A DNA stretch of 64,000 bases from an uncultured delta proteobacterium (GTDB taxonomy: Bacteria; Desulfobacterota; Binatia; UBA9968). The translations under genes were made by a program, and so were the position numbers. Location of the stretch: NCBI GenBank assembly GCA_963771465.1, contig CAVYTU010000017.1, positions 704,001-768,000 on the forward strand. Direction: 5' to 3'. The notes below the pieces were generated by a model that was not told the DNA's origin, did not search any database, and saw only the letters and a program-made list of their open reading frames with translations. Every line of letters begins with the position of its first letter. Position 1 is the stretch's first letter. Shown here one piece after another: positions 1 through 64,000 of the stretch.

Positions 1-373
1 CGCTATCGCCTTCGGCGGCGTCGATTGCCCCGACCTTGCGCTCAAAGGCTTGCCCGTAAAGCCGATCTTTCTGGAGGGGCATGGCCGCAGTGGGCGCAGG
101 CAACGATCCGGCTTCGATGCTTGGCGAGCGCGCCGCACCCCAACGCGTCGAAGGTATTTCTCAATTGGCTGCTGAGCCGGGAAGGCCAGATGGCGTTTCA
201 GAAGCTGACCAAGGAAAACTCGTTACGCATCGATATCCCCAAGGATGGCATCGTCGATCCCGACCATGATGCTCGACCCGAAACGCGAATATCTTTTTAC
301 GGGCTTGGAAGAACATAAGAAAAAGATCAACGAGTTCGAACCCTGGCTCGAGTCACTGGTGCCGAAGAAGTAA
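1..373 (+). pseudogene. 3' part of an ABC solute-binding protein gene, broken by about 3 frameshifts (possibly sequencing errors)
   Basis: Pieces in different frames join into ...KGLPVKPIFLEG / MAAVGAGNDPASML / ASAPHPNASKVFLNWLLSREGQ... / MLDPKREYLFTGLEE...PKK*. The 'APHPNA..F.NWLLS.EGQ' motif is typical of this SBP family. 5' end lies outside the window. Confidence 0.7.
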
Positions 374-410
374 TTTATCCGGTTCGCAACTTTATTGAGA
401 AAGACCGTTA

Positions 411-1187
411 ATGAAAATTGCCACTTGGAATGTCAACTCGCTCAAAGTGCGTTTGCCGCAGGTTTTAGAATTCCTCGCCGCGCACCAACCTGACGCGCTC
501 TGCCTCCAGGAGCTAAAACTGGAGGACGCCAATTTTCCGACCAGGGAAATTAACGCGGCGGGCTATCAAGCGGCGTTTTCCGGCCAGAAAACTTACAACG
601 GCGTCGCGATTCTTTCGCTGAATGCTGCGAATGAGGCGGCGATGGGTGTTCCTGGATTCGACGATCCGCAGCGCCGCGTGATCGCCGCCACCGTGAACGG
701 CGTGCGGATTATCTGCGTTTACATTCCTAACGGTGAGGCGGTGGAGTCGGAAAAGTACAAATACAAACTCGACTGGCTGATGAAGCTGATCGTTTGGTTG
801 AAGCAGGAAATGGCCAAGTATCCGAAGCTCGCGTTGTTGGGCGATTACAACATCGCGCCGGAAGATCGCGATGTCTTCGATGTCAAATTTTGGACCGGCA
901 AAGTGTTGTTCAGTGAGCCGGAAAAAGCGGCGTTCAAAGACATGATCGGTCTCGGATTGACGGATAGTTTCCGCATGTTCGAGCAACCGGATAAATCTTA
1001 CAGCTGGTGGGATTACCGCATGAACGGTTTCAAACGAAACCTCGGCCTGCGCATCGATCACATTTTGCTATCCCAGGAACTGGTGCGATCCTGCAAGAGT
1101 TGCTCGATCGTTCGCGACATGCGAGCCAAAGAGCGTCCTTCCGATCATGCGCCGGTGATCGCGGAGATATCGGATTCGGAAATTTAA
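411..1187 (+). CDS. xth: Exodeoxyribonuclease III
   Basis: MKIATWNVNS, LQE.K, YNGVAILS, GDYNIAP, WWDYR, LRIDHIL and SDHAPV motifs. Confidence 0.96.
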   Translation: MKIATWNVNSLKVRLPQVLEFLAAHQPDALCLQELKLEDANFPTREINAAGYQAAFSGQKTYNGVAILSLNAANEAAMGVPGFDDPQRRVIAATVNGVRIICVYIPNGEAVESEKYKYKLDWLMKLIVWLKQEMAKYPKLALLGDYNIAPEDRDVFDVKFWTGKVLFSEPEKAAFKDMIGLGLTDSFRMFEQPDKSYSWWDYRMNGFKRNLGLRIDHILLSQELVRSCKSCSIVRDMRAKERPSDHAPVIAEISDSEI

Positions 1188-2374
1188 CTTTGCGGTACTT
1201 TTGATTTTTTTAAACTTTGTGACCTTTGTGCTCTTTGTGGTTGATTCTCTTCATCTTCGAAGCTGTACATTCGCGCGCAGTTGTCCCACAGCCATTTGCG
1301 TTTCATTTGATCGGTGAACGGCATCTTTAGGAACGTGTCGATGGCGTGGGGGTATTTTACGTCTAGGTGGGGATAGTCGGTGGAGAAGACCATGTTGTCT
1401 TCCAGGCCGTACTCGGGGATGTGTTTGGCGGTGATCTCGTCGCATTCCACCGCGCCGTAGCAATTGCGCTGGAAATATTCCAGTGGCGTGAGTTTGAGAT
1501 CGGGATACTCCGCTACGCCGGTGGTCTCGGCGTATTCGCCCATGCGCCAGAGCAGCCACGGCACCCAGGAGCAGTTGCCTTCGAGAAAGGCGACTTTCAA
1601 TTTCGCAAAGCGCTCCATCACGCCGCCGAAGATCATGTCGCCGCAGGCCAACATATTGGCGAACGGAAAGCCGAAAGTATTGAACATCGAAAAGGTCGAG
1701 CAGATGTGGAAGAACGCCGGCTGCGGCAGATAGACGCGGCCGGCTTCGTGAAAGCCGACGGGCAAATTCAGCTGCTCGCACTCGGCCCACAAGGGATCGT
1801 AGTAGGGATCGCTCCATTTCTTGTTATTGACGTGATTGGGGCGAATAAAAATGCCGCGAAAGCCGTAATCTTTCACCGTGCGGCGAATCTCCTCGACGGC
1901 GCCGCTGATGTCGTGCGGCGCAACCATGGCGATGCCGAACATGCGTTTGGGATCGGCTTGGACGAAGTCGTGCAGCCAGTCGTTGTAGGCGCGCGCGATG
2001 GCCGTGGCGAAGTCCGGGTCTAGCCCGTCGATCCCCAACACCGTTAGGGCGCGAGTGGGAAACAGAAACGCGATGTCCAATCCTTCTTTGTCCATGGCTT
2101 GCAGTTGCGACACGCCGTCGAAGTTGCGCGCGCCGGCCGCGCCGTACTTCTCGGCGAAAAACTCTTGGCGATACTTTGCCAATGCGGGATTTTCCGGCTG
2201 GCGTGGGATCGGCATGACTTTACCTTCGACCTCCACACCGAGGTCGCGAAACGCACGGTTCAAGCCTTTTGGGGCGCGGTCGAGATATTTCCTGTCGATG
2301 TAGCGTTGCCACAAATCCGCCGGCTCGAAGACGTGCATGTCGGAATCCATCGCCTTGAAACCATTTTTGGCCAT
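1184..2374 (-). CDS. Amidohydrolase family 2 protein
   Basis: DSDMHVFEP, AYNDWL, YDPLW, FLEG...W.PW, FSTDYPH.D and 'DNCARMY' motifs. Confidence 0.9.
   Translation of the reverse strand: MAKNGFKAMDSDMHVFEPADLWQRYIDRKYLDRAPKGLNRAFRDLGVEVEGKVMPIPRQPENPALAKYRQEFFAEKYGAAGARNFDGVSQLQAMDKEGLDIAFLFPTRALTVLGIDGLDPDFATAIARAYNDWLHDFVQADPKRMFGIAMVAPHDISGAVEEIRRTVKDYGFRGIFIRPNHVNNKKWSDPYYDPLWAECEQLNLPVGFHEAGRVYLPQPAFFHICSTFSMFNTFGFPFANMLACGDMIFGGVMERFAKLKVAFLEGNCSWVPWLLWRMGEYAETTGVAEYPDLKLTPLEYFQRNCYGAVECDEITAKHIPEYGLEDNMVFSTDYPHLDVKYPHAIDTFLKMPFTDQMKRKWLWDNCARMYSFEDEENQPQRAQRSQSLKKSKVPQS
1188..1241. repeat. Degenerate 9-mer repeat (CTTTGTGNY x3, plus one spaced copy) inside the amidohydrolase 3' tail
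   Basis: ctttgtgac-ctttgtgct-ctttgtggt at 1215-1241 and ctttgcggt at 1188-1196. Confidence 0.6.
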
Positions 2375-2446
2375 TGTGTTTCTCCTCGAGTCAATTCTGC
2401 TTCAGTTCATTTCACCGGCGATAAGTATTTTAGCTCTTTTTTCATC

Positions 2447-2650
2447 TTAGGCGAGATCGAGAGCATTGTTGACAATATGGTTCGCCGCGACCAGACTTCC
2501 CGCACCGGTCATGTTGGGCAGGCGGCCGGCGATGAAGCGAATGGTTTTGTCTTGGTAAAAGTCTTGGGCAGAGGCACTCGGACTACCCGGCAACACCAAA
2601 GCTATGCTAATAGTCACCATACTAAGCAAACATTGCCATTTTGATTTCAT
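2447..2650 (-). pseudogene. Truncated, internally deleted TctC/Bug tripartite tricarboxylate transporter binding protein
   Basis: Signal peptide, then 'AQDFYQDKTIRFIAG' joined directly to 'NMTGAGSLVAANHIVN'. The intervening GGGYD segment and the whole C-terminal part are missing. Confidence 0.7.
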
Positions 2651-2722
2651 GGTGTTTCAGAATCGCACAAGTAGCGAGCTCGGGTCAAAACCAATGGGTT
2701 CTCATCCTGGCTGGAGGTGACG

Positions 2723-3847
2723 ATGAAGTCGTATTTTAAAAGAAGTTCTCTGGTGATGGGCTTGAGTGCTGTGCTGTTTGCTTCACATGTTCTGGGCGCG
2801 ACGCCAAATCCGGCACTCCTTAAGGCTAAGCAAGACGCAGAGAGTAAAGGCTTCATATTTGTCTCTGACCGCTCGGAGATTGTGGCGCGCGCCCAAAAGG
2901 AAGGGAAACTGGGTGTCATTACGAGCATGGAGCCTGAAACGGCCAAGGCTTCGGCACTCGCTTTCAAAAAGCGCTATCCGTTTATCGATCTCAACATCCA
3001 GCCACGAACCGGTTCCGAGTCGGCGCAGCAGCTTGTCCTGCAAATCAAGAGCGGCGGAGCCAAGGAATGGGACGTTGTCTCAACCAGTTCCGATCATATC
3101 AACGATTATATTCCGCATCTCTGGAAAGTGGATCTACAAGCAATGGCGGAGCAGGGTGTGATGCAAATTCCGGTCGCGATGGTCGACTCCACGCAGCGCA
3201 ATATCGCCGCCTTTCACAGTCGGTTTCACATTATCGCGTATAATAAAAATCTCGTTGCGCCGGCGCAGGTTCCCAAAGTGTGGGAGGATCTTTTGAAGCC
3301 TGAGTTTAAGGGAAGAAAGATTGCTTTGGACATTCGCCCTGGCTTAGCGACTCTAGTACCCGCATGGGGTTTGGATCGGACGGTGGACTTCGCACGAAAA
3401 CTGGCGAGTCAGGAACCGATCTGGGTGCGCGGCGATCCCAGGGCGATAACGGGCATGCTTGCCGGCGAGATTCCCATGATGGTGGCGGCGAATTTTCACG
3501 ACCTCAAGCGCGCGCAGAAGAAGGACCCGCTCGGCGTTCTACAATATGCGATCGTTGAACCGGTTCCGTTCAGGCTGGCGCTGGCGCAGTCGATCCTGGC
3601 GACGGCTCGACATCCCTACGCCGCGCTCTTATGGTTTGACTGGCTGGCCACTGTGGAAGCGCAGAAGATCGCCGATGAACACGAACCGATGGCATCGGCA
3701 GTTTACGTGCGTGGCAGCGCGGTGGAAGAGGAGCTGAGGGGGAAGAAACTATCGGCAGTGCCGTGGGAGAGTTACCAGAATCTCCAACCATGGTCGGCGA
3801 AGATATTCGAGGCCTATGGTTTTCCCAAAGCCGACGCGCAGCGGTGA
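2723..3847 (+). CDS. ABC transporter solute-binding protein (Fe/thiamine-like cluster)
   Basis: Signal peptide; 'A.KEGKL', 'F.KRYPFI', 'YNKNLV...PK.WEDLLKP..KG.KI', 'A.HP.AA.LW.DWL...EAQ'. GGAGG RBS upstream; start could also be GTG 2717. Confidence 0.85.
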   Translation: MKSYFKRSSLVMGLSAVLFASHVLGATPNPALLKAKQDAESKGFIFVSDRSEIVARAQKEGKLGVITSMEPETAKASALAFKKRYPFIDLNIQPRTGSESAQQLVLQIKSGGAKEWDVVSTSSDHINDYIPHLWKVDLQAMAEQGVMQIPVAMVDSTQRNIAAFHSRFHIIAYNKNLVAPAQVPKVWEDLLKPEFKGRKIALDIRPGLATLVPAWGLDRTVDFARKLASQEPIWVRGDPRAITGMLAGEIPMMVAANFHDLKRAQKKDPLGVLQYAIVEPVPFRLALAQSILATARHPYAALLWFDWLATVEAQKIADEHEPMASAVYVRGSAVEEELRGKKLSAVPWESYQNLQPWSAKIFEAYGFPKADAQR

Positions 3848-3976
3848 TCACAGTACGGCAAAGTTGTCTCAGAAGTCGGAGCCAGTCCCGGGGGGTGCAT
3901 TGGGGCTTTACCGCGGTGGAATTTAAGTGATAGTATCGAGCAGTTCCCAAAATCAACATCAACAATAGGAGGAGTA

Positions 3977-4414
3977 ATGGAACAAGAGCAAGCAAGAGGA
4001 TTCCAAGTTTTCGATATCAACCCGCAGATAGTTGCGAAGGGAAAGAAAACCACCGAGCTCGTGCGCACGGATTTGATCCGCGCCAACGTTCAGGTCGTCA
4101 CTGACGGCGGTGAAACGAATTTGCACGCCCATACCGGGATGGACGCCATCTGGGTGGTGCTCCAAGGCGAGGCAACTTTCTACGGCAAGGGCGACGAGGT
4201 TGTCGGCAAGCTAAAGAAGCATCAATCGATTTTGATTCCCCGCCCGACACCGTATTGGTTTGAAAGCTCAGGCGACGAACCGTTGGTGGTGCTCCATGTC
4301 ATGGCCTATCAGCCGGGCGCGGCTGCCAAGCGGATCGATTACACGCCGAGGAAAGAGTTGGCGCGAGAGATGGTTGACGGAAAGTTTTTCGGGCAAGAGC
4401 CAACCAACCCCTAG
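3977..4414 (+). CDS. Cupin domain protein
   Basis: 'GGETNLHAH...D..W.VLQGEATFY' and 'ILIPR.TPYWF' cupin motifs; strong AGGAGG RBS. Confidence 0.88.
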   Translation: MEQEQARGFQVFDINPQIVAKGKKTTELVRTDLIRANVQVVTDGGETNLHAHTGMDAIWVVLQGEATFYGKGDEVVGKLKKHQSILIPRPTPYWFESSGDEPLVVLHVMAYQPGAAAKRIDYTPRKELAREMVDGKFFGQEPTNP

Positions 4415-4462
4415 GGGTCTGCCTGCGCAGGTTTGCTGCAATCGTCGACAGGCCGCCGAGCG

Positions 4463-4500
4463 GAAGCTCCCGTCACCGTTCAATGAGTGACGGGAGCTTC
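4463..4500. terminator. Stem-loop, probable terminator
   Basis: Perfect 14-bp inverted repeat GAAGCTCCCGTCAC / GTGACGGGAGCTTC followed by TCTCATTT, downstream of the cupin gene. Confidence 0.7.
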
Positions 4501-4525
4501 TCTCATTTAGGTGTTATCTTAATTC

Positions 4526-4675
4526 ATGGAAAAGCCGCCGATTAGAAAAGACTTCTTCGAAAGTGAATGCGGCTGCCGGCGTTGGTACGAGTCGGTCACC
4601 GACGGTTCCGCGGAAGAGTTAGAAGAGGTTGTCGAGTACTGCGACATTCATGACATTGAAAGCGGCAGCGCTTAG
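4526..4675 (+). CDS. Putative 49-aa acidic mini-protein with CGC...CxxH motif
   Basis: Hand translation MEKPPIRKDFFESECGCRRWYESVTDGSAEELEEVVEYCDIHDIESGSA*. Below the ORF-track length cutoff; weak RBS. Confidence 0.45.
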   Translation: MEKPPIRKDFFESECGCRRWYESVTDGSAEELEEVVEYCDIHDIESGSA

Positions 4676-4739
4676 GTCAAAGGCAGAATTAATTCCACTG
4701 TGTAAGATCGAACTCAGTTTCAGTTAGATCCTGCTTAAA

Positions 4740-5912
4740 TTGAATTCCATCTCAAATTTTTCCGGCCGCTGGTTTACCACATTCGGTCACATGGAATTGA
4801 CCCAAGATGGCAGTCGTGTGCACGGATACTATGACTTCCAGGGGAATCGATGCAGCATCGAAGGATCGATTTCTGACAGCAGGCTTCAGTTTACCTACCA
4901 AGAACCTACGGTCACGGGCGAAGGTTGGTTCGAGTTGGTGCGACACGGAAGATTTGTCGGCCAGTGGCGAGTAAAAGACGACGAACGCTGGTCGTCTTGG
5001 AGCGGCGATCGCCAATTCGAGGGAATTTGGCAGAGTTCATTCGGGCTGTTGCGTCTCGTTCAGGAGCCCGATTGTGTTCTCGGTTTTTACGAGAGCACCG
5101 AGCCATGTCACTTGGAAGGCCAGGTGGAAAACAATCGTTTGAACCTGCGCTATCATGAATCGCGATCGCAAGGTGAAGCGCGTTTCGAATTGGCTGACGA
5201 TGGAGCCAGCTTTCACGGCGAATGGCGCGCGGATGGCACAGGGGAGTGGGCACCTTGGCATGGCCGGCGCCTTGCGCCGCTGCCCGGCCAAGTTTGGTTA
5301 GTCATCATCGAAGCGCATTGGCAGCGTTCGTATCTGGATAAAGACTTTGCCTTCGGCCATATGCTGCGGGAGTTTTTTGCCCGTATGCCGCATGTGAATG
5401 TTCGCCAGCGGTTTTTTGAGGATGAAGCCGGATTAGAGCGCTGGTGCCGGGAGCTTATCTATCTGCCTGAGCCGGTTGCGGTTGTTTTTGCCAGCCACGG
5501 GACGCAGGACGGCCTCGCTGTTCGCGGCAAGCCGGTCAATACCGAGCGTCTGACGGAAAGCCTGCTCTACGCCGACAATGTCGTCCTTTTGCACTTTTCC
5601 TCGTGTCTCATGATGCAGGAAGGCAAAGCGAGTGCGCTAGCGCGGTCGTTGCAAAAGGCCGTTCGATTTCCCATCTCAGGATACGATCGTAGCGTGGATT
5701 GGGCAGCCAGCGCGCTGATCGAATTTCATTATCTCGACATGGTTTTAGGGCGTGGTCTTTCACCCGCGGAAGCTGCTGAGCAGGTCCTTCACCTGATTGG
5801 CTATGCTGGCGATAAAGATGTGCCCAATTCGCCGTATCCCGCTGCGGGTTTCCGCGTATTGATGCCGGAGAAGGTGCAAGCTTCTTCGACTGTTGGTCAC
5901 CTCCGACCTTAA
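4740..5912 (+). CDS. Two N-terminal beta-barrel-like repeats fused to a caspase/CHAT-fold (DUF6642-like) domain
   Basis: Repeats 'FSGRWFTTFGHMELTQ...WSSWSGDR' and 'FEGIWQSSFGLLRLVQ...WAPWHGRR'. C-terminal 'VVFASHG', 'LHFSSC' and 'ISGYDRSVDW'. TTG start uncertain. Confidence 0.7.
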   Translation: MNSISNFSGRWFTTFGHMELTQDGSRVHGYYDFQGNRCSIEGSISDSRLQFTYQEPTVTGEGWFELVRHGRFVGQWRVKDDERWSSWSGDRQFEGIWQSSFGLLRLVQEPDCVLGFYESTEPCHLEGQVENNRLNLRYHESRSQGEARFELADDGASFHGEWRADGTGEWAPWHGRRLAPLPGQVWLVIIEAHWQRSYLDKDFAFGHMLREFFARMPHVNVRQRFFEDEAGLERWCRELIYLPEPVAVVFASHGTQDGLAVRGKPVNTERLTESLLYADNVVLLHFSSCLMMQEGKASALARSLQKAVRFPISGYDRSVDWAASALIEFHYLDMVLGRGLSPAEAAEQVLHLIGYAGDKDVPNSPYPAAGFRVLMPEKVQASSTVGHLRP

Positions 5913-5995
5913 AACCCCACGGAGGCGGGGTCGAGGATCACTCCTTGGGATTGGGAATGGTTCGGCAAATTTGGCGTAGCTATGGAGGAGAGTTT

Positions 5996-7510
5996 ATGAA
6001 ACGGATCGTCGTCGGATTATTGCTCGTCGGCGCCTGTGCTGGTGCGGCGCTTCGACCGGCCGGAGCTGCTGAGACGCGTATCTCTATCGGCGTGACCGAG
6101 ACCATGGATACTTTCAATCCCTACGCCGACAGCGTTTCTTTGATGTACAGCGTATGGTGCCAGGTATTGGGTTGTCTTGGCACGTACGATTTCGACAAAG
6201 GTCAGCACGTCGGTCTCGTGCTTGAACGGTGGGAAGTTAAAGACCCCAACAACTGGCTGTTTCACGTGCGCAAGGGGCTCAAGTTTCACAACGGTACGCC
6301 GGTGACCGCCCATGACATTGTTCACTCCATGGGCCGCACCCGCAAAGATCCGCAAAGCAAGCAGACGCAAAATATCGCCGCAGTGGCGAGCGAGAAAGCG
6401 CTCAACGATTACACTGTTCAGGTGACGACGAAAATACCCACGGCACCGCTGCTCGATTATTTGTTCGACCGGATCATCGTGTCCAGCAAGGAGCTTTACG
6501 ACAAGCACGGAGGGGATGTGGCCGACAAACAGTATCCCTTCGGCGCCGGGCCGTACAAATTTCGCGAGCTGATCCCGGGGCAGCGGCTGGTGATCGGTAA
6601 GGATAAATCTCATCCGATGTGGAAACAGTACCCGCAGGCGCCCGATGAAATCGTTTTCCGCTTGATGCGCGAGCCGGAACAGCGGGTAACGGCGCTGCTC
6701 AACAACGAGATTCAGATCGCCCAGTTTGTGCCGCCGCATTTGCGCGAGCGGATCGAGCGCAGCGAGAAACACAAGATCGTCAAGTTTCACACCGCCGAGA
6801 TTATGTTCTTGGCGATGATGCCCAAGGTGAAACCGTGGGACAACAAACTAGTTCGCCAGGCGGTCGGCTACGCCATCGATCGCGACATGATCATGAAAAC
6901 CATTTTGCGCGGTGAAGCATCGCGGCTCGACGGGCCCATCGGCGAAGGGCAGTATGGCTACGATCCGAAATTACAGCCGCGATACACCTACAATCCGGAG
7001 AAGGCCAAAGAGTTGCTCAAGCAAGCCGGCTATCCCAACGGCGTGGACGTCGAGCTGCAAACTCCGGTGGGCCGTTACACGCTGGACAAGCAATTGACGG
7101 AGGCGATGGTGCCGATGCTCACGGCCGTGGGGATTCGCACCAAGCTGCTCACGCCCGATTGGGCGACGTTGTGGGCCAACGTGCAGGTCGGCAAGGTGCC
7201 GTTCTACTACATGGGCCGCGGCGGCGTGGTGGATCCCAGCGCGGCTTTAGCGCAGTATTTCGAAACCGGCGCCTCGCCGCGCATCGGCTATTCGAATCCG
7301 AAGTTAGACGAGCTTTTGAAGCAAGAGCGCCAGACCTTCGATCCGGCGCAGCGCAAAAAACTCCTAGGTCAAGCGATGGGACTGATTACCGAGGAGGCGC
7401 CGGCGCAGTTTATGTGGCGCCATCAGCTGCTCTTCGGCATGGCGAAAAACGTCGATTACCGGCCGCTGCCGAGCGAACGGATTTTCGGTTGGAATATGAA
7501 GGTGAAGTGA
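5996..7510 (+). CDS. ABC peptide/nickel-type solute-binding protein (family 5)
   Basis: 'F.VRKGLKFHNGTPVTA.DI..S', 'GAGPYKF', 'VRQAVGYAIDR', 'YNPEKAKELLKQAGYPNG'. GGAGGAG RBS before ATG 5996. Confidence 0.93.
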   Translation: MKRIVVGLLLVGACAGAALRPAGAAETRISIGVTETMDTFNPYADSVSLMYSVWCQVLGCLGTYDFDKGQHVGLVLERWEVKDPNNWLFHVRKGLKFHNGTPVTAHDIVHSMGRTRKDPQSKQTQNIAAVASEKALNDYTVQVTTKIPTAPLLDYLFDRIIVSSKELYDKHGGDVADKQYPFGAGPYKFRELIPGQRLVIGKDKSHPMWKQYPQAPDEIVFRLMREPEQRVTALLNNEIQIAQFVPPHLRERIERSEKHKIVKFHTAEIMFLAMMPKVKPWDNKLVRQAVGYAIDRDMIMKTILRGEASRLDGPIGEGQYGYDPKLQPRYTYNPEKAKELLKQAGYPNGVDVELQTPVGRYTLDKQLTEAMVPMLTAVGIRTKLLTPDWATLWANVQVGKVPFYYMGRGGVVDPSAALAQYFETGASPRIGYSNPKLDELLKQERQTFDPAQRKKLLGQAMGLITEEAPAQFMWRHQLLFGMAKNVDYRPLPSERIFGWNMKVK

Positions 7511-7530
7511 TGAAATGGAATGCTTGAGTG

Positions 7531-7560
7531 TGGATCGAGGATTGAAGATCGAGGATGGCA
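7531..7560. repeat. Degenerate 7-mer tandem repeat (GAGGATN)
   Basis: GAGGATT-GAAGATC-GAGGATG in the spacer after the SBP gene. Confidence 0.5.
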
Positions 7561-7674
7561 GTTGGCAGATCGCCCCGTATTCCATTGCATAAGTCGCCTT
7601 TAGATACGAATGAGTCTATAATTTAAGGCGTTTTCAAAGCGTCAGATGCAGGCAGACTGAAGGAGAATTTTTGC

Positions 7675-8694
7675 ATGGCGAAAGCGAGAGTGGGATACGC
7701 GCTGGGATATGGCAAATTCACCAACGTGCGCGAGATGGCCGATGTCATGAAGCAGGCGGAGGAACGCGGTTTCGAGATGGCTTTTTTTTCTGAGACCGTC
7801 GAGCTCATGCGCGACTCGGTGAGTTCGTTGGCGGCAATCAGCCTGGCGACCAAGAAGATGATTATGGGGACGACGCAGATTGTGCGCCTGCGCGGACCGG
7901 TGGTGATGGCGCAATCCTTGGCGACCTTGGACGAATTGAGCGGCGGCCGCATCACTGCGGCGCCGGGCGCTTGCACCAAGAGCCACGCCCGCGTGCACGC
8001 GCTACCGCAAGATGTCGGCGCCACGCCGAGCGAAGTGCTGCGCGAGTATATCGAGTCGATGCGCTTGCTGTTTAGCGGTGACAAGGTTTCCTATCACGGC
8101 AAGTTTGTTAATTTCGACAACGTCGGTTTGGGCTGGAAGCCGATTCGCTCGCATATTCCATTTTACGTGCCGGCGACGGCGACCATCGGCTTGAAGCTGG
8201 CCGGCGCCATCGGCGACGGTGTCATTCTCAACGCGGTGTGCTCGCCGGAGTACACGGTCAACGCGCTCAAGATTATTCGCGAGTCGGCGCAGCAAGCCGG
8301 ACGCGACTTTGGGAAATTTTTCGTCGCCCAGATCATCAACTGCTCCATCGAAGACGATCATAAAAAGGCGCTCGATGCGGTGCGCTGGGAAGTCGCGACC
8401 AAACTCGATCCGGTGCAGATTTCATTTATCGCCGCGCCGAAGATGAAGGTTGGCGAGCCCTATATCCGCAAAGAAGACATTCCTCTATTCGAAAAAGCCC
8501 ACGCTCAAGGCGGCATGGAAGCGCTGATCAAGGCGATTCCCGACTCCTACGTCGAAGGCATGACCGCTAGCGGCACGCCGGATGAAGTTAAAAAGCGCGT
8601 GCAACAATATCGCGATGCCGGCGTACAAGTGCCGCTACTTCGCCCCGCGGCGGCGCATCAGACGCAAAGATTGCTGGATTTGTTTGCCCAGTAG
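7675..8694 (+). CDS. LLM-class flavin-dependent oxidoreductase
   Basis: 'AEERGFE..F.SE', 'MAQSLATLDELSGGR', 'LAGAIGDGV.LN', 'GTPDEV...V..YRDAGV'; AAGGAG RBS. Confidence 0.9.
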   Translation: MAKARVGYALGYGKFTNVREMADVMKQAEERGFEMAFFSETVELMRDSVSSLAAISLATKKMIMGTTQIVRLRGPVVMAQSLATLDELSGGRITAAPGACTKSHARVHALPQDVGATPSEVLREYIESMRLLFSGDKVSYHGKFVNFDNVGLGWKPIRSHIPFYVPATATIGLKLAGAIGDGVILNAVCSPEYTVNALKIIRESAQQAGRDFGKFFVAQIINCSIEDDHKKALDAVRWEVATKLDPVQISFIAAPKMKVGEPYIRKEDIPLFEKAHAQGGMEALIKAIPDSYVEGMTASGTPDEVKKRVQQYRDAGVQVPLLRPAAAHQTQRLLDLFAQ

Positions 8695-8698
8695 GGTT

Positions 8699-8763
8699 CG
8701 AGGATAGAGGATAGATGATCGCGAAGACGACTCCATTCTCTATCTTCAATCATCCACCCTCGG
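8699..8763. repeat. Inverted pair of 7-mer repeat tracts (GAGGATA / TATCYTC)
   Basis: GAGGATA-GAGGATA-GATGATC, then CATTCTC-TATCTTC-AATCATC-CACCCTC, which can fold as an imperfect hairpin. Confidence 0.6.
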
Positions 8764-8775
8764 TTTCTAAGTAAC

Positions 8776-10863
8776 ATGTATCGCGTTGGCATCGATATCG
8801 GCGGGACGTTTACCGACATGCTTCTTGTCGGCGAAGACGGCATCGCGGTCATCGGCAAGACTCTCACCACGCCGGGCGATCCCAGCCTGGCGGTGGAGAA
8901 TGCGCTGCGGCCAATTTTGGAAAACCGTTCGTTCAATGCCGGCGAGCGCGGTACGCTGATCCATGGCACGACGCTGGTGACCAACGCGCTGATCGAGCGT
9001 AAAGGCGCGCTGACCGCGTTGCTTACCACCGCGGGCTTTCGCGACGCCGTCGAGATCGGCCGGGAACATCGCTACGAGCTTTACGATCTTAATCTGGATT
9101 TGCCCAAACCTCTGGTGCCGCGCCATCTGCGCTTCGATCTGCCCGAACGGATTGCCGCTGACGGTAGCGTCCTGCAAACGTTGGATGAGGAGTTCGTCCG
9201 CAAGTTAGTCGCCGAGTTGCGCGACAAAGGTATCCAGGCGATCGGTGTCTGCTACCTCAATAGCTTTCGTAATCCAGCCCATGAAAAACGCACGGCGGAA
9301 ATTATCGCCGAAACGGCGCCGGCGATTCGCATTTCGCTCAGCTCTGAAGTGGTCGCCGAGATCCGTGAGTTTCCGCGCACCAGCACGACGCTGGCTAATG
9401 TCTACGTGCAAGAACGAGTTTCGGATTATCTCGCGCAACTGCAAGCGCGCTTGGACCAGATCGGTTTTCACGGCAGTTTTTTCGTCATGCTTTCGAGCGG
9501 CGGCATCGCCACGCGCGAAACGGCGTCACGCTTTCCAGTACGCTTGCTCGAATCCGGCCCGGCGGCCGGCGCGATTGCGGCCGCCGAGGCGGGCATGCGC
9601 TCGGGTCATCGCGATCTACTTTCCTTCGACATGGGTGGCACGACCGCCAAGCTTTGCGTGATCGAGGATGGCCAGCCGTTGAAAACCCACGAGTTCGAAG
9701 TCGATCGGGTCTATCGTTTTCGCAAAGGCAGCGGTTTGCCGGTGCGTATTCCAGTCATCGACATGATCGAGCTGGGCGCCGGCGGCGGCAGCATCGCGCG
9801 GGTCGATTCCCTCGGCTTGCTCAAAGTCGGACCGGATAGTTCGGGCGCCGATCCTGGACCTGTTTGTTACGGCCAAGGCGGCACGCAACCGACGGTAACC
9901 GACGCCGATCTCGCGCTCGGCTATCTTGACGCCAATTATTTTCTCGGCGGCAAGATGAAGCTCGATTTGGACGGTACCAAAAAAGCGCTCGCGACTTTGG
10001 GCAAGCCGTTAAAAATGACCGCCGAGCAAGTCGCCTGGGGCATTCATCAGATCGTCAATGAGAACATGGCCAACGCGGCGCGCGCCCATCTCGGCGAGCG
10101 CGGCAAGGATCCGCGGCGCATGCCGATGTACGCCTTTGGCGGCGCCGGACCGGTGCACGGCTATCGGGTCGCGGAAATTCTTCGCTTGCCGGCGTTGATC
10201 TCGCCGTTCGGCGCCGGCGTCGGTTCGACTTTCGGTTTGCTCGCCGCGCCGCTGGCGTTCGATTTTGTGCGCAGCGCCTACAGCCGGCTCGATCAGCTCG
10301 ATTGGCGATTCGCCAACGGCCTGCTCGATGAGATGGCCGAGGAAGGGCGCAAGGTTTTGCAAAGTTCGGGATTGAGTTCCAACGAAATTACCGACCAGCG
10401 CAGCGCGGATGTGCGCTACGTCGGACAAGGCCATGAAGTGTCGGTGGCGCTGCCCGGCGGCGTGCTTGGCGCTGACGATCTAGCTCCCATCGCGGCTGAG
10501 TTCGAGCGAACTTATGAGGCGCTCTACGGTCGCAAAGGACCGGATGTGGCGCTCGAAGTGATCAACTGGCGCGTGGTGGCGAGCGGACCGCGGCCGGATA
10601 TGAATTTGAAACTTTCCCGTGATAGCTCTAAACAAAGCGACGCTCGCAAGGGTTCGCGCCTGGCGTATTTTCCCGAGAGCAATGGATTCGTCGAGACGGC
10701 GATCTACGACCGCTATGCTCTACAACCGGGCGTGACATTCGACGGGCCGGCGATCGTCGAGGAGCGCGAGTCGACGTTGATTGTGGGCGTGCGCGGCCGC
10801 GCGCGAGTCGATGACGAGCTCAATGTCGTTGTCGAGTTAAGCGAGTCTAACGATGGAAAATAA
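8776..10863 (+). CDS. Hydantoinase A / 5-oxoprolinase family ATP-binding subunit
   Basis: GIDIGGTFTD, HGTT..TNAL, LESGPAAG, DMGGTT, GAGGGSIA, PGPVCYG and FGGAGP.H motifs. Confidence 0.94.
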   Translation: MYRVGIDIGGTFTDMLLVGEDGIAVIGKTLTTPGDPSLAVENALRPILENRSFNAGERGTLIHGTTLVTNALIERKGALTALLTTAGFRDAVEIGREHRYELYDLNLDLPKPLVPRHLRFDLPERIAADGSVLQTLDEEFVRKLVAELRDKGIQAIGVCYLNSFRNPAHEKRTAEIIAETAPAIRISLSSEVVAEIREFPRTSTTLANVYVQERVSDYLAQLQARLDQIGFHGSFFVMLSSGGIATRETASRFPVRLLESGPAAGAIAAAEAGMRSGHRDLLSFDMGGTTAKLCVIEDGQPLKTHEFEVDRVYRFRKGSGLPVRIPVIDMIELGAGGGSIARVDSLGLLKVGPDSSGADPGPVCYGQGGTQPTVTDADLALGYLDANYFLGGKMKLDLDGTKKALATLGKPLKMTAEQVAWGIHQIVNENMANAARAHLGERGKDPRRMPMYAFGGAGPVHGYRVAEILRLPALISPFGAGVGSTFGLLAAPLAFDFVRSAYSRLDQLDWRFANGLLDEMAEEGRKVLQSSGLSSNEITDQRSADVRYVGQGHEVSVALPGGVLGADDLAPIAAEFERTYEALYGRKGPDVALEVINWRVVASGPRPDMNLKLSRDSSKQSDARKGSRLAYFPESNGFVETAIYDRYALQPGVTFDGPAIVEERESTLIVGVRGRARVDDELNVVVELSESNDGK

Positions 10864-12577
10864 CGCGATGGATCCGGTGACGCTCGAAGTGATCTGGAAT
10901 CGTTTTCTCTCGGTGGCCAATGAGCAGCAGGACGCGCTGATTCGGACCGCCTTCAGCACGATCGTGCGCGAAAGCCAGGATCTCGCCTGCGGCATGTTCG
11001 ACACCAAAGGGCGGATGATTTCGCAGTCGATCAGCGGCACGCCGGGGCACATCAATGCCATGGCGACGTCGATGAAACACTTTCTCGCCGCGTTTCCACC
11101 GGACCAATTGGCGCCGGGCGACGTGCTGATCACCAACGATCCCTGGCAAACCGCCGGACAGATCAACGACATCACGATCACCACGCCGATTTTTAAAAAC
11201 GGCAAAATGATCGCGCTGTTCGCCAACACCTGCCATAGCGCCGATATCGGCGGGCGGATTCTTTCGGCTGAGGCGCGCGAAGTTTTTGAAGAGGGATTGC
11301 GCATCCCGATCATGAAACTGTTCGACCGCGGTGAGCCCAATCGAATTCTTATGCAGATCGTCCGCATCAACGTGCGCCAGCCCGACGAGGTGATCGGCGA
11401 TTTCTACGCGCAAACGGCGTGTAACGAAACCGGCGGGCGCGCGCTGCTCGAAATGATGGCTGAGTTCGGTTTGGAATCCATCGATGACGTCGCCGAAGAA
11501 ATTATTCGGCGCTCGGAAGCGGCCGTGCGCGCCGAAATCGCCAAACTGCCAAGCGGCGAATGGACCAACGAAACTTGGAGCGACGGTTTCGAGGAGCCGA
11601 TCGTAGTGCGCTGCACGGTGAAAGTCGCCGGCGATGAAATCTTCATCGACTTCACCGGCTCGTCGCCGCAGAGCACACGCGGCATCAATGTCGTGCTGAA
11701 TTACACCCATGCCTACGCGAGTTTCGCGATCAAAGCGGCGATTTGTCCCGACGTGCCGCACAACGAGGGTAGCTTTCGTCCGGTACACGTGAGCGCGCCG
11801 CCCGGGAGCATTCTAAACGCGCTTGACCCAGCGCCGGTGGCGAGCCGCCAGGTGATCGGCCATTTTATTCCCAGCGCGATCTTTGCGGCGATGTCCGGTG
11901 CGATGCCCGGTCGATTGATGGCGCCCGGCGCCGATCCGATTTGGCTGAGCGTTTGGCGCGGCCAAAATCCTTCATTCACTTTGACAGTCTTCCAGGTCGG
12001 CGGCACCGGCGCGCGGCCGACGAAGGATGGGCTGAACGCGGTCGGCTTTCCCAGCGGCGTTGCCGGAGTGCCTGCGGAAGTGATCGAGAGCTTGTCACCG
12101 GTGGTGCTGAAGCGGCGCGAATTGCGCGCGGATTCCGGCGGTCCGGGAACCTGGCGCGGCGGGCTCGGCCAGTTGACTGAATTCGCCCGCCGCGGCGAAG
12201 GCAAGTGGAGCGTGAGCTCCATCGCCGATCGCACGGAATATCCGGCGCCGGGATTGCTCGGCGGCAAAGCCGGCGCGCTTGGCGCCGTGACCATGGACGA
12301 CGGAAAAAAACTGCATGCTAAAGCGCTCAAGGATTTGCAAGCTAGCGATGTCGTTCACGTGGACCTTCCCGGTGGCGGCGGCTACGGCAATCCGTTTGAG
12401 CGCGACCCGCAAAAAGTTCTCTGGGACGTGATCGAAGGCTATGTTACGGCGGAAGAGGCGGAAAAAAAATACGGTGTGGCAATTCGTTATAAAGGCAATG
12501 CGCAGGATCTAGTGAAATTGCCGGGTGATTGGCATATCGATGCGGCGCGAACTGCTTCGCTTCGAGGCGCTCGGTAA
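10853..12577 (+). CDS. Hydantoinase B / 5-oxoprolinase family subunit
   Basis: DPVTLEVIWN, RTAFS.IVRES.D, PGDV.ITNDP, H..DIGG, DSGGPG..RGGLG and PGGGGYG.P.ER motifs. Confidence 0.94.
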   Translation: MENNAMDPVTLEVIWNRFLSVANEQQDALIRTAFSTIVRESQDLACGMFDTKGRMISQSISGTPGHINAMATSMKHFLAAFPPDQLAPGDVLITNDPWQTAGQINDITITTPIFKNGKMIALFANTCHSADIGGRILSAEAREVFEEGLRIPIMKLFDRGEPNRILMQIVRINVRQPDEVIGDFYAQTACNETGGRALLEMMAEFGLESIDDVAEEIIRRSEAAVRAEIAKLPSGEWTNETWSDGFEEPIVVRCTVKVAGDEIFIDFTGSSPQSTRGINVVLNYTHAYASFAIKAAICPDVPHNEGSFRPVHVSAPPGSILNALDPAPVASRQVIGHFIPSAIFAAMSGAMPGRLMAPGADPIWLSVWRGQNPSFTLTVFQVGGTGARPTKDGLNAVGFPSGVAGVPAEVIESLSPVVLKRRELRADSGGPGTWRGGLGQLTEFARRGEGKWSVSSIADRTEYPAPGLLGGKAGALGAVTMDDGKKLHAKALKDLQASDVVHVDLPGGGGYGNPFERDPQKVLWDVIEGYVTAEEAEKKYGVAIRYKGNAQDLVKLPGDWHIDAARTASLRGAR

Positions 12578-12645
12578 GCGAATTTCAGATTCCAAATCGG
12601 GTAAATCTGGAATTGGTAATTTTGAATTATGAGCAAGGCGAAGAC

Positions 12646-13413
12646 ATGGAGTTAAACGGTAGAGTTGCGCTGGTAACCGGCGGCGCCGGAGGCATCGGCG
12701 GTGCCGTGGTACGCGGCTTGGCGAAAGCCGGTGTCAGCGGCGTGGCGATTAACTATCGCCAGTCGGCCAAAGCGGCTCAGGAGCTTGCCGCTGACATCGA
12801 ACGCGCGGGTGTGAAGGCGATCGCTATTCAAGCCGACGTGCAAAGCGATGAGCAGGTGCGCGCGATGATCGGCAAGCTTCGGGATAATTTTGGCCGTTTG
12901 GATATTGTGATTAATAACGCCGGCGTGACCCACTGGGTGAAGCTTGCCGATCTCGAAGGTCTTACCGATGCGATCTGGGATGAAATTCTCGACGTTAACG
13001 TAAAAGGCGCGTTTCGTTGCGCGCGCGCCGCGCAAAAACTGCTCGAAGCGAATCAGGGCATGATCGTTAACGTGTCTTCGATCTCCGGCGTGTTGGCGCC
13101 GTCGACCATGTCTTCGTTGGCTTACGGCACGGCAAAGGCGGCGTTGATTTACATGACGCGCGGCTTGGCGGTGGCCATGGCGCCGAAGGTGCGGGTGAAC
13201 TGCGTCGCGCCGGCATTTACCGATACGCCGTGGATGAGCCAGCACTTTGGCGCGGATTATCAGCAAGTGATTTCGAAGGCGTCGGTAGGTTATCCGCTGC
13301 AGCGTATTGCGACACCGGAAGATATCGCCGTCGCAATTCTCGGTTTGCTTACCGGCGGAGATTTCGTCACGGGACAGACGCTGATTGTCGATGGCGGGTT
13401 GAGTCTGAGCTAG
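12646..13413 (+). CDS. Short-chain dehydrogenase/reductase
   Basis: TGGAGGIG, NNAG, YGTAK (YxxxK) and 'TGQTLIVDGG' motifs. Confidence 0.93.
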   Translation: MELNGRVALVTGGAGGIGGAVVRGLAKAGVSGVAINYRQSAKAAQELAADIERAGVKAIAIQADVQSDEQVRAMIGKLRDNFGRLDIVINNAGVTHWVKLADLEGLTDAIWDEILDVNVKGAFRCARAAQKLLEANQGMIVNVSSISGVLAPSTMSSLAYGTAKAALIYMTRGLAVAMAPKVRVNCVAPAFTDTPWMSQHFGADYQQVISKASVGYPLQRIATPEDIAVAILGLLTGGDFVTGQTLIVDGGLSLS

Positions 13414-13429
13414 CGATTTTCATACGAGT

Positions 13430-13511
13430 GTCATCCTGAGCGACAGCGAAGGATCTGCTTTTTTCGATGCCGGAGAACAAAACAGATTCTTCGGCTCCGC
13501 CTCAGAATGAC
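13430..13511. repeat. REP-like palindromic intergenic element
   Basis: GTCATCCTGAGCGACAGCGAAGGATCTG ... CAGATTCTTCGGCTCCGCCTCAGAATGAC. The ends are complementary and resemble a dispersed repeat seen in many bacterial genomes. Confidence 0.75.
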
Positions 13512-13552
13512 TTAAGTAAAATTCAAAAACATGATTCGAGATTGACAACTGC

Positions 13553-14209
13553 ATGGACCGAACCCAACTGATCGCTGAATTACACGCTAGCCGCCTCGTC
13601 GCCGTGGTGCGTTCGAAAAGTCCGGACGACGCGCTGGCGCTGGCAAATACCGCCGCGGATGGCGGTATCAAATTCGTCGAGATTACCTTCAGCGTCCCCG
13701 GTGCGCTGGATGTGATTAAAGAACTGACTCGACGCCGTGATGTTCATGTCGGCGCCGGGACAGTGATGGCGCCACAGCAGGCGGAGCGCGCGATCGGCAT
13801 CGGCGCGGAATTTATTGTTTCGCCGTCGCTGGAGTTGAATCTCGTCGGTCTGTGTCACAGCGCGAACATCGCCTGCTTTCCCGGCGCGGCGACGCCGACG
13901 GAGATCATTGCGGCGCAGCGGGCACGGGCCGATGTGGTGAAAATATTCCCTGCCGACTTGGTCGGCGGGCCATCTTTCATCCGGCAAATGCAAGGACCGT
14001 TTCCCGACGTGCGTTTCATGGTCTCGGGCGGCGTCAGTTTGAAGAATGTTAAAGACTACGTCGACGCCGGCGTGCTTGGCATCTGTCTTGGTAGCGCTTA
14101 CCTCGGCAGCTTGCTGGAGAAGAAAGGCAAGAAACCTTTCGTACTGGAGATGCAAAAATTCGTCAAGTTAGTCGCCCAAGCGCAGGGGAAGAAGCCAAAA
14201 CGACAATGA
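13553..14209 (+). CDS. eda: KDPG/KHG aldolase family
   Basis: VAVVR, VEIT, VGAGTV, FIVSP, PGA.TPTEI, VKIFPA and GGV motifs. Confidence 0.88.
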   Translation: MDRTQLIAELHASRLVAVVRSKSPDDALALANTAADGGIKFVEITFSVPGALDVIKELTRRRDVHVGAGTVMAPQQAERAIGIGAEFIVSPSLELNLVGLCHSANIACFPGAATPTEIIAAQRARADVVKIFPADLVGGPSFIRQMQGPFPDVRFMVSGGVSLKNVKDYVDAGVLGICLGSAYLGSLLEKKGKKPFVLEMQKFVKLVAQAQGKKPKRQ

Positions 14210-15196
14210 GGAATATCCATCTTACGGTAGCCTGTGAAGATTACGACCGGATGCGCCCGCTCAAGGACGGCATCGTCAAGCCCGAGGGCATCGAGCTAAA
14301 TTATCTCGTCATGCCGGTGGAAGAGATTTTCTGGCGCATGATGAAGTACGAGGAGTTCGACGCATCGGAGCTGTCGATGGGCGCGTTCTTGACCGCGGCG
14401 TCGCGCGGGCGGCGGCCGTTCGTCGCGATTCCCGTGTTTCCGTCGCGGACCTTTCGCCACCGCTGCATTTTCGTCAACACCGATTCGGGCATCAGGTCGA
14501 TCCAAGATTTGCGCGGCCGGCGCATGGGCGTGCCGGAGTATTCCATGACCGCGGCGGTGTGGCTGCGCGGTATGTTCGAGCATGAGTACGGCGTGCCGCC
14601 GTCGGCAATTCACTGGGTGCAAGCGGGCGAGGAACATCCAGGACGAAAAGATCGGGTGGATTTTGAAATGCCGGCAGGCGTGACGATGGAAAGCCGGCCT
14701 GACACGACTCTCAATGCACTGATCGCGAGCGGTGAGATCGACGCCATGATGTCGCCGCGCATGCCGACCTGTTTTCTCAACGGCTCGCCCAAGGTGAAGC
14801 GGCTGTTCCCGAACTACCGGCAAGTGGAGATGGAATATTTCAAAAGCACCGGCTTGTTTCCCATAATGCATGTGCATGGTGATCAAGCGGTCGATCTACG
14901 AGAAGGAACCGTGGGTGGCGCAGACGCTGTACAAAGCGTTCTGCCAGGCCAAAGAGATTTGCATGCGCGATCTTTACGATACCAATATCTTACGCGTCGC
15001 GTTGCCGTGGACTTCAGCGGAATACGAAGACACCGCGGCATTGATGACCACCGACTATTGGCCCTACGGTCTAGAGCCGAATAGGAAGAACTTAGAAACA
15101 TTGAACGGTTACTTGTTCGAACAGGGACTGACGAAGCAAAAAGTGGTTCTCGACGAGCTGTTCGCTCGTGAGACCGTCGAAGCGTTTAAGATTTGA
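14206..15196 (+). pseudogene. 4,5-dihydroxyphthalate decarboxylase-like (periplasmic-binding fold) protein with one frameshift near 14875
   Basis: 'LTVAC.DYDR..PL.DG.VKPEGIEL', 'PVFPSR.FRH', 'GVPEY.MTA.VW.RG', 'FPIMHV', then continues in another frame 'MVIKRS...DYWPYG.EPNR'. One extra base; may be a sequencing error. Confidence 0.8.
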
Positions 15197-15242
15197 TTTA
15201 ACCGCATTCTTCCACGGTCCACGTCTCCATCCTTCTAGCCCG

Positions 15243-16029
15243 CTACCGATAATCCCGCATCTGCCACGGCGTGAAGACGACGATCTGGGTCGGCGGCGGC
15301 AAGGCCATCTTGCTGAAGGTGCTCTTGTGGGTGTTGAGATATTTATTCGGATAGCCTTTCACGAACATGTCCAATAGATGCGTGCTCTCGCGATAGTGCA
15401 TCGGGATCGCGATCTTGGGCTTTAACTGCTGCAATACTTCTCGCGCCGTGTCCGGCGGCATCGTGAACGTTCCGCCGATCGGAATCATGGCGATGTCGAC
15501 TTTGCCGAAGGCTTTGATCTGCTCTTCGGTGAGCTTGTGGCTCAAGTCGCCCAGGTGCGCGACGCAAATCGTGCCGAGGTCGAAGACAAACGCCGCGCCT
15601 TTGAGCGCATTGCCGAACTGCTGCTGATAGATCGGCACGGTGTAGACGAGGATATCCTTTACCGTAGTGCTGACTTTGTTCCACTCGGCGCCGTAGTTAG
15701 CGAGGCCGCGCAAGATCACCGGTTTGTTCTTGGCAATCTCGACGTAGTTGTGGTTGGGATGTTCGCGGCCAACGGTGATTGCGTCGGGCGCGACGTTCGG
15801 GTGTCGGGTAAAATCCGGGCGCCACCGGGTCGGTGACGATCTTGGTGCCTTTGGTCGAGGTGATCTGAAAAAAATTATGGCCGAAAAATTCCAGCGTTAC
15901 GTCCGGCTGCGCGGCGTATGCCGGACGGCTCCAACTGCCCGCGACATCGAGCTCGCGGCAGGCTGAGTAGCTTCGCACCGGCTGTAGCAGTGCGACAACG
16001 AACAGCAATACCGCGATCGCTCTTTTCAT
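15243..16029 (-). pseudogene. Secreted MBL-fold metallo-hydrolase with one frameshift near 15800
   Basis: N-part: signal peptide, 'FFGHNFF', 'IVTDP'. C-part: 'EHPNHN', 'AHLGDL', 'IPIGG.FT', 'IPMHY'. Removing one base from a 3-base homopolymer restores the frame. Confidence 0.8.
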
Positions 16030-16032
16030 GCT

Positions 16033-16797
16033 TCATCTTTCCGATGCGATGGCGCGGTGGCCGAATTGCTCCGCCTTAAAAAAATCGGCGACATATTCCG
16101 TTGCCGGATGGCGCATTAAGTATTCCGGCGTGTCGGCCTGTTCGAAGCGGCCTTCGTGCATGACCGCGATGCGGTCCGCCATGGCCATCCCGTCGGCCAA
16201 GTTATGGGTCACATAGAGCGTGGTCAGGCGATGTTCCTTGTGGAACGCCAATATCTCCTGGCGCATCTTCAAACGATTGGGCGGATCGATATTGCTTAGC
16301 GGCTCGTCCATCAGCATGATGCGCGGCGAAGTGACCATGGCGCGGCCGAGGGCGACGCGCTGCTGTTGACCGCCGGAAAGCTCGCTCGGCTTGCGCTTGA
16401 AAAAACTTTCTTCAATGCCGATTTTCCAGGCCAACGGGCGGAGAAACTCGGCGATCTTATCGCTCGACCATTTTCTCACTTTGAGCGGCAGCGATAGGTT
16501 GGAGTACCGGCTTGCTTCGAACACTTTCATGTGCGGCCAGAGCGCGTAGTTTTGAAAAATCATCTGTACGTTGCGCCGGCCCACCGGCACGTCGTTGACC
16601 GGCACGCCGTCGATGAAGATCGCGCCGCTGTCGGGCTGTTCCAGGCCGGCGATGAGCCTTAGCGTGGTGGTTTTGCCGCAACCGCTTTCGCCGACGATGA
16701 CGAGAAACTCGCCACCGTTGACGTCCAAGTTGGCCTGATCGACGGCGGCGATGTTGCCAAATTTTTTCGTCAGGCGGCGCAGCGAGAGCGAAGTCAT
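16033..16797 (-). CDS. ABC transporter ATP-binding protein (MalK/PotA-like, short, no C-terminal domain)
   Basis: Walker A GESGCGKTT, LSGGQQQRVAL, Walker B MLMDEP, YVTH. Confidence 0.92.
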   Translation of the reverse strand: MTSLSLRRLTKKFGNIAAVDQANLDVNGGEFLVIVGESGCGKTTTLRLIAGLEQPDSGAIFIDGVPVNDVPVGRRNVQMIFQNYALWPHMKVFEASRYSNLSLPLKVRKWSSDKIAEFLRPLAWKIGIEESFFKRKPSELSGGQQQRVALGRAMVTSPRIMLMDEPLSNIDPPNRLKMRQEILAFHKEHRLTTLYVTHNLADGMAMADRIAVMHEGRFEQADTPEYLMRHPATEYVADFFKAEQFGHRAIASER

Positions 16798-16922
16798 ACG
16801 ATCATGCTAGTAAAGGGCCGCACAAAAGACAATATGAATTTCCGCTGGCGCCGGGTAATTATCTTGGCTATGATTGCGCCTGAGAGTTTTGTTTTTGCAT
16901 CTTGCGATTTGGAGGAATGGTT

Positions 16923-17675
16923 ATGGCGGGGTTACTCGGACCTGAAGCGCTGATCAGTGATCTGCAATACACCCTACAGCAGCGTCATCCGCGGCCCCAC
17001 CCCGTGCGCCAGTTGCTCTTAAGCGGACGGCTGACCCAGGAACAGCTTCAGTGGTGGGCGCGCAATCAGTTTCATGAGTTTCGCAATATCCATCGTTTTT
17101 TTGGCATCCGCTATCACAAGTGCCCGGTGCCGGAGCTGCGCCGCATGCTGTTGGAAAATATGGTCGAGGAAGAGGGTGAAGATTTGTTCGGCGGCAAGTA
17201 TCCGAGCCACCGCGAGCTTTGGGTGCAGTTCGCCAACGGTCTCGGTATCGCCAGCGACGATATCCTAAACTACGAACCGCTGCCCGGCATTCGCGCCGCG
17301 TTGGAAATGTATGTGTCGTTGGTGCAGCAGAGCCATTGGGCGGTGGCGATCGGCACCGGTTTGGTCTTTGAAGGCGGCGGCCCGAAACGGATGAAAGAAG
17401 AGCGGGAAGCGATCGAGAAATATTATCCGTGGATTCCGCTAAGCAGTTTGGATTTTTTCCGCGCCCATGAGTATCACGACGAAGGTCACGGCGACATGGT
17501 GACCCGCGTGATCAAGCAGCACTGTATGGAAGAAAAACTGCAAAGCGAAATGCGCGAAGCGGTGCGCCAGCGGGCCGATATCATGTGGCTGCAAAACGAC
17601 TGCATCTACAATGCCTTTGTTCGGCCGCAGTTGGCAGCGGAAACCATTAAAGAGATTGAAGGACGACTGGAATAG
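16923..17675 (+). CDS. PqqC/CADD/TenA heme-oxygenase-like diiron protein
   Basis: 'LLENMVEEEG...SHRELW.QF..GLG', 'FE', 'LDFFRAHEYHDEGH'. GGAGG RBS 7 nt before ATG 16923. Confidence 0.82.
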   Translation: MAGLLGPEALISDLQYTLQQRHPRPHPVRQLLLSGRLTQEQLQWWARNQFHEFRNIHRFFGIRYHKCPVPELRRMLLENMVEEEGEDLFGGKYPSHRELWVQFANGLGIASDDILNYEPLPGIRAALEMYVSLVQQSHWAVAIGTGLVFEGGGPKRMKEEREAIEKYYPWIPLSSLDFFRAHEYHDEGHGDMVTRVIKQHCMEEKLQSEMREAVRQRADIMWLQNDCIYNAFVRPQLAAETIKEIEGRLE

Positions 17676-17719
17676 AGGTTCAAAAGTTCAAAATTCGAGG
17701 ATTCCATCCCTGCATCAAC

Positions 17720-18766
17720 ATGACTGACAAGATCATCGATCTGCGTAGCGACACCGTTACCAGACCTTCCCCGGCCATGCGCCGCGCGATGGCTGAGGCG
17801 GAAGTCGGCGACGACGTTTACATTGAAGACCCGACGGTCAATCACCTTCAAGCGCGGGCGGCGGAAATGTTTGGCCGCGAGGCGGGATTGTTCGTTCCCT
17901 CGGGGTCGATGGGCAATCTTGCCTGCATTATGGCGCAGACCGAGCGCGGTCAGGAAGTGATTTGCGAAGCGGCGGGACATGTTTACAACTACGAGATGGC
18001 GTCGATGGCGGCGCTTGGCGGTGTGTTACCGCGGGTGATTCCGACCGCGGACGGCATCATGACTTGGGAGCAGATCGCGCCGGCGATCCGCGAGAAGACT
18101 TATACGAGGCCGCAGACAGCGATGGTCGCGTTGGAAAACACGCACAACATGGCGGGCGGCACGGTTTATCCGACGCCCTTGGCCGACGCAATCTGCGACC
18201 GAGCGCACGAAGCTGGACTGAAAGTCCATCTCGACGGCGCGCGGGTGTTCAATGCCGCTGTCCATCTCGGTGAGAGCGTCGCCGAAATCACCAAGCAGTT
18301 CGACTCGATTCAATTCTGCTTCAGCAAGGGATTGGGCGCGCCGGTAGGTTCGATGATCGTCGGTTCGAAGCCACTGATCGAGCGCTGCCGCGTGATCCGC
18401 AAAATGCTCGGCGGCGGCATGCGCCAGGTGGGCGTGATCGCTGCCGCGGCGCTGGTGGCGTTGGAAGAAGGGCCGAAGCGGCTCCACGTCGATCACGAGA
18501 ATGCCAAGCTCCTTGCTCAAGGATTGGAAAATATCCCACGCATCGGCATCAAGCCGGAAAAAGTTCAGACCAACATCGTTATCTATGACGTCGGCGAGAC
18601 TGGACTGGGATCAACTGAATTCTTGAAGCGATTAAGCGAGCGCAAACTGCTCGGCGGACCAGTGGATGCGCGCCGTGTGCGGATGGTGACTCACGTCGAC
18701 GTCGATCACAGCGATATCGAGCAGGCGCTGCGAGTCATCGGCGAGGTGGTGGGGAAAGGGTTTTAA
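17720..18766 (+). CDS. ltaE: Low-specificity L-threonine aldolase
   Basis: IDLRSDTVTRP, VGDDVY.EDPTV, ENTHN..GG, HLDGAR.FNA, CFSKGLGAPVGS and GGGMRQ.G motifs. Confidence 0.95.
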   Translation: MTDKIIDLRSDTVTRPSPAMRRAMAEAEVGDDVYIEDPTVNHLQARAAEMFGREAGLFVPSGSMGNLACIMAQTERGQEVICEAAGHVYNYEMASMAALGGVLPRVIPTADGIMTWEQIAPAIREKTYTRPQTAMVALENTHNMAGGTVYPTPLADAICDRAHEAGLKVHLDGARVFNAAVHLGESVAEITKQFDSIQFCFSKGLGAPVGSMIVGSKPLIERCRVIRKMLGGGMRQVGVIAAAALVALEEGPKRLHVDHENAKLLAQGLENIPRIGIKPEKVQTNIVIYDVGETGLGSTEFLKRLSERKLLGGPVDARRVRMVTHVDVDHSDIEQALRVIGEVVGKGF

Positions 18767-19258
18767 TCAGCCGGTCTGCGCCATTCTTTTCTTCGTGCCT
18801 CTGATCGAACTCAAAGCGTCCAGGGCAGTGATCCGGCCGATGGGGCCGGTGGCGAAACAGGCTTGAAGAACTTTTCGGTCCGGACCCAAGGTGAAATTGG
18901 TCGCGTGAATGATACCTCGCCGCTCTTCCCAGTACGCGCCGACTTTGTCGGCATCCTCCGGGACTTTGAGGCCGTAGCCGATCGGAAACTTAGCGCCGGT
19001 TTTGTCGATCATCTCTTTGGCTTTGTCGAGCGGGTCGACCGACAGCGCAACGACATCGGTGTTCTCGCTTTTGAATTCGTCTAAGTGCGCCTGGAATTCG
19101 GCGACCTGCCGAACGCAGTAGGGTCACCAGATGCCACGGTAAAAGATAATGACGGCATATTCGCCCTTGAGATCGGTCGGAATGCTTAGCGTTTGGCCAT
19201 CGGCGGTCGGCACTGTGAATTGCGGGAAAGCATCGCCCGGGTTGAGTTGCTTCGACAT
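18767..19258 (-). CDS. Peroxiredoxin-like (AhpC/TSA) selenoprotein, 163 aa, UxxC motif
   Basis: Hand translation from ATG 19258: MSKQLNPGDAFPQFTVPTADGQTLSIPTDLKGEYAVIIFYRGIW-U(TGA 19126-19124)-PYCVRQVAEFQAHLDEF..., in frame with track ORF 18767..19012. RBS-like GGAAGGA upstream. Confidence 0.88.
19097..19113 (-). promoter_or_regulatory. Bacterial SECIS-like hairpin
   Basis: On the minus strand UUCGGC-AGGUC-GCCGAA begins 10 nt after the in-frame UGA. Its apex resembles the GCAGGUC apex of the E. coli fdhF SECIS (recalled). Confidence 0.75.
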
Positions 19259-19321
19259 TTTAAGTAAGTCCTTCCGAAGTGATAAATGCCTAAAGTGTCC
19301 GGTTGGTTACCACTTCGCCTT

Positions 19322-20239
19322 TTAGCCGACCAAGTTTAGTAATTTGGCCGCGTTGCCGCCGAGAACTTTCTGTTTGTCTTCGTCGGAAATCTTCAATTGG
19401 TTCACCGTATCGACGGCGCGCACCAAGGTGATCGGCACCGGCGGCGTGTCGCTGCCGAAGACGACTTGATCGATGCCGATGGTATCGATGGCGCATTGCA
19501 CCGCGGGCGGATGATAGCAGACGGTGTCGAAAAAAAGTTGTTTCATGTAGCTTGCCGGTGGACGTGTCATTACGTCCGGCTCCCAGGGGCCGAAGTTGTC
19601 GTCTTTTCTTAGCTCATAGCCAAAGCCATAGCGGCCCGGCAGCATCGCCAACGCGCCGCCGACGTGGGCGCAGACCATTTTCAATTTTGGGAATTTCTCG
19701 AAGCCGCCGGTGAAGATAAATCTTGTCAGCGACAGCGTCGTGTCGAAGGGCCGGCCGATCATCTCCGGCAAGCGAAAAATCTCCATCTTCTCATTGCCGA
19801 TGGTGAACTTGGGCGGGTGTACGAATAAAGGCACGTTAAGATCGCTGACCATTTCAAAAAACGGCGTGGCCCGCGGCGAGTCGAGATATTCGCCATCCGT
19901 GCTTGAGTTGATCATGATGCCTTTGAGCTTGTAGTCGCGAATCGCTTTCTCGGTTTCTTTCAATATTGGCCCGCTATCGTAAGGCACGGAGCAGGCGAGA
20001 CCGAGCAAACGTTTGGGATGCTTTGCCGTCAGTTCGGCTGCGTGCTCGTTGAATTCCTGGACAACCTTCAACGGATCGTAGCCGTCGGGAGAGCGAATCC
20101 AGTTGTTGCCGAACACCGTGATGTCGACGCCGGACTTGTCCTGTTCGTCAAACAGATGCGGCAAATCGAACATCCACTTGGGCGACTTCGGGTGAAACCA
20201 ACTCTGCGGAACTATGTGGGCGTGACAGTCGATGATCAT
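19322..20239 (-). CDS. Amidohydrolase family 2 (ACMSD-like decarboxylase/hydratase)
   Basis: IIDCHAH, PLFVHP, FDTT, AHVGG, FGSD.P and GGNAAKL motifs. Confidence 0.9.
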   Translation of the reverse strand: MIIDCHAHIVPQSWFHPKSPKWMFDLPHLFDEQDKSGVDITVFGNNWIRSPDGYDPLKVVQEFNEHAAELTAKHPKRLLGLACSVPYDSGPILKETEKAIRDYKLKGIMINSSTDGEYLDSPRATPFFEMVSDLNVPLFVHPPKFTIGNEKMEIFRLPEMIGRPFDTTLSLTRFIFTGGFEKFPKLKMVCAHVGGALAMLPGRYGFGYELRKDDNFGPWEPDVMTRPPASYMKQLFFDTVCYHPPAVQCAIDTIGIDQVVFGSDTPPVPITLVRAVDTVNQLKISDEDKQKVLGGNAAKLLNLVG

Positions 20240-20339
20240 GAAAGCAGATTCCTTTCAGCAAAAACACATACGTGGTCCGGTGGGACGATGTCAAATATTG
20301 GGCGATTGCCTCGCTAATTTTTAGTTCGCGCTAGGACCG

Positions 20340-20765
20340 TTACGAATTCGTCGTGGCGCTTTCGATGGCACGCGCCGTGTCGAAGAACTCAAAGAACTCG
20401 CAGATCTTGCCGTCGCGAAATTTATGAAAGTCGGCCTTCGGCGTTTCGAGAGTTTTACCCGTCTTTTTGTGCTTGAACGATACCTGACAGAGTGCGACTA
20501 CGCGGTCGCCTTGGGCGATATATTCATCGACGCGGTAATAGATCATTTCCCACTCGCTCGTCAGGCCGGCGAAATATTGGACGACGTCATTTTTGCAACA
20601 AGATTCCCGGGTGAATTCCATTGCTTTGACGCCGGCGGCGAGGGAACGGAACTGCACGTCGTCGGTCATCAGGCTCAGCCAGTGCGCGACGCTGCCGGCC
20701 TTGGAGTCGTGCCATTGTTGATAAGCGCCTTTGAGGATGGCGACGTTTTGCGACTCGGTGCTCAT
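20340..20765 (-). CDS. SnoaL/NTF2-like protein
   Basis: 'YIAQGDRVV', 'KTGK..ETPK.D...FRDGKI.EF.E.FDT'. Confidence 0.85.
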   Translation of the reverse strand: MSTESQNVAILKGAYQQWHDSKAGSVAHWLSLMTDDVQFRSLAAGVKAMEFTRESCCKNDVVQYFAGLTSEWEMIYYRVDEYIAQGDRVVALCQVSFKHKKTGKTLETPKADFHKFRDGKICEFFEFFDTARAIESATTNS

Positions 20766-20792
20766 GGTTATCTCCGATCAGGCCGATGAAGT

Positions 20793-21335
20793 TTACTGAT
20801 TCATCGGGTTATCATTATCGCGCGGCACGATGGATTCCAAGGTGCGAAGCTTGCTTGTCGGCTTGCTATCACACGTGAGCTCGGTTTCTTTTGTATTGGC
20901 GCCGTGACGGCGCATGCGGACACCGGAGTCTCGACCGGGCGGTTTTATGTCGCCTTCGTAATAATCGAAGATGACGTAGCGATAACCTTCGTTGTCGAAG
21001 GTTACTTCGGTGCGGTCGACCCGAGCGCGCAAGTAGTGGGCGTAGCGAAACACGCGCTGCGTGTTGGCGCGGGCGCGGGGAAATTGCAGCTCGACAGCGC
21101 CGGGTTTGCCGAAGCGGTATTGCAGATAGCCGCGTCTGGCGTCGAGCGATTGGGCACCGCAGAGAGAGATTAATTTTGACGAGCCGGTGACCGCGCAGCT
21201 GAAGAATACTTGTTCCTCGACGCGGCAGAGCGAGGTCAAGGGATCGATTCGCAACGCTTGTGCGCCGCTTGCCGGCGAGGCGATAACATTGAACAATCCG
21301 CCGAGCCATACGACTGGAAACCAACTCCATCGCAT
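20793..21335 (-). CDS. Secreted hypothetical protein with 4 Cys
   Basis: Signal-like N-terminus; 'SLC..EE..FFSC....K.ISLC....LQYRFG.PG.VEL.FP'. Function not recognised. Confidence 0.7.
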   Translation of the reverse strand: MRWSWFPVVWLGGLFNVIASPASGAQALRIDPLTSLCRVEEQVFFSCAVTGSSKLISLCGAQSLDARRGYLQYRFGKPGAVELQFPRARANTQRVFRYAHYLRARVDRTEVTFDNEGYRYVIFDYYEGDIKPPGRDSGVRMRRHGANTKETELTCDSKPTSKLRTLESIVPRDNDNPMNQ

Positions 21336-21397
21336 GGCTTACTCGGTCAACCACCTATGAATAAAATCTGTCATGATGGGATCACGATTTTAGCCGA

Positions 21398-21898
21398 CTA
21401 TGTCGAGGTCGAAGATTTTCCAGGACGAAAATTGTCCAGTAGCATAAAGAGCGCGCCGAAGGTGATCGCCATATCGGCGAGATTGAAAATGCCGGTGCGC
21501 AACGGGCCGATGCCAACATTTAAAAAATCGATGACTCGGCCATCGTACGCGATGCGATCGATCAAGTTGCTCACGCCGCCGGCGGCGACCAGGGATAAGC
21601 AGTTGACGGCGAACGGAGACAGCTCGCGACTCAGAAGCACAAACGCAATTAGTCCGACAAGGAAAACACCGACCAGTACCGTAAATATCAGCTGGCGCAG
21701 CGGTTCAGGGAGCGATGCTCCGAGGCTTAAAAACGCACCGGTATTTTCCGCATATATTATACGAACGGTGTCGCCGGCATAAGAATATGCCGGGCCATGC
21801 TGCAAGTGTCGTTTGGCGGCGAGCTTGGTCGCTTGGTCGCAGCCGACACAGGTGAGAGTAATGAGAAAGACGACTATCGCTCGCGGCAGCTTGGTCAT
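21398..21898 (-). CDS. lspA: Lipoprotein signal peptidase II
   Basis: 'DQATK', 'ENTGAFLSLG', 'GG.SNLIDR', 'VIDFL', 'FNLAD'. Start placed at MTKLPRA. Confidence 0.9.
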   Translation of the reverse strand: MTKLPRAIVVFLITLTCVGCDQATKLAAKRHLQHGPAYSYAGDTVRIIYAENTGAFLSLGASLPEPLRQLIFTVLVGVFLVGLIAFVLLSRELSPFAVNCLSLVAAGGVSNLIDRIAYDGRVIDFLNVGIGPLRTGIFNLADMAITFGALFMLLDNFRPGKSSTST

Positions 21899-22221
21899 GC
21901 TGCACCTTTGGTAACGAATCTCACTTCGCGTTACAACCGGCGCGATGGCGCGCTCGAAGGAACAACTGGCGCGCCTAATTGCCCGCGTGCTAAACGATAA
22001 GCTAGAATTTACCTTCGGCGAAATATTTTCTCTGAATTCATGGCACGAAGTGGGGAAGGAATCGCAGCGCTTTCGTATGCGGTAAATACAAATGGGCTCG
22101 CCTCTCGGCAAGCCCATTTGTGCATTGAACTTACGGCGTTGGTGAGTTTGCCTGCACTCAGACTAACAGCGCGCGGACTGGTCGACATCAAGGAGCGAAC
22201 GATTGTCTCGTCGTTTGCCGA

Positions 22222-22632
22222 TTAAGAAGCTACGCCTTCTTTTTTTACGACGTCTTGACGGATCGGCAACACTCGGGCTTCGTTTTTCCTCATTGAGATA
22301 TGGCCTTCGAGGATTGCGCCGTCGCCGATTACCAGGCTAAGGGTGGTCACGTCGCCAACCACGGATCCTGGCGGTTGAATTTCCAATTTCTTTTCAGCGA
22401 CGACATCGGCCATCACTTTGCCTTGCACGAGAATCGACTGGGCCGATACTTTGCCCTTTACGGTCGCTTGCTGTCCCACCGTCACATGGGACTGCGAAAC
22501 GATCTCGCCGTCGACTTCACCGTCGATGGTCGCTTGGCCCTCGAAATGGAGTTTGCCATTAATTTTCGTGCCGGCACCAAGATACGCGCCCACATCCGCC
22601 GGCACACCGCTGGGTCTATTCGATTCTGCCAT
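22222..22632 (-). CDS. Bactofilin (polymer-forming cytoskeletal protein)
   Basis: 'LG.GT.I.G.L.F.G...IDG.V.G.I', 'V.GDV....L.I..GA.LEG...M'. Confidence 0.9.
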   Translation of the reverse strand: MAESNRPSGVPADVGAYLGAGTKINGKLHFEGQATIDGEVDGEIVSQSHVTVGQQATVKGKVSAQSILVQGKVMADVVAEKKLEIQPPGSVVGDVTTLSLVIGDGAILEGHISMRKNEARVLPIRQDVVKKEGVAS

Positions 22633-22854
22633 AGCTGCCCCCCTTTTGAATTAGCTTATAAATATAAATCACTCTGAGTTTTTTGTCTACGTTTTTGGCG
22701 ATCAGCGGCGAAATCATCCGCTTGAGCCGCCTACTGCCGTTTTCTTTTGCCTTCGCGTCGCGGCTTCTGATATAAGTTATTCATCGTAGAGAACGATTGC
22801 CGCCACTTCCACAAGCCTCGGTTCGTTTACTTGGCCAGTACAGGAGACGTTTGT

Positions 22855-24327
22855 ATGCATAGCGACGATCTGCGGGATTACCTCGACATTCTGGAAGAAT
22901 ATCACGAGGTGCAACGCATCAAGGCCGAGGTCGATTGGAACCTTGAGATGGGGGCGATTACCCGGCGGGTTTACGACCTGGGCGCTCCAGCGGCGCTGTT
23001 TGAGAACGTCAAAGGCTATCCAGAAGGTTTTCGCGCTCTGGGCGCGCCGCTGGGCGCGAGCAAATATCCGGGCCACGCACAGTTCGCGCGCACCGCGCTG
23101 GCGATGAACATGGCGCCGACCTCGACGGCTAAAGAAATAATGTCGACTTATCTGGAGCGCAAAGAGAAATTAATTCCACCGGTTCGAGTGAAGACGGGTC
23201 CCTGCAAGGAAAACATCGACATCGGCGATGCGGTGGACGTGCTCAAGTTTCCCATTCCCTTAATCCATGGCGGCGACGGTGGACGGTACATCGGGACATG
23301 GCACACCGTGATCACTAAGGATCCGGAAAGTTCGTGGGTGAATTGGGGTATGTACCGTCTGATGGTGCACGACCGCAACACCCTTGGCTGTCTGTTTCCG
23401 ATGCAGCAACACATCGGTCAGATGTATCAAAAGTATGAAGCGATGAATAAGCCGATGCCCGTGGCGGTTGCCATCGGCGGCCAGCCGGTGATTCCGCTGG
23501 TCAGTTGCGTGATGTTGCCGCCCTACGTCAATGAAGTTGACGTTGCAGGTGCGTTGCAAGGATCGCCGATTCCATTGGTAAAGTGTGAAACAGTGGATCT
23601 GGAAGTGCCGGCGTCGGCTGAAATCATCATCGAAGGCGAAGTGCTGCCGCATGAGCGCAAAACCGAAGGGCCCTTTGGCGAGTACATGGGCTACGAGGCC
23701 GGCAAGTCGTCGCCCAAACCGATTCTAAAAATCACAGCGATCACGTATCGCAACAATCCGATCTTGCCCTTTTCCAACATGGGCATGCCGGTGCACGAAG
23801 GGCAGACGGCGACGGCGTTGATCAAGGGCGCGGAAATCTACTCCGAACTAAAAAAGCTCGGCTTGCCTGTCCATGCGGTTTACTGCCCGCCGTTTGGCGT
23901 TGGCCATATGTGCGTGGTGTCGACCGAGGTGCCATTTATCAATTTCGCGCGACGGGTGGCGCATTCTGTCTGGGCTACCAAACCGGGGTTATTTGTCTAT
24001 TACATGGTGATCGTCGAACCGGATGTCGATCCGACCAACATGGATGAAGTGCTGCACGCGATCACAACCAAGTGTCATCCGGTGAATGGCATCCATCACG
24101 TCCCGCATATTCCCGGCTTCCCCGTGCTCTTGCCGTTCTTGGCGCCGAAAGAACGACTGATCGGCGACGCCGCAGGCGTGATCTTCGATTGCACTTGGCC
24201 GAAGGATTGGCCGAAAGAGAGCATTCCGGAAAAAGCCACATTCGAAAATCTTTGGCCCAAGGAGTTGCAGGAACAGGTGCTAAAGAACTGGCAGAATTAT
24301 GGTTTCAATTCCCCGGTTGGCAAGTGA
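22855..24327 (+). CDS. UbiD-family prFMN-dependent (de)carboxylase
   Basis: 'DLRDYL', 'LFENVKGYP', 'HGGDGGRYIGT', 'NWGMYR.MVHD', 'EGPFGEYMGY'; AGGAG RBS. Confidence 0.92.
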   Translation: MHSDDLRDYLDILEEYHEVQRIKAEVDWNLEMGAITRRVYDLGAPAALFENVKGYPEGFRALGAPLGASKYPGHAQFARTALAMNMAPTSTAKEIMSTYLERKEKLIPPVRVKTGPCKENIDIGDAVDVLKFPIPLIHGGDGGRYIGTWHTVITKDPESSWVNWGMYRLMVHDRNTLGCLFPMQQHIGQMYQKYEAMNKPMPVAVAIGGQPVIPLVSCVMLPPYVNEVDVAGALQGSPIPLVKCETVDLEVPASAEIIIEGEVLPHERKTEGPFGEYMGYEAGKSSPKPILKITAITYRNNPILPFSNMGMPVHEGQTATALIKGAEIYSELKKLGLPVHAVYCPPFGVGHMCVVSTEVPFINFARRVAHSVWATKPGLFVYYMVIVEPDVDPTNMDEVLHAITTKCHPVNGIHHVPHIPGFPVLLPFLAPKERLIGDAAGVIFDCTWPKDWPKESIPEKATFENLWPKELQEQVLKNWQNYGFNSPVGK

Positions 24328-24483
24328 AACTGCGAGTGGTCTAGGTAGGGTCGATGCCGGGAGGCAAATCCACGCTGGGAAAAACAATCGTTCAAATAGT
24401 CAGTCAAATTGCAGAGGATATCCTTTGGATTTGGCGAATTGGGGACATGCTCTTTATTGATCGAGAGTTAAACCGGCAAATCC

Positions 24484-24687
24484 TTAGCCAGCCTTTGGCG
24501 TGGTTTGCTCTTCCTCTTCGACCCATTCTTGGAAGCGGCTTTCCAAAATACGCCATTGCCCGCCGACTTTGAATGCAGGGATCTGACGATGTTGGATCAT
24601 GCGGTGGAGCGTTCGTTTAGAAATTTTCAAAATGCTCGCCGCCTCGGCCAAGGTTAGAAGTCTAATCGTGCTATCGGGTTTCTTCAT
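24484..24687 (-). CDS. Excisionase/BldC-like small HTH DNA-binding protein
   Basis: 'LLTL.EAA.ILKIS.RTL.R.I....IPAFKVGGQWRI'. Confidence 0.9.
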   Translation of the reverse strand: MKKPDSTIRLLTLAEAASILKISKRTLHRMIQHRQIPAFKVGGQWRILESRFQEWVEEEEQTTPKAG

Positions 24688-24719
24688 AATTCAGGTGCTC
24701 CTAAAGCGATCGGAAAATC

Positions 24720-24736
24720 AGCAAGCGCTATGCCAG
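24720..24736 (-). promoter_or_regulatory. Sigma54-type (-24/-12) promoter for the HTH gene
   Basis: Minus strand CTGGCATAGCGCTTGCT fits TGGCAC-N5-TTGCW with one mismatch, about 33 nt upstream of the ATG. Confidence 0.7.
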
Positions 24737-24798
24737 AGCGCGGCCAAGACCCATATTCTGAATCGAGCGCAATTCAGATGAAATCAACCCCAAGATGG

Positions 24799-24824
24799 GA
24801 GGTAGCTAGAGGTAGCTATAGGTC
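24799..24824. repeat. 10-bp-period direct repeat
   Basis: GAGGTAGCTA-GAGGTAGCTA-TAGGTC. Confidence 0.6.
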
Positions 24825-24994
24825 AAGAATCGACAGCGCCTTACTCAACTGGACAAAAATCTGGTCCGAAACTGTATTGATGCGGTTAACAGGCGGCTAG
24901 ATGCAGGACAACAGACAATCCGCTATATGCCATGGCGAGCCCTAACCCTGCATCAATGAAGCAGAAGAAAGCTCGATGATTCAATTATTTGGAA

Positions 24995-25080
24995 TGGTGC
25001 GAGGAGCGGGACTCGAACCCGCACGCCCTTTCGGGCACTAGCCCCTCAAACTAGCGCGTCTGCCATTCCGCCACCCTCGC
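24995..25080 (-). tRNA. tRNA-Leu (anticodon GAG)
   Basis: Minus strand GCGAGGGTGGCGGAATGGCAGACGCG-CTAGT-TTGAGGG-GCTAG-TGCCCGAAAGGGCGT-GCGGGTTCGAGTCCCGC-TCCTCGCACCA. Long variable arm, encoded CCA, canonical position after secG. Confidence 0.97.
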
Positions 25081-25091
25081 AATTGAACGTA

Positions 25092-25478
25092 TTAAGGTTT
25101 GGTTGGCTGGGTTTGTTCCGTTTTTGCCCCGGGCTCGGTTTGCGGCGAACCGGCCGTGGGTCCGCTCGGCTGGGGCGCCGGCATGGATTGTGGCGCAGGT
25201 GCCTTCTGTTCCGTCACCGGAGCGCGGTTATCAAAAATAGTCGCCGTCGGTTTCTTGCCGGCAAAGTATCCAAGTGTCAACGATGTCATCATGAAGACGA
25301 TCGCCATACCTGTGGTTAAACGGGTCAAAAAATTACCCGCGCCGCTGCTGCCGAAAATAGTCGAGCTGGACCCGCCGAAAACTGCGCCAACTTCGGCGCC
25401 CTTGCCGGTTTGTAGTAGTACCACCAAGATCAGTCCAACGCTGACGATCACATGAATTATAGTTATCGCGATAATCAT
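25092..25478 (-). CDS. secG: Preprotein translocase subunit SecG
   Basis: 'VLLQ.GKGA..GA.FGG.S...FG..GA.NFL.R.T'; located after tpiA. Confidence 0.95.
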   Translation of the reverse strand: MIIAITIIHVIVSVGLILVVLLQTGKGAEVGAVFGGSSSTIFGSSGAGNFLTRLTTGMAIVFMMTSLTLGYFAGKKPTATIFDNRAPVTEQKAPAPQSMPAPQPSGPTAGSPQTEPGAKTEQTQPTKP

Positions 25479-25484
25479 AGTCTT

Positions 25485-26249
25485 TCAGCTTTCATTAAAA
25501 GCATGCGCGATCGCTAAAAACGATTCAGCCTGTAAACTCGCTCCGCCAACTAGGAAGCCGTTGACTTCGTCGAGCTGCGCTAGGTCTACGGCATTTTCCG
25601 GTTTCACGCTACCACCGTAAAGCAGCCGTACTGCGCTCCCGGATGAAACACCGAAGCCGCTTTGCAGGTGAATGCGAATACGATTGTGAACTTCTCTCAC
25701 TTGCTCCGGATTGGCGTTGAGCCCCGTCCCGATAGCCCAGACTGGTTCGTAGGCAATTGCGAGATTTTCTATAACACCTTTCGCTAGACCCTTCAACGCG
25801 CTGTCGAGCTGAGTCGTGACGATATCGATCGTTTCACCGGCTTGGCGTTGATCCAGCGTCTCGCCGATGCAAAGGATCGCGCGCATGTTGTGGGCCGTTA
25901 CCGCGAGCAATTTTTTACTGATCATGTCGTCAGTCTCGTGAAAAAATTGTCGGCGCTCGGAATGGCCGAGGATAACAAAGTGGCAACCGATTTCGCTGAG
26001 CATGGGCACGCTGATTTCCCCGGTAAAGGCACCGTTGGGATCCCAGTGGCAGTTTTGTGCCGCCAACTTCAGCGGGCTGTTGCGCACTTCATCGCCGACT
26101 GCTGCGAGTGCCGTAAACGGCGGCGCAATCGCAATCTCGGCATTGGCTGGTTTGGTTTTGAGGTGGCTGACAAGACTCTTAGCGAGAACGGCGCTCTCGG
26201 CTAGTTTGCCGTTCATTTTCCAGTTGCCGACGACCAAGGGAGCGGTCAT
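25485..26249 (-). CDS. tpiA: Triosephosphate isomerase
   Basis: GNWKMN, GHSERR, AYEPVWAIGTG, LYGGSVKP and LVGGASL motifs. Confidence 0.97.
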   Translation of the reverse strand: MTAPLVVGNWKMNGKLAESAVLAKSLVSHLKTKPANAEIAIAPPFTALAAVGDEVRNSPLKLAAQNCHWDPNGAFTGEISVPMLSEIGCHFVILGHSERRQFFHETDDMISKKLLAVTAHNMRAILCIGETLDQRQAGETIDIVTTQLDSALKGLAKGVIENLAIAYEPVWAIGTGLNANPEQVREVHNRIRIHLQSGFGVSSGSAVRLLYGGSVKPENAVDLAQLDEVNGFLVGGASLQAESFLAIAHAFNES

Positions 26250-27424
26250 AAATTCTCCTCCAGCGCCTTGATGCCGGGAAGCTCTCTGCCTTCGAGAAAC
26301 TCGAGTGTCGCGCCGCCGCCGGTGGAGAGATGGGTGATTTTATCCTCCACACCCGAGGCCGTGACCGCAGCAACCGTGTCGCCGCCGGCAATGACACTGA
26401 CGACCCGCGGATAGTTTTCGGCGAGCGTATTAGCGAGCAGGCGGCTGCCCTGATCGAATGGCGCGACTTCAAACAAACCGACGGGGCCGTTCCAGAGCAC
26501 CAATTTCACCTTACGAATTTCAGCAGCGAACTGCGCCGCCGTTTTCGGGCCGATATCGAGACCGATTCGGTCGGGAGGAATCGACCCTTCACTAGCAGCG
26601 GGATTTTTTTTCTCGATGTCTCCGGTTGTATGGTCGATGGGCAAGATGAGACCTACGTTATGTGCCGCCGCTTCGTTCATCAATTCCGTCGCCAGTTCGA
26701 GTTTATCTAGCTCGACTAACGATTTGCCGATTTCAATTCCCTTGGCCTTAAGAAACGTGTAGGCCATGCCACCGCCGATCAGGAGTGTGCTCACTTTGGG
26801 CAATAGGTTTCTAATCACACCGATCTTGTCGGACACTTTAGCGCCACCTAAAATCGTTATAAAAGGTTTTTCCGGGTTAGCGAGGATCGGCGACAAGTAA
26901 TCCAACTCTTTTTGCAGCAAAAGCCCAGAGCCTTTGATCTTGAAAAATTCTGCCATGCCTGAGATCGAAGCGTGGGCGCGATGCGCCGCGCCGAAGGCGT
27001 CATTGATGTAGACATCGGCCAGTTTAGCCAGTGCTTGGGCAAAGCCGCGATCGTTCTTTTCTTCTTCGATGTGAAAGCGCAGGTTCTCGAGCAAAATAAT
27101 TTGGTGCGCCGGATCGTTAATGATTCGCTCCACCTCGCCGCCGATGCAATCCGGCGCCAAAACGACCAGTCGATTGAGCGCGCGCGCCAAGTAGTCGGCC
27201 ACCGGAGCGAGGCTATATTTCGCTTGAACCTTGCCGTCGGGACGGCCGAGGTGGGAAGCGATCAACAATTTATTCGCGCGTTGTAGGATATCCCGGATCG
27301 TCGGCAGCGCGCTGTCGATGCGATGCGGCTCGGTGATCTTGCCCTGGTCGATCGGCACGTTGAAGTCGACGCGCAGGAAAACAGTTTTGTTACGCAGGTC
27401 CAATTCAGCGAGTTTTTTAATCAT
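26246..27424 (-). CDS. pgk: Phosphoglycerate kinase
   Basis: RVDFNVP, SHLGRP, LLENLRF, NDAFG.AHRAHAS, GGAKVSDK and STGGGA.LEFLEG motifs. Confidence 0.97.
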   Translation of the reverse strand: MIKKLAELDLRNKTVFLRVDFNVPIDQGKITEPHRIDSALPTIRDILQRANKLLIASHLGRPDGKVQAKYSLAPVADYLARALNRLVVLAPDCIGGEVERIINDPAHQIILLENLRFHIEEEKNDRGFAQALAKLADVYINDAFGAAHRAHASISGMAEFFKIKGSGLLLQKELDYLSPILANPEKPFITILGGAKVSDKIGVIRNLLPKVSTLLIGGGMAYTFLKAKGIEIGKSLVELDKLELATELMNEAAAHNVGLILPIDHTTGDIEKKNPAASEGSIPPDRIGLDIGPKTAAQFAAEIRKVKLVLWNGPVGLFEVAPFDQGSRLLANTLAENYPRVVSVIAGGDTVAAVTASGVEDKITHLSTGGGATLEFLEGRELPGIKALEENL

Positions 27425-27523
27425 AAGAATTTCCGACTCCGCTGTGGTCGACAAAATGGATTTCTTAATTGACTAATTACAAGGCTTGTAATATTTTTTC
27501 AATTAGCCACATTGTAATCATCA

Positions 27524-28264
27524 ATGACTTCCATTTGGTTTCTTCAATTACTGTTACAAGACGGAGTTTCGGTCGCTCAATCCCATGGCATCCTGGATTT
27601 GGTTCGGGGCTCCGGCTTGGTCGTCCAAGCAATTCTCTATCTGCTGGTGCTGTTTTCCGTGGTCAGTTGGGGAATTATCGCGCAGAAGTTTCGTCAGGTT
27701 CGGCGCTCCAAGCGCGAGTCGGAAAAGTTTATCGAAATATTTTGGGAGCGGCGTAATCTTTCGGCGATTCACGACGCAAGCCGTGAACTTTCCGCCAGTC
27801 CCGTCGGTCAAGTGTTTCGTTCCGGCTACGAAGAATTGGTTCGGGTCTCGCGATCCAAGAAGGAATCGGCGTTGGGCGATAATCTGACCACCGAGTTGGG
27901 CGGCATCGATAATGTTTCGCGCGCCATGACGCGAGCGACCAGTGTCGAGATTACCAAATTGGAAAAGCATTGTTCCTTTCTCGCGACAACCGCGAGCTCC
28001 GCGCCGTTTATCGGTCTGTTCGGCACGGTGTGGGGCATCATGAACGCGTTTCGCGGACTGGCTATGACACACTCTTCGAGTATTCAGGCAGTCGCGCCGG
28101 GTATTGCCGAAGCGTTGATCGCCACAGCGGTCGGTCTGGGTGCGGCGATCCCGGCGCTGATGGCTTACAATTTTTTCGTCCAGCAGATCAAAGTCCTGGC
28201 GGTTGAGATGGATAATTTCTCCCATGAATTTCTTAACATCGCCGAGCGTCACTTCTTTAAGTAA
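27524..28264 (+). CDS. tolQ: TolQ
   Basis: 'APFIGLFGTVWGIM', 'VAPGIAEALIATA.GL..AIPA'; tol-pal context. Confidence 0.94.
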   Translation: MTSIWFLQLLLQDGVSVAQSHGILDLVRGSGLVVQAILYLLVLFSVVSWGIIAQKFRQVRRSKRESEKFIEIFWERRNLSAIHDASRELSASPVGQVFRSGYEELVRVSRSKKESALGDNLTTELGGIDNVSRAMTRATSVEITKLEKHCSFLATTASSAPFIGLFGTVWGIMNAFRGLAMTHSSSIQAVAPGIAEALIATAVGLGAAIPALMAYNFFVQQIKVLAVEMDNFSHEFLNIAERHFFK

Positions 28265-28420
28265 TCAAAATAACGGGTATAATTGATCTCGATGCATGGG
28301 GATCGAAGCGACCGGGAGGACCGGTTGGGAATCACGGCGCAGTCACACTTCAGCCGGCCGCTGAGTGGTCCACCATTAAGTAAGATATGATAGAATCGAA
28401 TTCTAAATAGAGAGATTACT

Positions 28421-28843
28421 ATGGCCATGGATTCGTCGTCCCAGCGTAATGGGGCAGCCATCGCACAGATTAACGTGACGCCGCTCGTCGACGTTATGTT
28501 GGTGCTGCTCGTCATCTTCATGGTCACCGCACCCATCATTCAACAAGGCGTACAGGTGAATTTGCCCCAAGGCAAAGCCAGCGCGATACCTGGAACCCAG
28601 GAGCAGTTGGTCGTGACAGTGGATAAGAATGGCAAGACCTATCTTAACGACAATGCCATGTCGCTCGGCGAGCTTGGGGTAAAGCTTCGTGCCATCAACA
28701 AACTGCAAGCCGACAAACAAGTCTATCTGCGAGCGGACCAGGACGTGCGTTATGGTGTAGTCATGAAGACGATCGCAGCGATCAAAGAAGCCGGCATCGA
28801 AAAAGTCGGGATGGTGACCCGGCCGGCTTCCGAGGGAGGATAG
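28421..28843 (+). CDS. tolR: TolR
   Basis: 'INVTPLVDVMLVLLVIFMVTAP', 'LRAD..V.YG.V'. Confidence 0.94.
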   Translation: MAMDSSSQRNGAAIAQINVTPLVDVMLVLLVIFMVTAPIIQQGVQVNLPQGKASAIPGTQEQLVVTVDKNGKTYLNDNAMSLGELGVKLRAINKLQADKQVYLRADQDVRYGVVMKTIAAIKEAGIEKVGMVTRPASEGG

Positions 28844-28849
28844 CGGACC

Positions 28850-29752
28850 ATGGCTGAAGATGGTTCAGCGCCGACGATCAGCTTGCGGGAACGCACTTTC
28901 CCGGCCATGGGTGCCGAAGACCGCCTGCCCAAGTGGCTGACGCTCTCTTTGCTTGGCCATGGCGCCTTGATCGTATGCATGTTCCTGGTTCCCTTGCTGC
29001 CAAGCACGACTCCGCCAGCGTCGCCGGTTTACACGGTCGACCTCATCGGCGGTGAACGGATCGGCCGTAGTAATCTCGGCACGGAGGTGACCCCGGTCGA
29101 GCGATCGACCGCTACGTCCAAGGAAGAATCTTTTAAATCTGAAATCAAAAAGGAAAAAATCGAAAAAGCCAAGGTAGTCGAGAAAAAAGCGCCGCCGGAG
29201 GAAAAACTCGCGCTCAACGAGAAAAAAACCAAAGAACCGATCAAACCGGCGACAAAAGAACAGAAAAATGAAGAAAAGACTGAGACGGCCTCCGCCGATA
29301 GCGTACGCGAACGGCTGATCCAGTCCGCGGCGGAGCGCGCCAAATCGCGAACCGAAGGCAGCCAGAAAGCATCAAAAGGAACAGCGCTTAGTACTGGCGC
29401 CGGCGAGGGCGATGGGGCTGCTGCTTTGGGACCAGGTGGGCGCGGCGGCCCTGGCATTGTCAAAGGCATGGACTTCGTCATCTATCAGAACCGCATGATG
29501 AGCACGATCAAAGAGAACTGGGCGTGGGTGGGACAGCGCAGCAACCTAGCGGTGGTGGTCCATTTCGCGATTAAAGACAACGGCGAAATTGTCGGACTGA
29601 AAGTGGTGCAGCCTTCGGGTGATCAAAGTTATGACGAGTCGGTACTGCGCGCGCTGAAGAAATCCAGCCCGTTGCCGGCTCCGCCGGATGCCTATCGGAA
29701 GGACTTTGCCGACGTGGAGATAACATTCCGCCCGCGCGATTTAGGAGCGTAA
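28850..29752 (+). CDS. tolA: TolA / TonB-like protein
   Basis: TM helix with SxxxH, K/E-rich linker, TonB_C-like end ('SGD..YD.S..RA....SPLP.PP'); between tolR and tolB. Confidence 0.85.
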   Translation: MAEDGSAPTISLRERTFPAMGAEDRLPKWLTLSLLGHGALIVCMFLVPLLPSTTPPASPVYTVDLIGGERIGRSNLGTEVTPVERSTATSKEESFKSEIKKEKIEKAKVVEKKAPPEEKLALNEKKTKEPIKPATKEQKNEEKTETASADSVRERLIQSAAERAKSRTEGSQKASKGTALSTGAGEGDGAAALGPGGRGGPGIVKGMDFVIYQNRMMSTIKENWAWVGQRSNLAVVVHFAIKDNGEIVGLKVVQPSGDQSYDESVLRALKKSSPLPAPPDAYRKDFADVEITFRPRDLGA

Positions 29753-29756
29753 AATT

Positions 29757-31079
29757 ATGCTGTTGAAGGTCTGGTTAGCGGTATTATTTGTCGCCCTGGG
29801 GCAGTCGAGCTTTGCGCTTGCAGCTTCCGCTGTGACCGGTGAGATTGTCGGTCAAGGCGGACAAAAGTTTCCCATCGCGGTTTCGCCGCTAAAAAATTTA
29901 GCTGCGAACACTGCCGACTCAGCTCGTTTATCCACCGGTATTGCCGATGCCATGGTACATGATCTGGAGCTTTCCGGATGGTTTCGCGTTATCGACCGCA
30001 GCGCTTACATCGAGAGCGCGCAGACCAGCGGCATTACGCTCGGTGCTTTCGATTTCAAAGATTGGTCGACCATCGGCGCGGAAGGGCTAGTGAAGGGCGG
30101 TTTTACGGTCCAGGGCGAAGATATCGCGGTCGAGTTGCGGCTTTTTGACGTGTACCAAAACAAAGAGAGGATCGGCAAGCGCTATACCGGCCGGGTCCGA
30201 GACTTTCGTCGCATCGCGCATAAGTTCGTCGACGAGATCATCAACCAATTCACCGGTATTCCCGGAGTGTTCAACACCAGAATCGCATACGTTTCCAATA
30301 GCGGCGGGCGCTTTAAAGAGATCTACGTGTCGCACTTGGACGGCAGCGAGAAGTTTCAGGTCACCGATAATCACACGATCAATTTGTCACCGTCGTGGAG
30401 CGCCGATGGACGGTCGATTCTTTATTCTTCTTTCAAGGAGCGCAATCAAACGCTCTATCTGTTTGAGTTGTTTAGCGGCAAAGAGGTCAAGTTTTCACCT
30501 CGGGTAGCCGGCAGATATCTCAGCGGAAAATTATCCCCCGACGGTCAATCCGTGGTCGCCACCTTCGAGTCGGGCGGTAACACCAATCTGCACCTCTTGG
30601 ATCGCAGCGGCAATCTTATCCGGCGCCTGACCGAAAATCCCGGCATAGAAGTATCGCCGGCTTGGTCGCCGGACGGTAAGCAGGTTGTGTTTGTCTCGGA
30701 TCGGAGCGGCTCGCCACAGCTCTATATATTGGATGTGCAAAGCGGCAAGTCGCGCCGCCTGTCTTATAGCGGTAGCTACAATACTTCTCCTGAATGGTCG
30801 CCCAAAGGAGATCGCATCGTCTACACGGGAAGGGTGGGAAACCGATTTGCAATCTTTTCCATCGCCGCCGATGGCGGCGAACCACGCAAGCTCACGGCGG
30901 AGTCGTCCGATAGCGAAGATCCGACCTGGTCGCCGGATGGCAGGTTCATCGCGTTTTCCTCGAATCGCGCTGGCCGGTATCACCTTTATGTCATGCAAGC
31001 GAGCGGTGAAAACCAAAGAAGATTGACAGGTTCGGGGGGCGATGATACAAAACCAAGCTGGTCCCCTCGATTAGATTAG
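29757..31079 (+). CDS. tolB: TolB
   Basis: TolB_N domain plus repeated 'P.WSPDG' PD40 propeller blades. Confidence 0.95.
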   Translation: MLLKVWLAVLFVALGQSSFALAASAVTGEIVGQGGQKFPIAVSPLKNLAANTADSARLSTGIADAMVHDLELSGWFRVIDRSAYIESAQTSGITLGAFDFKDWSTIGAEGLVKGGFTVQGEDIAVELRLFDVYQNKERIGKRYTGRVRDFRRIAHKFVDEIINQFTGIPGVFNTRIAYVSNSGGRFKEIYVSHLDGSEKFQVTDNHTINLSPSWSADGRSILYSSFKERNQTLYLFELFSGKEVKFSPRVAGRYLSGKLSPDGQSVVATFESGGNTNLHLLDRSGNLIRRLTENPGIEVSPAWSPDGKQVVFVSDRSGSPQLYILDVQSGKSRRLSYSGSYNTSPEWSPKGDRIVYTGRVGNRFAIFSIAADGGEPRKLTAESSDSEDPTWSPDGRFIAFSSNRAGRYHLYVMQASGENQRRLTGSGGDDTKPSWSPRLD

Positions 31080-31140
31080 CTTCCTCTCCAATCCATGTTA
31101 TCGCGCGCAATTTTCAGCTAGACTTGAGGAGGAATTTTTC

Positions 31141-31728
31141 ATGAAAAATTCTCGATTGTTGGGTCGCTTACTTCTCGGGGCGATGATCTTTTTGGCTCAG
31201 TCCTGTGCTCCTGGCACCGGGCCCAAGCCGGTCAGCTCACTGCCGTCCTCCGGTGACGGTTCAAAACCGCCCGGCGATCGTAGCGGCGAAGGGCAGCGCA
31301 ATCCAACCAAGGAAGGGAATACCGACCAGTCAAGTTTGAAACAACTGCAAGAGGGTCAGTCGCCAAAAACACCGGCGTCGAGCCCGCTAAAAGATGTTTT
31401 TTTTGGCTTTGACCGTTACGATTTGAGTGAGGAAGCGCGCAGTATCTTGCGCGGCAATAGCGAGTGGATGAAGACGAATGCCGCGGCACGGGTCGAGATC
31501 GAAGGACACTGCGACGAGCGCGGCACCAATGAATACAATTTGGCCCTAGGCGCCAAACGGGCCCAAGTGGCGCGCGATTATTTAGTGTCCCTTGGAATTG
31601 CCGCCGACCGTTTGTCGACCATCAGTTACGGTGAAGAAATTCCGGTGTGTAAGGAAACCGTCGAAACCTGCTGGTTGCAAAACCGACGTGCCCGTTCGGT
31701 GATTGCATCGGGCAAGCCGGCGTCTTAA
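31141..31728 (+). CDS. pal: Peptidoglycan-associated lipoprotein
   Basis: Lipobox-like 'LAQSC'; 'EGHCDERGT.EYNLALG.KRA', 'SYGEE.P', 'NRR'. Confidence 0.95.
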   Translation: MKNSRLLGRLLLGAMIFLAQSCAPGTGPKPVSSLPSSGDGSKPPGDRSGEGQRNPTKEGNTDQSSLKQLQEGQSPKTPASSPLKDVFFGFDRYDLSEEARSILRGNSEWMKTNAAARVEIEGHCDERGTNEYNLALGAKRAQVARDYLVSLGIAADRLSTISYGEEIPVCKETVETCWLQNRRARSVIASGKPAS

Positions 31729-31753
31729 ATTTTCGGGCAATTAGAGCGTTCAT

Positions 31754-32617
31754 ATGAATGTCAGAACCGTTTATAAATATGCGCTTCTTGTCGGTGCCGG
31801 TTATCTGTCTGCTTGTGTGAATCCGCAACAGGTCGAATTACTGGAGCGCGATCAGCGTCGTTTACGCGGCGATCTGACCACGCTTCAGACCAACATCGAT
31901 GGGGTGCGTAGTAGCCTCGCCGACACCCGCGCCAACATTCAGCAGATGCAGGGCGATTTAAGCGCGATCAAAGAGCGCATTGATGAGACTCGTGTGCAGG
32001 TCGGTCGGCAAATCGGCCAAACCAGCCGCGACGGCGATCAGCGCGTGAAAAACCTTGAAACGCGGTTGGCTAAGATCGAGGAAGAAAGTAAATCGCAGGC
32101 GCAATCGCTCAAAACCAGGGAAGACGAGCTCAAGCAGTTGCGCGAATCAGCTCAGGCGGCGCAGGCCGAACAAGCGGTGCAACAACAAAGTTCACCGACG
32201 AGCGCTGGTTATGCTGAAGCCGCGCAAGCAGCGGAGTCCGACATTGTTCGCCGCGACTACGAAAGCGCCTGGCGCAACTTTGAGAAAAAGGATTACCGGG
32301 TTGCGATTACCCGCTTCAGAGAGTTTCTAAAAAAGCATCAAAAAAGTCGACTGGCACCGAGCGCGCAATTTTGGATCGGTGAATCTCATTTTGCGTTGCG
32401 AGAATTCGACAAGGCGATCGTCGAGTTCGATGAAGTACGGCGCAAATATCCACAGGCCGAGCGGGTGCCTGCGGCACTGCTTCGGCAGGGTTCGGCCTTC
32501 GCCGAATTGGGCGAAAAGCTCAATGCCCGGTTAGTTTTGCAAGAGTTGCTGGAGAAGTATCCCAATTCCGCCGAAGCGCCGCGGGCGAAGCAAAGACTCA
32601 AATCGCTCGAATCGTAA
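31754..32617 (+). CDS. cpoB: Tol-Pal associated CpoB/YbgF
   Basis: Lipobox LSAC, coiled coil, C-terminal TPRs ('AQFWIGE', 'KYP.S..A..AK.RL'). Confidence 0.92.
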   Translation: MNVRTVYKYALLVGAGYLSACVNPQQVELLERDQRRLRGDLTTLQTNIDGVRSSLADTRANIQQMQGDLSAIKERIDETRVQVGRQIGQTSRDGDQRVKNLETRLAKIEEESKSQAQSLKTREDELKQLRESAQAAQAEQAVQQQSSPTSAGYAEAAQAAESDIVRRDYESAWRNFEKKDYRVAITRFREFLKKHQKSRLAPSAQFWIGESHFALREFDKAIVEFDEVRRKYPQAERVPAALLRQGSAFAELGEKLNARLVLQELLEKYPNSAEAPRAKQRLKSLES

Positions 32618-32897
32618 TCAGCCGGTTGCGTCGCACTTTTGAAATCCGTTTCTGCCGCTGAGAGAGCTTTTCCAGTTGGACTATCCTAGTCCGGATGATT
32701 CGCAGTAAAACTGCGATCGAGGTGCAACCGTTGCGGAATCAACATCGTGCCGAGCGCGGAGACCGATCTGAAACATTTGGCCGCCGGTGATTCCTCCAGG
32801 GTCACATCTCGATCAACAGTGTGTCGCCCGGTTTTCTCGTCGCATGAATAATCCGGTCTCGTCCGTTTGCACCGCTGTCGGTTGATCATCAGAGTCA

Positions 32898-33836
32898 ATG
32901 CAGATTTTTCGTCACATCGATGACCCAAGCCTGTCTTTGCAAGGGACGGTAATGACCTTGGGAAATTTCGACGGAATTCATCGCGGCCACCAAGCGCTGA
33001 TCGGCGCCGTGGTGACTGAGGCAAAAAATCTCGACATGGTGTCGCTGGTTCTGACCTTCGAGCCTCATCCCTTGAAAGTGCTCGCACCCGAGCGGGCGCC
33101 GAGAATGCTGCTCGCCCATAAAGATAAAATGCAATTGCTCCAAGCGCTCGGCGTCGATATCGTCGTCATCCAGAAATTCGATTTATCATTTGCCAAGTTA
33201 AGCGCGGCGGAGTTCGTCAGGACGGTTCTGGTGGACCGGCTTAAGGCGCGCAAGATTTGGGTCGGCAAGGACCTAAGGTTTGGGCAGGGACGCAAGGGTG
33301 GGGTCGCCGATTTGGCGCGATGGGGCAGCGAACTGGGTTTTACCGTGGCGACCGTGGAACCCGTTCTCGTCGGCGGCGAGCGCGTCAGTAGTTCGCACAT
33401 CCGTGAGCTTGTCAGTAACGGCCAAGTCGACCGTGTCGAGTCGATGTTGGGCCGCTACTATTTTCTCTCAGGGCGTGTGATCAGCGGCCAGCGGCGCGGA
33501 CGCGATCTCGGCTTCCCGACCGCTAACATATCTACGCGCGCCGAGGTATTGCCACTGGATGGGATTTACGCGACGCTGTTTCAGCTCGGCGAGCGCCAAT
33601 ATTTGAGTGTCAGCAGCATTGGCGTCAATCCGACATTTGGCGCCGGGCCGCGAACGGTCGAGAGTTTTATTCTTAACTTCAACGGAGATATTTACGGCGA
33701 AGCCGTCAACCTGTCGTTTGTTAAGAGAATCCGCGCGGAGCATCGATTTGATTCGGTCGATGGCTTGGTAAGCCAAATCCAGCGCGACGTTGACGACGCC
33801 AAAGCAATATTTGCCGGATTGCGCCTCGACGGATGA
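32898..33836 (+). CDS. ribF: Bifunctional riboflavin kinase / FAD synthetase
   Basis: GNFDG.H.GHQ, TFEPHP, VSSS.IR, G.PTAN and G.NPTF motifs. Confidence 0.96.
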   Translation: MQIFRHIDDPSLSLQGTVMTLGNFDGIHRGHQALIGAVVTEAKNLDMVSLVLTFEPHPLKVLAPERAPRMLLAHKDKMQLLQALGVDIVVIQKFDLSFAKLSAAEFVRTVLVDRLKARKIWVGKDLRFGQGRKGGVADLARWGSELGFTVATVEPVLVGGERVSSSHIRELVSNGQVDRVESMLGRYYFLSGRVISGQRRGRDLGFPTANISTRAEVLPLDGIYATLFQLGERQYLSVSSIGVNPTFGAGPRTVESFILNFNGDIYGEAVNLSFVKRIRAEHRFDSVDGLVSQIQRDVDDAKAIFAGLRLDG

Positions 33837-33860
33837 ACAACGACGCGCGGCAACCCACCG

Positions 33861-34913
33861 ATGATTGTTAATACGCTAGCGATCGATGAAAAGTCAGCGG
33901 GCATGCGGTTGGACGTGTATCTTGCGCACGAATTGGCTGAGTCGGAGACGCGGCCTGGATTTAGCCGCGCGGAAATCCAGCGGCTTATTCTTGAGGGGCA
34001 AATAACCCTCAATGATGTGAAGACGAAACCGAGTGTGCGGCTCAAGGCTAAAGATCGCATCGTGATTCAATGCTTGCCGCCGCGGGAAACTCATATTCAA
34101 GCGGAAGCGTTGGCGTTGGATATTCTCCATGAGAATGCGGACTATCTTGTTATTAACAAAGCGCCGGGCATGGTGGTTCACCCAGCGGCGGGTCGATCGA
34201 CGGGCACGCTGGTGAATGCGCTTTTGCATCACTGTCCGGACCTGGCTGGCATTGGCGGTGAGCGGCGGCCGGGGATCGTCCACCGTTTGGACAAGGAAAC
34301 CTCCGGAGTCATGGTCGTCGCCAAGAATATGTTCGCTTTTCAAAAGCTAGCAGCTCAGTTCAAAAACCGCAGTGTTGGTAAAGAGTACGTGGCGTTGGCA
34401 TGGGGCGAAATCAAGCCCGACGATGGTCGTATCGATCGACCCATTGGGCGGCACCGTTCGGACCGAAAGCGCATGTCGAGCGTGCATTTTATTAATAAGT
34501 TCCGCCAAGCGCAGACGGAGTGGCGCGTTGAGCAGCGGTTCCAGGTAAATGAGGGTAATCGTGTTCATGGCGCGCTGACGCTGTTACGATTGCGGCCGCG
34601 TACCGGACGAACCCATCAGTTACGAGTGCATCTAGCCGATATGGGGCATCCTATCGTCGGCGATAAAATTTATGGCTATAAACGGAAAACCGAGGGTCGC
34701 GCCGGCGCGATCGACCCGATTGTCGAGGGATTTCCGCGCCAAGCGCTCCATGCCGAACGCTTGTCCCTCAATGATGTGCGCAACGGCGAGCGATTAGAGT
34801 TTACTGCGCCATTGGCAGAAGATATGAGAGTGTTATTATGTTATCTGCGCGGCCGTCGAGATGAGATCGGTCATGGCAAAATTTCTCACCTGCGAAAGGT
34901 GCAAAGGGGTTGA
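33861..34913 (+). CDS. rluD: RluA-family 23S rRNA pseudouridine synthase
   Basis: S4 domain, NK.PGMVVHP, GIVHRLDKETSG, TGRTHQ.RVH and QALHA motifs. Confidence 0.9.
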   Translation: MIVNTLAIDEKSAGMRLDVYLAHELAESETRPGFSRAEIQRLILEGQITLNDVKTKPSVRLKAKDRIVIQCLPPRETHIQAEALALDILHENADYLVINKAPGMVVHPAAGRSTGTLVNALLHHCPDLAGIGGERRPGIVHRLDKETSGVMVVAKNMFAFQKLAAQFKNRSVGKEYVALAWGEIKPDDGRIDRPIGRHRSDRKRMSSVHFINKFRQAQTEWRVEQRFQVNEGNRVHGALTLLRLRPRTGRTHQLRVHLADMGHPIVGDKIYGYKRKTEGRAGAIDPIVEGFPRQALHAERLSLNDVRNGERLEFTAPLAEDMRVLLCYLRGRRDEIGHGKISHLRKVQRG

Positions 34914-34938
34914 CAAGGAGTCGGCGTTTCAATAGTAT
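34910..34938 (+). promoter_or_regulatory. Sigma70 promoter for rho
   Basis: TTGACA-17 nt-TAGTAT. The -35 box overlaps the rluD stop codon; about 310 nt of leader follows. Confidence 0.7.
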
Positions 34939-35252
34939 TGAGAAAAGAAAAATTCATTTCAGCAATTTCTTTTACTAATCCCCACACGAATATCGAACTC
35001 ACGCGGCTCTAAGCGTTCAAAAGTTGATTGTTTTTTCTAAAGAGAAATTGGTGCCCGCATCCTGATGCTTGTCGGCCCGGCATGCTTATCCCTACAGCTA
35101 TGTCCAGTGCGACGATGATTTTCCTGCGTTTCTGTCAAAATCCATAGACGGGTACGCCGGCGGATTGGTTTTTTTAAAACTCAACGAAGTTTGCAAATCA
35201 CGCGGCGACTGTTCAAAGCCGCGCTTGGGTAAAAAAAGGGGAGGTACAGTGT

Positions 35253-36557
35253 ATGGTTCGTGGTAGAACTCGTGCTGCCGAGCCGGAGGCCGCCGTCGAA
35301 GACAACAGCTTGAATCTTAAAGAACTCAAGGAAAAGAAGATCGGTGACCTCGCGCTGATTGGCAAGACCTTCAACATTGAAGGCGCCGCCAATATGCGCA
35401 AGCAAGAGCTGATCTTTGCCATCTTGCAGGCGCAGACGGAGCAAAACGGCCATATCTATGGCGAGGGTGTGCTCGAGACGCTACCCGATGGTTTCGGCTT
35501 TTTGCGAGCGCCGGATTACAACTACCTGCCGGGACCTGATGATATTTACGTATCGCCCAGCCAGATTCGCCGGTTTAGCCTGCGCACGGGCGATATTATT
35601 TCGGGCCATATCCGTCCGCCCAAAGAGGGTGAACGCTACTTCGCGCTGCTCAAAGTCGAGACGATTAACTACGAAGACCCGGAGCGGGCTCGAGAGAAGA
35701 TATTGTTCGACAATCTTACGCCGCTCTATCCCAACGAGCGGTTGCGTCTGGAAGCTCAGCCTGACGATTACACGACCCGCATCGTTGACCTGCTCACGCC
35801 CATCGGTAAAGGCCAACGCGGCCTGATCGTCGCTGCGCCGCGCACCGGCAAGACGATGATGTTGCAGCATATCGCCAAAGCGATTGCGCATAATCACAAA
35901 GAAGTGATTTTGATCGTGCTGCTCATCGACGAGCGCCCCGAGGAAGTGACTGACATGCAGCGTTCGGTGGACGGCGAGGTGATCAGTTCGACTTTCGATG
36001 AACCGGCGACTCGCCATGTGCAAGTCGCCGAGATGGTGATCGAAAAGGCCAAGCGGTTGGTCGAACATGGCAAGGATGTGGTTATTCTGCTCGATAGTAT
36101 TACGCGTTTGGCGCGCGCTTATAACACGGTGGTGCCGCCAAGCGGGAAAATACTCTCCGGTGGTGTCGATTCCAACGCGCTGCATAAACCGAAAAAGTTT
36201 TTCGGCGCGGCGCGTAATATCGAGGATGGCGGCAGTCTCACCATCATTGCAACGGCGCTGATCGATACTGGCAGCCGCATGGATGAAGTGATTTTTGAAG
36301 AGTTCAAAGGCACCGGCAACATGGAGGTTCATCTCGATCGGCGCCTAATGGATAAGCGCGTTTTCCCGGCCATCGATATCAACAAGTCAGGTACCCGCAA
36401 AGAGGAGTTGTTAATCGCCAGGGAAGATTTGAACCGCATTTGGATATTGCGCAAAGTGTTATCGCAATTGAGCGTGGTCGACGCGATGGAATTCTTGCTC
36501 GACAAGATGCGCGGCACCAAGACCAATAAGGACTTCCTCGAATCAATGAGCCAATAG
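35253..36557 (+). CDS. rho: Transcription termination factor Rho
   Basis: [39 protein letters not shown] and [11 protein letters not shown] motifs. Confidence 0.98.
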
Positions 36558-36649
36558 TTGCCGCTAGGCGACGCAAACTTGCGTAGGCCGGCGAACTCTG
36601 TTAAAAATCGCACGTTGCCGCGACCCCTAGATGTTGGCGACGATCTGCG

Positions 36650-36684
36650 CAGCGATGCTTTGGGAGCCAGCGAAAGCATCGCTG
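36650..36684. other. Perfect 12-bp stem-loop between rho and rpsB
   Basis: CAGCGATGCTTT / AAAGCATCGCTG; no clear U-tract. Confidence 0.6.
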
Positions 36685-36695
36685 ATTATCAATAA

Positions 36696-36775
36696 TTCAC
36701 ACCCTCTCCGATTGCCGTCGCGGTGCCCAACGGGTGCGGCGGTAAGCTGACGGGAGGGGAGGACAAAACCAAAGG
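36696..36775 (+). promoter_or_regulatory. rpsB (S2) leader RNA element
   Basis: ACAC...GGTGCCC...GGAGG-ACAAAACC layout with CCCTCTCC/GGGAGGG pairing, like the S2 autoregulatory leader. Confidence 0.65.
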
Positions 36776-36783
36776 AGAATCGG

Positions 36784-37560
36784 ATGGGCGACATTTCCAT
36801 GAAACAGTTACTCGAGGCGGGAGTTCACTTCGGCCACCAAACCAGCCGGTGGAACCCGAAGATGAAGCCTTATATTTTCGGCGCCCGCAACGGCATTCAT
36901 ATCATCGACTTGCAGCAAACGGTGACGATGTTCAAGGAATTGGAAGCAGTGGTGCGCGACCTCGCGGCGTCGGGCGGACATATACTATTCGTCGGTACTA
37001 AAAAGCAGGCGCAGGACGCGATTAAAGAAGAGGCGGCACGCTGTGGCATGTTCCATGTGCATAACCGCTGGTTGGGTGGCACGCTGACCAATTTTTCGAC
37101 GATTCGGCAGAGTATCGATCGCTTGCGTAAAATTGAGGAGATGGAAAACGATCCGAAAATCGTCGAGGCGTTGACCAAGAAAGAAATGCTCGGTCTGAGA
37201 CGCGAAAAAGACAAACTTGAGCTGTCGCTCGGCGGCATCAAGACCATGCGCAAGCTCCCCGATGCGATCTTCGTAATCGATCCCAAGCAGGAAGAAATCG
37301 CCGTCAAGGAGGCGCGCAAGCTCGGCATTCCCGTTATCGCCGTGATCGACAGCAATTGCGATCCAGATATGATCGACTACAAGGTGCCGGGCAACGACGA
37401 TGCGATTCGCGCGATTCGACTTTTCTGCTCGGCGATTGCCGAAGCGGTAATCGAAGGCAAAACGATTTACGAGCAATCCCTCGTCAAGGGAAAAGACGAG
37501 GATAGAGCCGCGGAGGTCTCGGCGGCGTCGATGGCGGAAAGCGCCGCGGCGGGAGTTTAG
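36784..37560 (+). CDS. rpsB: 30S ribosomal protein S2
   Basis: [26 protein letters not shown] and [10 protein letters not shown] motifs. Confidence 0.98.
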
Positions 37561-37565
37561 TTTCG

Positions 37566-38174
37566 ATGGAAGTTACTGCAAGCATGGTCAAAGACCTCCG
37601 GGAAAAATCCGGCGCGGGCATGATGGATTGTAAAAAAGCCCTCGCCGAAACCGGCGGGGACATGCAGAAAGCGTTCGACTATTTACGCCAAAAAGGGCTC
37701 GCCGCGGCGGCCAAGAAAGCCAATCGTGCGGCGAGCGATGGCGCGGTGGGCGCTTATGTTCACGCCGGTGGTAAGATCGGCGTGTTGGTGGAAATCAATT
37801 GCGAAACCGACTTCGTCGCGCGCACGGCTGAATTTCAAGCGTTATTGAAAGACGTTGCCATGCAGATCGCCGCGGCCAGTCCGCTCTGCGTGCGACGTGA
37901 AGAAGTGACCGCAGCCGACTTGGACAAGGAAAGAGAAATCTACCGCCGGCAGGCGTTAGAGTCAGGCAAACCGGAAAAAATCGTCGACAAAATCGTCGAT
38001 GGCAAAATTGATAAATTTTACTCCGAAGTGTGCTTGCTCGAACAATCATTTATCAAAGACCCGGACAAGAAAGTCATCGATGTGGTGAACGATGCCATCG
38101 CCCGGCTTGGCGAGAATATCCAGATTCGCCGCTTCTCGCGCTACCATCTTGGCGAAGGTGTCGGCAAAGAGTAA
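37566..38174 (+). CDS. tsf: Elongation factor Ts (short form)
   Basis: [15 protein letters not shown] and NCETDFVA motifs. Confidence 0.98.
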
Positions 38175-38192
38175 TCGATTGGGTCGGGTTTC

Positions 38193-38924
38193 ATGAACAA
38201 CGGCGCCCTCAAGTATAAACGCATCCTGCTCAAAGTTACCGGCGAAGTATTTGCCGGTCCGCAAAATTTCGGTATCGATGGCAACGCCATCAAAGCCTTC
38301 GCCCAAGAGATCAAAGATGTAAAAGCGATGGGTTGTGACCTCGCCATGGTTGTCGGCGGCGGAAATATTTTTCGCGGCGCGGTGGCGAGCGAGATCGGCA
38401 TGGACCGCGCCAGCGCCGATACGATGGGAATGCTGGCGACCGTGATTAACAGTCTGGCCTTGCAGGATGCGTTGGAGCAATTGGGGGTTTCGACCCGGGT
38501 CTTATCGGCGATCGAGATGCGTCAAGTGGCGGAGCCGTATATCCGCCGGCGCGCGACCCGCCATCTGGAAAAAGGCCGCGTGGTGATTTTTGCCGGTGGC
38601 ACCGGCAATCCTTATTTCACCACCGATACCACCGCGAGTTTGCGCGCCATGGAAGTTGGCGCGGAAGTGATTCTCAAAGCGACCAAAGTAGAAGGCGTTT
38701 TCGACGCCGACCCTTTAAAGGTTGCCGACGCGACTAAATTCGAGGAGCTGACCTACATCGAGGTGCTCAACCGCGAGCTCAAGGTGATGGATTCCACGGC
38801 AATTTCGCTTTGCATGGATAACAATTTGCCGATTATCGTTTTCAATCTTATGGAGAAGGGTAATATCAAAAGGGTCGTGTCGGGTGATCCGATCGGTACA
38901 CTGGTCAGCGGAGGAAAGCGATGA
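38193..38924 (+). CDS. pyrH: UMP kinase
   Basis: [16 protein letters not shown] and [11 protein letters not shown] motifs. Confidence 0.98.
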
Positions 38925-39478
38925 ACGAAGCGGTTTTCACTCAGCTGCAAAAGGAAATGGAAGGTTCGGTGGGTGCGCTGCGTAAGGAACTCACCAAGCT
39001 GCGCACGGGAAGAGCGTCGACGGCCCTGCTCGATCATATCGTCGTTGATTACTACGGCGCCTCGACCCCGCTCAACCAGCTGTCGACCTTGAGCGCGCCA
39101 GAGCCACGGTTGTTAGTGATTCAGCCTTTTGACCGCAGCGCGATGGTGGAAATCGAGAAAGCAATACTCAAGTCCGACCTCGGTTTGACCCCTAATAACG
39201 ACGGCAAAGTCATTCGTATTCCCATCCCGCAATTAACTGAAGAACGGCGTAAGGAATTGGTCAAGCATGTCAAGCGCATCGCCGAAGAGTATCGCGTCTC
39301 GGTGCGCAATCACCGTCGTGTTTGCATCGAACATTTGAAAGAAGCCGAAAAGAAAAAAGAAATTACTGCCGATGACGCGAAGCATGGCCAGGAGCGAGTG
39401 CAGAAAATTACTGATGATTTCATTGGCCGGATCGATCACATTGTCAAAGGCAAGGAAGAAGAGGTCATGGCGGTATAG
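38921..39478 (+). CDS. frr: Ribosome recycling factor
   Basis: LRTGRAS, V.YYG..TPLNQ and [12 protein letters not shown] motifs. Confidence 0.98.
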
Positions 39479-39585
39479 GTCCGCTGTCTGGCTGTTACTC
39501 TTCTATCCTCGGTTTGACGCCCAGTTTTTCCCGGCCGTTTAGCGTAACTTGTCGCCGCGATGAATCCGCACTTGCCAAGGTCGCA

Positions 39586-40365
39586 ATGGAGTTAGACGGC
39601 TTAGACAAGAACCGCCTGCCCGCCCATATCGCCATTATCATGGATGGTAACGGCCGTTGGGCCAAATCCCGCGGTAAGAACCGCATTGAGGGGCATCGCC
39701 GCGGGAAGACTTCGGTCCGAGTCATCGTCGAAATGAGCCGCAAGATCGGTATCCGTTACTTATCACTGTACGCGTTCTCCACCGAAAACTGGTTTCGCCC
39801 CGACGATGAAGTTGACGCGTTGATGGGCTTGCTGGAACACTATCTCGCCGCCGAGCAGGCGAAGATGATGCGCTACGGTATTCGTCTGCTCGCGGTCGGC
39901 GATCGTAGCCGCTTGCCCCAGAGCGTTCGGCGCGCGCTGGAAAACGTCATCGAGATGACCCGCGACAACCAGCGAATGACCGTGATTCTGGCCCTCAGCT
40001 ACAGTGGCCGGGACGATATCGTGCGCATGGTTAAGAGCATCGCTGCAGACGCCCGCGAGGGAAAATGCGAACTGGGCGATATCGACGAGCGCCTGGTTAG
40101 CGCCCGCCTCGATACCGCCGGTGTTCCCGATCCCGATCTGTTGATTCGGACCAGCGGTGAGATGCGCATCAGCAATTTTTTTCTCTGGCAGATCGCTTAC
40201 AGCGAGCTTTACGTGACTAGCACCCTTTGGCCGGAGTTCCGCGAGAAGGAATATCTGCAGGCTCTGCTTGAGTATCAGCGCCGCCGCCGCCGCTTCGGCC
40301 GTACCGACGAGCAAGTCGACGAAGTTGCCACGCCGCAGCTGGAGGCCGGTGGACGCCAATCTTAG
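39586..40365 (+). CDS. uppS: Undecaprenyl diphosphate synthase
   Basis: HIAIIMDGNGRWA, YAFSTENW.RP and DLLIRTSGE.RISNF.LWQ motifs. Confidence 0.97.
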   Translation: MELDGLDKNRLPAHIAIIMDGNGRWAKSRGKNRIEGHRRGKTSVRVIVEMSRKIGIRYLSLYAFSTENWFRPDDEVDALMGLLEHYLAAEQAKMMRYGIRLLAVGDRSRLPQSVRRALENVIEMTRDNQRMTVILALSYSGRDDIVRMVKSIAADAREGKCELGDIDERLVSARLDTAGVPDPDLLIRTSGEMRISNFFLWQIAYSELYVTSTLWPEFREKEYLQALLEYQRRRRRFGRTDEQVDEVATPQLEAGGRQS

Positions 40366-41155
40366 GTTGCGAGTGGCCACCGCGGGGGTCGGCATTCCGC
40401 TGTTAGTTTGGTTGGTCGGCTGGAGTCCGTTTTTTGTGTTCTCAGGATTTTTCTCGTTGTTGACACTCGCCGCGTTATGGGAGTTTTATGCCATGGTTTT
40501 CCCGCAACATTCGTTGGGGCGGGCCGCGGGTATCTTGAGCGGGTTTGGGTTGGCGCAGCTAACGCTCGCCGTCGACGCTTCGGTTTACACCAATCTGCTC
40601 GCCTTGGCACTGATCTGCGTCTTCGCGGCTTTGCTTTTTTATCGTCACGTCGTCGAACCCCAATTAAACCCTTGGTCTTGGACTGCCATCGGCGGATTCT
40701 ATATCGGCTACCTGTTGCCGCATTTGATTTTATTATTTGGTCAACCCAACGGCCGCGCCTGGGTGTTTTGGCTTTTCTTGGTCGTCATGGCCGGTGATAG
40801 TGCGGCTTACTTTATCGGTCGCCGTTTCGGTAGCCGCAAGTTGGCACCGCACTTGAGCCCTGGGAAAACTGTCGAAGGGGCTTGCGGTTATGTGGTGGGG
40901 GCTGTCTTAGGCGGCTTTGTCGCTGCCGCTTTGGCCTTCGAGCGAATTTCCTGGTGGGAAATTTTTCTGCTCTCGGTCGCGGTCAGTGTGCTGGGGCAGG
41001 TTGGTGATCTTTTCGAGTCTTGGATCAAGCGTGTTCATCACGTTAAAGATTCCGGAAAGCTGTTGCCGGGCCACGGCGGAGTACTCGATCGGCTCGACAG
41101 CTTGATTTTCCCGGCGGCTTTCACCGCTGTCTATTTGAGGATGTTTCATTCATGA
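40349..41155 (+). CDS. cdsA: Phosphatidate cytidylyltransferase
   Basis: D..AYF.G, SPGKTVEG, GDLFES.IKR and KDSG.LLPGHGG.LDR.DS motifs; GTG start with GGAGG RBS. Confidence 0.95.
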   Translation: MDANLRLRVATAGVGIPLLVWLVGWSPFFVFSGFFSLLTLAALWEFYAMVFPQHSLGRAAGILSGFGLAQLTLAVDASVYTNLLALALICVFAALLFYRHVVEPQLNPWSWTAIGGFYIGYLLPHLILLFGQPNGRAWVFWLFLVVMAGDSAAYFIGRRFGSRKLAPHLSPGKTVEGACGYVVGAVLGGFVAAALAFERISWWEIFLLSVAVSVLGQVGDLFESWIKRVHHVKDSGKLLPGHGGVLDRLDSLIFPAAFTAVYLRMFHS

Positions 41156-42300
41156 GGACAATTGCGCTGCTCGGTTCGACCGGCTCCATCGGCGTGAGCA
41201 CGCTGCGATTGGTGCGCGAGTTTCCCCATCTATTCAAGATCCACGGCATGGTGGCGGGCAAGAATCTTACTCGGTTAGCCAAACAGGTGAAGGAGTTCAA
41301 ACCCAAATGTGTCGCGATTCAACACGAAGCCGATCTGCCGCGGCTGCGCAAACTCTTGGGCAATACTAAAGTCACAATCCTACACGGTGAGGCCGGTGCA
41401 TCGGCCGTGGCGACCGCCGCTGATGTCGATGTGGTCTTGGCGGCGATTGTCGGCGGCGCCGGTCTGATGCCGACGCTCAATGGTTTGTTGGCGGGTAAAG
41501 AGATCGCCCTCGCCAACAAAGAGGCGCTCGTTATGGCCGGTGAAATATTCATCAAGGCGGCTAAAAAAAAGCGTGTGCGTCTGCTGCCCGTCGATAGCGA
41601 GCACAGTGCGATCTTTCAGTGCCTGCAAGGCAATGAACGGGGCGACGTCGACAAAATTATTCTGACCGCTTCCGGCGGGCCGTTCTTACGAATGCCGCTC
41701 AACCGTTTGGCCCACGTCAGCATCGCCCAGGCGCTGAAGCATCCAAATTGGAAGATGGGACAAAAAATTACCATCGACTCGGCGACGATGATGAACAAGG
41801 GGTTGGAAGTGATCGAAGCTCGCTGGGAGTTCGACATGGTGCCGGACAATATCCAGGTGGTGATCCATCCCCAAAGCGTGGTTCATTCCATGGTGCGCTA
41901 CCAAGACGGCGCGGTCATGGCCCAACTCGGCATTGCCGATATGCGCATCCCAATCGCTTATGCCTTGGCATTTCCGCACCGGCTGAAAGGCAGCTGGAGC
42001 CCGCTGGACCTGACCCAACACGGCGAGTTAAACTTTCTTCCCGTGGAGCACAAACGCTTTCCCGCGCTATCTTTGGCTTATGGGGCGTTGCGTGCAGGCG
42101 GCACGATGGCGACCGCGCTGAACGGCGCCAATGAAGTGGCGGTGGCGGCATTTTTGAGCGGCAGGATAGGATTTCGCGAAATACATCGTATAATTGATAA
42201 AACTTTGCAGCGCCACATCAACGGTCAGGCGCGAGACGTTGGGACGGTCCTGGACGTGGATCGTTGGGCTCGCGCACAGGCAAATTCGTTGATCGGCTGA
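41152..42300 (+). CDS. dxr: 1-deoxy-D-xylulose 5-phosphate reductoisomerase
   Basis: LGSTGSIG, LANKE, PVDSEH.AIFQ and HPNW.MG.KITIDSAT motifs. Confidence 0.98.
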   Translation: MRTIALLGSTGSIGVSTLRLVREFPHLFKIHGMVAGKNLTRLAKQVKEFKPKCVAIQHEADLPRLRKLLGNTKVTILHGEAGASAVATAADVDVVLAAIVGGAGLMPTLNGLLAGKEIALANKEALVMAGEIFIKAAKKKRVRLLPVDSEHSAIFQCLQGNERGDVDKIILTASGGPFLRMPLNRLAHVSIAQALKHPNWKMGQKITIDSATMMNKGLEVIEARWEFDMVPDNIQVVIHPQSVVHSMVRYQDGAVMAQLGIADMRIPIAYALAFPHRLKGSWSPLDLTQHGELNFLPVEHKRFPALSLAYGALRAGGTMATALNGANEVAVAAFLSGRIGFREIHRIIDKTLQRHINGQARDVGTVLDVDRWARAQANSLIG

Positions 42301-42322
42301 AATCGATTAAGGAGCTTATTGA

Positions 42323-43405
42323 ATGGAAAGTTTCGCTTATTCCGTCGTCGCCGCTATTATCGGCCTCGGTGTGCTGATTGTCTTTCACGAATTCGGCCAT
42401 TTTTTGGTGGCGAAACTATCCGGCGTCGGCGTGATCACATTTTCCGTTGGCTTCGGCCCCAAGCTTTGGGTGAGGAAAAAGGGCGAAACCGAGTATGCCT
42501 TGAGCGCCTTTCCCCTCGGCGGTTACGTCAAGATGGTCGGCGAAGATCCCGATCAAGAAGTACAACCCGGTGACCGGGAAAAGTCGTTCGCCCACAAGAG
42601 CTTGCTCAAGCGCATCGCCATCGTGGTCGCCGGGCCGGGATTTAATCTACTCTTGGCCGTATTGCTGCTGATGGTGGTTTATACGTTTTACGGCGTGCCC
42701 GTGATGTCGACGCAAGTGAGCGGCGTGGAGAAAGGCTCTCCGGCCGAGAAGGCCGGTATCGTAAAAGGGGACCGGATTATTTCCCTGGATGGCAAGACGG
42801 TCGAGCAGTGGGAAGAGCTTTCGGGTGGCATCAAAGCGAGCGCTGGCAAACCTCTCGAACTTCAGATTCGCCGCGGCAGCGAAACGGTCAATGTCACGGT
42901 ACAGCCGACTCAAAAGGAAGGCAAAAATATTTTCGGTGAACGTAAAGATGATTGGATGATTGGCATCGGCAGTCAAGTGAGCCTCGAAAAAGGCAACCCA
43001 GGTCTAGCCATTGTCCGAGCATTTTACCAAACCTACGATTATTCGAAGCTTACATTACTAGCCTTCTACAAGATGATTGTCGGCGACGTGTCGCCGCGCA
43101 ACATCGGCGGACCGATTTTGATCGCGCAAATGGCCGGCCAGCAGGCGCAAGAAGGACTCGGCAGCTTTTTGGCCTTCTTGGCGGTGTTGAGCATCAACTT
43201 GGGTGTGCTCAATCTCTTGCCGGTGCCCGTGCTCGACGGCGGTCACCTGTTGTTTTTTCTAGTCGAGGCGGTGATTCGTAAGCCGGTAGCGGTTAGATAT
43301 CGCGAGATGGCGCAACAGGTCGGCATCTGCCTTCTGGCGCTGCTCATGGTCTACGCTTTCTATAATGACATCGTCCGATTTTTTGAAAAACAGGTTGGTG
43401 GATGA
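42323..43405 (+). CDS. rseP: RIP metalloprotease RseP
   Basis: HEFGH, PDZ domain, NLLP.PVLDGGH. Confidence 0.96.
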   Translation: MESFAYSVVAAIIGLGVLIVFHEFGHFLVAKLSGVGVITFSVGFGPKLWVRKKGETEYALSAFPLGGYVKMVGEDPDQEVQPGDREKSFAHKSLLKRIAIVVAGPGFNLLLAVLLLMVVYTFYGVPVMSTQVSGVEKGSPAEKAGIVKGDRIISLDGKTVEQWEELSGGIKASAGKPLELQIRRGSETVNVTVQPTQKEGKNIFGERKDDWMIGIGSQVSLEKGNPGLAIVRAFYQTYDYSKLTLLAFYKMIVGDVSPRNIGGPILIAQMAGQQAQEGLGSFLAFLAVLSINLGVLNLLPVPVLDGGHLLFFLVEAVIRKPVAVRYREMAQQVGICLLALLMVYAFYNDIVRFFEKQVGG

Positions 43406-44151
43406 GAATTCTCGGCATCGATACCGCCACTACGACCGCGAGCGTCGCGTTAATCGATGATCACCAGCCAGTCGCTGAAAAGTTCTATAACAGAAACAGT
43501 GAAGTTTCTGAAAACCTCGCGATTGCACCCAAAGGTAATCACGCCGAGATCATTCTGCCGCTGATTCGAGCCGTTCTCGACCAAGCAAAGCTTTGCTTGT
43601 CTGAGCTTGATGGTATTGCCGTGTCGATCGGTCCCGGATCGTTTACCGGATTGAGGATCGCGTTGGCGACGGTCAAAGGGCTTGCCTACGAACTAGGTAT
43701 CCCGGTGGTCGGCATCTCGACACTGCACGCGCAAGCCTCTCGCGTTTGCGACACCGGCGAGCTTATTTGTGCGATGCTCGACGCGCGCAAACGAGAAGTC
43801 TACGCTGCGCTGTTTCGCCGCGTGAACGGTAATCTCATGCGGTTGTCAGACGACGGCGTCATGTCGATGACAAACGCTATTGAGATGATTCAAAGCGCGC
43901 GTCAAAATGATGGGTGTACCGTCATCGGTGACGGCGCCCAGGCTTATGATAAAGTTTTGTTGCAATCCCTCGGCGCGCGGCTACGCATCGCCGCCGAGAC
44001 TGAATGTTCTACGGTGGCGCGCCGGGTCGCGGAGCTCGCTCAGACGCGCTTGGGCGCTCCAGCGGAGGACGATTTGGCTACTCTTGTGCCGCTTTATTTG
44101 CGTTCGTCGGAAGCTCAAAGCAAAAGCGCATTGTCAGTGCTAACTTGTTGA
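43402..44151 (+). CDS. tsaB: tRNA threonylcarbamoyladenosine biosynthesis protein TsaB
   Basis: ILGIDTAT, GPGSFTGLRI, DARK.EVY and P.YLR motifs. Confidence 0.95.
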   Translation: MRILGIDTATTTASVALIDDHQPVAEKFYNRNSEVSENLAIAPKGNHAEIILPLIRAVLDQAKLCLSELDGIAVSIGPGSFTGLRIALATVKGLAYELGIPVVGISTLHAQASRVCDTGELICAMLDARKREVYAALFRRVNGNLMRLSDDGVMSMTNAIEMIQSARQNDGCTVIGDGAQAYDKVLLQSLGARLRIAAETECSTVARRVAELAQTRLGAPAEDDLATLVPLYLRSSEAQSKSALSVLTC

Positions 44152-44172
44152 AATGCTATATGGAAAACTACG

Positions 44173-44201
44173 TTGACAAAGAGTTTAGCGTAAGTTAAAT
44201 T
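44173..44201 (+). promoter_or_regulatory. Sigma70 promoter for the DUF465-ilvBN genes
   Basis: TTGACA-17 nt-TAAATT. Confidence 0.6.
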
Positions 44202-44244
44202 GAGGCCCGCTCGAAGCCAAAAAAATAAAATTAGGAGGCGCCGT

Positions 44245-44463
44245 ATGGAGCATAGAGAAGAACAAACGATTGTCTCCCTGCTGGACAAGGATCCAGAGTT
44301 GAAGAAATTTTATCATGAGCACCAGGAGCTTGAAAAAAAGCTCGCTGAATTTCAGCATAAACATATTTTGTCTCCTGAAGAAGAATTGGAGATGAAAAAA
44401 ATTCAGAAGCTAAAACTGATCGGCAAGGATCGGATCATGGAGCTTCTAGGAAAATACCGGTAG
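44245..44463 (+). CDS. DUF465/YdcH-like small helical protein
   Basis: 'EH..LE..L......LSPEEE.E.K..QK.KL..KD.I'; AGGAGG RBS. Confidence 0.8.
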   Translation: MEHREEQTIVSLLDKDPELKKFYHEHQELEKKLAEFQHKHILSPEEELEMKKIQKLKLIGKDRIMELLGKYR

Positions 44464-44487
44464 CTGCCGGTTTCGCTAAAGGATTGT

Positions 44488-46266
44488 ATGAAGATGACGG
44501 GCGCGGAGATATTTTGTGAGTCGCTAAAGTGCGAAGGGGTGAAAACCGTTTTCGGCTTGCCCGGCGGAGTGGTGTTAAAGATTTTCGACGTCTTGTGCCA
44601 GCGCAAAGACATCGAGTTTATCCTCACGCGCCATGAACAAGGCGCGGCTCATATGGCCGAAGGCTATGCCAAAGCGACCGGCAAAGCCGGCGTCGTCTTG
44701 GTGACCTCCGGCCCTGGGATGACGAACATCGTTACCGGCTTGGCCGATGCTTACATGGATTCCGTGCCGTTGGTTGCGTTCACCGGTCAAGTTTCGACCG
44801 ATCTGATCGGCAACGATGCTTTTCAAGAGGCCGATAACGTCGGCATTAGTCGTCCTTGTACGAAGCACAATGTGCTGGTGAAAGACGTTAACGATCTCGC
44901 CCAAGCGATCAAGGAAGCGTTTTACATCGCCACCAGCGGCCGGCCGGGACCGGTGTTGGTCGATATTCCGAAGGATGTCAGCATCGCCAAAGCGGAGTTC
45001 AAGTACCCCGACAAAGTCAATCTGCGCGGATACAACCCAGGGGTGGTTGGCAGCAAGCAAAATATCAGGCTAGCCGCCGAAGAAATCATGAAGGCGAAGA
45101 AGCCGATTATTTACGTCGGTGGCGGCGCGGTGTTTTCCGATGCCGCTGAAGAGATTCGCGAGTTGGCGGAAATCACGCAAATCCCCGTGACCATGACGTT
45201 GATGGGACTCGGTAGCTTTCCGGGCGATCATCCGTTGTCGCTCGGCATGCTCGGCATGCACGGCGGCTACTGGACCAATATGGCGATGCATCATGCCGAT
45301 CTGCTAATCGCCGTGGGCGCTCGTTTCGACGACCGCGTTACCGGCAAACTCTCCGAGTTTTGCCCGGAAGCCCGAGTGATTCATATCGATATCGATCCGA
45401 CATCGATCAAGAAAACTTTTCACGCGCATATTCCGATCGTCGGCGATGTCAAACCTGTGCTTCGACAAATGAACGTCATTCTGCGTTCCATGGATGGCAA
45501 TGCGGCGAGCATGAGAGCTTATCGCGCGCCATGGATCAAACAGGTCGAAGAGTGGCGAAAAACTCATCCGTTGACCTACAAGCAGGATGATAAGGTCATC
45601 AAGCCGCAGTACGTCATCGAAAAGCTCTACGACCTAGCCAAGCGCGACGCGATCGTTGCCACCGATGTCGGCCAGCACCAAATGTTCGCGGCGCAATATT
45701 TCAAGGGATATAAGCCGCGCACATGGCTGACTTCAGGCGGACTCGGCACGATGGGTTTTGGATTTCCGGCCGCCATTGGCGCTCAAGTCGCTTTTCCCGA
45801 CCGGCAAGTGCTTTGTATCACTAGTGAGGGCAGCTTCCAGATGAATTTGCAGGAGCTGGTGGTTGCCGCGCTGCACAAGTTGCCGGTGAAAATCGTTCTG
45901 CTCAATAACGGCGTGCACGGCATGGTGCGCCAATGGCAAGATCTTTTCTATGAAGGTCGCTACTCGGCGAGTGTTCTTGGTAAGACGCCGGATTTCGTCA
46001 AATTGGCGGACGCCTACGGCATCGTCGGACTGCGCGCGCTCAAACCCGGCGAAGTCGAGCCGGTGCTCAAAGAAGGCTTGAAACATAAAGGCCCGGTGCT
46101 GATGGATATTCATACCGACCCGTACGAGAACTGCTATCCGATGATTCCCGCCGGCGGGGCGCAGCATGAGATGATGCTTGAAGATCCGCCGGAGCTTAAA
46201 CTGGCACGCAAAGGTGGATCACGTAAGAGAAAGGTGGATGAGGGCGAGGGTGAGCTTCCTGCCTAA
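44488..46266 (+). CDS. ilvB: Acetolactate synthase large subunit
   Basis: RHEQGA.HMA.GYA, TSGPG.TN, GARFDDRVTG, DVGQHQM and SGGLGTMGFG motifs. Confidence 0.97.
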   Translation: MKMTGAEIFCESLKCEGVKTVFGLPGGVVLKIFDVLCQRKDIEFILTRHEQGAAHMAEGYAKATGKAGVVLVTSGPGMTNIVTGLADAYMDSVPLVAFTGQVSTDLIGNDAFQEADNVGISRPCTKHNVLVKDVNDLAQAIKEAFYIATSGRPGPVLVDIPKDVSIAKAEFKYPDKVNLRGYNPGVVGSKQNIRLAAEEIMKAKKPIIYVGGGAVFSDAAEEIRELAEITQIPVTMTLMGLGSFPGDHPLSLGMLGMHGGYWTNMAMHHADLLIAVGARFDDRVTGKLSEFCPEARVIHIDIDPTSIKKTFHAHIPIVGDVKPVLRQMNVILRSMDGNAASMRAYRAPWIKQVEEWRKTHPLTYKQDDKVIKPQYVIEKLYDLAKRDAIVATDVGQHQMFAAQYFKGYKPRTWLTSGGLGTMGFGFPAAIGAQVAFPDRQVLCITSEGSFQMNLQELVVAALHKLPVKIVLLNNGVHGMVRQWQDLFYEGRYSASVLGKTPDFVKLADAYGIVGLRALKPGEVEPVLKEGLKHKGPVLMDIHTDPYENCYPMIPAGGAQHEMMLEDPPELKLARKGGSRKRKVDEGEGELPA

Positions 46267-46277
46267 TTTTTTCGCGA

Positions 46278-46799
46278 ATGGAACATATCATATCAGTTCT
46301 CGTTGAGAACAAGTTCGGCGTGCTCGCCAGAGTCGCCGGACTCTTTAGTGCCCGAGGCTATAATATCGAGAGTCTGTCAGTTGCGCCGACGTTAGATCCG
46401 TCGACGTCGATGATTACCATCGTCACCGACGGTGACGACCGCATCATCGAGCAGATCATGAAGCAACTCAACAAAGTCGTCGAAGTGTTAGAAGTCGTCG
46501 ACTTGACCGAGACGCACTTTCTCGACCGCGAGACCGCGTTAATCAAAGTGCACACGAAACCTGCGCACCGCGATGAAGCGATTCGGATCGCGGCGATCTT
46601 TCGCGCCAATATCGTCGATTCCTCGGCAACGACGTACACCATCGAGATCACCGGCGATACTGAAAAAGTCGAGGCGATGATCAATATGCTCAAGCCCCTC
46701 GGTATCAAAGAGTTGATCCGCACCGGGCGCATCGCGATCTCGCGCGAGACCACCCGCACCGCCTTTCCCCGGCGTGAACCCGCGCTGCTGAAAAATTAA
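46278..46799 (+). CDS. ilvN: Acetolactate synthase small subunit
   Basis: VEN..GVLARV.GLFS.RGYNIESL ACT motif. Confidence 0.97.
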   Translation: MEHIISVLVENKFGVLARVAGLFSARGYNIESLSVAPTLDPSTSMITIVTDGDDRIIEQIMKQLNKVVEVLEVVDLTETHFLDRETALIKVHTKPAHRDEAIRIAAIFRANIVDSSATTYTIEITGDTEKVEAMINMLKPLGIKELIRTGRIAISRETTRTAFPRREPALLKN

Positions 46800-46907
46800 G
46801 ATCAGTCCAAGCCTTCTATCGAGGTTTTCGGAGTTACCGAGCTTCTTTCTCGATTGCCAACGGTTGTGACTACTTCATATCCGTCGATTTGGCCGTAGCG
46901 TCCTTAA

Positions 46908-47126
46908 CTACTTCCTTAACTTGCTACCGGCGTCTTTGATGGTGTCGCCAGCTTTTTCCATCGCCTGACCGGTCTGTTCCTTTGCCCGGTCCACTGCTTG
47001 GTCAATTGCGGCGCCAGCTTTCTCGGCCGGGCCTTTGGAATCCTCTTCGGCTTTGCCGCACGCGCCGACGAACATAAGAAACGTCGCCGCGACGGCTCCC
47101 AAGGATAATTTTCTTGTCGCTCTCAT
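46908..47126 (-). CDS. Small lipoprotein with Ala/Lys-rich amphipathic repeats
   Basis: Lipobox VGAC; 'GPAEKAG..ID.A......G.A.EKAGD.IK'; GGGAGG RBS. Confidence 0.75.
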   Translation of the reverse strand: MRATRKLSLGAVAATFLMFVGACGKAEEDSKGPAEKAGAAIDQAVDRAKEQTGQAMEKAGDTIKDAGSKLRK

Positions 47127-47314
47127 CGCTTCGCTCGTCCTCCCTTAACGTCAACAGATAGTTTTTTTTAGCACCCAGGAAGGCGTAGCTTCAAGAGAAT
47201 TCTGATAAGATTCGCTCCGGCTTGGCACGTCTAACAATGAGTTCACGGCGCGGACGGAATAGCTTAGCTAGTAGGCGAGGGCGAGGGGATAATGCTAAGA
47301 TTTTTTGATTCACA

Positions 47315-47409
47315 GTGTCACGAGCAACTCGGGAACTGTCGCCGACGTATAAGAATGTCGTTAACCGCTGCTTGCGCGAAAAAGGTTACGATCTGATCGG
47401 GGGAACTGA
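47315..47409 (+). pseudogene. Possible 3' remnant of a glycine-zipper lipoprotein gene
   Basis: One frame reads LSPTYKNVVNRCLREKGYDLIG, like the recalled C-terminus 'SP.Y..FV.RCL.E.GY...GW'. No upstream part found. Confidence 0.4.
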
Positions 47410-47484
47410 TTCTCCGGCTCTTATTCCTGTCCATCAGCGACCCCATCCAATCTACCAAAGTCGTTGTCTTACGCGCACTTGCCG

Positions 47485-47513
47485 TTGACTTAGCAAGGTC
47501 CAGTCGGCATAGT
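47485..47513 (+). promoter_or_regulatory. Possible sigma70 promoter for ilvC
   Basis: TTGACT-17 nt-CATAGT. Confidence 0.4.
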
Positions 47514-47543
47514 AGAAGGGGTTAAATTCACAGGAGTAAAAAC

Positions 47544-48560
<1,017 letters not shown>

Positions 48561-48588
48561 TCGCCATGGATTGCGGCCGAATTTCCGT

Positions 48589-49218
48589 ATGAGAATCGCT
48601 CGCGAAGGCTATCCGCTTATTGCGACCATTGCGATTGCGGCGCTGATCGCTCTTGGGATCGGCTGGAGCTTGCTGGGCAGTTTGCTGGCGGTTTTGACGC
48701 TCGCCGTGGCGGCATTTTTTCGCGATCCTGAACGCGTGGTTCCCGCCGGCGACAATCTGATTGTTTCACCGGCTGATGGCAAAGTGGTCAGCATCGCACC
48801 GGCGTCTGCGGGCGGCATGTTTGACGGCGCGGCAACTCGAATCAGCATCTTTCTTTCACCCCTCGACGTGCACATCAACCGTGTGCCCGTAGCGGGAAAG
48901 ATTGACGCGGTACAGTATCAACCGGGGCAATTTCTCCCGGCCTACAAAGCCGACGCCTGGGAGCGCAATGAACAAAATGCGCTCAAGATCCTTTGCAGCG
49001 GCGCGCGCTTTATCGGCGTTGTGCAGATTGCCGGGATATTGGCCCGGCGTATTGTTTGCCGGGTCAAACGAGGCGATGATCTTAAGCGCGGTGATAGATT
49101 CGGATTGATTATGTTTGGGTCGCGAACCGACACATATTTGCCTGCCAGCTGTTCGGTAGAAGTTATCGAAGGGCAGAGAGTCAAAGGCGGTGAAACAATA
49201 ATCGGGAGGTTTGTATGA
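48589..49218 (+). CDS. psd: Phosphatidylserine decarboxylase
   Basis: FFRDP.R, SPADGKV, IFLS..DVH.NR.P and FGSR.D self-cleavage motif. Confidence 0.95.
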   Translation: MRIAREGYPLIATIAIAALIALGIGWSLLGSLLAVLTLAVAAFFRDPERVVPAGDNLIVSPADGKVVSIAPASAGGMFDGAATRISIFLSPLDVHINRVPVAGKIDAVQYQPGQFLPAYKADAWERNEQNALKILCSGARFIGVVQIAGILARRIVCRVKRGDDLKRGDRFGLIMFGSRTDTYLPASCSVEVIEGQRVKGGETIIGRFV

Positions 49219-50072
49219 GCGCGATGAATGCGCCGGACCCCGAACAGTTTTCCGGCTCGACAAAAGTTCGCTTGCTGCGCCGGCGCGGCAAGCCGCGAGT
49301 GCCGTTGCGCCAGCGTATGCGCTCGGATCAGCTGCGCAAGGGCGTTTACCTGATCCCGAGTTTATTTACCGCCGGCAACTTGATGTGCGGTTTCTTTTCG
49401 ATTATCGCAACGTTTCACGGCGAATACGTTAACGCGGCATTGCTGATTTTATTGGCGAATGTGTTCGACGGCGTCGATGGCTATGTTGCCCGCTTGACCC
49501 GAACTACCAGCCAATTTGGCGTCGAATTCGACTCACTCGCCGATGTTGTCGCCTTCGGTGTCGCGCCGGGGGTTTTAGTTTACTTCTGGGCGCTGTTGCC
49601 GTGGCAGACGTGGGGCTGGTTGGCGGCCTCGACCTATGTGGTTTGCGGCGCGCTTAGATTATCGCGCTTCAACGTGCAAGCGCAGGGTTTGACGAGGAAT
49701 CATTTTGTCGGCTTGCCGATCCCGGCGGCGGCTCAAATGATTACGTCCTCTATTATTTTGTATAACTACCTCGATGGCGCCACTGCACCGAACCGCCACC
49801 TGGTATTCTTGCTAGTCGTTTACGGCTTGGCAGCGCTGATGGTGAGCAGCATTCCGTACTTTACCCTTAAGAACAACGATATCAGAAAGCGTCATCCCCA
49901 TTGGATGTTGGTTTCCGGCTTGATTTTGATTACACTGATCATCGCCGAGAGACATATTATGTTTTTTACGATTGTCTTACTGTACACGTTATCCGGGCCC
50001 TTATTATGGTGCTTAACGGCGCTTAAGCACAGACGGGAGCTGAGCCGGGAGGCGGTTAAAGAATCGCCGTAA
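49215..50072 (+). CDS. pssA: CDP-diacylglycerol--serine O-phosphatidyltransferase
   Basis: D..DG.VAR...T.S.FG..FDSLAD.V.FG.AP, LRL.RFN and F.GLP.P motifs. Confidence 0.95.
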   Translation: MSAMNAPDPEQFSGSTKVRLLRRRGKPRVPLRQRMRSDQLRKGVYLIPSLFTAGNLMCGFFSIIATFHGEYVNAALLILLANVFDGVDGYVARLTRTTSQFGVEFDSLADVVAFGVAPGVLVYFWALLPWQTWGWLAASTYVVCGALRLSRFNVQAQGLTRNHFVGLPIPAAAQMITSSIILYNYLDGATAPNRHLVFLLVVYGLAALMVSSIPYFTLKNNDIRKRHPHWMLVSGLILITLIIAERHIMFFTIVLLYTLSGPLLWCLTALKHRRELSREAVKESP

Positions 50073-50095
50073 CATCCTGCTCAGGTAAAAACAAA

Positions 50096-50133
50096 AAAAC
50101 TCCCGTTGGCCCTGCCGCGGGAGTTTTCATTTC
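50096..50133 (+). terminator. Terminator/attenuator-like hairpin upstream of leuA
   Basis: AAAACTCCCG / CGGGAGTTTT with T-rich tail; the A-tract on the left makes it potentially bidirectional. Confidence 0.6.
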
Positions 50134-50172
50134 TGGGTTGGGCCAGCGGACAACGTGAGAGGAGACGCTAAA

Positions 50173-51740
<1,568 letters not shown>

Positions 51741-51744
<4 letters not shown>

Positions 51745-52832
51745 ACTACAAGATCGCGGTTTTACCGGGCGACGGCATCGGCCCTGAGGTAATGGGCGAG
51801 GGCACTCAGGTTCTAAATCAAATAGCGAAACTTTACGGTTTCACCGTTGAGTTGGAGCCCGGCGTGGTTGGCGGCGCGTCCATCGACGCCCACGGCAAAC
51901 CGCTCACCGATGCGGTTTTGAACTTAGCCAAGCAGAGCGATGCCGTTTTACTCGGCGCCATGGGCGGGCCTAAGTGGGACGGGCTCGATTATTCGATTCG
52001 CCCCGAGCGCGCGCTGTTAGCGTTACGTCAAGAATTGGGTTTGTTCGCCAATCTCCGTCCGGTAAAATTATTTTCCGCGCTGGCTTCGGCCTCGACGTTG
52101 AAGCGAGAAGTGGTCGAGGGCACGGACATGCTCGTGGTGCGGGAATTGACCGGCGGAATCTACTTCGGCCAACCCAAGGGCGTGACGACATTGCCGGACG
52201 GCACCGAGCGCGGCGTGAATACGGAAGTTTACACGACGCCGGAGATCGAACGGATCGCTCACGTCGCGTTTCAAGCGGCGCAAAAGCGGCGCAAGAAAGT
52301 CACGTCGGTCGATAAAGCCAATGTGCTCGAGGTCACCGAACTGTGGCGCAGGGTGGTGACTCGCCTTCACAAACACGAGGCCTACGCCGGCATCGAGCTT
52401 GAACATATTCTCGTCGACAATTGCGCCATGCAGCTGATTCGCAACCCGCGCCAATTCGACGTGCTGGTGACCACGAATATGTTCGGCGATATTTTGAGCG
52501 ACGAAGCCGCCATGCTGACGGGTTCCATCGGCATGCTGCCGTCGGCGAGTTTGGGCGGCAAAGTTGGCATGTACGAGCCGGTCCATGGCAGCGCGCCGGA
52601 CATCACCGGGCAGGACAAGGCGAATCCACTGGCGACGATTCTCAGCGTCGCCATGATGCTGCGTCATTCCTTAGACCAGGCGGTAGGGGCGGATCGCATC
52701 GAAAAAGCCGTCGAAGATGTGTTGAACGAGGGCTATCGTACGGCGGATATTCAAGAGCCGGGCTGCAAGCCGGTCGGCTGCAGGCAGATGGGACAACTAG
52801 TGCGGGACAAAGTCGCCCAGGCGAGGGGATAA
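51741..52832 (+). CDS. leuB: 3-isopropylmalate dehydrogenase
   Basis: [36 protein letters not shown] and EP.HGSAPDI motifs. Confidence 0.97.
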
Positions 52833-52837
52833 TCAGT

Positions 52838-53860
52838 GTGAAAAAAGAAACCTACAACGTCGCCGTTGTCGGCGCTACCGGCGCCGTCGGCGAGCAGATG
52901 CGAGAAGTGTTGGAAGAGCGCCAGTTTCCCGTCGGCGAATTACGCCTGCTCGCGTCGGAGCGTTCCGCCGGGCAGTATCTGCCGTTTCAAGGTCGCCAGT
53001 TGCGTGTCGAAGCTCTCAAAGAAGATTCGTTCAAAAACATCGACATCGGTTTATTCTCAGCCGGCGGCAGCGTCAGCGCCAAGTTCGCGCCTTTAGCCGT
53101 GGGTGCCGGCGCGGTCGTGGTCGACAACACGGCTTTTTTTCGCATGGAGCCAGACGTGCCGTTGGTCGTTCCCGAAGTGAACGCCAAAGAGATTGGCAAA
53201 TACAAGGCGCGCGGCATCATCGCCAATCCGAATTGCTCGACGATCCAATTGGTCGTCGCGCTCAAGCCGATTCACGACGCGGCGCGGCTCAAACGCGTGG
53301 TCGTGTCCACCTATCAATCCGTTTCCGGCGCCGGGCGTCAGGCGATGGATGAGTTGAGCCAGCAAGTCACCGCGCTCTTCAGCGGCCACGAGATCCGCAA
53401 GCAAAAGTTTCCGCACCAGATCGCGTTTAACTGTATTCCACACATCGATGTGTTTATGGACGGCGGCTACACAAAAGAAGAGTGGAAGTTGATCAACGAG
53501 ACCCGCAAGATTTTCGCCGAGCCGAATCTGCCGGTGACCGCCACCACCGTGCGCGTGCCGGTGTTTTGCAGCCACTCGGAATCCGTCAACGTCGAGACCG
53601 AAAGAAAGTTAAGCGCCCAAGGGGCGAAAGATATTTTGCGTGATGCGCCCGGGGTGCTTCTGGTGGACGAGCCGGAAAATGATCTTTACCCGATGGCGAT
53701 CGACGCCACCGGCAAAGACGCGACCTACGTCGGTAGAATCCGCGAAGACGATTCCATCGCCAACGGGTTAAACCTCTGGGTGGTCGCCGACAACCTGCGC
53801 AAAGGCGCAGCGCTCAACGCCGTTCAGATTGCTGAGATTCTGATCCGCGATTATCTCTAG
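52838..53860 (+). CDS. asd: Aspartate-semialdehyde dehydrogenase
   Basis: VGATGAVG, IANPNCSTIQ, TYQSVSGAG and DNLRKGAALNAVQ motifs; GTG start. Confidence 0.97.
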   Translation: MKKETYNVAVVGATGAVGEQMREVLEERQFPVGELRLLASERSAGQYLPFQGRQLRVEALKEDSFKNIDIGLFSAGGSVSAKFAPLAVGAGAVVVDNTAFFRMEPDVPLVVPEVNAKEIGKYKARGIIANPNCSTIQLVVALKPIHDAARLKRVVVSTYQSVSGAGRQAMDELSQQVTALFSGHEIRKQKFPHQIAFNCIPHIDVFMDGGYTKEEWKLINETRKIFAEPNLPVTATTVRVPVFCSHSESVNVETERKLSAQGAKDILRDAPGVLLVDEPENDLYPMAIDATGKDATYVGRIREDDSIANGLNLWVVADNLRKGAALNAVQIAEILIRDYL

Positions 53861-53930
53861 GTTTCGGATTGCCGATCAGAATGAGCCGGGTGCGCTCTTG
53901 TTCTAGATCTCGAAACTCGAAACCCGAAAC
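53861..53930. repeat. 7-mer repeat (YCGAAAC x3) with a complementary GTTTCGG arm
   Basis: tcgaaac-tcgaaac-ccgaaac at 53910-53930; gtttcgg at 53861. Confidence 0.5.
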
Positions 53931-53937
53931 AGCTCTC

Positions 53938-54669
53938 GTGAAGATCAAACTCACCATTGAGTACGACGGGACGAATTACCACGGCTGGCAGATTCAGCAG
54001 AACTGCGAATCGATACAGGCGGTCCTTGAACGCGCACTGGCAATTTTCTTACGCACCTTCACCCGCGTCGCGGCGGCGGGTCGTACCGATGCCGGCGTTC
54101 ACGCCTTAGGGCAAGTCGCTACTTTCGACACAGAGCATGAATATAAACCGCACCGAATCCGGCGCGCCCTCAACGCTCTCACGCCGCCAGATATCACGAT
54201 CAAGGAAGTGGAGTCCGTGCCAGACTCGTTCGATCCCCGGCGCGACGCGCGCGGTCGAGTGTACGAGTATCATATCCTCAATCGGCCGACACCATCGCCG
54301 TTCTATCGCAACCGCGCTTGGCATTTGCATGAGCGGTTGAATGTGGCGGCGATGCGCGCCGCGATTTCCTGCTTACCCGGCGAACATGACTTTACTTCGT
54401 TTCGCGCCGGCGACTGCGACGCGGCGCATCCGATTCGCAGGGTCTTTCAAACCTCCCTCGAGCAGCGCGGCGAGTTGCTGGTGTTTAGCATCGAAGCCAC
54501 AGCGTTTTTGCGTCACATGGTGCGCAATATCGTCGGCACGCTGGTCGAAGTGGGAACTGGCCGGCGCTCGATGGAAGAGTTTCAGCAGTTGCTGGAACTG
54601 AATGAGCGCAGTAAAGCCGGCGATACCGCGCCGCCGAATGGATTGTATTTGGTAAAGGTTGACTACTAG
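53938..54669 (+). CDS. truA: tRNA pseudouridine(38-40) synthase
   Basis: YDGT.YHGWQ.Q, GRTDAGVHA.GQV, G.HDF.SF, FL.HMVRNIVG and AP..GLYL motifs. Confidence 0.97.
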   Translation: MKIKLTIEYDGTNYHGWQIQQNCESIQAVLERALAIFLRTFTRVAAAGRTDAGVHALGQVATFDTEHEYKPHRIRRALNALTPPDITIKEVESVPDSFDPRRDARGRVYEYHILNRPTPSPFYRNRAWHLHERLNVAAMRAAISCLPGEHDFTSFRAGDCDAAHPIRRVFQTSLEQRGELLVFSIEATAFLRHMVRNIVGTLVEVGTGRRSMEEFQQLLELNERSKAGDTAPPNGLYLVKVDY

Positions 54670-54790
54670 CCTCACTAACTCGGTTCAGGCGCGAATGGAC
54701 CAGGGGACTTTTACGTCGGCTGGAACCGTTTATTCAGCAGCAAGCGGTAATGGGCAACCGTCTCAGAGTCGATCGTCAAGCGATGACGAA

Positions 54791-55782
54791 TCATCCAAAC
54801 GGGGTCGCGTCGCGTAGCCAAGCCCTCTGGCCAGCCGACAAAGGTCCGGAGCGAAAGAAAAGCGGATTCGCCGAGATCGCTTTCTCCGCGAACAGCCAGT
54901 GATAATGCAAGTGAATCAGATGGGGGAAAACAGTCTTGACCAATACCGGATCAACCCGGTCGTGCGAGTGCAACGGATAATTGTAGGTTGGCGGTAGCTG
55001 TCGAACTCGTCGAGTGGTGCTCCAGATTGCTAAAGACAGCGCTGCCTGGTTTGAGCCCCAGAGCTTACCCGCCTCACCTTCGACCCAGCCTACACCGGAC
55101 CGAATCGGGATCGTTTTAGCGTACGGTCGAAGGCCTTGACGGATGGACGTAAAGAAAAAGTCTGCCCATTTGCGCAGGATTCCGAGATCGCCCTGGCCAC
55201 TACCAGCCGCCGTTGTAGCTCGCCTTGATTCGATGGCGGTCAATAGAAGTTTCGCTCCAAGGGATTTCGTCATAATCGACGCCACAGCAGCGGCATAGAG
55301 CTTGCCGATAGATGTCGAAGCCGTCCGGCGGGCCATCGGTACACATCCCTTTTATATCGACGGGTCGCAGCGCCACATCAATATCCGGTGCCAGGAGAAA
55401 TTCGCACGGCTCGCGCAAGAAAAGCGTGTCGCTATCCAGGATCACCAGAATTTCGTGTCGGCGCGGCGCCTCGATGTGCGCGGCTGCCGCTACCCGATTG
55501 GCCGATCCGTACTCACGACATTCCGAATTAAGAATCGTGTCGCTGTAGTGCACCCGCAGATCGTCGAGTCTTCTGCGAGTGTCGATGGAAATCGCGTGTT
55601 CGGCGCGCGGCGAGAGCGCATAAATGGCGCAGTCTTAAAGCGACCCGTATAGCGATGCATGCAACAAAGCCGACATCGGGTTTTTCAGTTACGGAAAACG
55701 CTGCTGGAGTGTCCATTTCTACCGATGGACGAGTCGCATGCCGCACGTTGATGCGAGATAAAATGCGCAGAAGTGATTTCAT
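54791..55782 (-). pseudogene. Degraded glycosyltransferase-like gene (DxD, GT8-like)
   Basis: Three consecutive minus-strand fragments in different frames: 'VGFVACI', 'LVILDSDTLFLREP...RPVD...ASYNGG', 'NQAALSLA...LP..YNYPLH...HYH'. Several breaks and apparent deletions. Confidence 0.65.
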
Positions 55783-56096
55783 TATTCGGTTGGTAGTCGG
55801 ACAGCTGATAGAGAAGCCACGCCGAGCCGTTGGAGATCGGCTATCTCAAATTGCTCTACACGACTTGCAAGATTTCTTGTTGATCCGTATCGCCACTTAT
55901 GATTCGAAAGTCAAGCCACGTTTACGGTTTCAATATCGTCTCATTCTCCCATAGGTGCGAGGCGAATGATTGGTGTAGCGAATGACACGTCGGGACTCTG
56001 CGATCCCTGCGTTGATTGTTATTTGACAGCAAGAGCCGATTTACTTATACCCAAGCGAAGAGTTCGATTTTGCGCGAAAATCCTGGGAGGGTTTCA

Positions 56097-57011
56097 ATGA
56101 TGATGCCGCAACACGATAACTTTTACGATGTTTACTCGAAGGCGAAGAAGATCAAGATCCAATGGCCCAACGACGCGCGCATGGCGATCGCATTGGCCGG
56201 CAATCTGGAAGCTTGGACCGAGATTCCTAACGCCAAGCACCGGCGCACGCATCATGTCGGCGGATCGAATCCGATCAAGGAAGACGACGTGGTGTCTCAG
56301 TACGATTGCCGAACTGCGAGCGAGAATGATTACGGCGGCCGAACTGGCGTGTGGCGGATTCTTCGCATCCTCGACAAGTACGATGTGAAGGCGTCATTCA
56401 ATACCAACGCGCTCTGTATTTATCGCTATCCAGAGGCCGTGAAGGCGGTACATGAACGCGGTCATGAGATCGTGGGCCATTCGTATGCAGAAGACATTCA
56501 GCTCACACAGCTGACTGCCGAGCAGGAGCGCGATGAGATTCGCACCTGCGCCAAGATGTTCGAAGATTTCACCGGAGTGCGTCCAACCGGCTGGCTGACC
56601 TCCGGCATGCGCCACACGGAACGGACGTTGGCGATTCTCGCCGATGAAGGTTTTGCTTGGCATGGCGACGCGGTCAACGACGACAATCCCTATCCTGCGA
56701 CCATCAACGGCAAGACGATGATAATTGTGCCGTATAAAAATGCCGTCAGCGGCTTGAACGACACCGGTATGTATCGGCGCGGCATCACGGCGCGCGATGT
56801 GTTCAATTCATTCAAAGACGAGTTCGATCTGCTTTATGAAGAATCGGCGACCGAGCCCAAGATGCTGACGCTGGCGATGCATTGTCAGATGGCTTTTCCA
56901 GCGACAGGAAAAGTTTACGACGACTGTATTAAATATGCGAAAACGTTTCCCGATCTTTGGTTCGCGAAAAGAGGTGAGATCGTTGAGTGGGTAAAGAAGA
57001 CCTGCTTGTAA
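56097..57011 (+). CDS. Polysaccharide deacetylase family (PuuE/allantoinase-like)
   Basis: 'WPN.AR.A', 'YG.R.GVWRI', 'GHEI.GH', 'G.RP.GW', 'D.P', 'F...FD.LYEE', 'L.MH'; GGGAGG RBS. Confidence 0.88.
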   Translation: MMMPQHDNFYDVYSKAKKIKIQWPNDARMAIALAGNLEAWTEIPNAKHRRTHHVGGSNPIKEDDVVSQYDCRTASENDYGGRTGVWRILRILDKYDVKASFNTNALCIYRYPEAVKAVHERGHEIVGHSYAEDIQLTQLTAEQERDEIRTCAKMFEDFTGVRPTGWLTSGMRHTERTLAILADEGFAWHGDAVNDDNPYPATINGKTMIIVPYKNAVSGLNDTGMYRRGITARDVFNSFKDEFDLLYEESATEPKMLTLAMHCQMAFPATGKVYDDCIKYAKTFPDLWFAKRGEIVEWVKKTCL

Positions 57012-57077
57012 TACCATCACTCCGTCGATTTGTGTTATTTCCTCTCCCTGAGGGAAAGGATGTAAGCAGGAGAGGAT

Positions 57078-58460
57078 ATGTGCGACACAGCCGATGACGG
57101 CGTCGGGATTAGCGATTCGCTGCCGCATGAATTGCAGCTCCGCAACCAAGGACTGCGCACTGCAGATATCTCAGCGCTGATGCCCGTTGCCCGCAAGCTG
57201 GCGAGTTCGCGTGAGAACCGCGATAGCCATATCGGCTTTGTCGGTTACGACAAGACTAAAGCGGGCAACAAGATTCTCATCGCCATCGACCGCGAGTACG
57301 ATCTCGACGTTCCCCACGCGGTAGCCGCCGCGCTGCGCGAGAAAGGTGCCCACGTCGATCTGCTGGTTGCCGACATGGGCAGTCCCGACCGCCTCTTCGA
57401 CTACACCGACGAAGTCGACGTGATTATGCGGCGGGAACCGTGGGAAAATAATCCACGCCGCTGGGAGGGCATGCCTTACATCGAGGACTTCGCGCTGCGC
57501 GGCGGCTATGATTTGCTCATTCACGGCAAAGGCGGGCCGATTCCGCAAACCGAATTTCGCTACGAACAGATTCCCTGGCTCCGCGCCGAGCATTTCTTGC
57601 AGCGCTCGACGACCTATCCGCTCGATTTGCATTTGCTGATCAACAAAAAAACCTGGGACCCAATCTGGGAGTACTGCCGCGGCGGGCGCGCACGGCTGAC
57701 GGATGCCGAAGGGACGGATATCTCTTGGACCTACTGGGATGAGTATTACGACGGCACGCGCTACGGCTTTTCCTCGACGCCGCGCAACGGCCATCTGTTC
57801 GGCCATCCGGTGCCGCCAATCATCGCTAAAGAAGATGCCAGCGGCGTGGTCGCTGGCACGACGAGCCATTTCTCCAAAGCATTTCCACAGGTCCAGGTCG
57901 ACTTGGAAGGCGGGCAAGTTGTCAAAGTTCTTGGCGGCGCTGCGTACGGCGATGCATGGCGAACTTTGCTCAATGAAAGTAGAAATACCAAGTATCCCTG
58001 TTTCCCACGGCCCGGATTATTTTATCTGTGGGAAGTGGCGATCGGAACCAATCCGAAGATCATGCGACCTAGCCGCATCGAGAAACACTCTTCCGGCGGC
58101 TTCGAGTGGGAGCGGCGCCGTTCCGGCGTGATTCACATGGGCTTCGGTACCTTGTGGCGTTCGGCAGAGGAGAAATGGGCAGGAGAGAACGGCATTCTCT
58201 ACGGCCATCTGCATATTCATTTGCTGTTCCCGACCTTCAACGTCACGACCAAGAGCGGCAAGGAATATACGATCATTCGTAGCGGCAGACTAACCGCCCT
58301 CGACGATCCCGAAGTACGCAAGCTCGCCGAGAAATACGGCGACCCCGACGATCTCTTGCGCGAAGATTGGATCCCGCAAATACCGGGGATCACTTCGACA
58401 GGCTCGTATGAAGATTACGCGCGCAATCCGGGGCAGTGGATTTACGGACAGAACGCGTAA
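57078..58460 (+). CDS. Hypothetical protein, M29 aminopeptidase-like fold
   Basis: C-terminal 'WEVAIGTNPK', 'E.RRSGVIHMGFG', 'GHLHIHL' and 'II..G.L' resemble the M29/NicX-like pattern. Confidence 0.6.
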   Translation: MCDTADDGVGISDSLPHELQLRNQGLRTADISALMPVARKLASSRENRDSHIGFVGYDKTKAGNKILIAIDREYDLDVPHAVAAALREKGAHVDLLVADMGSPDRLFDYTDEVDVIMRREPWENNPRRWEGMPYIEDFALRGGYDLLIHGKGGPIPQTEFRYEQIPWLRAEHFLQRSTTYPLDLHLLINKKTWDPIWEYCRGGRARLTDAEGTDISWTYWDEYYDGTRYGFSSTPRNGHLFGHPVPPIIAKEDASGVVAGTTSHFSKAFPQVQVDLEGGQVVKVLGGAAYGDAWRTLLNESRNTKYPCFPRPGLFYLWEVAIGTNPKIMRPSRIEKHSSGGFEWERRRSGVIHMGFGTLWRSAEEKWAGENGILYGHLHIHLLFPTFNVTTKSGKEYTIIRSGRLTALDDPEVRKLAEKYGDPDDLLREDWIPQIPGITSTGSYEDYARNPGQWIYGQNA

Positions 58461-58564
58461 TAAATCGGCTGGAGAGACGGTCCGAAGTGGCGCGCCGAAT
58501 GGAGAAAGTGGGCTTGTAATATTTGGATTCCAAGGACTGAGTTCCTGATTGCGAATATCCGCCG

Positions 58565-58602
58565 ATGAAACACCCCCCGCAAATTGCTTCGAGGTGTTTC
58601 AT
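58565..58602. other. 10-bp inverted repeat (hairpin or operator)
   Basis: ATGAAACACC / GGTGTTTCAT. Confidence 0.45.
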
Positions 58603-58683
58603 TGTATAAAGGCTGGACTGCTAAGTGACGCTCGCGTAATCTTTCTCCGCGGCACTCCCAACCGGCCAATTTTTGTCTAGAAG

Positions 58684-59064
58684 ATGCCAAATTCAATGAG
58701 CACAATTCTAGTTGCTGAAGACATCGAAGCCGATCGCATGATTGTTGTCACCTTGCTCAATGCGGAGGGACATACGGTGCTGGAGGCCATCGATGGTCAG
58801 GCCGGGCTGGAGTCTTTGCGTAAGGAGCGCCCGGACCTGGCAATACTCGATGTGAACCTGCCCGCGATGGATGGGTTAAGTGTCATTAAGGAGATGCGTG
58901 CAGATTCATCTATTGCCGATATTCCGGTGATGTTTTGCACCGCTTGGTACGATGAATACAACACCGAAAGAGCGATCCGCTCATCTGGCTATCCCGTTAT
59001 CTCAAATCCGATATCGTTTGAGCACCTTGTGAGGACCGTGAACGCGGCGCTAGGTCTGAAGTAG
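58684..59064 (+). CDS. Single-domain response regulator (receiver)
   Basis: 'ILVAED', 'PDLAILDVNLP.MDG', 'IPVMFCTA'; the conserved KP reads NP. Confidence 0.85.
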   Translation: MPNSMSTILVAEDIEADRMIVVTLLNAEGHTVLEAIDGQAGLESLRKERPDLAILDVNLPAMDGLSVIKEMRADSSIADIPVMFCTAWYDEYNTERAIRSSGYPVISNPISFEHLVRTVNAALGLK

Positions 59065-59203
59065 CCAACTATACAGATACGCGGAGGAGAATCGCGCTGC
59101 ATTTCGCGCTCCTCCTGCTTCGATCGCCCATCATTCGGCAAATTTCTGGCTCTTGAAGTCCTAGATACCGACCGATATTATCGCGCCCAAGGAGAATTTT
59201 TCG

Positions 59204-60601
59204 ATGGCCGGACGGACTCTTTACGATAAGATTTGGCAATCCCATAGCGTGGGTGTTTTGCCGACAGGGCAAACCCAGCTATTTATCGGGCTTCATCTGA
59301 TTCACGAGATCACCACGGCGCCGGCGTTCGATATGCTGCGTGAGAAGGGTATGGACGTGGCATTTCCTGATCGGACGTTTGCGACTGTGGATCATATCGT
59401 ACCGACGGACATGCGCCAGCGGCCCTTTCTCGATCAGGAAGCGGAAGAACTGATTCAGGCGTTAGAAAGAAACGTCAAACAATTCGGCGTTGAATTCTTC
59501 GGTCTCGACAGCATGAATCAAGGCATCGTCCATGTGATCGGCCCGCAGCTGGGTCTCACGCAGCCCGGCATGACACTCGCCTGTGGCGACAGCCACACGA
59601 GCACGCACGGCGCATTCGGTGCCTTGGCTTTTGGCATCGGCACCAGCCAGGTGCGTGATGTGTTGGCGACGCAGACTCTGGCGATGGACAAGTTGAAAGT
59701 GCGCCGCATCAACGTCAACGGCACGCTCGGAGTCGGAGTTTACGCCAAGGATGTGATTCTCCATATCATTCGCAATTTAGGCGTCGGCGGCGGCAAAGGT
59801 TTCGCGTACGAATACGGCGGCGCGGTGATCGACCGGATGAACATGGAAGAGCGCATGACCGTGTGCAACATGAGCATCGAAGGCGGCGCGCTGGTGGGAT
59901 ACGTCAATCCGGATCAGACGACTTTTGATTATATCAATGGCCGTCCCCAAGCGCCCAAGGGCGAAGCCTTCGATCGGGCGGTGAAGTACTGGCAGTCGGT
60001 TGCCAGCGATAGCGATGCCGTGTTTGACGATGTCATCAACTACGACGGCAAGGATATCGAACCGACGGTGACTTGGGGCATCAATCCCGGCCAATCGGTT
60101 GGTGTGTCAGAAAACTTGCCCAAGCCGGAAACGTCGGCCGATCCTGACAGCGCCAAGAAGGCTTACGAACATATGGGCTGGACGCCCGGCGCGCCGATCA
60201 TCGGCACGCCGGTCAACGTTGCTTTCATCGGCTCGTGTACCAACGGCCGGCTAGCCGATTTCCGCGTGGCGGCAAGAATTGCCAAAGGCAGAAAAGTATA
60301 TCCCAACGTCCGCGCCTTGGTGGTCCCCGGTTCGGCGGAAGTTAAAAAGCTCGCCGAACAGGAAGGATTGGACAAGATCTTCGAAGCAGCGGGATTTGAG
60401 TGGCGCGAAGCGGGCTGTTCGATGTGCTTGGCGATGAATCCAGATAAACTCAACGGTCGGGAAATCTCCGCGTCGTCTTCCAACCGCAATTTCATCGGCC
60501 GGCAGGGGAGCCCGCAGGGACGGACATTGCTCATGAGCCCGGCGATGGTCGTGGCGGCGGCGCTCAATGGCAAAGTCGTCGACGTGCGCCAGTACGAGTA
60601 A
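59204..60601 (+). CDS. leuC: 3-isopropylmalate dehydratase large subunit
   Basis: [40 protein letters not shown] and SNRNF.GRQG motifs. Confidence 0.98.
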
Positions 60602-60611
60602 GCGAGGCAAC

Positions 60612-61226
60612 ATGAGCGAGATTATCAAAATCGTCAAAATCAGCGGCACCGCCGTGCCCATGCGCGGCAACGAGATCGATACCGACCGGATCATTCCGGC
60701 GCGCTACTTAAAAGAAGTGACTTTCGCGCGCATGGGCGACTATCCATTCTTCGACGAGCGCTATAGCAGCGACGGTAAGAAGAAAGATCATCCGTTCAAC
60801 GATCCCGAATATAGCGGCGCGTCGGTGCTATTCGTCAACAAGAATTTCGGCTGCGGCTCGTCGCGGGAACACGCGCCCCAGGCGCTCAACCGCTTCGGCA
60901 TCAAGGTGATCGTCGGCGAATCCTTCGCGGCGATCTTTGCCGGCAACTGCACGATGATGGGATTGCCGACCGTCACCGTCAGCGAAAAAGACATGCAACA
61001 ACTGATGAAGAGCGTCGAAGAAAATCCCCAGACCGAGTATAGCGTCGATCTCGACAGCAAGACGCTTACCTACGGCAGCGATAGAATCTCTATCGACCTG
61101 CCGGAAACGTACCGCACTGCGCTTACCGCCGGGTCGTGGGACTCGACCGCGCTCTTGCGCGCGAACCTCGACCAGGTTAAGAAGACCGCGGCCCAACTGC
61201 CTTACATCGACAATTTCGCCGGCTAG
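60612..61226 (+). CDS. leuD: 3-isopropylmalate dehydratase small subunit
   Basis: IDTD.IIPARYLK, NFGCGSSREHAPQA and SFA.IF.GN motifs. Confidence 0.97.
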   Translation: MSEIIKIVKISGTAVPMRGNEIDTDRIIPARYLKEVTFARMGDYPFFDERYSSDGKKKDHPFNDPEYSGASVLFVNKNFGCGSSREHAPQALNRFGIKVIVGESFAAIFAGNCTMMGLPTVTVSEKDMQQLMKSVEENPQTEYSVDLDSKTLTYGSDRISIDLPETYRTALTAGSWDSTALLRANLDQVKKTAAQLPYIDNFAG

Positions 61227-61272
61227 ATTCGACTTGATTCGACGGAGCGGTGACGGGTTTCGAGAATGATCG

Positions 61273-61971
61273 ATGTCTGAACGGATCGTTTCCATGCATG
61301 CCGCCCATCGTAGCGGCAAAGAAGTCGTCGATGGTTTTCTTTCGCGTCCATCGATTGGCGGCGAACGGCCGGCGGTCGTTTTAGTCCATGGTTATCGCGG
61401 ACTCGACGACGGCCAGCGCGCGGTGACGCGGCGATTCGCTCAGGAAGGTTTTGTTTGCCTCTCGCCCGACCTTTTTCACGGCAAGACCTATCACACGCTG
61501 GAAGATTGCGCGCTCAAGAAGACTTCACTCGATATTCCGCGCGCCGTTGCCAACATCGTCGACAGCGTACCCTATCTCAGAAAACTGCCGTGGGTCGGCA
61601 AGAAAAAAATCGCTGTCTTGGGTTTCTGCATGGGCGGCGGTTTGGCGCTCTACGCCTTGGCCCAATCCAAAGCCTTCGATGCCGGCGTGATCTATTACCA
61701 AAGCATGTTTCCCGACCCGGAGGATTTAAAGAGCATCAGCGCGCCGATGCTTTGCCACTACGGTACCGAGGATCACGGCACGACTCAAACAGAAATCGAC
61801 ATGTTTCGCGAGAGCCTGGACCGCTACAAAAGAAAGTATCAGATCGAGATGTATGCCGGCGCCGGTCACGCGTTCTTGAACAATCCATCGAGTAAGATCG
61901 CCGCCAATCGTGGCGCGGCGGAAAAATCGGTTGGTAGCACGACGAAGTGGCTGAAAAAAACATTGGCGTAG
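61273..61971 (+). CDS. Dienelactone hydrolase family
   Basis: GFCMGG nucleophile motif, 'G.ED', 'Y.GAGHAF.N'. Confidence 0.9.
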   Translation: MSERIVSMHAAHRSGKEVVDGFLSRPSIGGERPAVVLVHGYRGLDDGQRAVTRRFAQEGFVCLSPDLFHGKTYHTLEDCALKKTSLDIPRAVANIVDSVPYLRKLPWVGKKKIAVLGFCMGGGLALYALAQSKAFDAGVIYYQSMFPDPEDLKSISAPMLCHYGTEDHGTTQTEIDMFRESLDRYKRKYQIEMYAGAGHAFLNNPSSKIAANRGAAEKSVGSTTKWLKKTLA

Positions 61972-61998
61972 TTGATGGCGAATGACTGGAGTTTGGTG

Positions 61999-62304
61999 AT
62001 GGCAAATAAATGGGACGAGCGAAAAAAGGCGCAGGAAGATGAATACTTCGTCAAGAAAGAGCGCGAGCAATTGGCCAAGCTTAAGGCCAAGCAGGATGCC
62101 GAAGCCAAAGAGGCGACGAAGATAGCCACTTATATGAAATGCCCCAAATGCGGCGAACCGCTCAAGGCGCGCAGCTTTCAGAAAATCGAGATCGACCAGT
62201 GCACTGGCTGCGGCGGTATTTGGCTCGACTCCGGCGAGTTGGAAAGCGTCGCCGAAAAGGAAGGCGGCAGCTGGTTGGGCAAGTTCTGGCAGAAAAACGG
62301 CTGA
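61999..62304 (+). CDS. Small protein: charged N-terminal helix plus zf-TFIIB-like Zn ribbon
   Basis: MANKWDERKKAQEDEYFVKKEREQLAKLK... then 'CPKC...ID.C..C.GIWLD.GELE'; GGAG RBS. Confidence 0.88.
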   Translation: MANKWDERKKAQEDEYFVKKEREQLAKLKAKQDAEAKEATKIATYMKCPKCGEPLKARSFQKIEIDQCTGCGGIWLDSGELESVAEKEGGSWLGKFWQKNG

Positions 62305-62355
62305 AGCGGGATGACAATCTAGTTACGTAAGGTCGATTCTAACAAGGAGACGGCG

Positions 62356-62916
62356 ATGAAAAAGCTCATCAGACATGTCGCGATTGTTTTGACGCTAACA
62401 GTGGTTCAGTTCACGGCGCCATTGGGCGCGCAAGAAGGTAAAATTGTTCCTTACGTGCCGACGCCGCAGGAAGTGGTGGATCGGATGCTCGAACTCGCTC
62501 AGGTTAAAGCGGGCGATGTGGTTTACGATCTTGGTTCGGGCGACGGACGGATCGTTGTGACGGCCGCCAAGAAATACGGCGTCAAAGCGATTGGTTTTGA
62601 AATCGACCCGCAGCGGATCAAAGAGTCCCATGAGAATATCAAAAAAGCCGGAGTCGAAAAATTGGTCGAGATTCGCCAGCAGGATATTCGCACCGTCGAT
62701 TTGTCGCAGGCGAGCGTGTTGACCATGTATCTGCTCCCGGAGGTCAATTTAATGATCCGGCCCAATATTTGGAAACAGATGAAAACCGGCTCGCGCATCG
62801 TATCCCACGATTTTGACATGGGCGATTGGAAACCGTTGAAAACCGAGCACATTAAAGACGGTTCGAGTTGGGATCATACGCTTTACCTTTGGCATGTCGA
62901 GGCGGGGAAGAAGTAG
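62356..62916 (+). CDS. Class I SAM methyltransferase, FAM173/aKMT-like, with hydrophobic N-terminus
   Basis: 'VPYVPTP..VV..ML.LA', 'DLGSGDGRIV..AA', 'G.EID', 'YLLP', 'G.RIVSHDF...W.P'; AAGGAG RBS. Confidence 0.88.
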   Translation: MKKLIRHVAIVLTLTVVQFTAPLGAQEGKIVPYVPTPQEVVDRMLELAQVKAGDVVYDLGSGDGRIVVTAAKKYGVKAIGFEIDPQRIKESHENIKKAGVEKLVEIRQQDIRTVDLSQASVLTMYLLPEVNLMIRPNIWKQMKTGSRIVSHDFDMGDWKPLKTEHIKDGSSWDHTLYLWHVEAGKK

Positions 62917-62939
62917 GTACGGTCGAGCGAGTAAATTCC

Positions 62940-64000
62940 ATGAAGCTCAAGCTGATCGTTTGTGGGGCGCTGGCCGCCACTTGTTATCTGACAGAGTCAG
63001 CGTCGGCGCAGATCAAGATCGGTGTCGCCGAGGCGTTGACCGGCAACGCTGCGCAGTATGGCGTGCCGATCCGCAAAGGCATCGAGCTTGCGGCAGGGGA
63101 GATCAACGCTGGCGGCGGGATCAACGGCAGCAAGATCGAGCTTGTCATCGAGGATGAGCAGGGGAAAAAAGAAGAGGCGATCAACGTTTTCAAGAAGCTC
63201 ATTTTTCAAGATAAGGTGCTGATGCTTTTTGGCCCGACCCTGTCCAATTCGGCGCAAGCCTCCGATCCGGTGGCGCAAGCGGCCAAGGTCGTCGTCTTTG
63301 GCACCTCGAATACCGCCGACGGCATCACGTCCATCGGTAACTTTGTTTTCCGCAACTCGGTTACCGAGGCGGATATTTTACCGGTGACGTTGAAAGTGGC
63401 GGCGCAGAAAACCGGCCTGAAAAAAGTCGCGGTGTTTTACGGCAACGACGACATCTTCACCAAGAGCGGCTACGACAATTTCAAGAAAGCGCTGGAGGCG
63501 CTTAAGATTCCGGTGACGACCACGGAGACATTTGCCAAAGGCGATGTGGATTTCAAACCGCAGCTGACCAAGGTCAAGTCGAGCAACCCCGATGCGATCG
63601 TGTTGTCGGCGTTGGTCGCCGAAGGGGCTCCGGCGATGGTTCAAGCCCGGCAACTGGGTATCGCTCTGCCGTTCATCGGCGGCAACGGTATGAACTCCCC
63701 CAAGATTTTCGACCTGGCGAAAGACAATTCTGATAACTTGTGGGTGGGCAGCCCTTGGTCCAGCGAGAATCCCGCGGCCGAGAATAAACGCTTCATCGCC
63801 AGCTATCAGAAAGCGCATGGCGCTTTACCGGACCAGTTTGCCGCGCAAGCCTATGACGCGTTGTATATCGTGGCTCAGGCGCTCAAAAAGATAAAACTCA
63901 ACGGCAAACTGGAAGCGGACCGCGCCGGGCTGCGCAATGCGCTGCCGGCAACTCAATGGGCCGGCGCCACCGGCCCCTTCAAATTCCGCCAGGTTAACGA
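62940..64000 (+). CDS. Branched-chain amino acid ABC solute-binding protein (runs off the 3' edge)
   Basis: Hand translation: signal peptide, 'IKIG...LTG..A.YG', 'EINAGGGING.KIEL..ED', 'DF.PQLTK.K..NPD', 'AAQAYDA'. Confidence 0.9.
   Translation, partial: MKLKLIVCGALAATCYLTESASAQIKIGVAEALTGNAAQYGVPIRKGIELAAGEINAGGGINGSKIELVIEDEQGKKEEAINVFKKLIFQDKVLMLFGPTLSNSAQASDPVAQAAKVVVFGTSNTADGITSIGNFVFRNSVTEADILPVTLKVAAQKTGLKKVAVFYGNDDIFTKSGYDNFKKALEALKIPVTTTETFAKGDVDFKPQLTKVKSSNPDAIVLSALVAEGAPAMVQARQLGIALPFIGGNGMNSPKIFDLAKDNSDNLWVGSPWSSENPAAENKRFIASYQKAHGALPDQFAAQAYDALYIVAQALKKIKLNGKLEADRAGLRNALPATQWAGATGPFKFRQVN

Follow-up and report, generated by a model that had tools for sequence, protein, structure and literature searches.

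A bacterial zinc-ribbon protein with an N-terminal helix resembling the inhibitory region of mitochondrial IF1

An excerpt of a published account ascribes the control of ATP hydrolysis in bacterial ATP synthases to the epsilon subunit, Mg-ADP, the zeta subunit, which it describes from Alphaproteobacteria only, and AtpTheta of cyanobacteria (PMC9317440). The same excerpt presents IF1 as an invention of mitochondria that followed endosymbiosis and converged with zeta (PMC9317440). The stretch of 64,000 nucleotides of bacterial DNA analysed here (the window) contains a gene for a 101-residue protein, P0001, in which an N-terminal helix with the contact residues of IF1 precedes a zinc ribbon. The locus raises the question of whether the helix is an inhibitor of F1Fo ATPase, serves another partner, or resembles IF1 by accident. 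A report of a bacterial homologue of IF1, the ATPase inhibitor, was not found in the Creative-Commons part of PubMed Central and in bioRxiv, a collection in which subscription papers may be missed. Literature matches for "bacterial IF1" were to translation initiation factor 1, and there was almost nothing on the Pfam family PF13453, to which the ribbon belongs. Judged by sequence, the combination of an IF1-type inhibitory helix and a zinc-ribbon scaffold in bacteria appears to be new relative to known IF1.

The gene and its family

The coding sequence of P0001 occupies positions 61999..62304 of the forward strand of the window, stop codon included. The open reading frame of 101 codons begins with ATG at 61999 and ends with TGA at 62302-62304, and its coding nature is indicated by 633 homologues and by the mostly synonymous changes in 27 orthologues. 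The translation agrees letter for letter with the N-terminus quoted in the original prediction. Direct reading of the sequence places a Shine-Dalgarno-like GGAG at 61988..61991 on the same strand, 7 nucleotides 5' of the ATG. The position of the start codon is occupied by methionine in 20 and by valine in 7 of the 27 orthologues, and residues A2-K4 are retained. A dienelactone-hydrolase gene lies 28 nucleotides upstream and a methyltransferase gene lies downstream. Searches of eight loci, including that of the window, with Rfam did not find a riboswitch or another RNA family, and a scan of positions 61200-63000 for promoters and terminators produced none exceeding the expectation from shuffled sequences. 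RNA libraries of three studies contain contigs overlapping this gene (X15 at 62197-62634, X16 at 62125-62275 and X17 at 62013-62304); such contigs do not prove transcription.

A word-indexed search identified the 633 homologues of P0001 at E ≤ 1e-3. The best 120 of the 633 are 80-99% identical to P0001, are mostly 101 residues long, and carry only the labels "zf-TFIIB domain-containing", "Zn-finger nucleic acid-binding" or "hypothetical". The organisms named for these 120 include Candidatus Binatia, Deltaproteobacteria and Chloroflexota. An exhaustive search of 1.84 billion cluster representatives gave 8,072 matches at E ≤ 1e-3, mostly through the ribbon alone, and named members of the clusters include Pyrinomonadaceae (Acidobacteriota) and "Pseudomonadota" metagenome-assembled genomes. 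From the best 150 of the 8,072 matches, 29 single-ribbon proteins of about 87-121 residues with near-full-length matches were picked. Together with P0001 they form the alignment of 30 sequences, at most 68% identical, from which all column counts below were taken. Within the phylum of the window, matches covering the helix as well as the ribbon (from profile position 14 or earlier to position 89 or later) were present in 46 of the 201 sampled genomes.

The N-termini of the family fall into three subtypes: that of the window, WD(E/D)xKKAxE(D/E)xYF; a longer one, EKDRLGxKLxxxExAxEDxYF; and a shorter one, KPSxxE(E/D)EYFAR. The short subtype is common, its helix starts near position 9, and it is without a counterpart of residues F22-E26 of IF1. 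In other forms of the family, the whole module is duplicated in tandem, or the ribbon has lost its cysteines.

Likeness of the N-terminal helix to IF1

The IF1-like core of P0001 consists of residues 5-29, which correspond to residues 22-46 of bovine IF1 and are encoded at 62011..62085 (+). It is supported by the Pfam IATP match, alignments to IF1 sequences from the PDB, column counts and the lowest share of non-synonymous change in the protein. The IATP model (PF04568, the family of mitochondrial ATPase inhibitors) matches residues 3-44 of P0001 at profile positions 50-91 of 98 with an E-value of 2.4e-5. The score of 25.2 bits places P0001 within the family at the border, since the gathering cut-off is 25. 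In the six-frame search, the gene scored 24.6 bits, and 25 with its neighbours in frame included. A precomputed PF04568 call was present on only 3 of the best 120 of the 633 homologues. Most members of the P0001 family score below the Pfam cut-off, unlike IF1, and 19 of the 30 aligned relatives match the model at E ≤ 1.

The likeness to IF1 has a single register. HMMER pairs residues 5-38 of P0001 with residues 22-55 of bovine IF1 without a gap. Identical residues in the segment 5-29 are R8, A11, E13, Y16, F17, E23, Q24, L25, A26, L28 and K29, so that the recount returned the 11 identities in 25 gapless positions from which the original prediction had started. A phmmer search of all PDB sequences gave 23 matches at E ≤ 10, of which 11 were chains of IF1, all of them in one gap-free register with residue 5 or 6 of P0001 at residue 22 or 23 of mature IF1. 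The profile built from the 30 sequences matched bovine IF1 in this register at an E-value of 0.0032, and at E-values up to about 1 it also matched IF1 of yeast (3zia), Tetrahymena (6ynx), Neurospora (6yw5) and pig (6j5i). The equivalence of query residue 5 and IF1 residue 22 was read from the profile matches for the bovine and pig proteins only, the chains from yeast, Tetrahymena and Neurospora being numbered differently. The shared signature is aromatic-x5-A-x-E-x-x-Y-F-x5-E-Q-L-x-x-L-K, with equal spacing in the two proteins.

Short charged helices can match by chance, and E-values may be optimistic for a helix such as that of P0001. Three controls speak against a generic artefact of charged helices. 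When the IATP model was run over the six frames of the 6.9-Mb genome, the gene of P0001 was the sole match at E ≤ 10. Across 201 genomes of the phylum, the model gave seven matches at E ≤ 0.01, all of which, on translation, belonged to the helix-and-ribbon family. A profile of 44 helix columns, searched with filters off against the 100,297 stop-to-stop reading frames of the genome, recovered only the gene of P0001 at an E-value of 4e-18, and the next-best frame had an E-value above 4. A look-alike search of the ESM Atlas with residues 1-46 did not yield a usable match. Short proteins without a ribbon were sought among 31 candidates of 25-81 residues; 30 matched at E ≤ 10, of which 29 were 65-97% identical and one 55% identical. 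We interpret these short helix proteins as the same gene called in truncated form, and a separate ribbon-less family was not seen among them.

The residues of IF1 that contribute to the energy of F1 binding are F22, A28, E30, Y33, F34, Q41, L42 and L45, according to an excerpt of Bason et al. 2011 (PMC3041923). At the equivalent positions P0001 has W5, A11, E13, Y16, F17, Q24, L25 and L28, and thus seven of the eight are identical. The original prediction had listed matches at E30, Y33, F34, Q41, L42 and L45, with tryptophan replacing F22, and the alignment agrees. It had also named E13, Y16, F17 and L25 as the positions whose lack of conservation would speak against an inhibitor; these were kept across the 30 relatives. 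The glutamate E13 (IF1 E30) is present in 29 of 30 sequences, and F17 (IF1 F34) in 28. Position 16 (IF1 Y33) is tyrosine in 24 and phenylalanine in 5, which makes it aromatic in 29 of 30. Position 25 (IF1 L42) is leucine, isoleucine or valine in 26 of 30, position 28 (IF1 L45) is leucine or methionine in 22 of 30, and E23 (IF1 E40) is found in 24 of 30. Further columns of the helix that are kept are D/E14 (25/30), E/D21 (27/30) and K/R29 (26/30). The conservation is weaker at two contact positions, Q24 (IF1 Q41), present in 3 of 30, and A11, present in 14 of 30. Position 5 is a gap in nine sequences; 20 of the 21 that have a residue there have tryptophan, leucine or phenylalanine. The whole alignment contains six near-invariant columns (≥90%), of which L55, C71, D77 and E80 belong to the ribbon, and E13 and F17 to the helix.

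The constraint on the helix was also evident in a codon comparison of the window gene with 27 orthologues chosen from the loci of close relatives and aligned over the full 303 nucleotides. None was dropped for a stop codon or short length, and most had reported matches to query residues 1-101. The share of codon differences that are non-synonymous was 0.18 (64/364) in the IF1-like core of residues 5-29, 0.33 (196/599) in the ribbon, 0.40 (76/192) in the tail and 0.67 (204/303) in the linker of residues 30-46. Therefore, no other part of the protein is under constraint as strong as that on the IF1-like segment. At the level of sequence, we consider it confirmed that the likeness of the P0001 helix to IF1 is specific, exceeds chance and is under selection.

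The likeness to IF1 could nevertheless be convergent or fortuitous. The N-terminal segment might be an amphipathic helix that homodimerises or packs against the ribbon, in an otherwise generic zinc-ribbon protein of PF13453/COG3809 with an unrelated role. Consistent with this are the heptad-like spacing of the hydrophobic positions 5, 12, 16/17, 24/25, 28 and 32, the borderline IATP score, the whole-module tandem duplications, and a public annotation limited to zf-TFIIB, Zn-finger nucleic-acid-binding or hypothetical protein. The ribbon family also occurs in many architectures, and some proteins among the 8,072 matches have two to six ribbons. However, a fortuitous likeness leaves unexplained why E13 and Y16-F17 are near-invariant across relatives of 50% identity or less, why these three positions coincide with residues of IF1 that contact F1, why the IATP model selects only the helix-and-ribbon family in 201 genomes, and why the core is under more constraint than the ribbon. 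We consider a convergent or accidental origin of the likeness rather unlikely.

Zinc ribbon, tail and overall architecture

AlphaFold2, run on the alignment of 30 sequences, predicted the structure of P0001 with a mean pLDDT of 76.5 and a pTM of 0.40, and the relative placement of the parts is therefore undefined in the model. The predicted long N-terminal helix spans residues 2-44 (62002..62130, +), with block pLDDT values of 90-91 at residues 11-30. It is followed by a beta ribbon (residues 46-76), a helix (78-87) and a terminal helix (92-100). The end of the long helix overlaps the helical linker of residues 30-46 (62086..62136, +), which is variable in length and sequence among the relatives and has a high non-synonymous share. 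A wide fold search with the monomer model in VIA-align returned only generic long-helix and coiled-coil matches (Z 5.6-5.9).

The zinc ribbon comprises residues 47-86 (62137..62256, +), with cysteines C48, C51, C68 and C71 and the motif GG-x-WLD-x-GEL. It matches Zn_ribbon_TFIIB (PF13453) over exactly these residues at an E-value of 1e-17, with 63.7 bits against a cut-off of 22, which gives a family to the CxxC...CxxC ribbon recognised at the C-terminus by the original prediction. Columns C48, P49, C51, C68, G73 and W75 are invariant in the alignment, and C71, D77 and E80 are kept in at least 90% of sequences. The four cysteines look structural. The suggestion that the protein is gated by metal or redox state fits poorly with the relatives P0248 and P0250, whose ribbons are without these cysteines. 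The same ribbon is found in ZifS of Thermus thermophilus (TTHA0897, PDB 8YOZ), which matched P0001 at an E-value of 9.6e-6 in phmmer and 1.4e-12 in the profile search, and superimposed in Foldseek with an rmsd of 1.1 Å over 42 columns at 43% identity. ZifS differs from P0001 in that its ribbon is N-terminal and that it has no IF1-like helix. A paper on ZifS, TTHA0897 or 8YOZ was not found in the literature searched.

The C-terminal tail (62257..62301, +) contains the short helix of residues 92-100, rich in tryptophan and phenylalanine, and a pattern resembling W/F-x-x-x-F/L-W/F recurs in the alignment. The tail was considered as an amphipathic helix for membrane targeting. This was dropped, as the hydrophobic moment beat those of shuffled sequences at ≤0.05 in only 1 of the 30 proteins.

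The architecture distinguishes P0001 from IF1 (ATP5IF1, or Inh1 and Stf1 of yeast). The C-terminal part of IF1 is an antiparallel coiled coil, by which the protein dimerises, and includes a histidine-rich pH switch, whereas P0001 has the zinc ribbon and the aromatic tail in this place. Neither the coiled coil nor the histidine switch was found in P0001, where the ribbon begins after residue 46 and residues 1-46 contain no histidine. P0001 is bacterial and has no presequence, and the N-terminal 21 residues of mature IF1 have no counterpart in it.

The order of elements in the P0001 model, a helix, a four-cysteine zinc module and a C-terminal helix, resembles that of TraR. P0001 might thus be a factor of the TraR/DksA kind, whose acidic N-terminal helix enters the secondary channel of RNA polymerase while the zinc module and the C-terminal helix hold the protein there. 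One source names one cluster of the family "RNA polymerase-binding transcription factor DksA", and at one locus (L127) three tandem paralogues lie between a gene with a RelA/SpoT domain and a gene with a GreA/GreB C-terminal domain. Against such a role, the zf-dskA_traR family did not match P0001 at E ≤ 10, nor does it rank among the 25 families with the most frequent matches in the 30 relatives. P0001 has a ribbon of the PF13453 type, and DksA and TraR are missing from the Foldseek list, which contains ZifS, MqsA and ribbons of polymerases. The suggestive gene context comes from a single locus of 112. We regard binding to RNA polymerase in the manner of TraR as very improbable.

Putative target and genomic neighbourhoods

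The genome of the window has one F-type atp operon, at about 620.3-626.3 kb of contig C14, with genes for delta, alpha, gamma, beta and a full-length epsilon. In an alignment of 21 beta subunits, from this genome and 20 others of the phylum, all sequences read K/R-x-x-V-x-R-A-R after DELSE(D/E)D. Therefore, the arginine that E30 of IF1 contacts in the bovine enzyme is present in these beta subunits. The arginine of the R-A-R segment is presumably the equivalent of bovine beta R408, a placement that draws partly on the known motif. In the bovine complex, as described in the excerpt of the study cited above, E30 forms a salt bridge with beta R408, and the pocket of F34 is made of beta V404, S405 and R408 (PMC3041923). 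Bovine IF1 is without effect on bacterial F1, and the selectivity depends on C-terminal residues of beta, according to an excerpt of PMC10949317. The C-termini of the beta subunits from five genomes carrying the gene did not visibly differ from those of 16 genomes without it, in what is a small sample. One genome, G020, had appeared to carry the gene without atpD; part of an atpD is present there at the end of a contig, and the genome is therefore no counter-example. A complex prediction with beta residues 82-469, a C-terminal fragment of alpha, gamma and helix residues 1-46, limited to one alpha/beta pair, scored 0.02 against a mark of 0.32 and weighs neither way.

The best single explanation of these observations is that P0001 is an IF1-like inhibitor of ATP hydrolysis by F1Fo, to which we assign a rough probability of 0.38. 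Binding of P0001 to F1, the site of binding and the inhibition itself are what we infer. The inhibitor interpretation of the original prediction is thus supported in part, by the conservation of the contact residues, and its additions of a likeness to zeta and of metal or redox gating were not supported.

Based on the likeness to IF1 and the model of P0001, a mechanism can be proposed. P0001 would be a small cytoplasmic protein of three parts: a helix of inhibitory type, a structural four-cysteine ribbon and a short aromatic tail. The first ~25 residues of the helix would provide the signature by which the inhibitory region of IF1 binds, and the zinc ribbon would occupy the place of its dimerising coiled coil. 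When F1Fo runs backwards, the helix may enter a catalytic alpha/beta interface between the two subunits' C-terminal domains. There, the partner of E13 would be the conserved arginine in the "ARAR" segment of beta, which directly follows DELSE(D/E)D, and Y16, F17, L25 and L28 would pack on the C-terminal helices of beta. Rotation in the direction of hydrolysis would thereby be blocked, as it is by IF1 and zeta. The ribbon, remaining outside F1, would form a folded handle with a possible use in dimerisation or anchoring.

An inhibitor of this kind would supply, from nature, a peptide template suited to a bacterial F1. It would also give the first functional lead for a part of the uncharacterised PF13453 family. 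The stronger claim is one of true homology between this bacterial family and IF1, in which the inhibitory helix predates mitochondria or arose outside them and acts as a brake on F1Fo hydrolysis in free-living bacteria (Binatia-like lineages, Pyrinomonadaceae and roughly one in four sampled genomes of the phylum), with the ribbon replacing the coiled coil. This we consider possible, if doubtful. True homology would contradict the published view that IF1 arose only after endosymbiosis, and would bring the classes of ATP synthase inhibitors in bacteria to three, after epsilon and zeta. A widespread bacterial signature of IF1 contacts would open the origin of IF1 to a direct test.

Genes of the ATP synthase are absent from the surroundings of the P0001 family in the 112 loci covered. 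A search for atp genes within 8 kb of the gene found none at 72 loci of species-representative genomes, and none within 3.5-5 kb (less where a contig stops) at another 40 loci, which belong to other genera of the phylum. A precedent for the missing linkage is zeta, whose gene is also found outside atp operons (PMC9317440). If P0001 is an inhibitor, it would share with zeta, as portrayed in excerpts of two accounts, the nature of a bacterial supernumerary inhibitor with an IF1-mimicking N-terminal segment and with a gene outside the atp operon (PMC9317440, PMC10469736). Zeta differs from P0001 in its fold, a zinc-free helical bundle, and in its reported restriction to Alphaproteobacteria, whereas members of the P0001 family are found in Binatia-like lineages, Pyrinomonadaceae and elsewhere. 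The original prediction had perceived an echo of the N-terminus of alphaproteobacterial zeta, which profiles did not bear out: DUF1476 (PF07345) gave no match at E ≤ 10 among the 16 Pfam families listed for P0001, and is not one of the 25 families that the 30 relatives match most often.

Helices of the IF1 type can bind complexes other than F1, as indicated by a dimer of IF1 bound to the Neurospora mitoribosome, according to an excerpt of 10.1101/2020.01.31.929331, and by the weak matches of the 30-sequence profile to plant complex I subunit P2. The helix of P0001 might bind and regulate another membrane-associated partner, not F1Fo. The gene neighbourhoods point to P2-type cation ATPases, or to adjacent machinery of ion homeostasis or membrane quality control, as such partners. 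A P2-type ATPase gene (Cation_ATPase_N / E1-E2 / Cation_ATPase_C) adjoins the gene in 6 of the 40 further loci of the phylum, which belong to five taxonomic families, and in L115 and L124 the two genes share a strand and are separated by 12 and 28 bp. The six loci also include genes of HtpX/M48 in three cases (L113, L124 and L134) and of SPFH proteins in two (L115 and L124). Genes for TerC, MntP, CorA with a pyrophosphatase, and a Na/H exchanger were each found nearby at single loci. However, adjacency to the ATPase is seen in a minority of the loci, and there in the subtype with the short N-terminus and not in that of the window. Neither the genome of the window nor three of the four other carriers of its class have a match to this P2-type ATPase at E ≤ 1e-120 with the query used, and the association therefore cannot be general. 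Conversely, some genomes, among them G019 and G098, have close orthologues of the ATPase but no full-length match to helix and ribbon. We know of no P-type ATPase regulator that resembles the P0001 helix. Regulation of a partner of this kind appears unlikely. Were the helix to bind something other than F1, it would still be a strongly constrained, unannotated interaction motif present in 46 of the 201 genomes of the phylum sampled.

Among the 72 loci, 53 belong to close relatives of the window genome, and leuD is located upstream of the gene in 39 of these 53. The order leuC, leuD, (hydrolase), the P0001 gene, methyltransferase and binding protein is therefore simply syntenic.

Genomic neighbourhood of the helix–ribbon genes

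The gene encoding the helix–ribbon protein P0001 (101 residues; window 61999-62304, plus strand), which combines an IF1-like N-terminal helix with a PF13453 zinc ribbon, is directly preceded by a dienelactone-hydrolase gene (window 61273-61971, plus strand). Across the related loci L025-L044, some Binatia relatives carry an intact dienelactone-hydrolase gene, others have only short remnants of it, and in many it was not detected. Where it was undetected, the small helix–ribbon gene directly follows leuD.

In six loci from relatives of the same phylum (L113, L115, L119, L124, L128, and L134), the helix–ribbon gene is adjoined by a gene for a P2-type cation ATPase. Three of these six loci also contain an HtpX/M48 protease gene and two an SPFH/Band-7 gene, while TerC and MntP are encoded close by in single loci. 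L119 has an additional, stand-alone ribbon gene encoding 63 residues between the helix–ribbon gene and that of the cation ATPase.

Duplicated modules and paralogues

Three tandem paralogues of the family are located at L127:3569-5251 in genome G141, flanked by a gene with RelA/SpoT and TPR domains (1779-3062) and a gene with a GreA/GreB C-terminal domain (5277-5675). The E-x-x-Y-F motif of the IF1-like helix is kept by the middle paralogue only. The whole module of helix, ribbon and, where present, tail is tandemly duplicated within seven proteins of about 170-220 residues (P0139, P0141, P0179, P0190, P0193, P0248, and P0250). The ribbon-like repeats of P0248 and P0250 lack the zinc cysteines and retain a G-G-I-W/F-LD motif. 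Outside the window, the same genome (G000) contains two further PF13453-type double-ribbon open reading frames, C16:102328-102657 and C12:158214-158576, both without the IF1-like helix.

ATP synthase genes and an ATPase-like frame

The alpha-subunit gene atpA of the sole F-type ATP synthase of G000, located outside the window, is split into two overlapping frames. The break lies at about C14:622721-622770 (L012, about 1483-1532), inside the stretch SLLLRRPPGRE, which is unbroken in 20 relatives; the first frame encodes 283 residues and the second is open from 622739. The split is probably a one-base assembly error and not the mark of a pseudogene.

Within the window, at about 35775-36401 (plus strand; C17:739775-740401), a 459-residue open frame weakly matches the nucleotide-binding part of the atpD and atpA models (E 1e-8 to 5e-8). 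Its product is likely a different ATPase of the RecA-fold/P-loop type, for example Rho or one that serves secretion or the flagellum.
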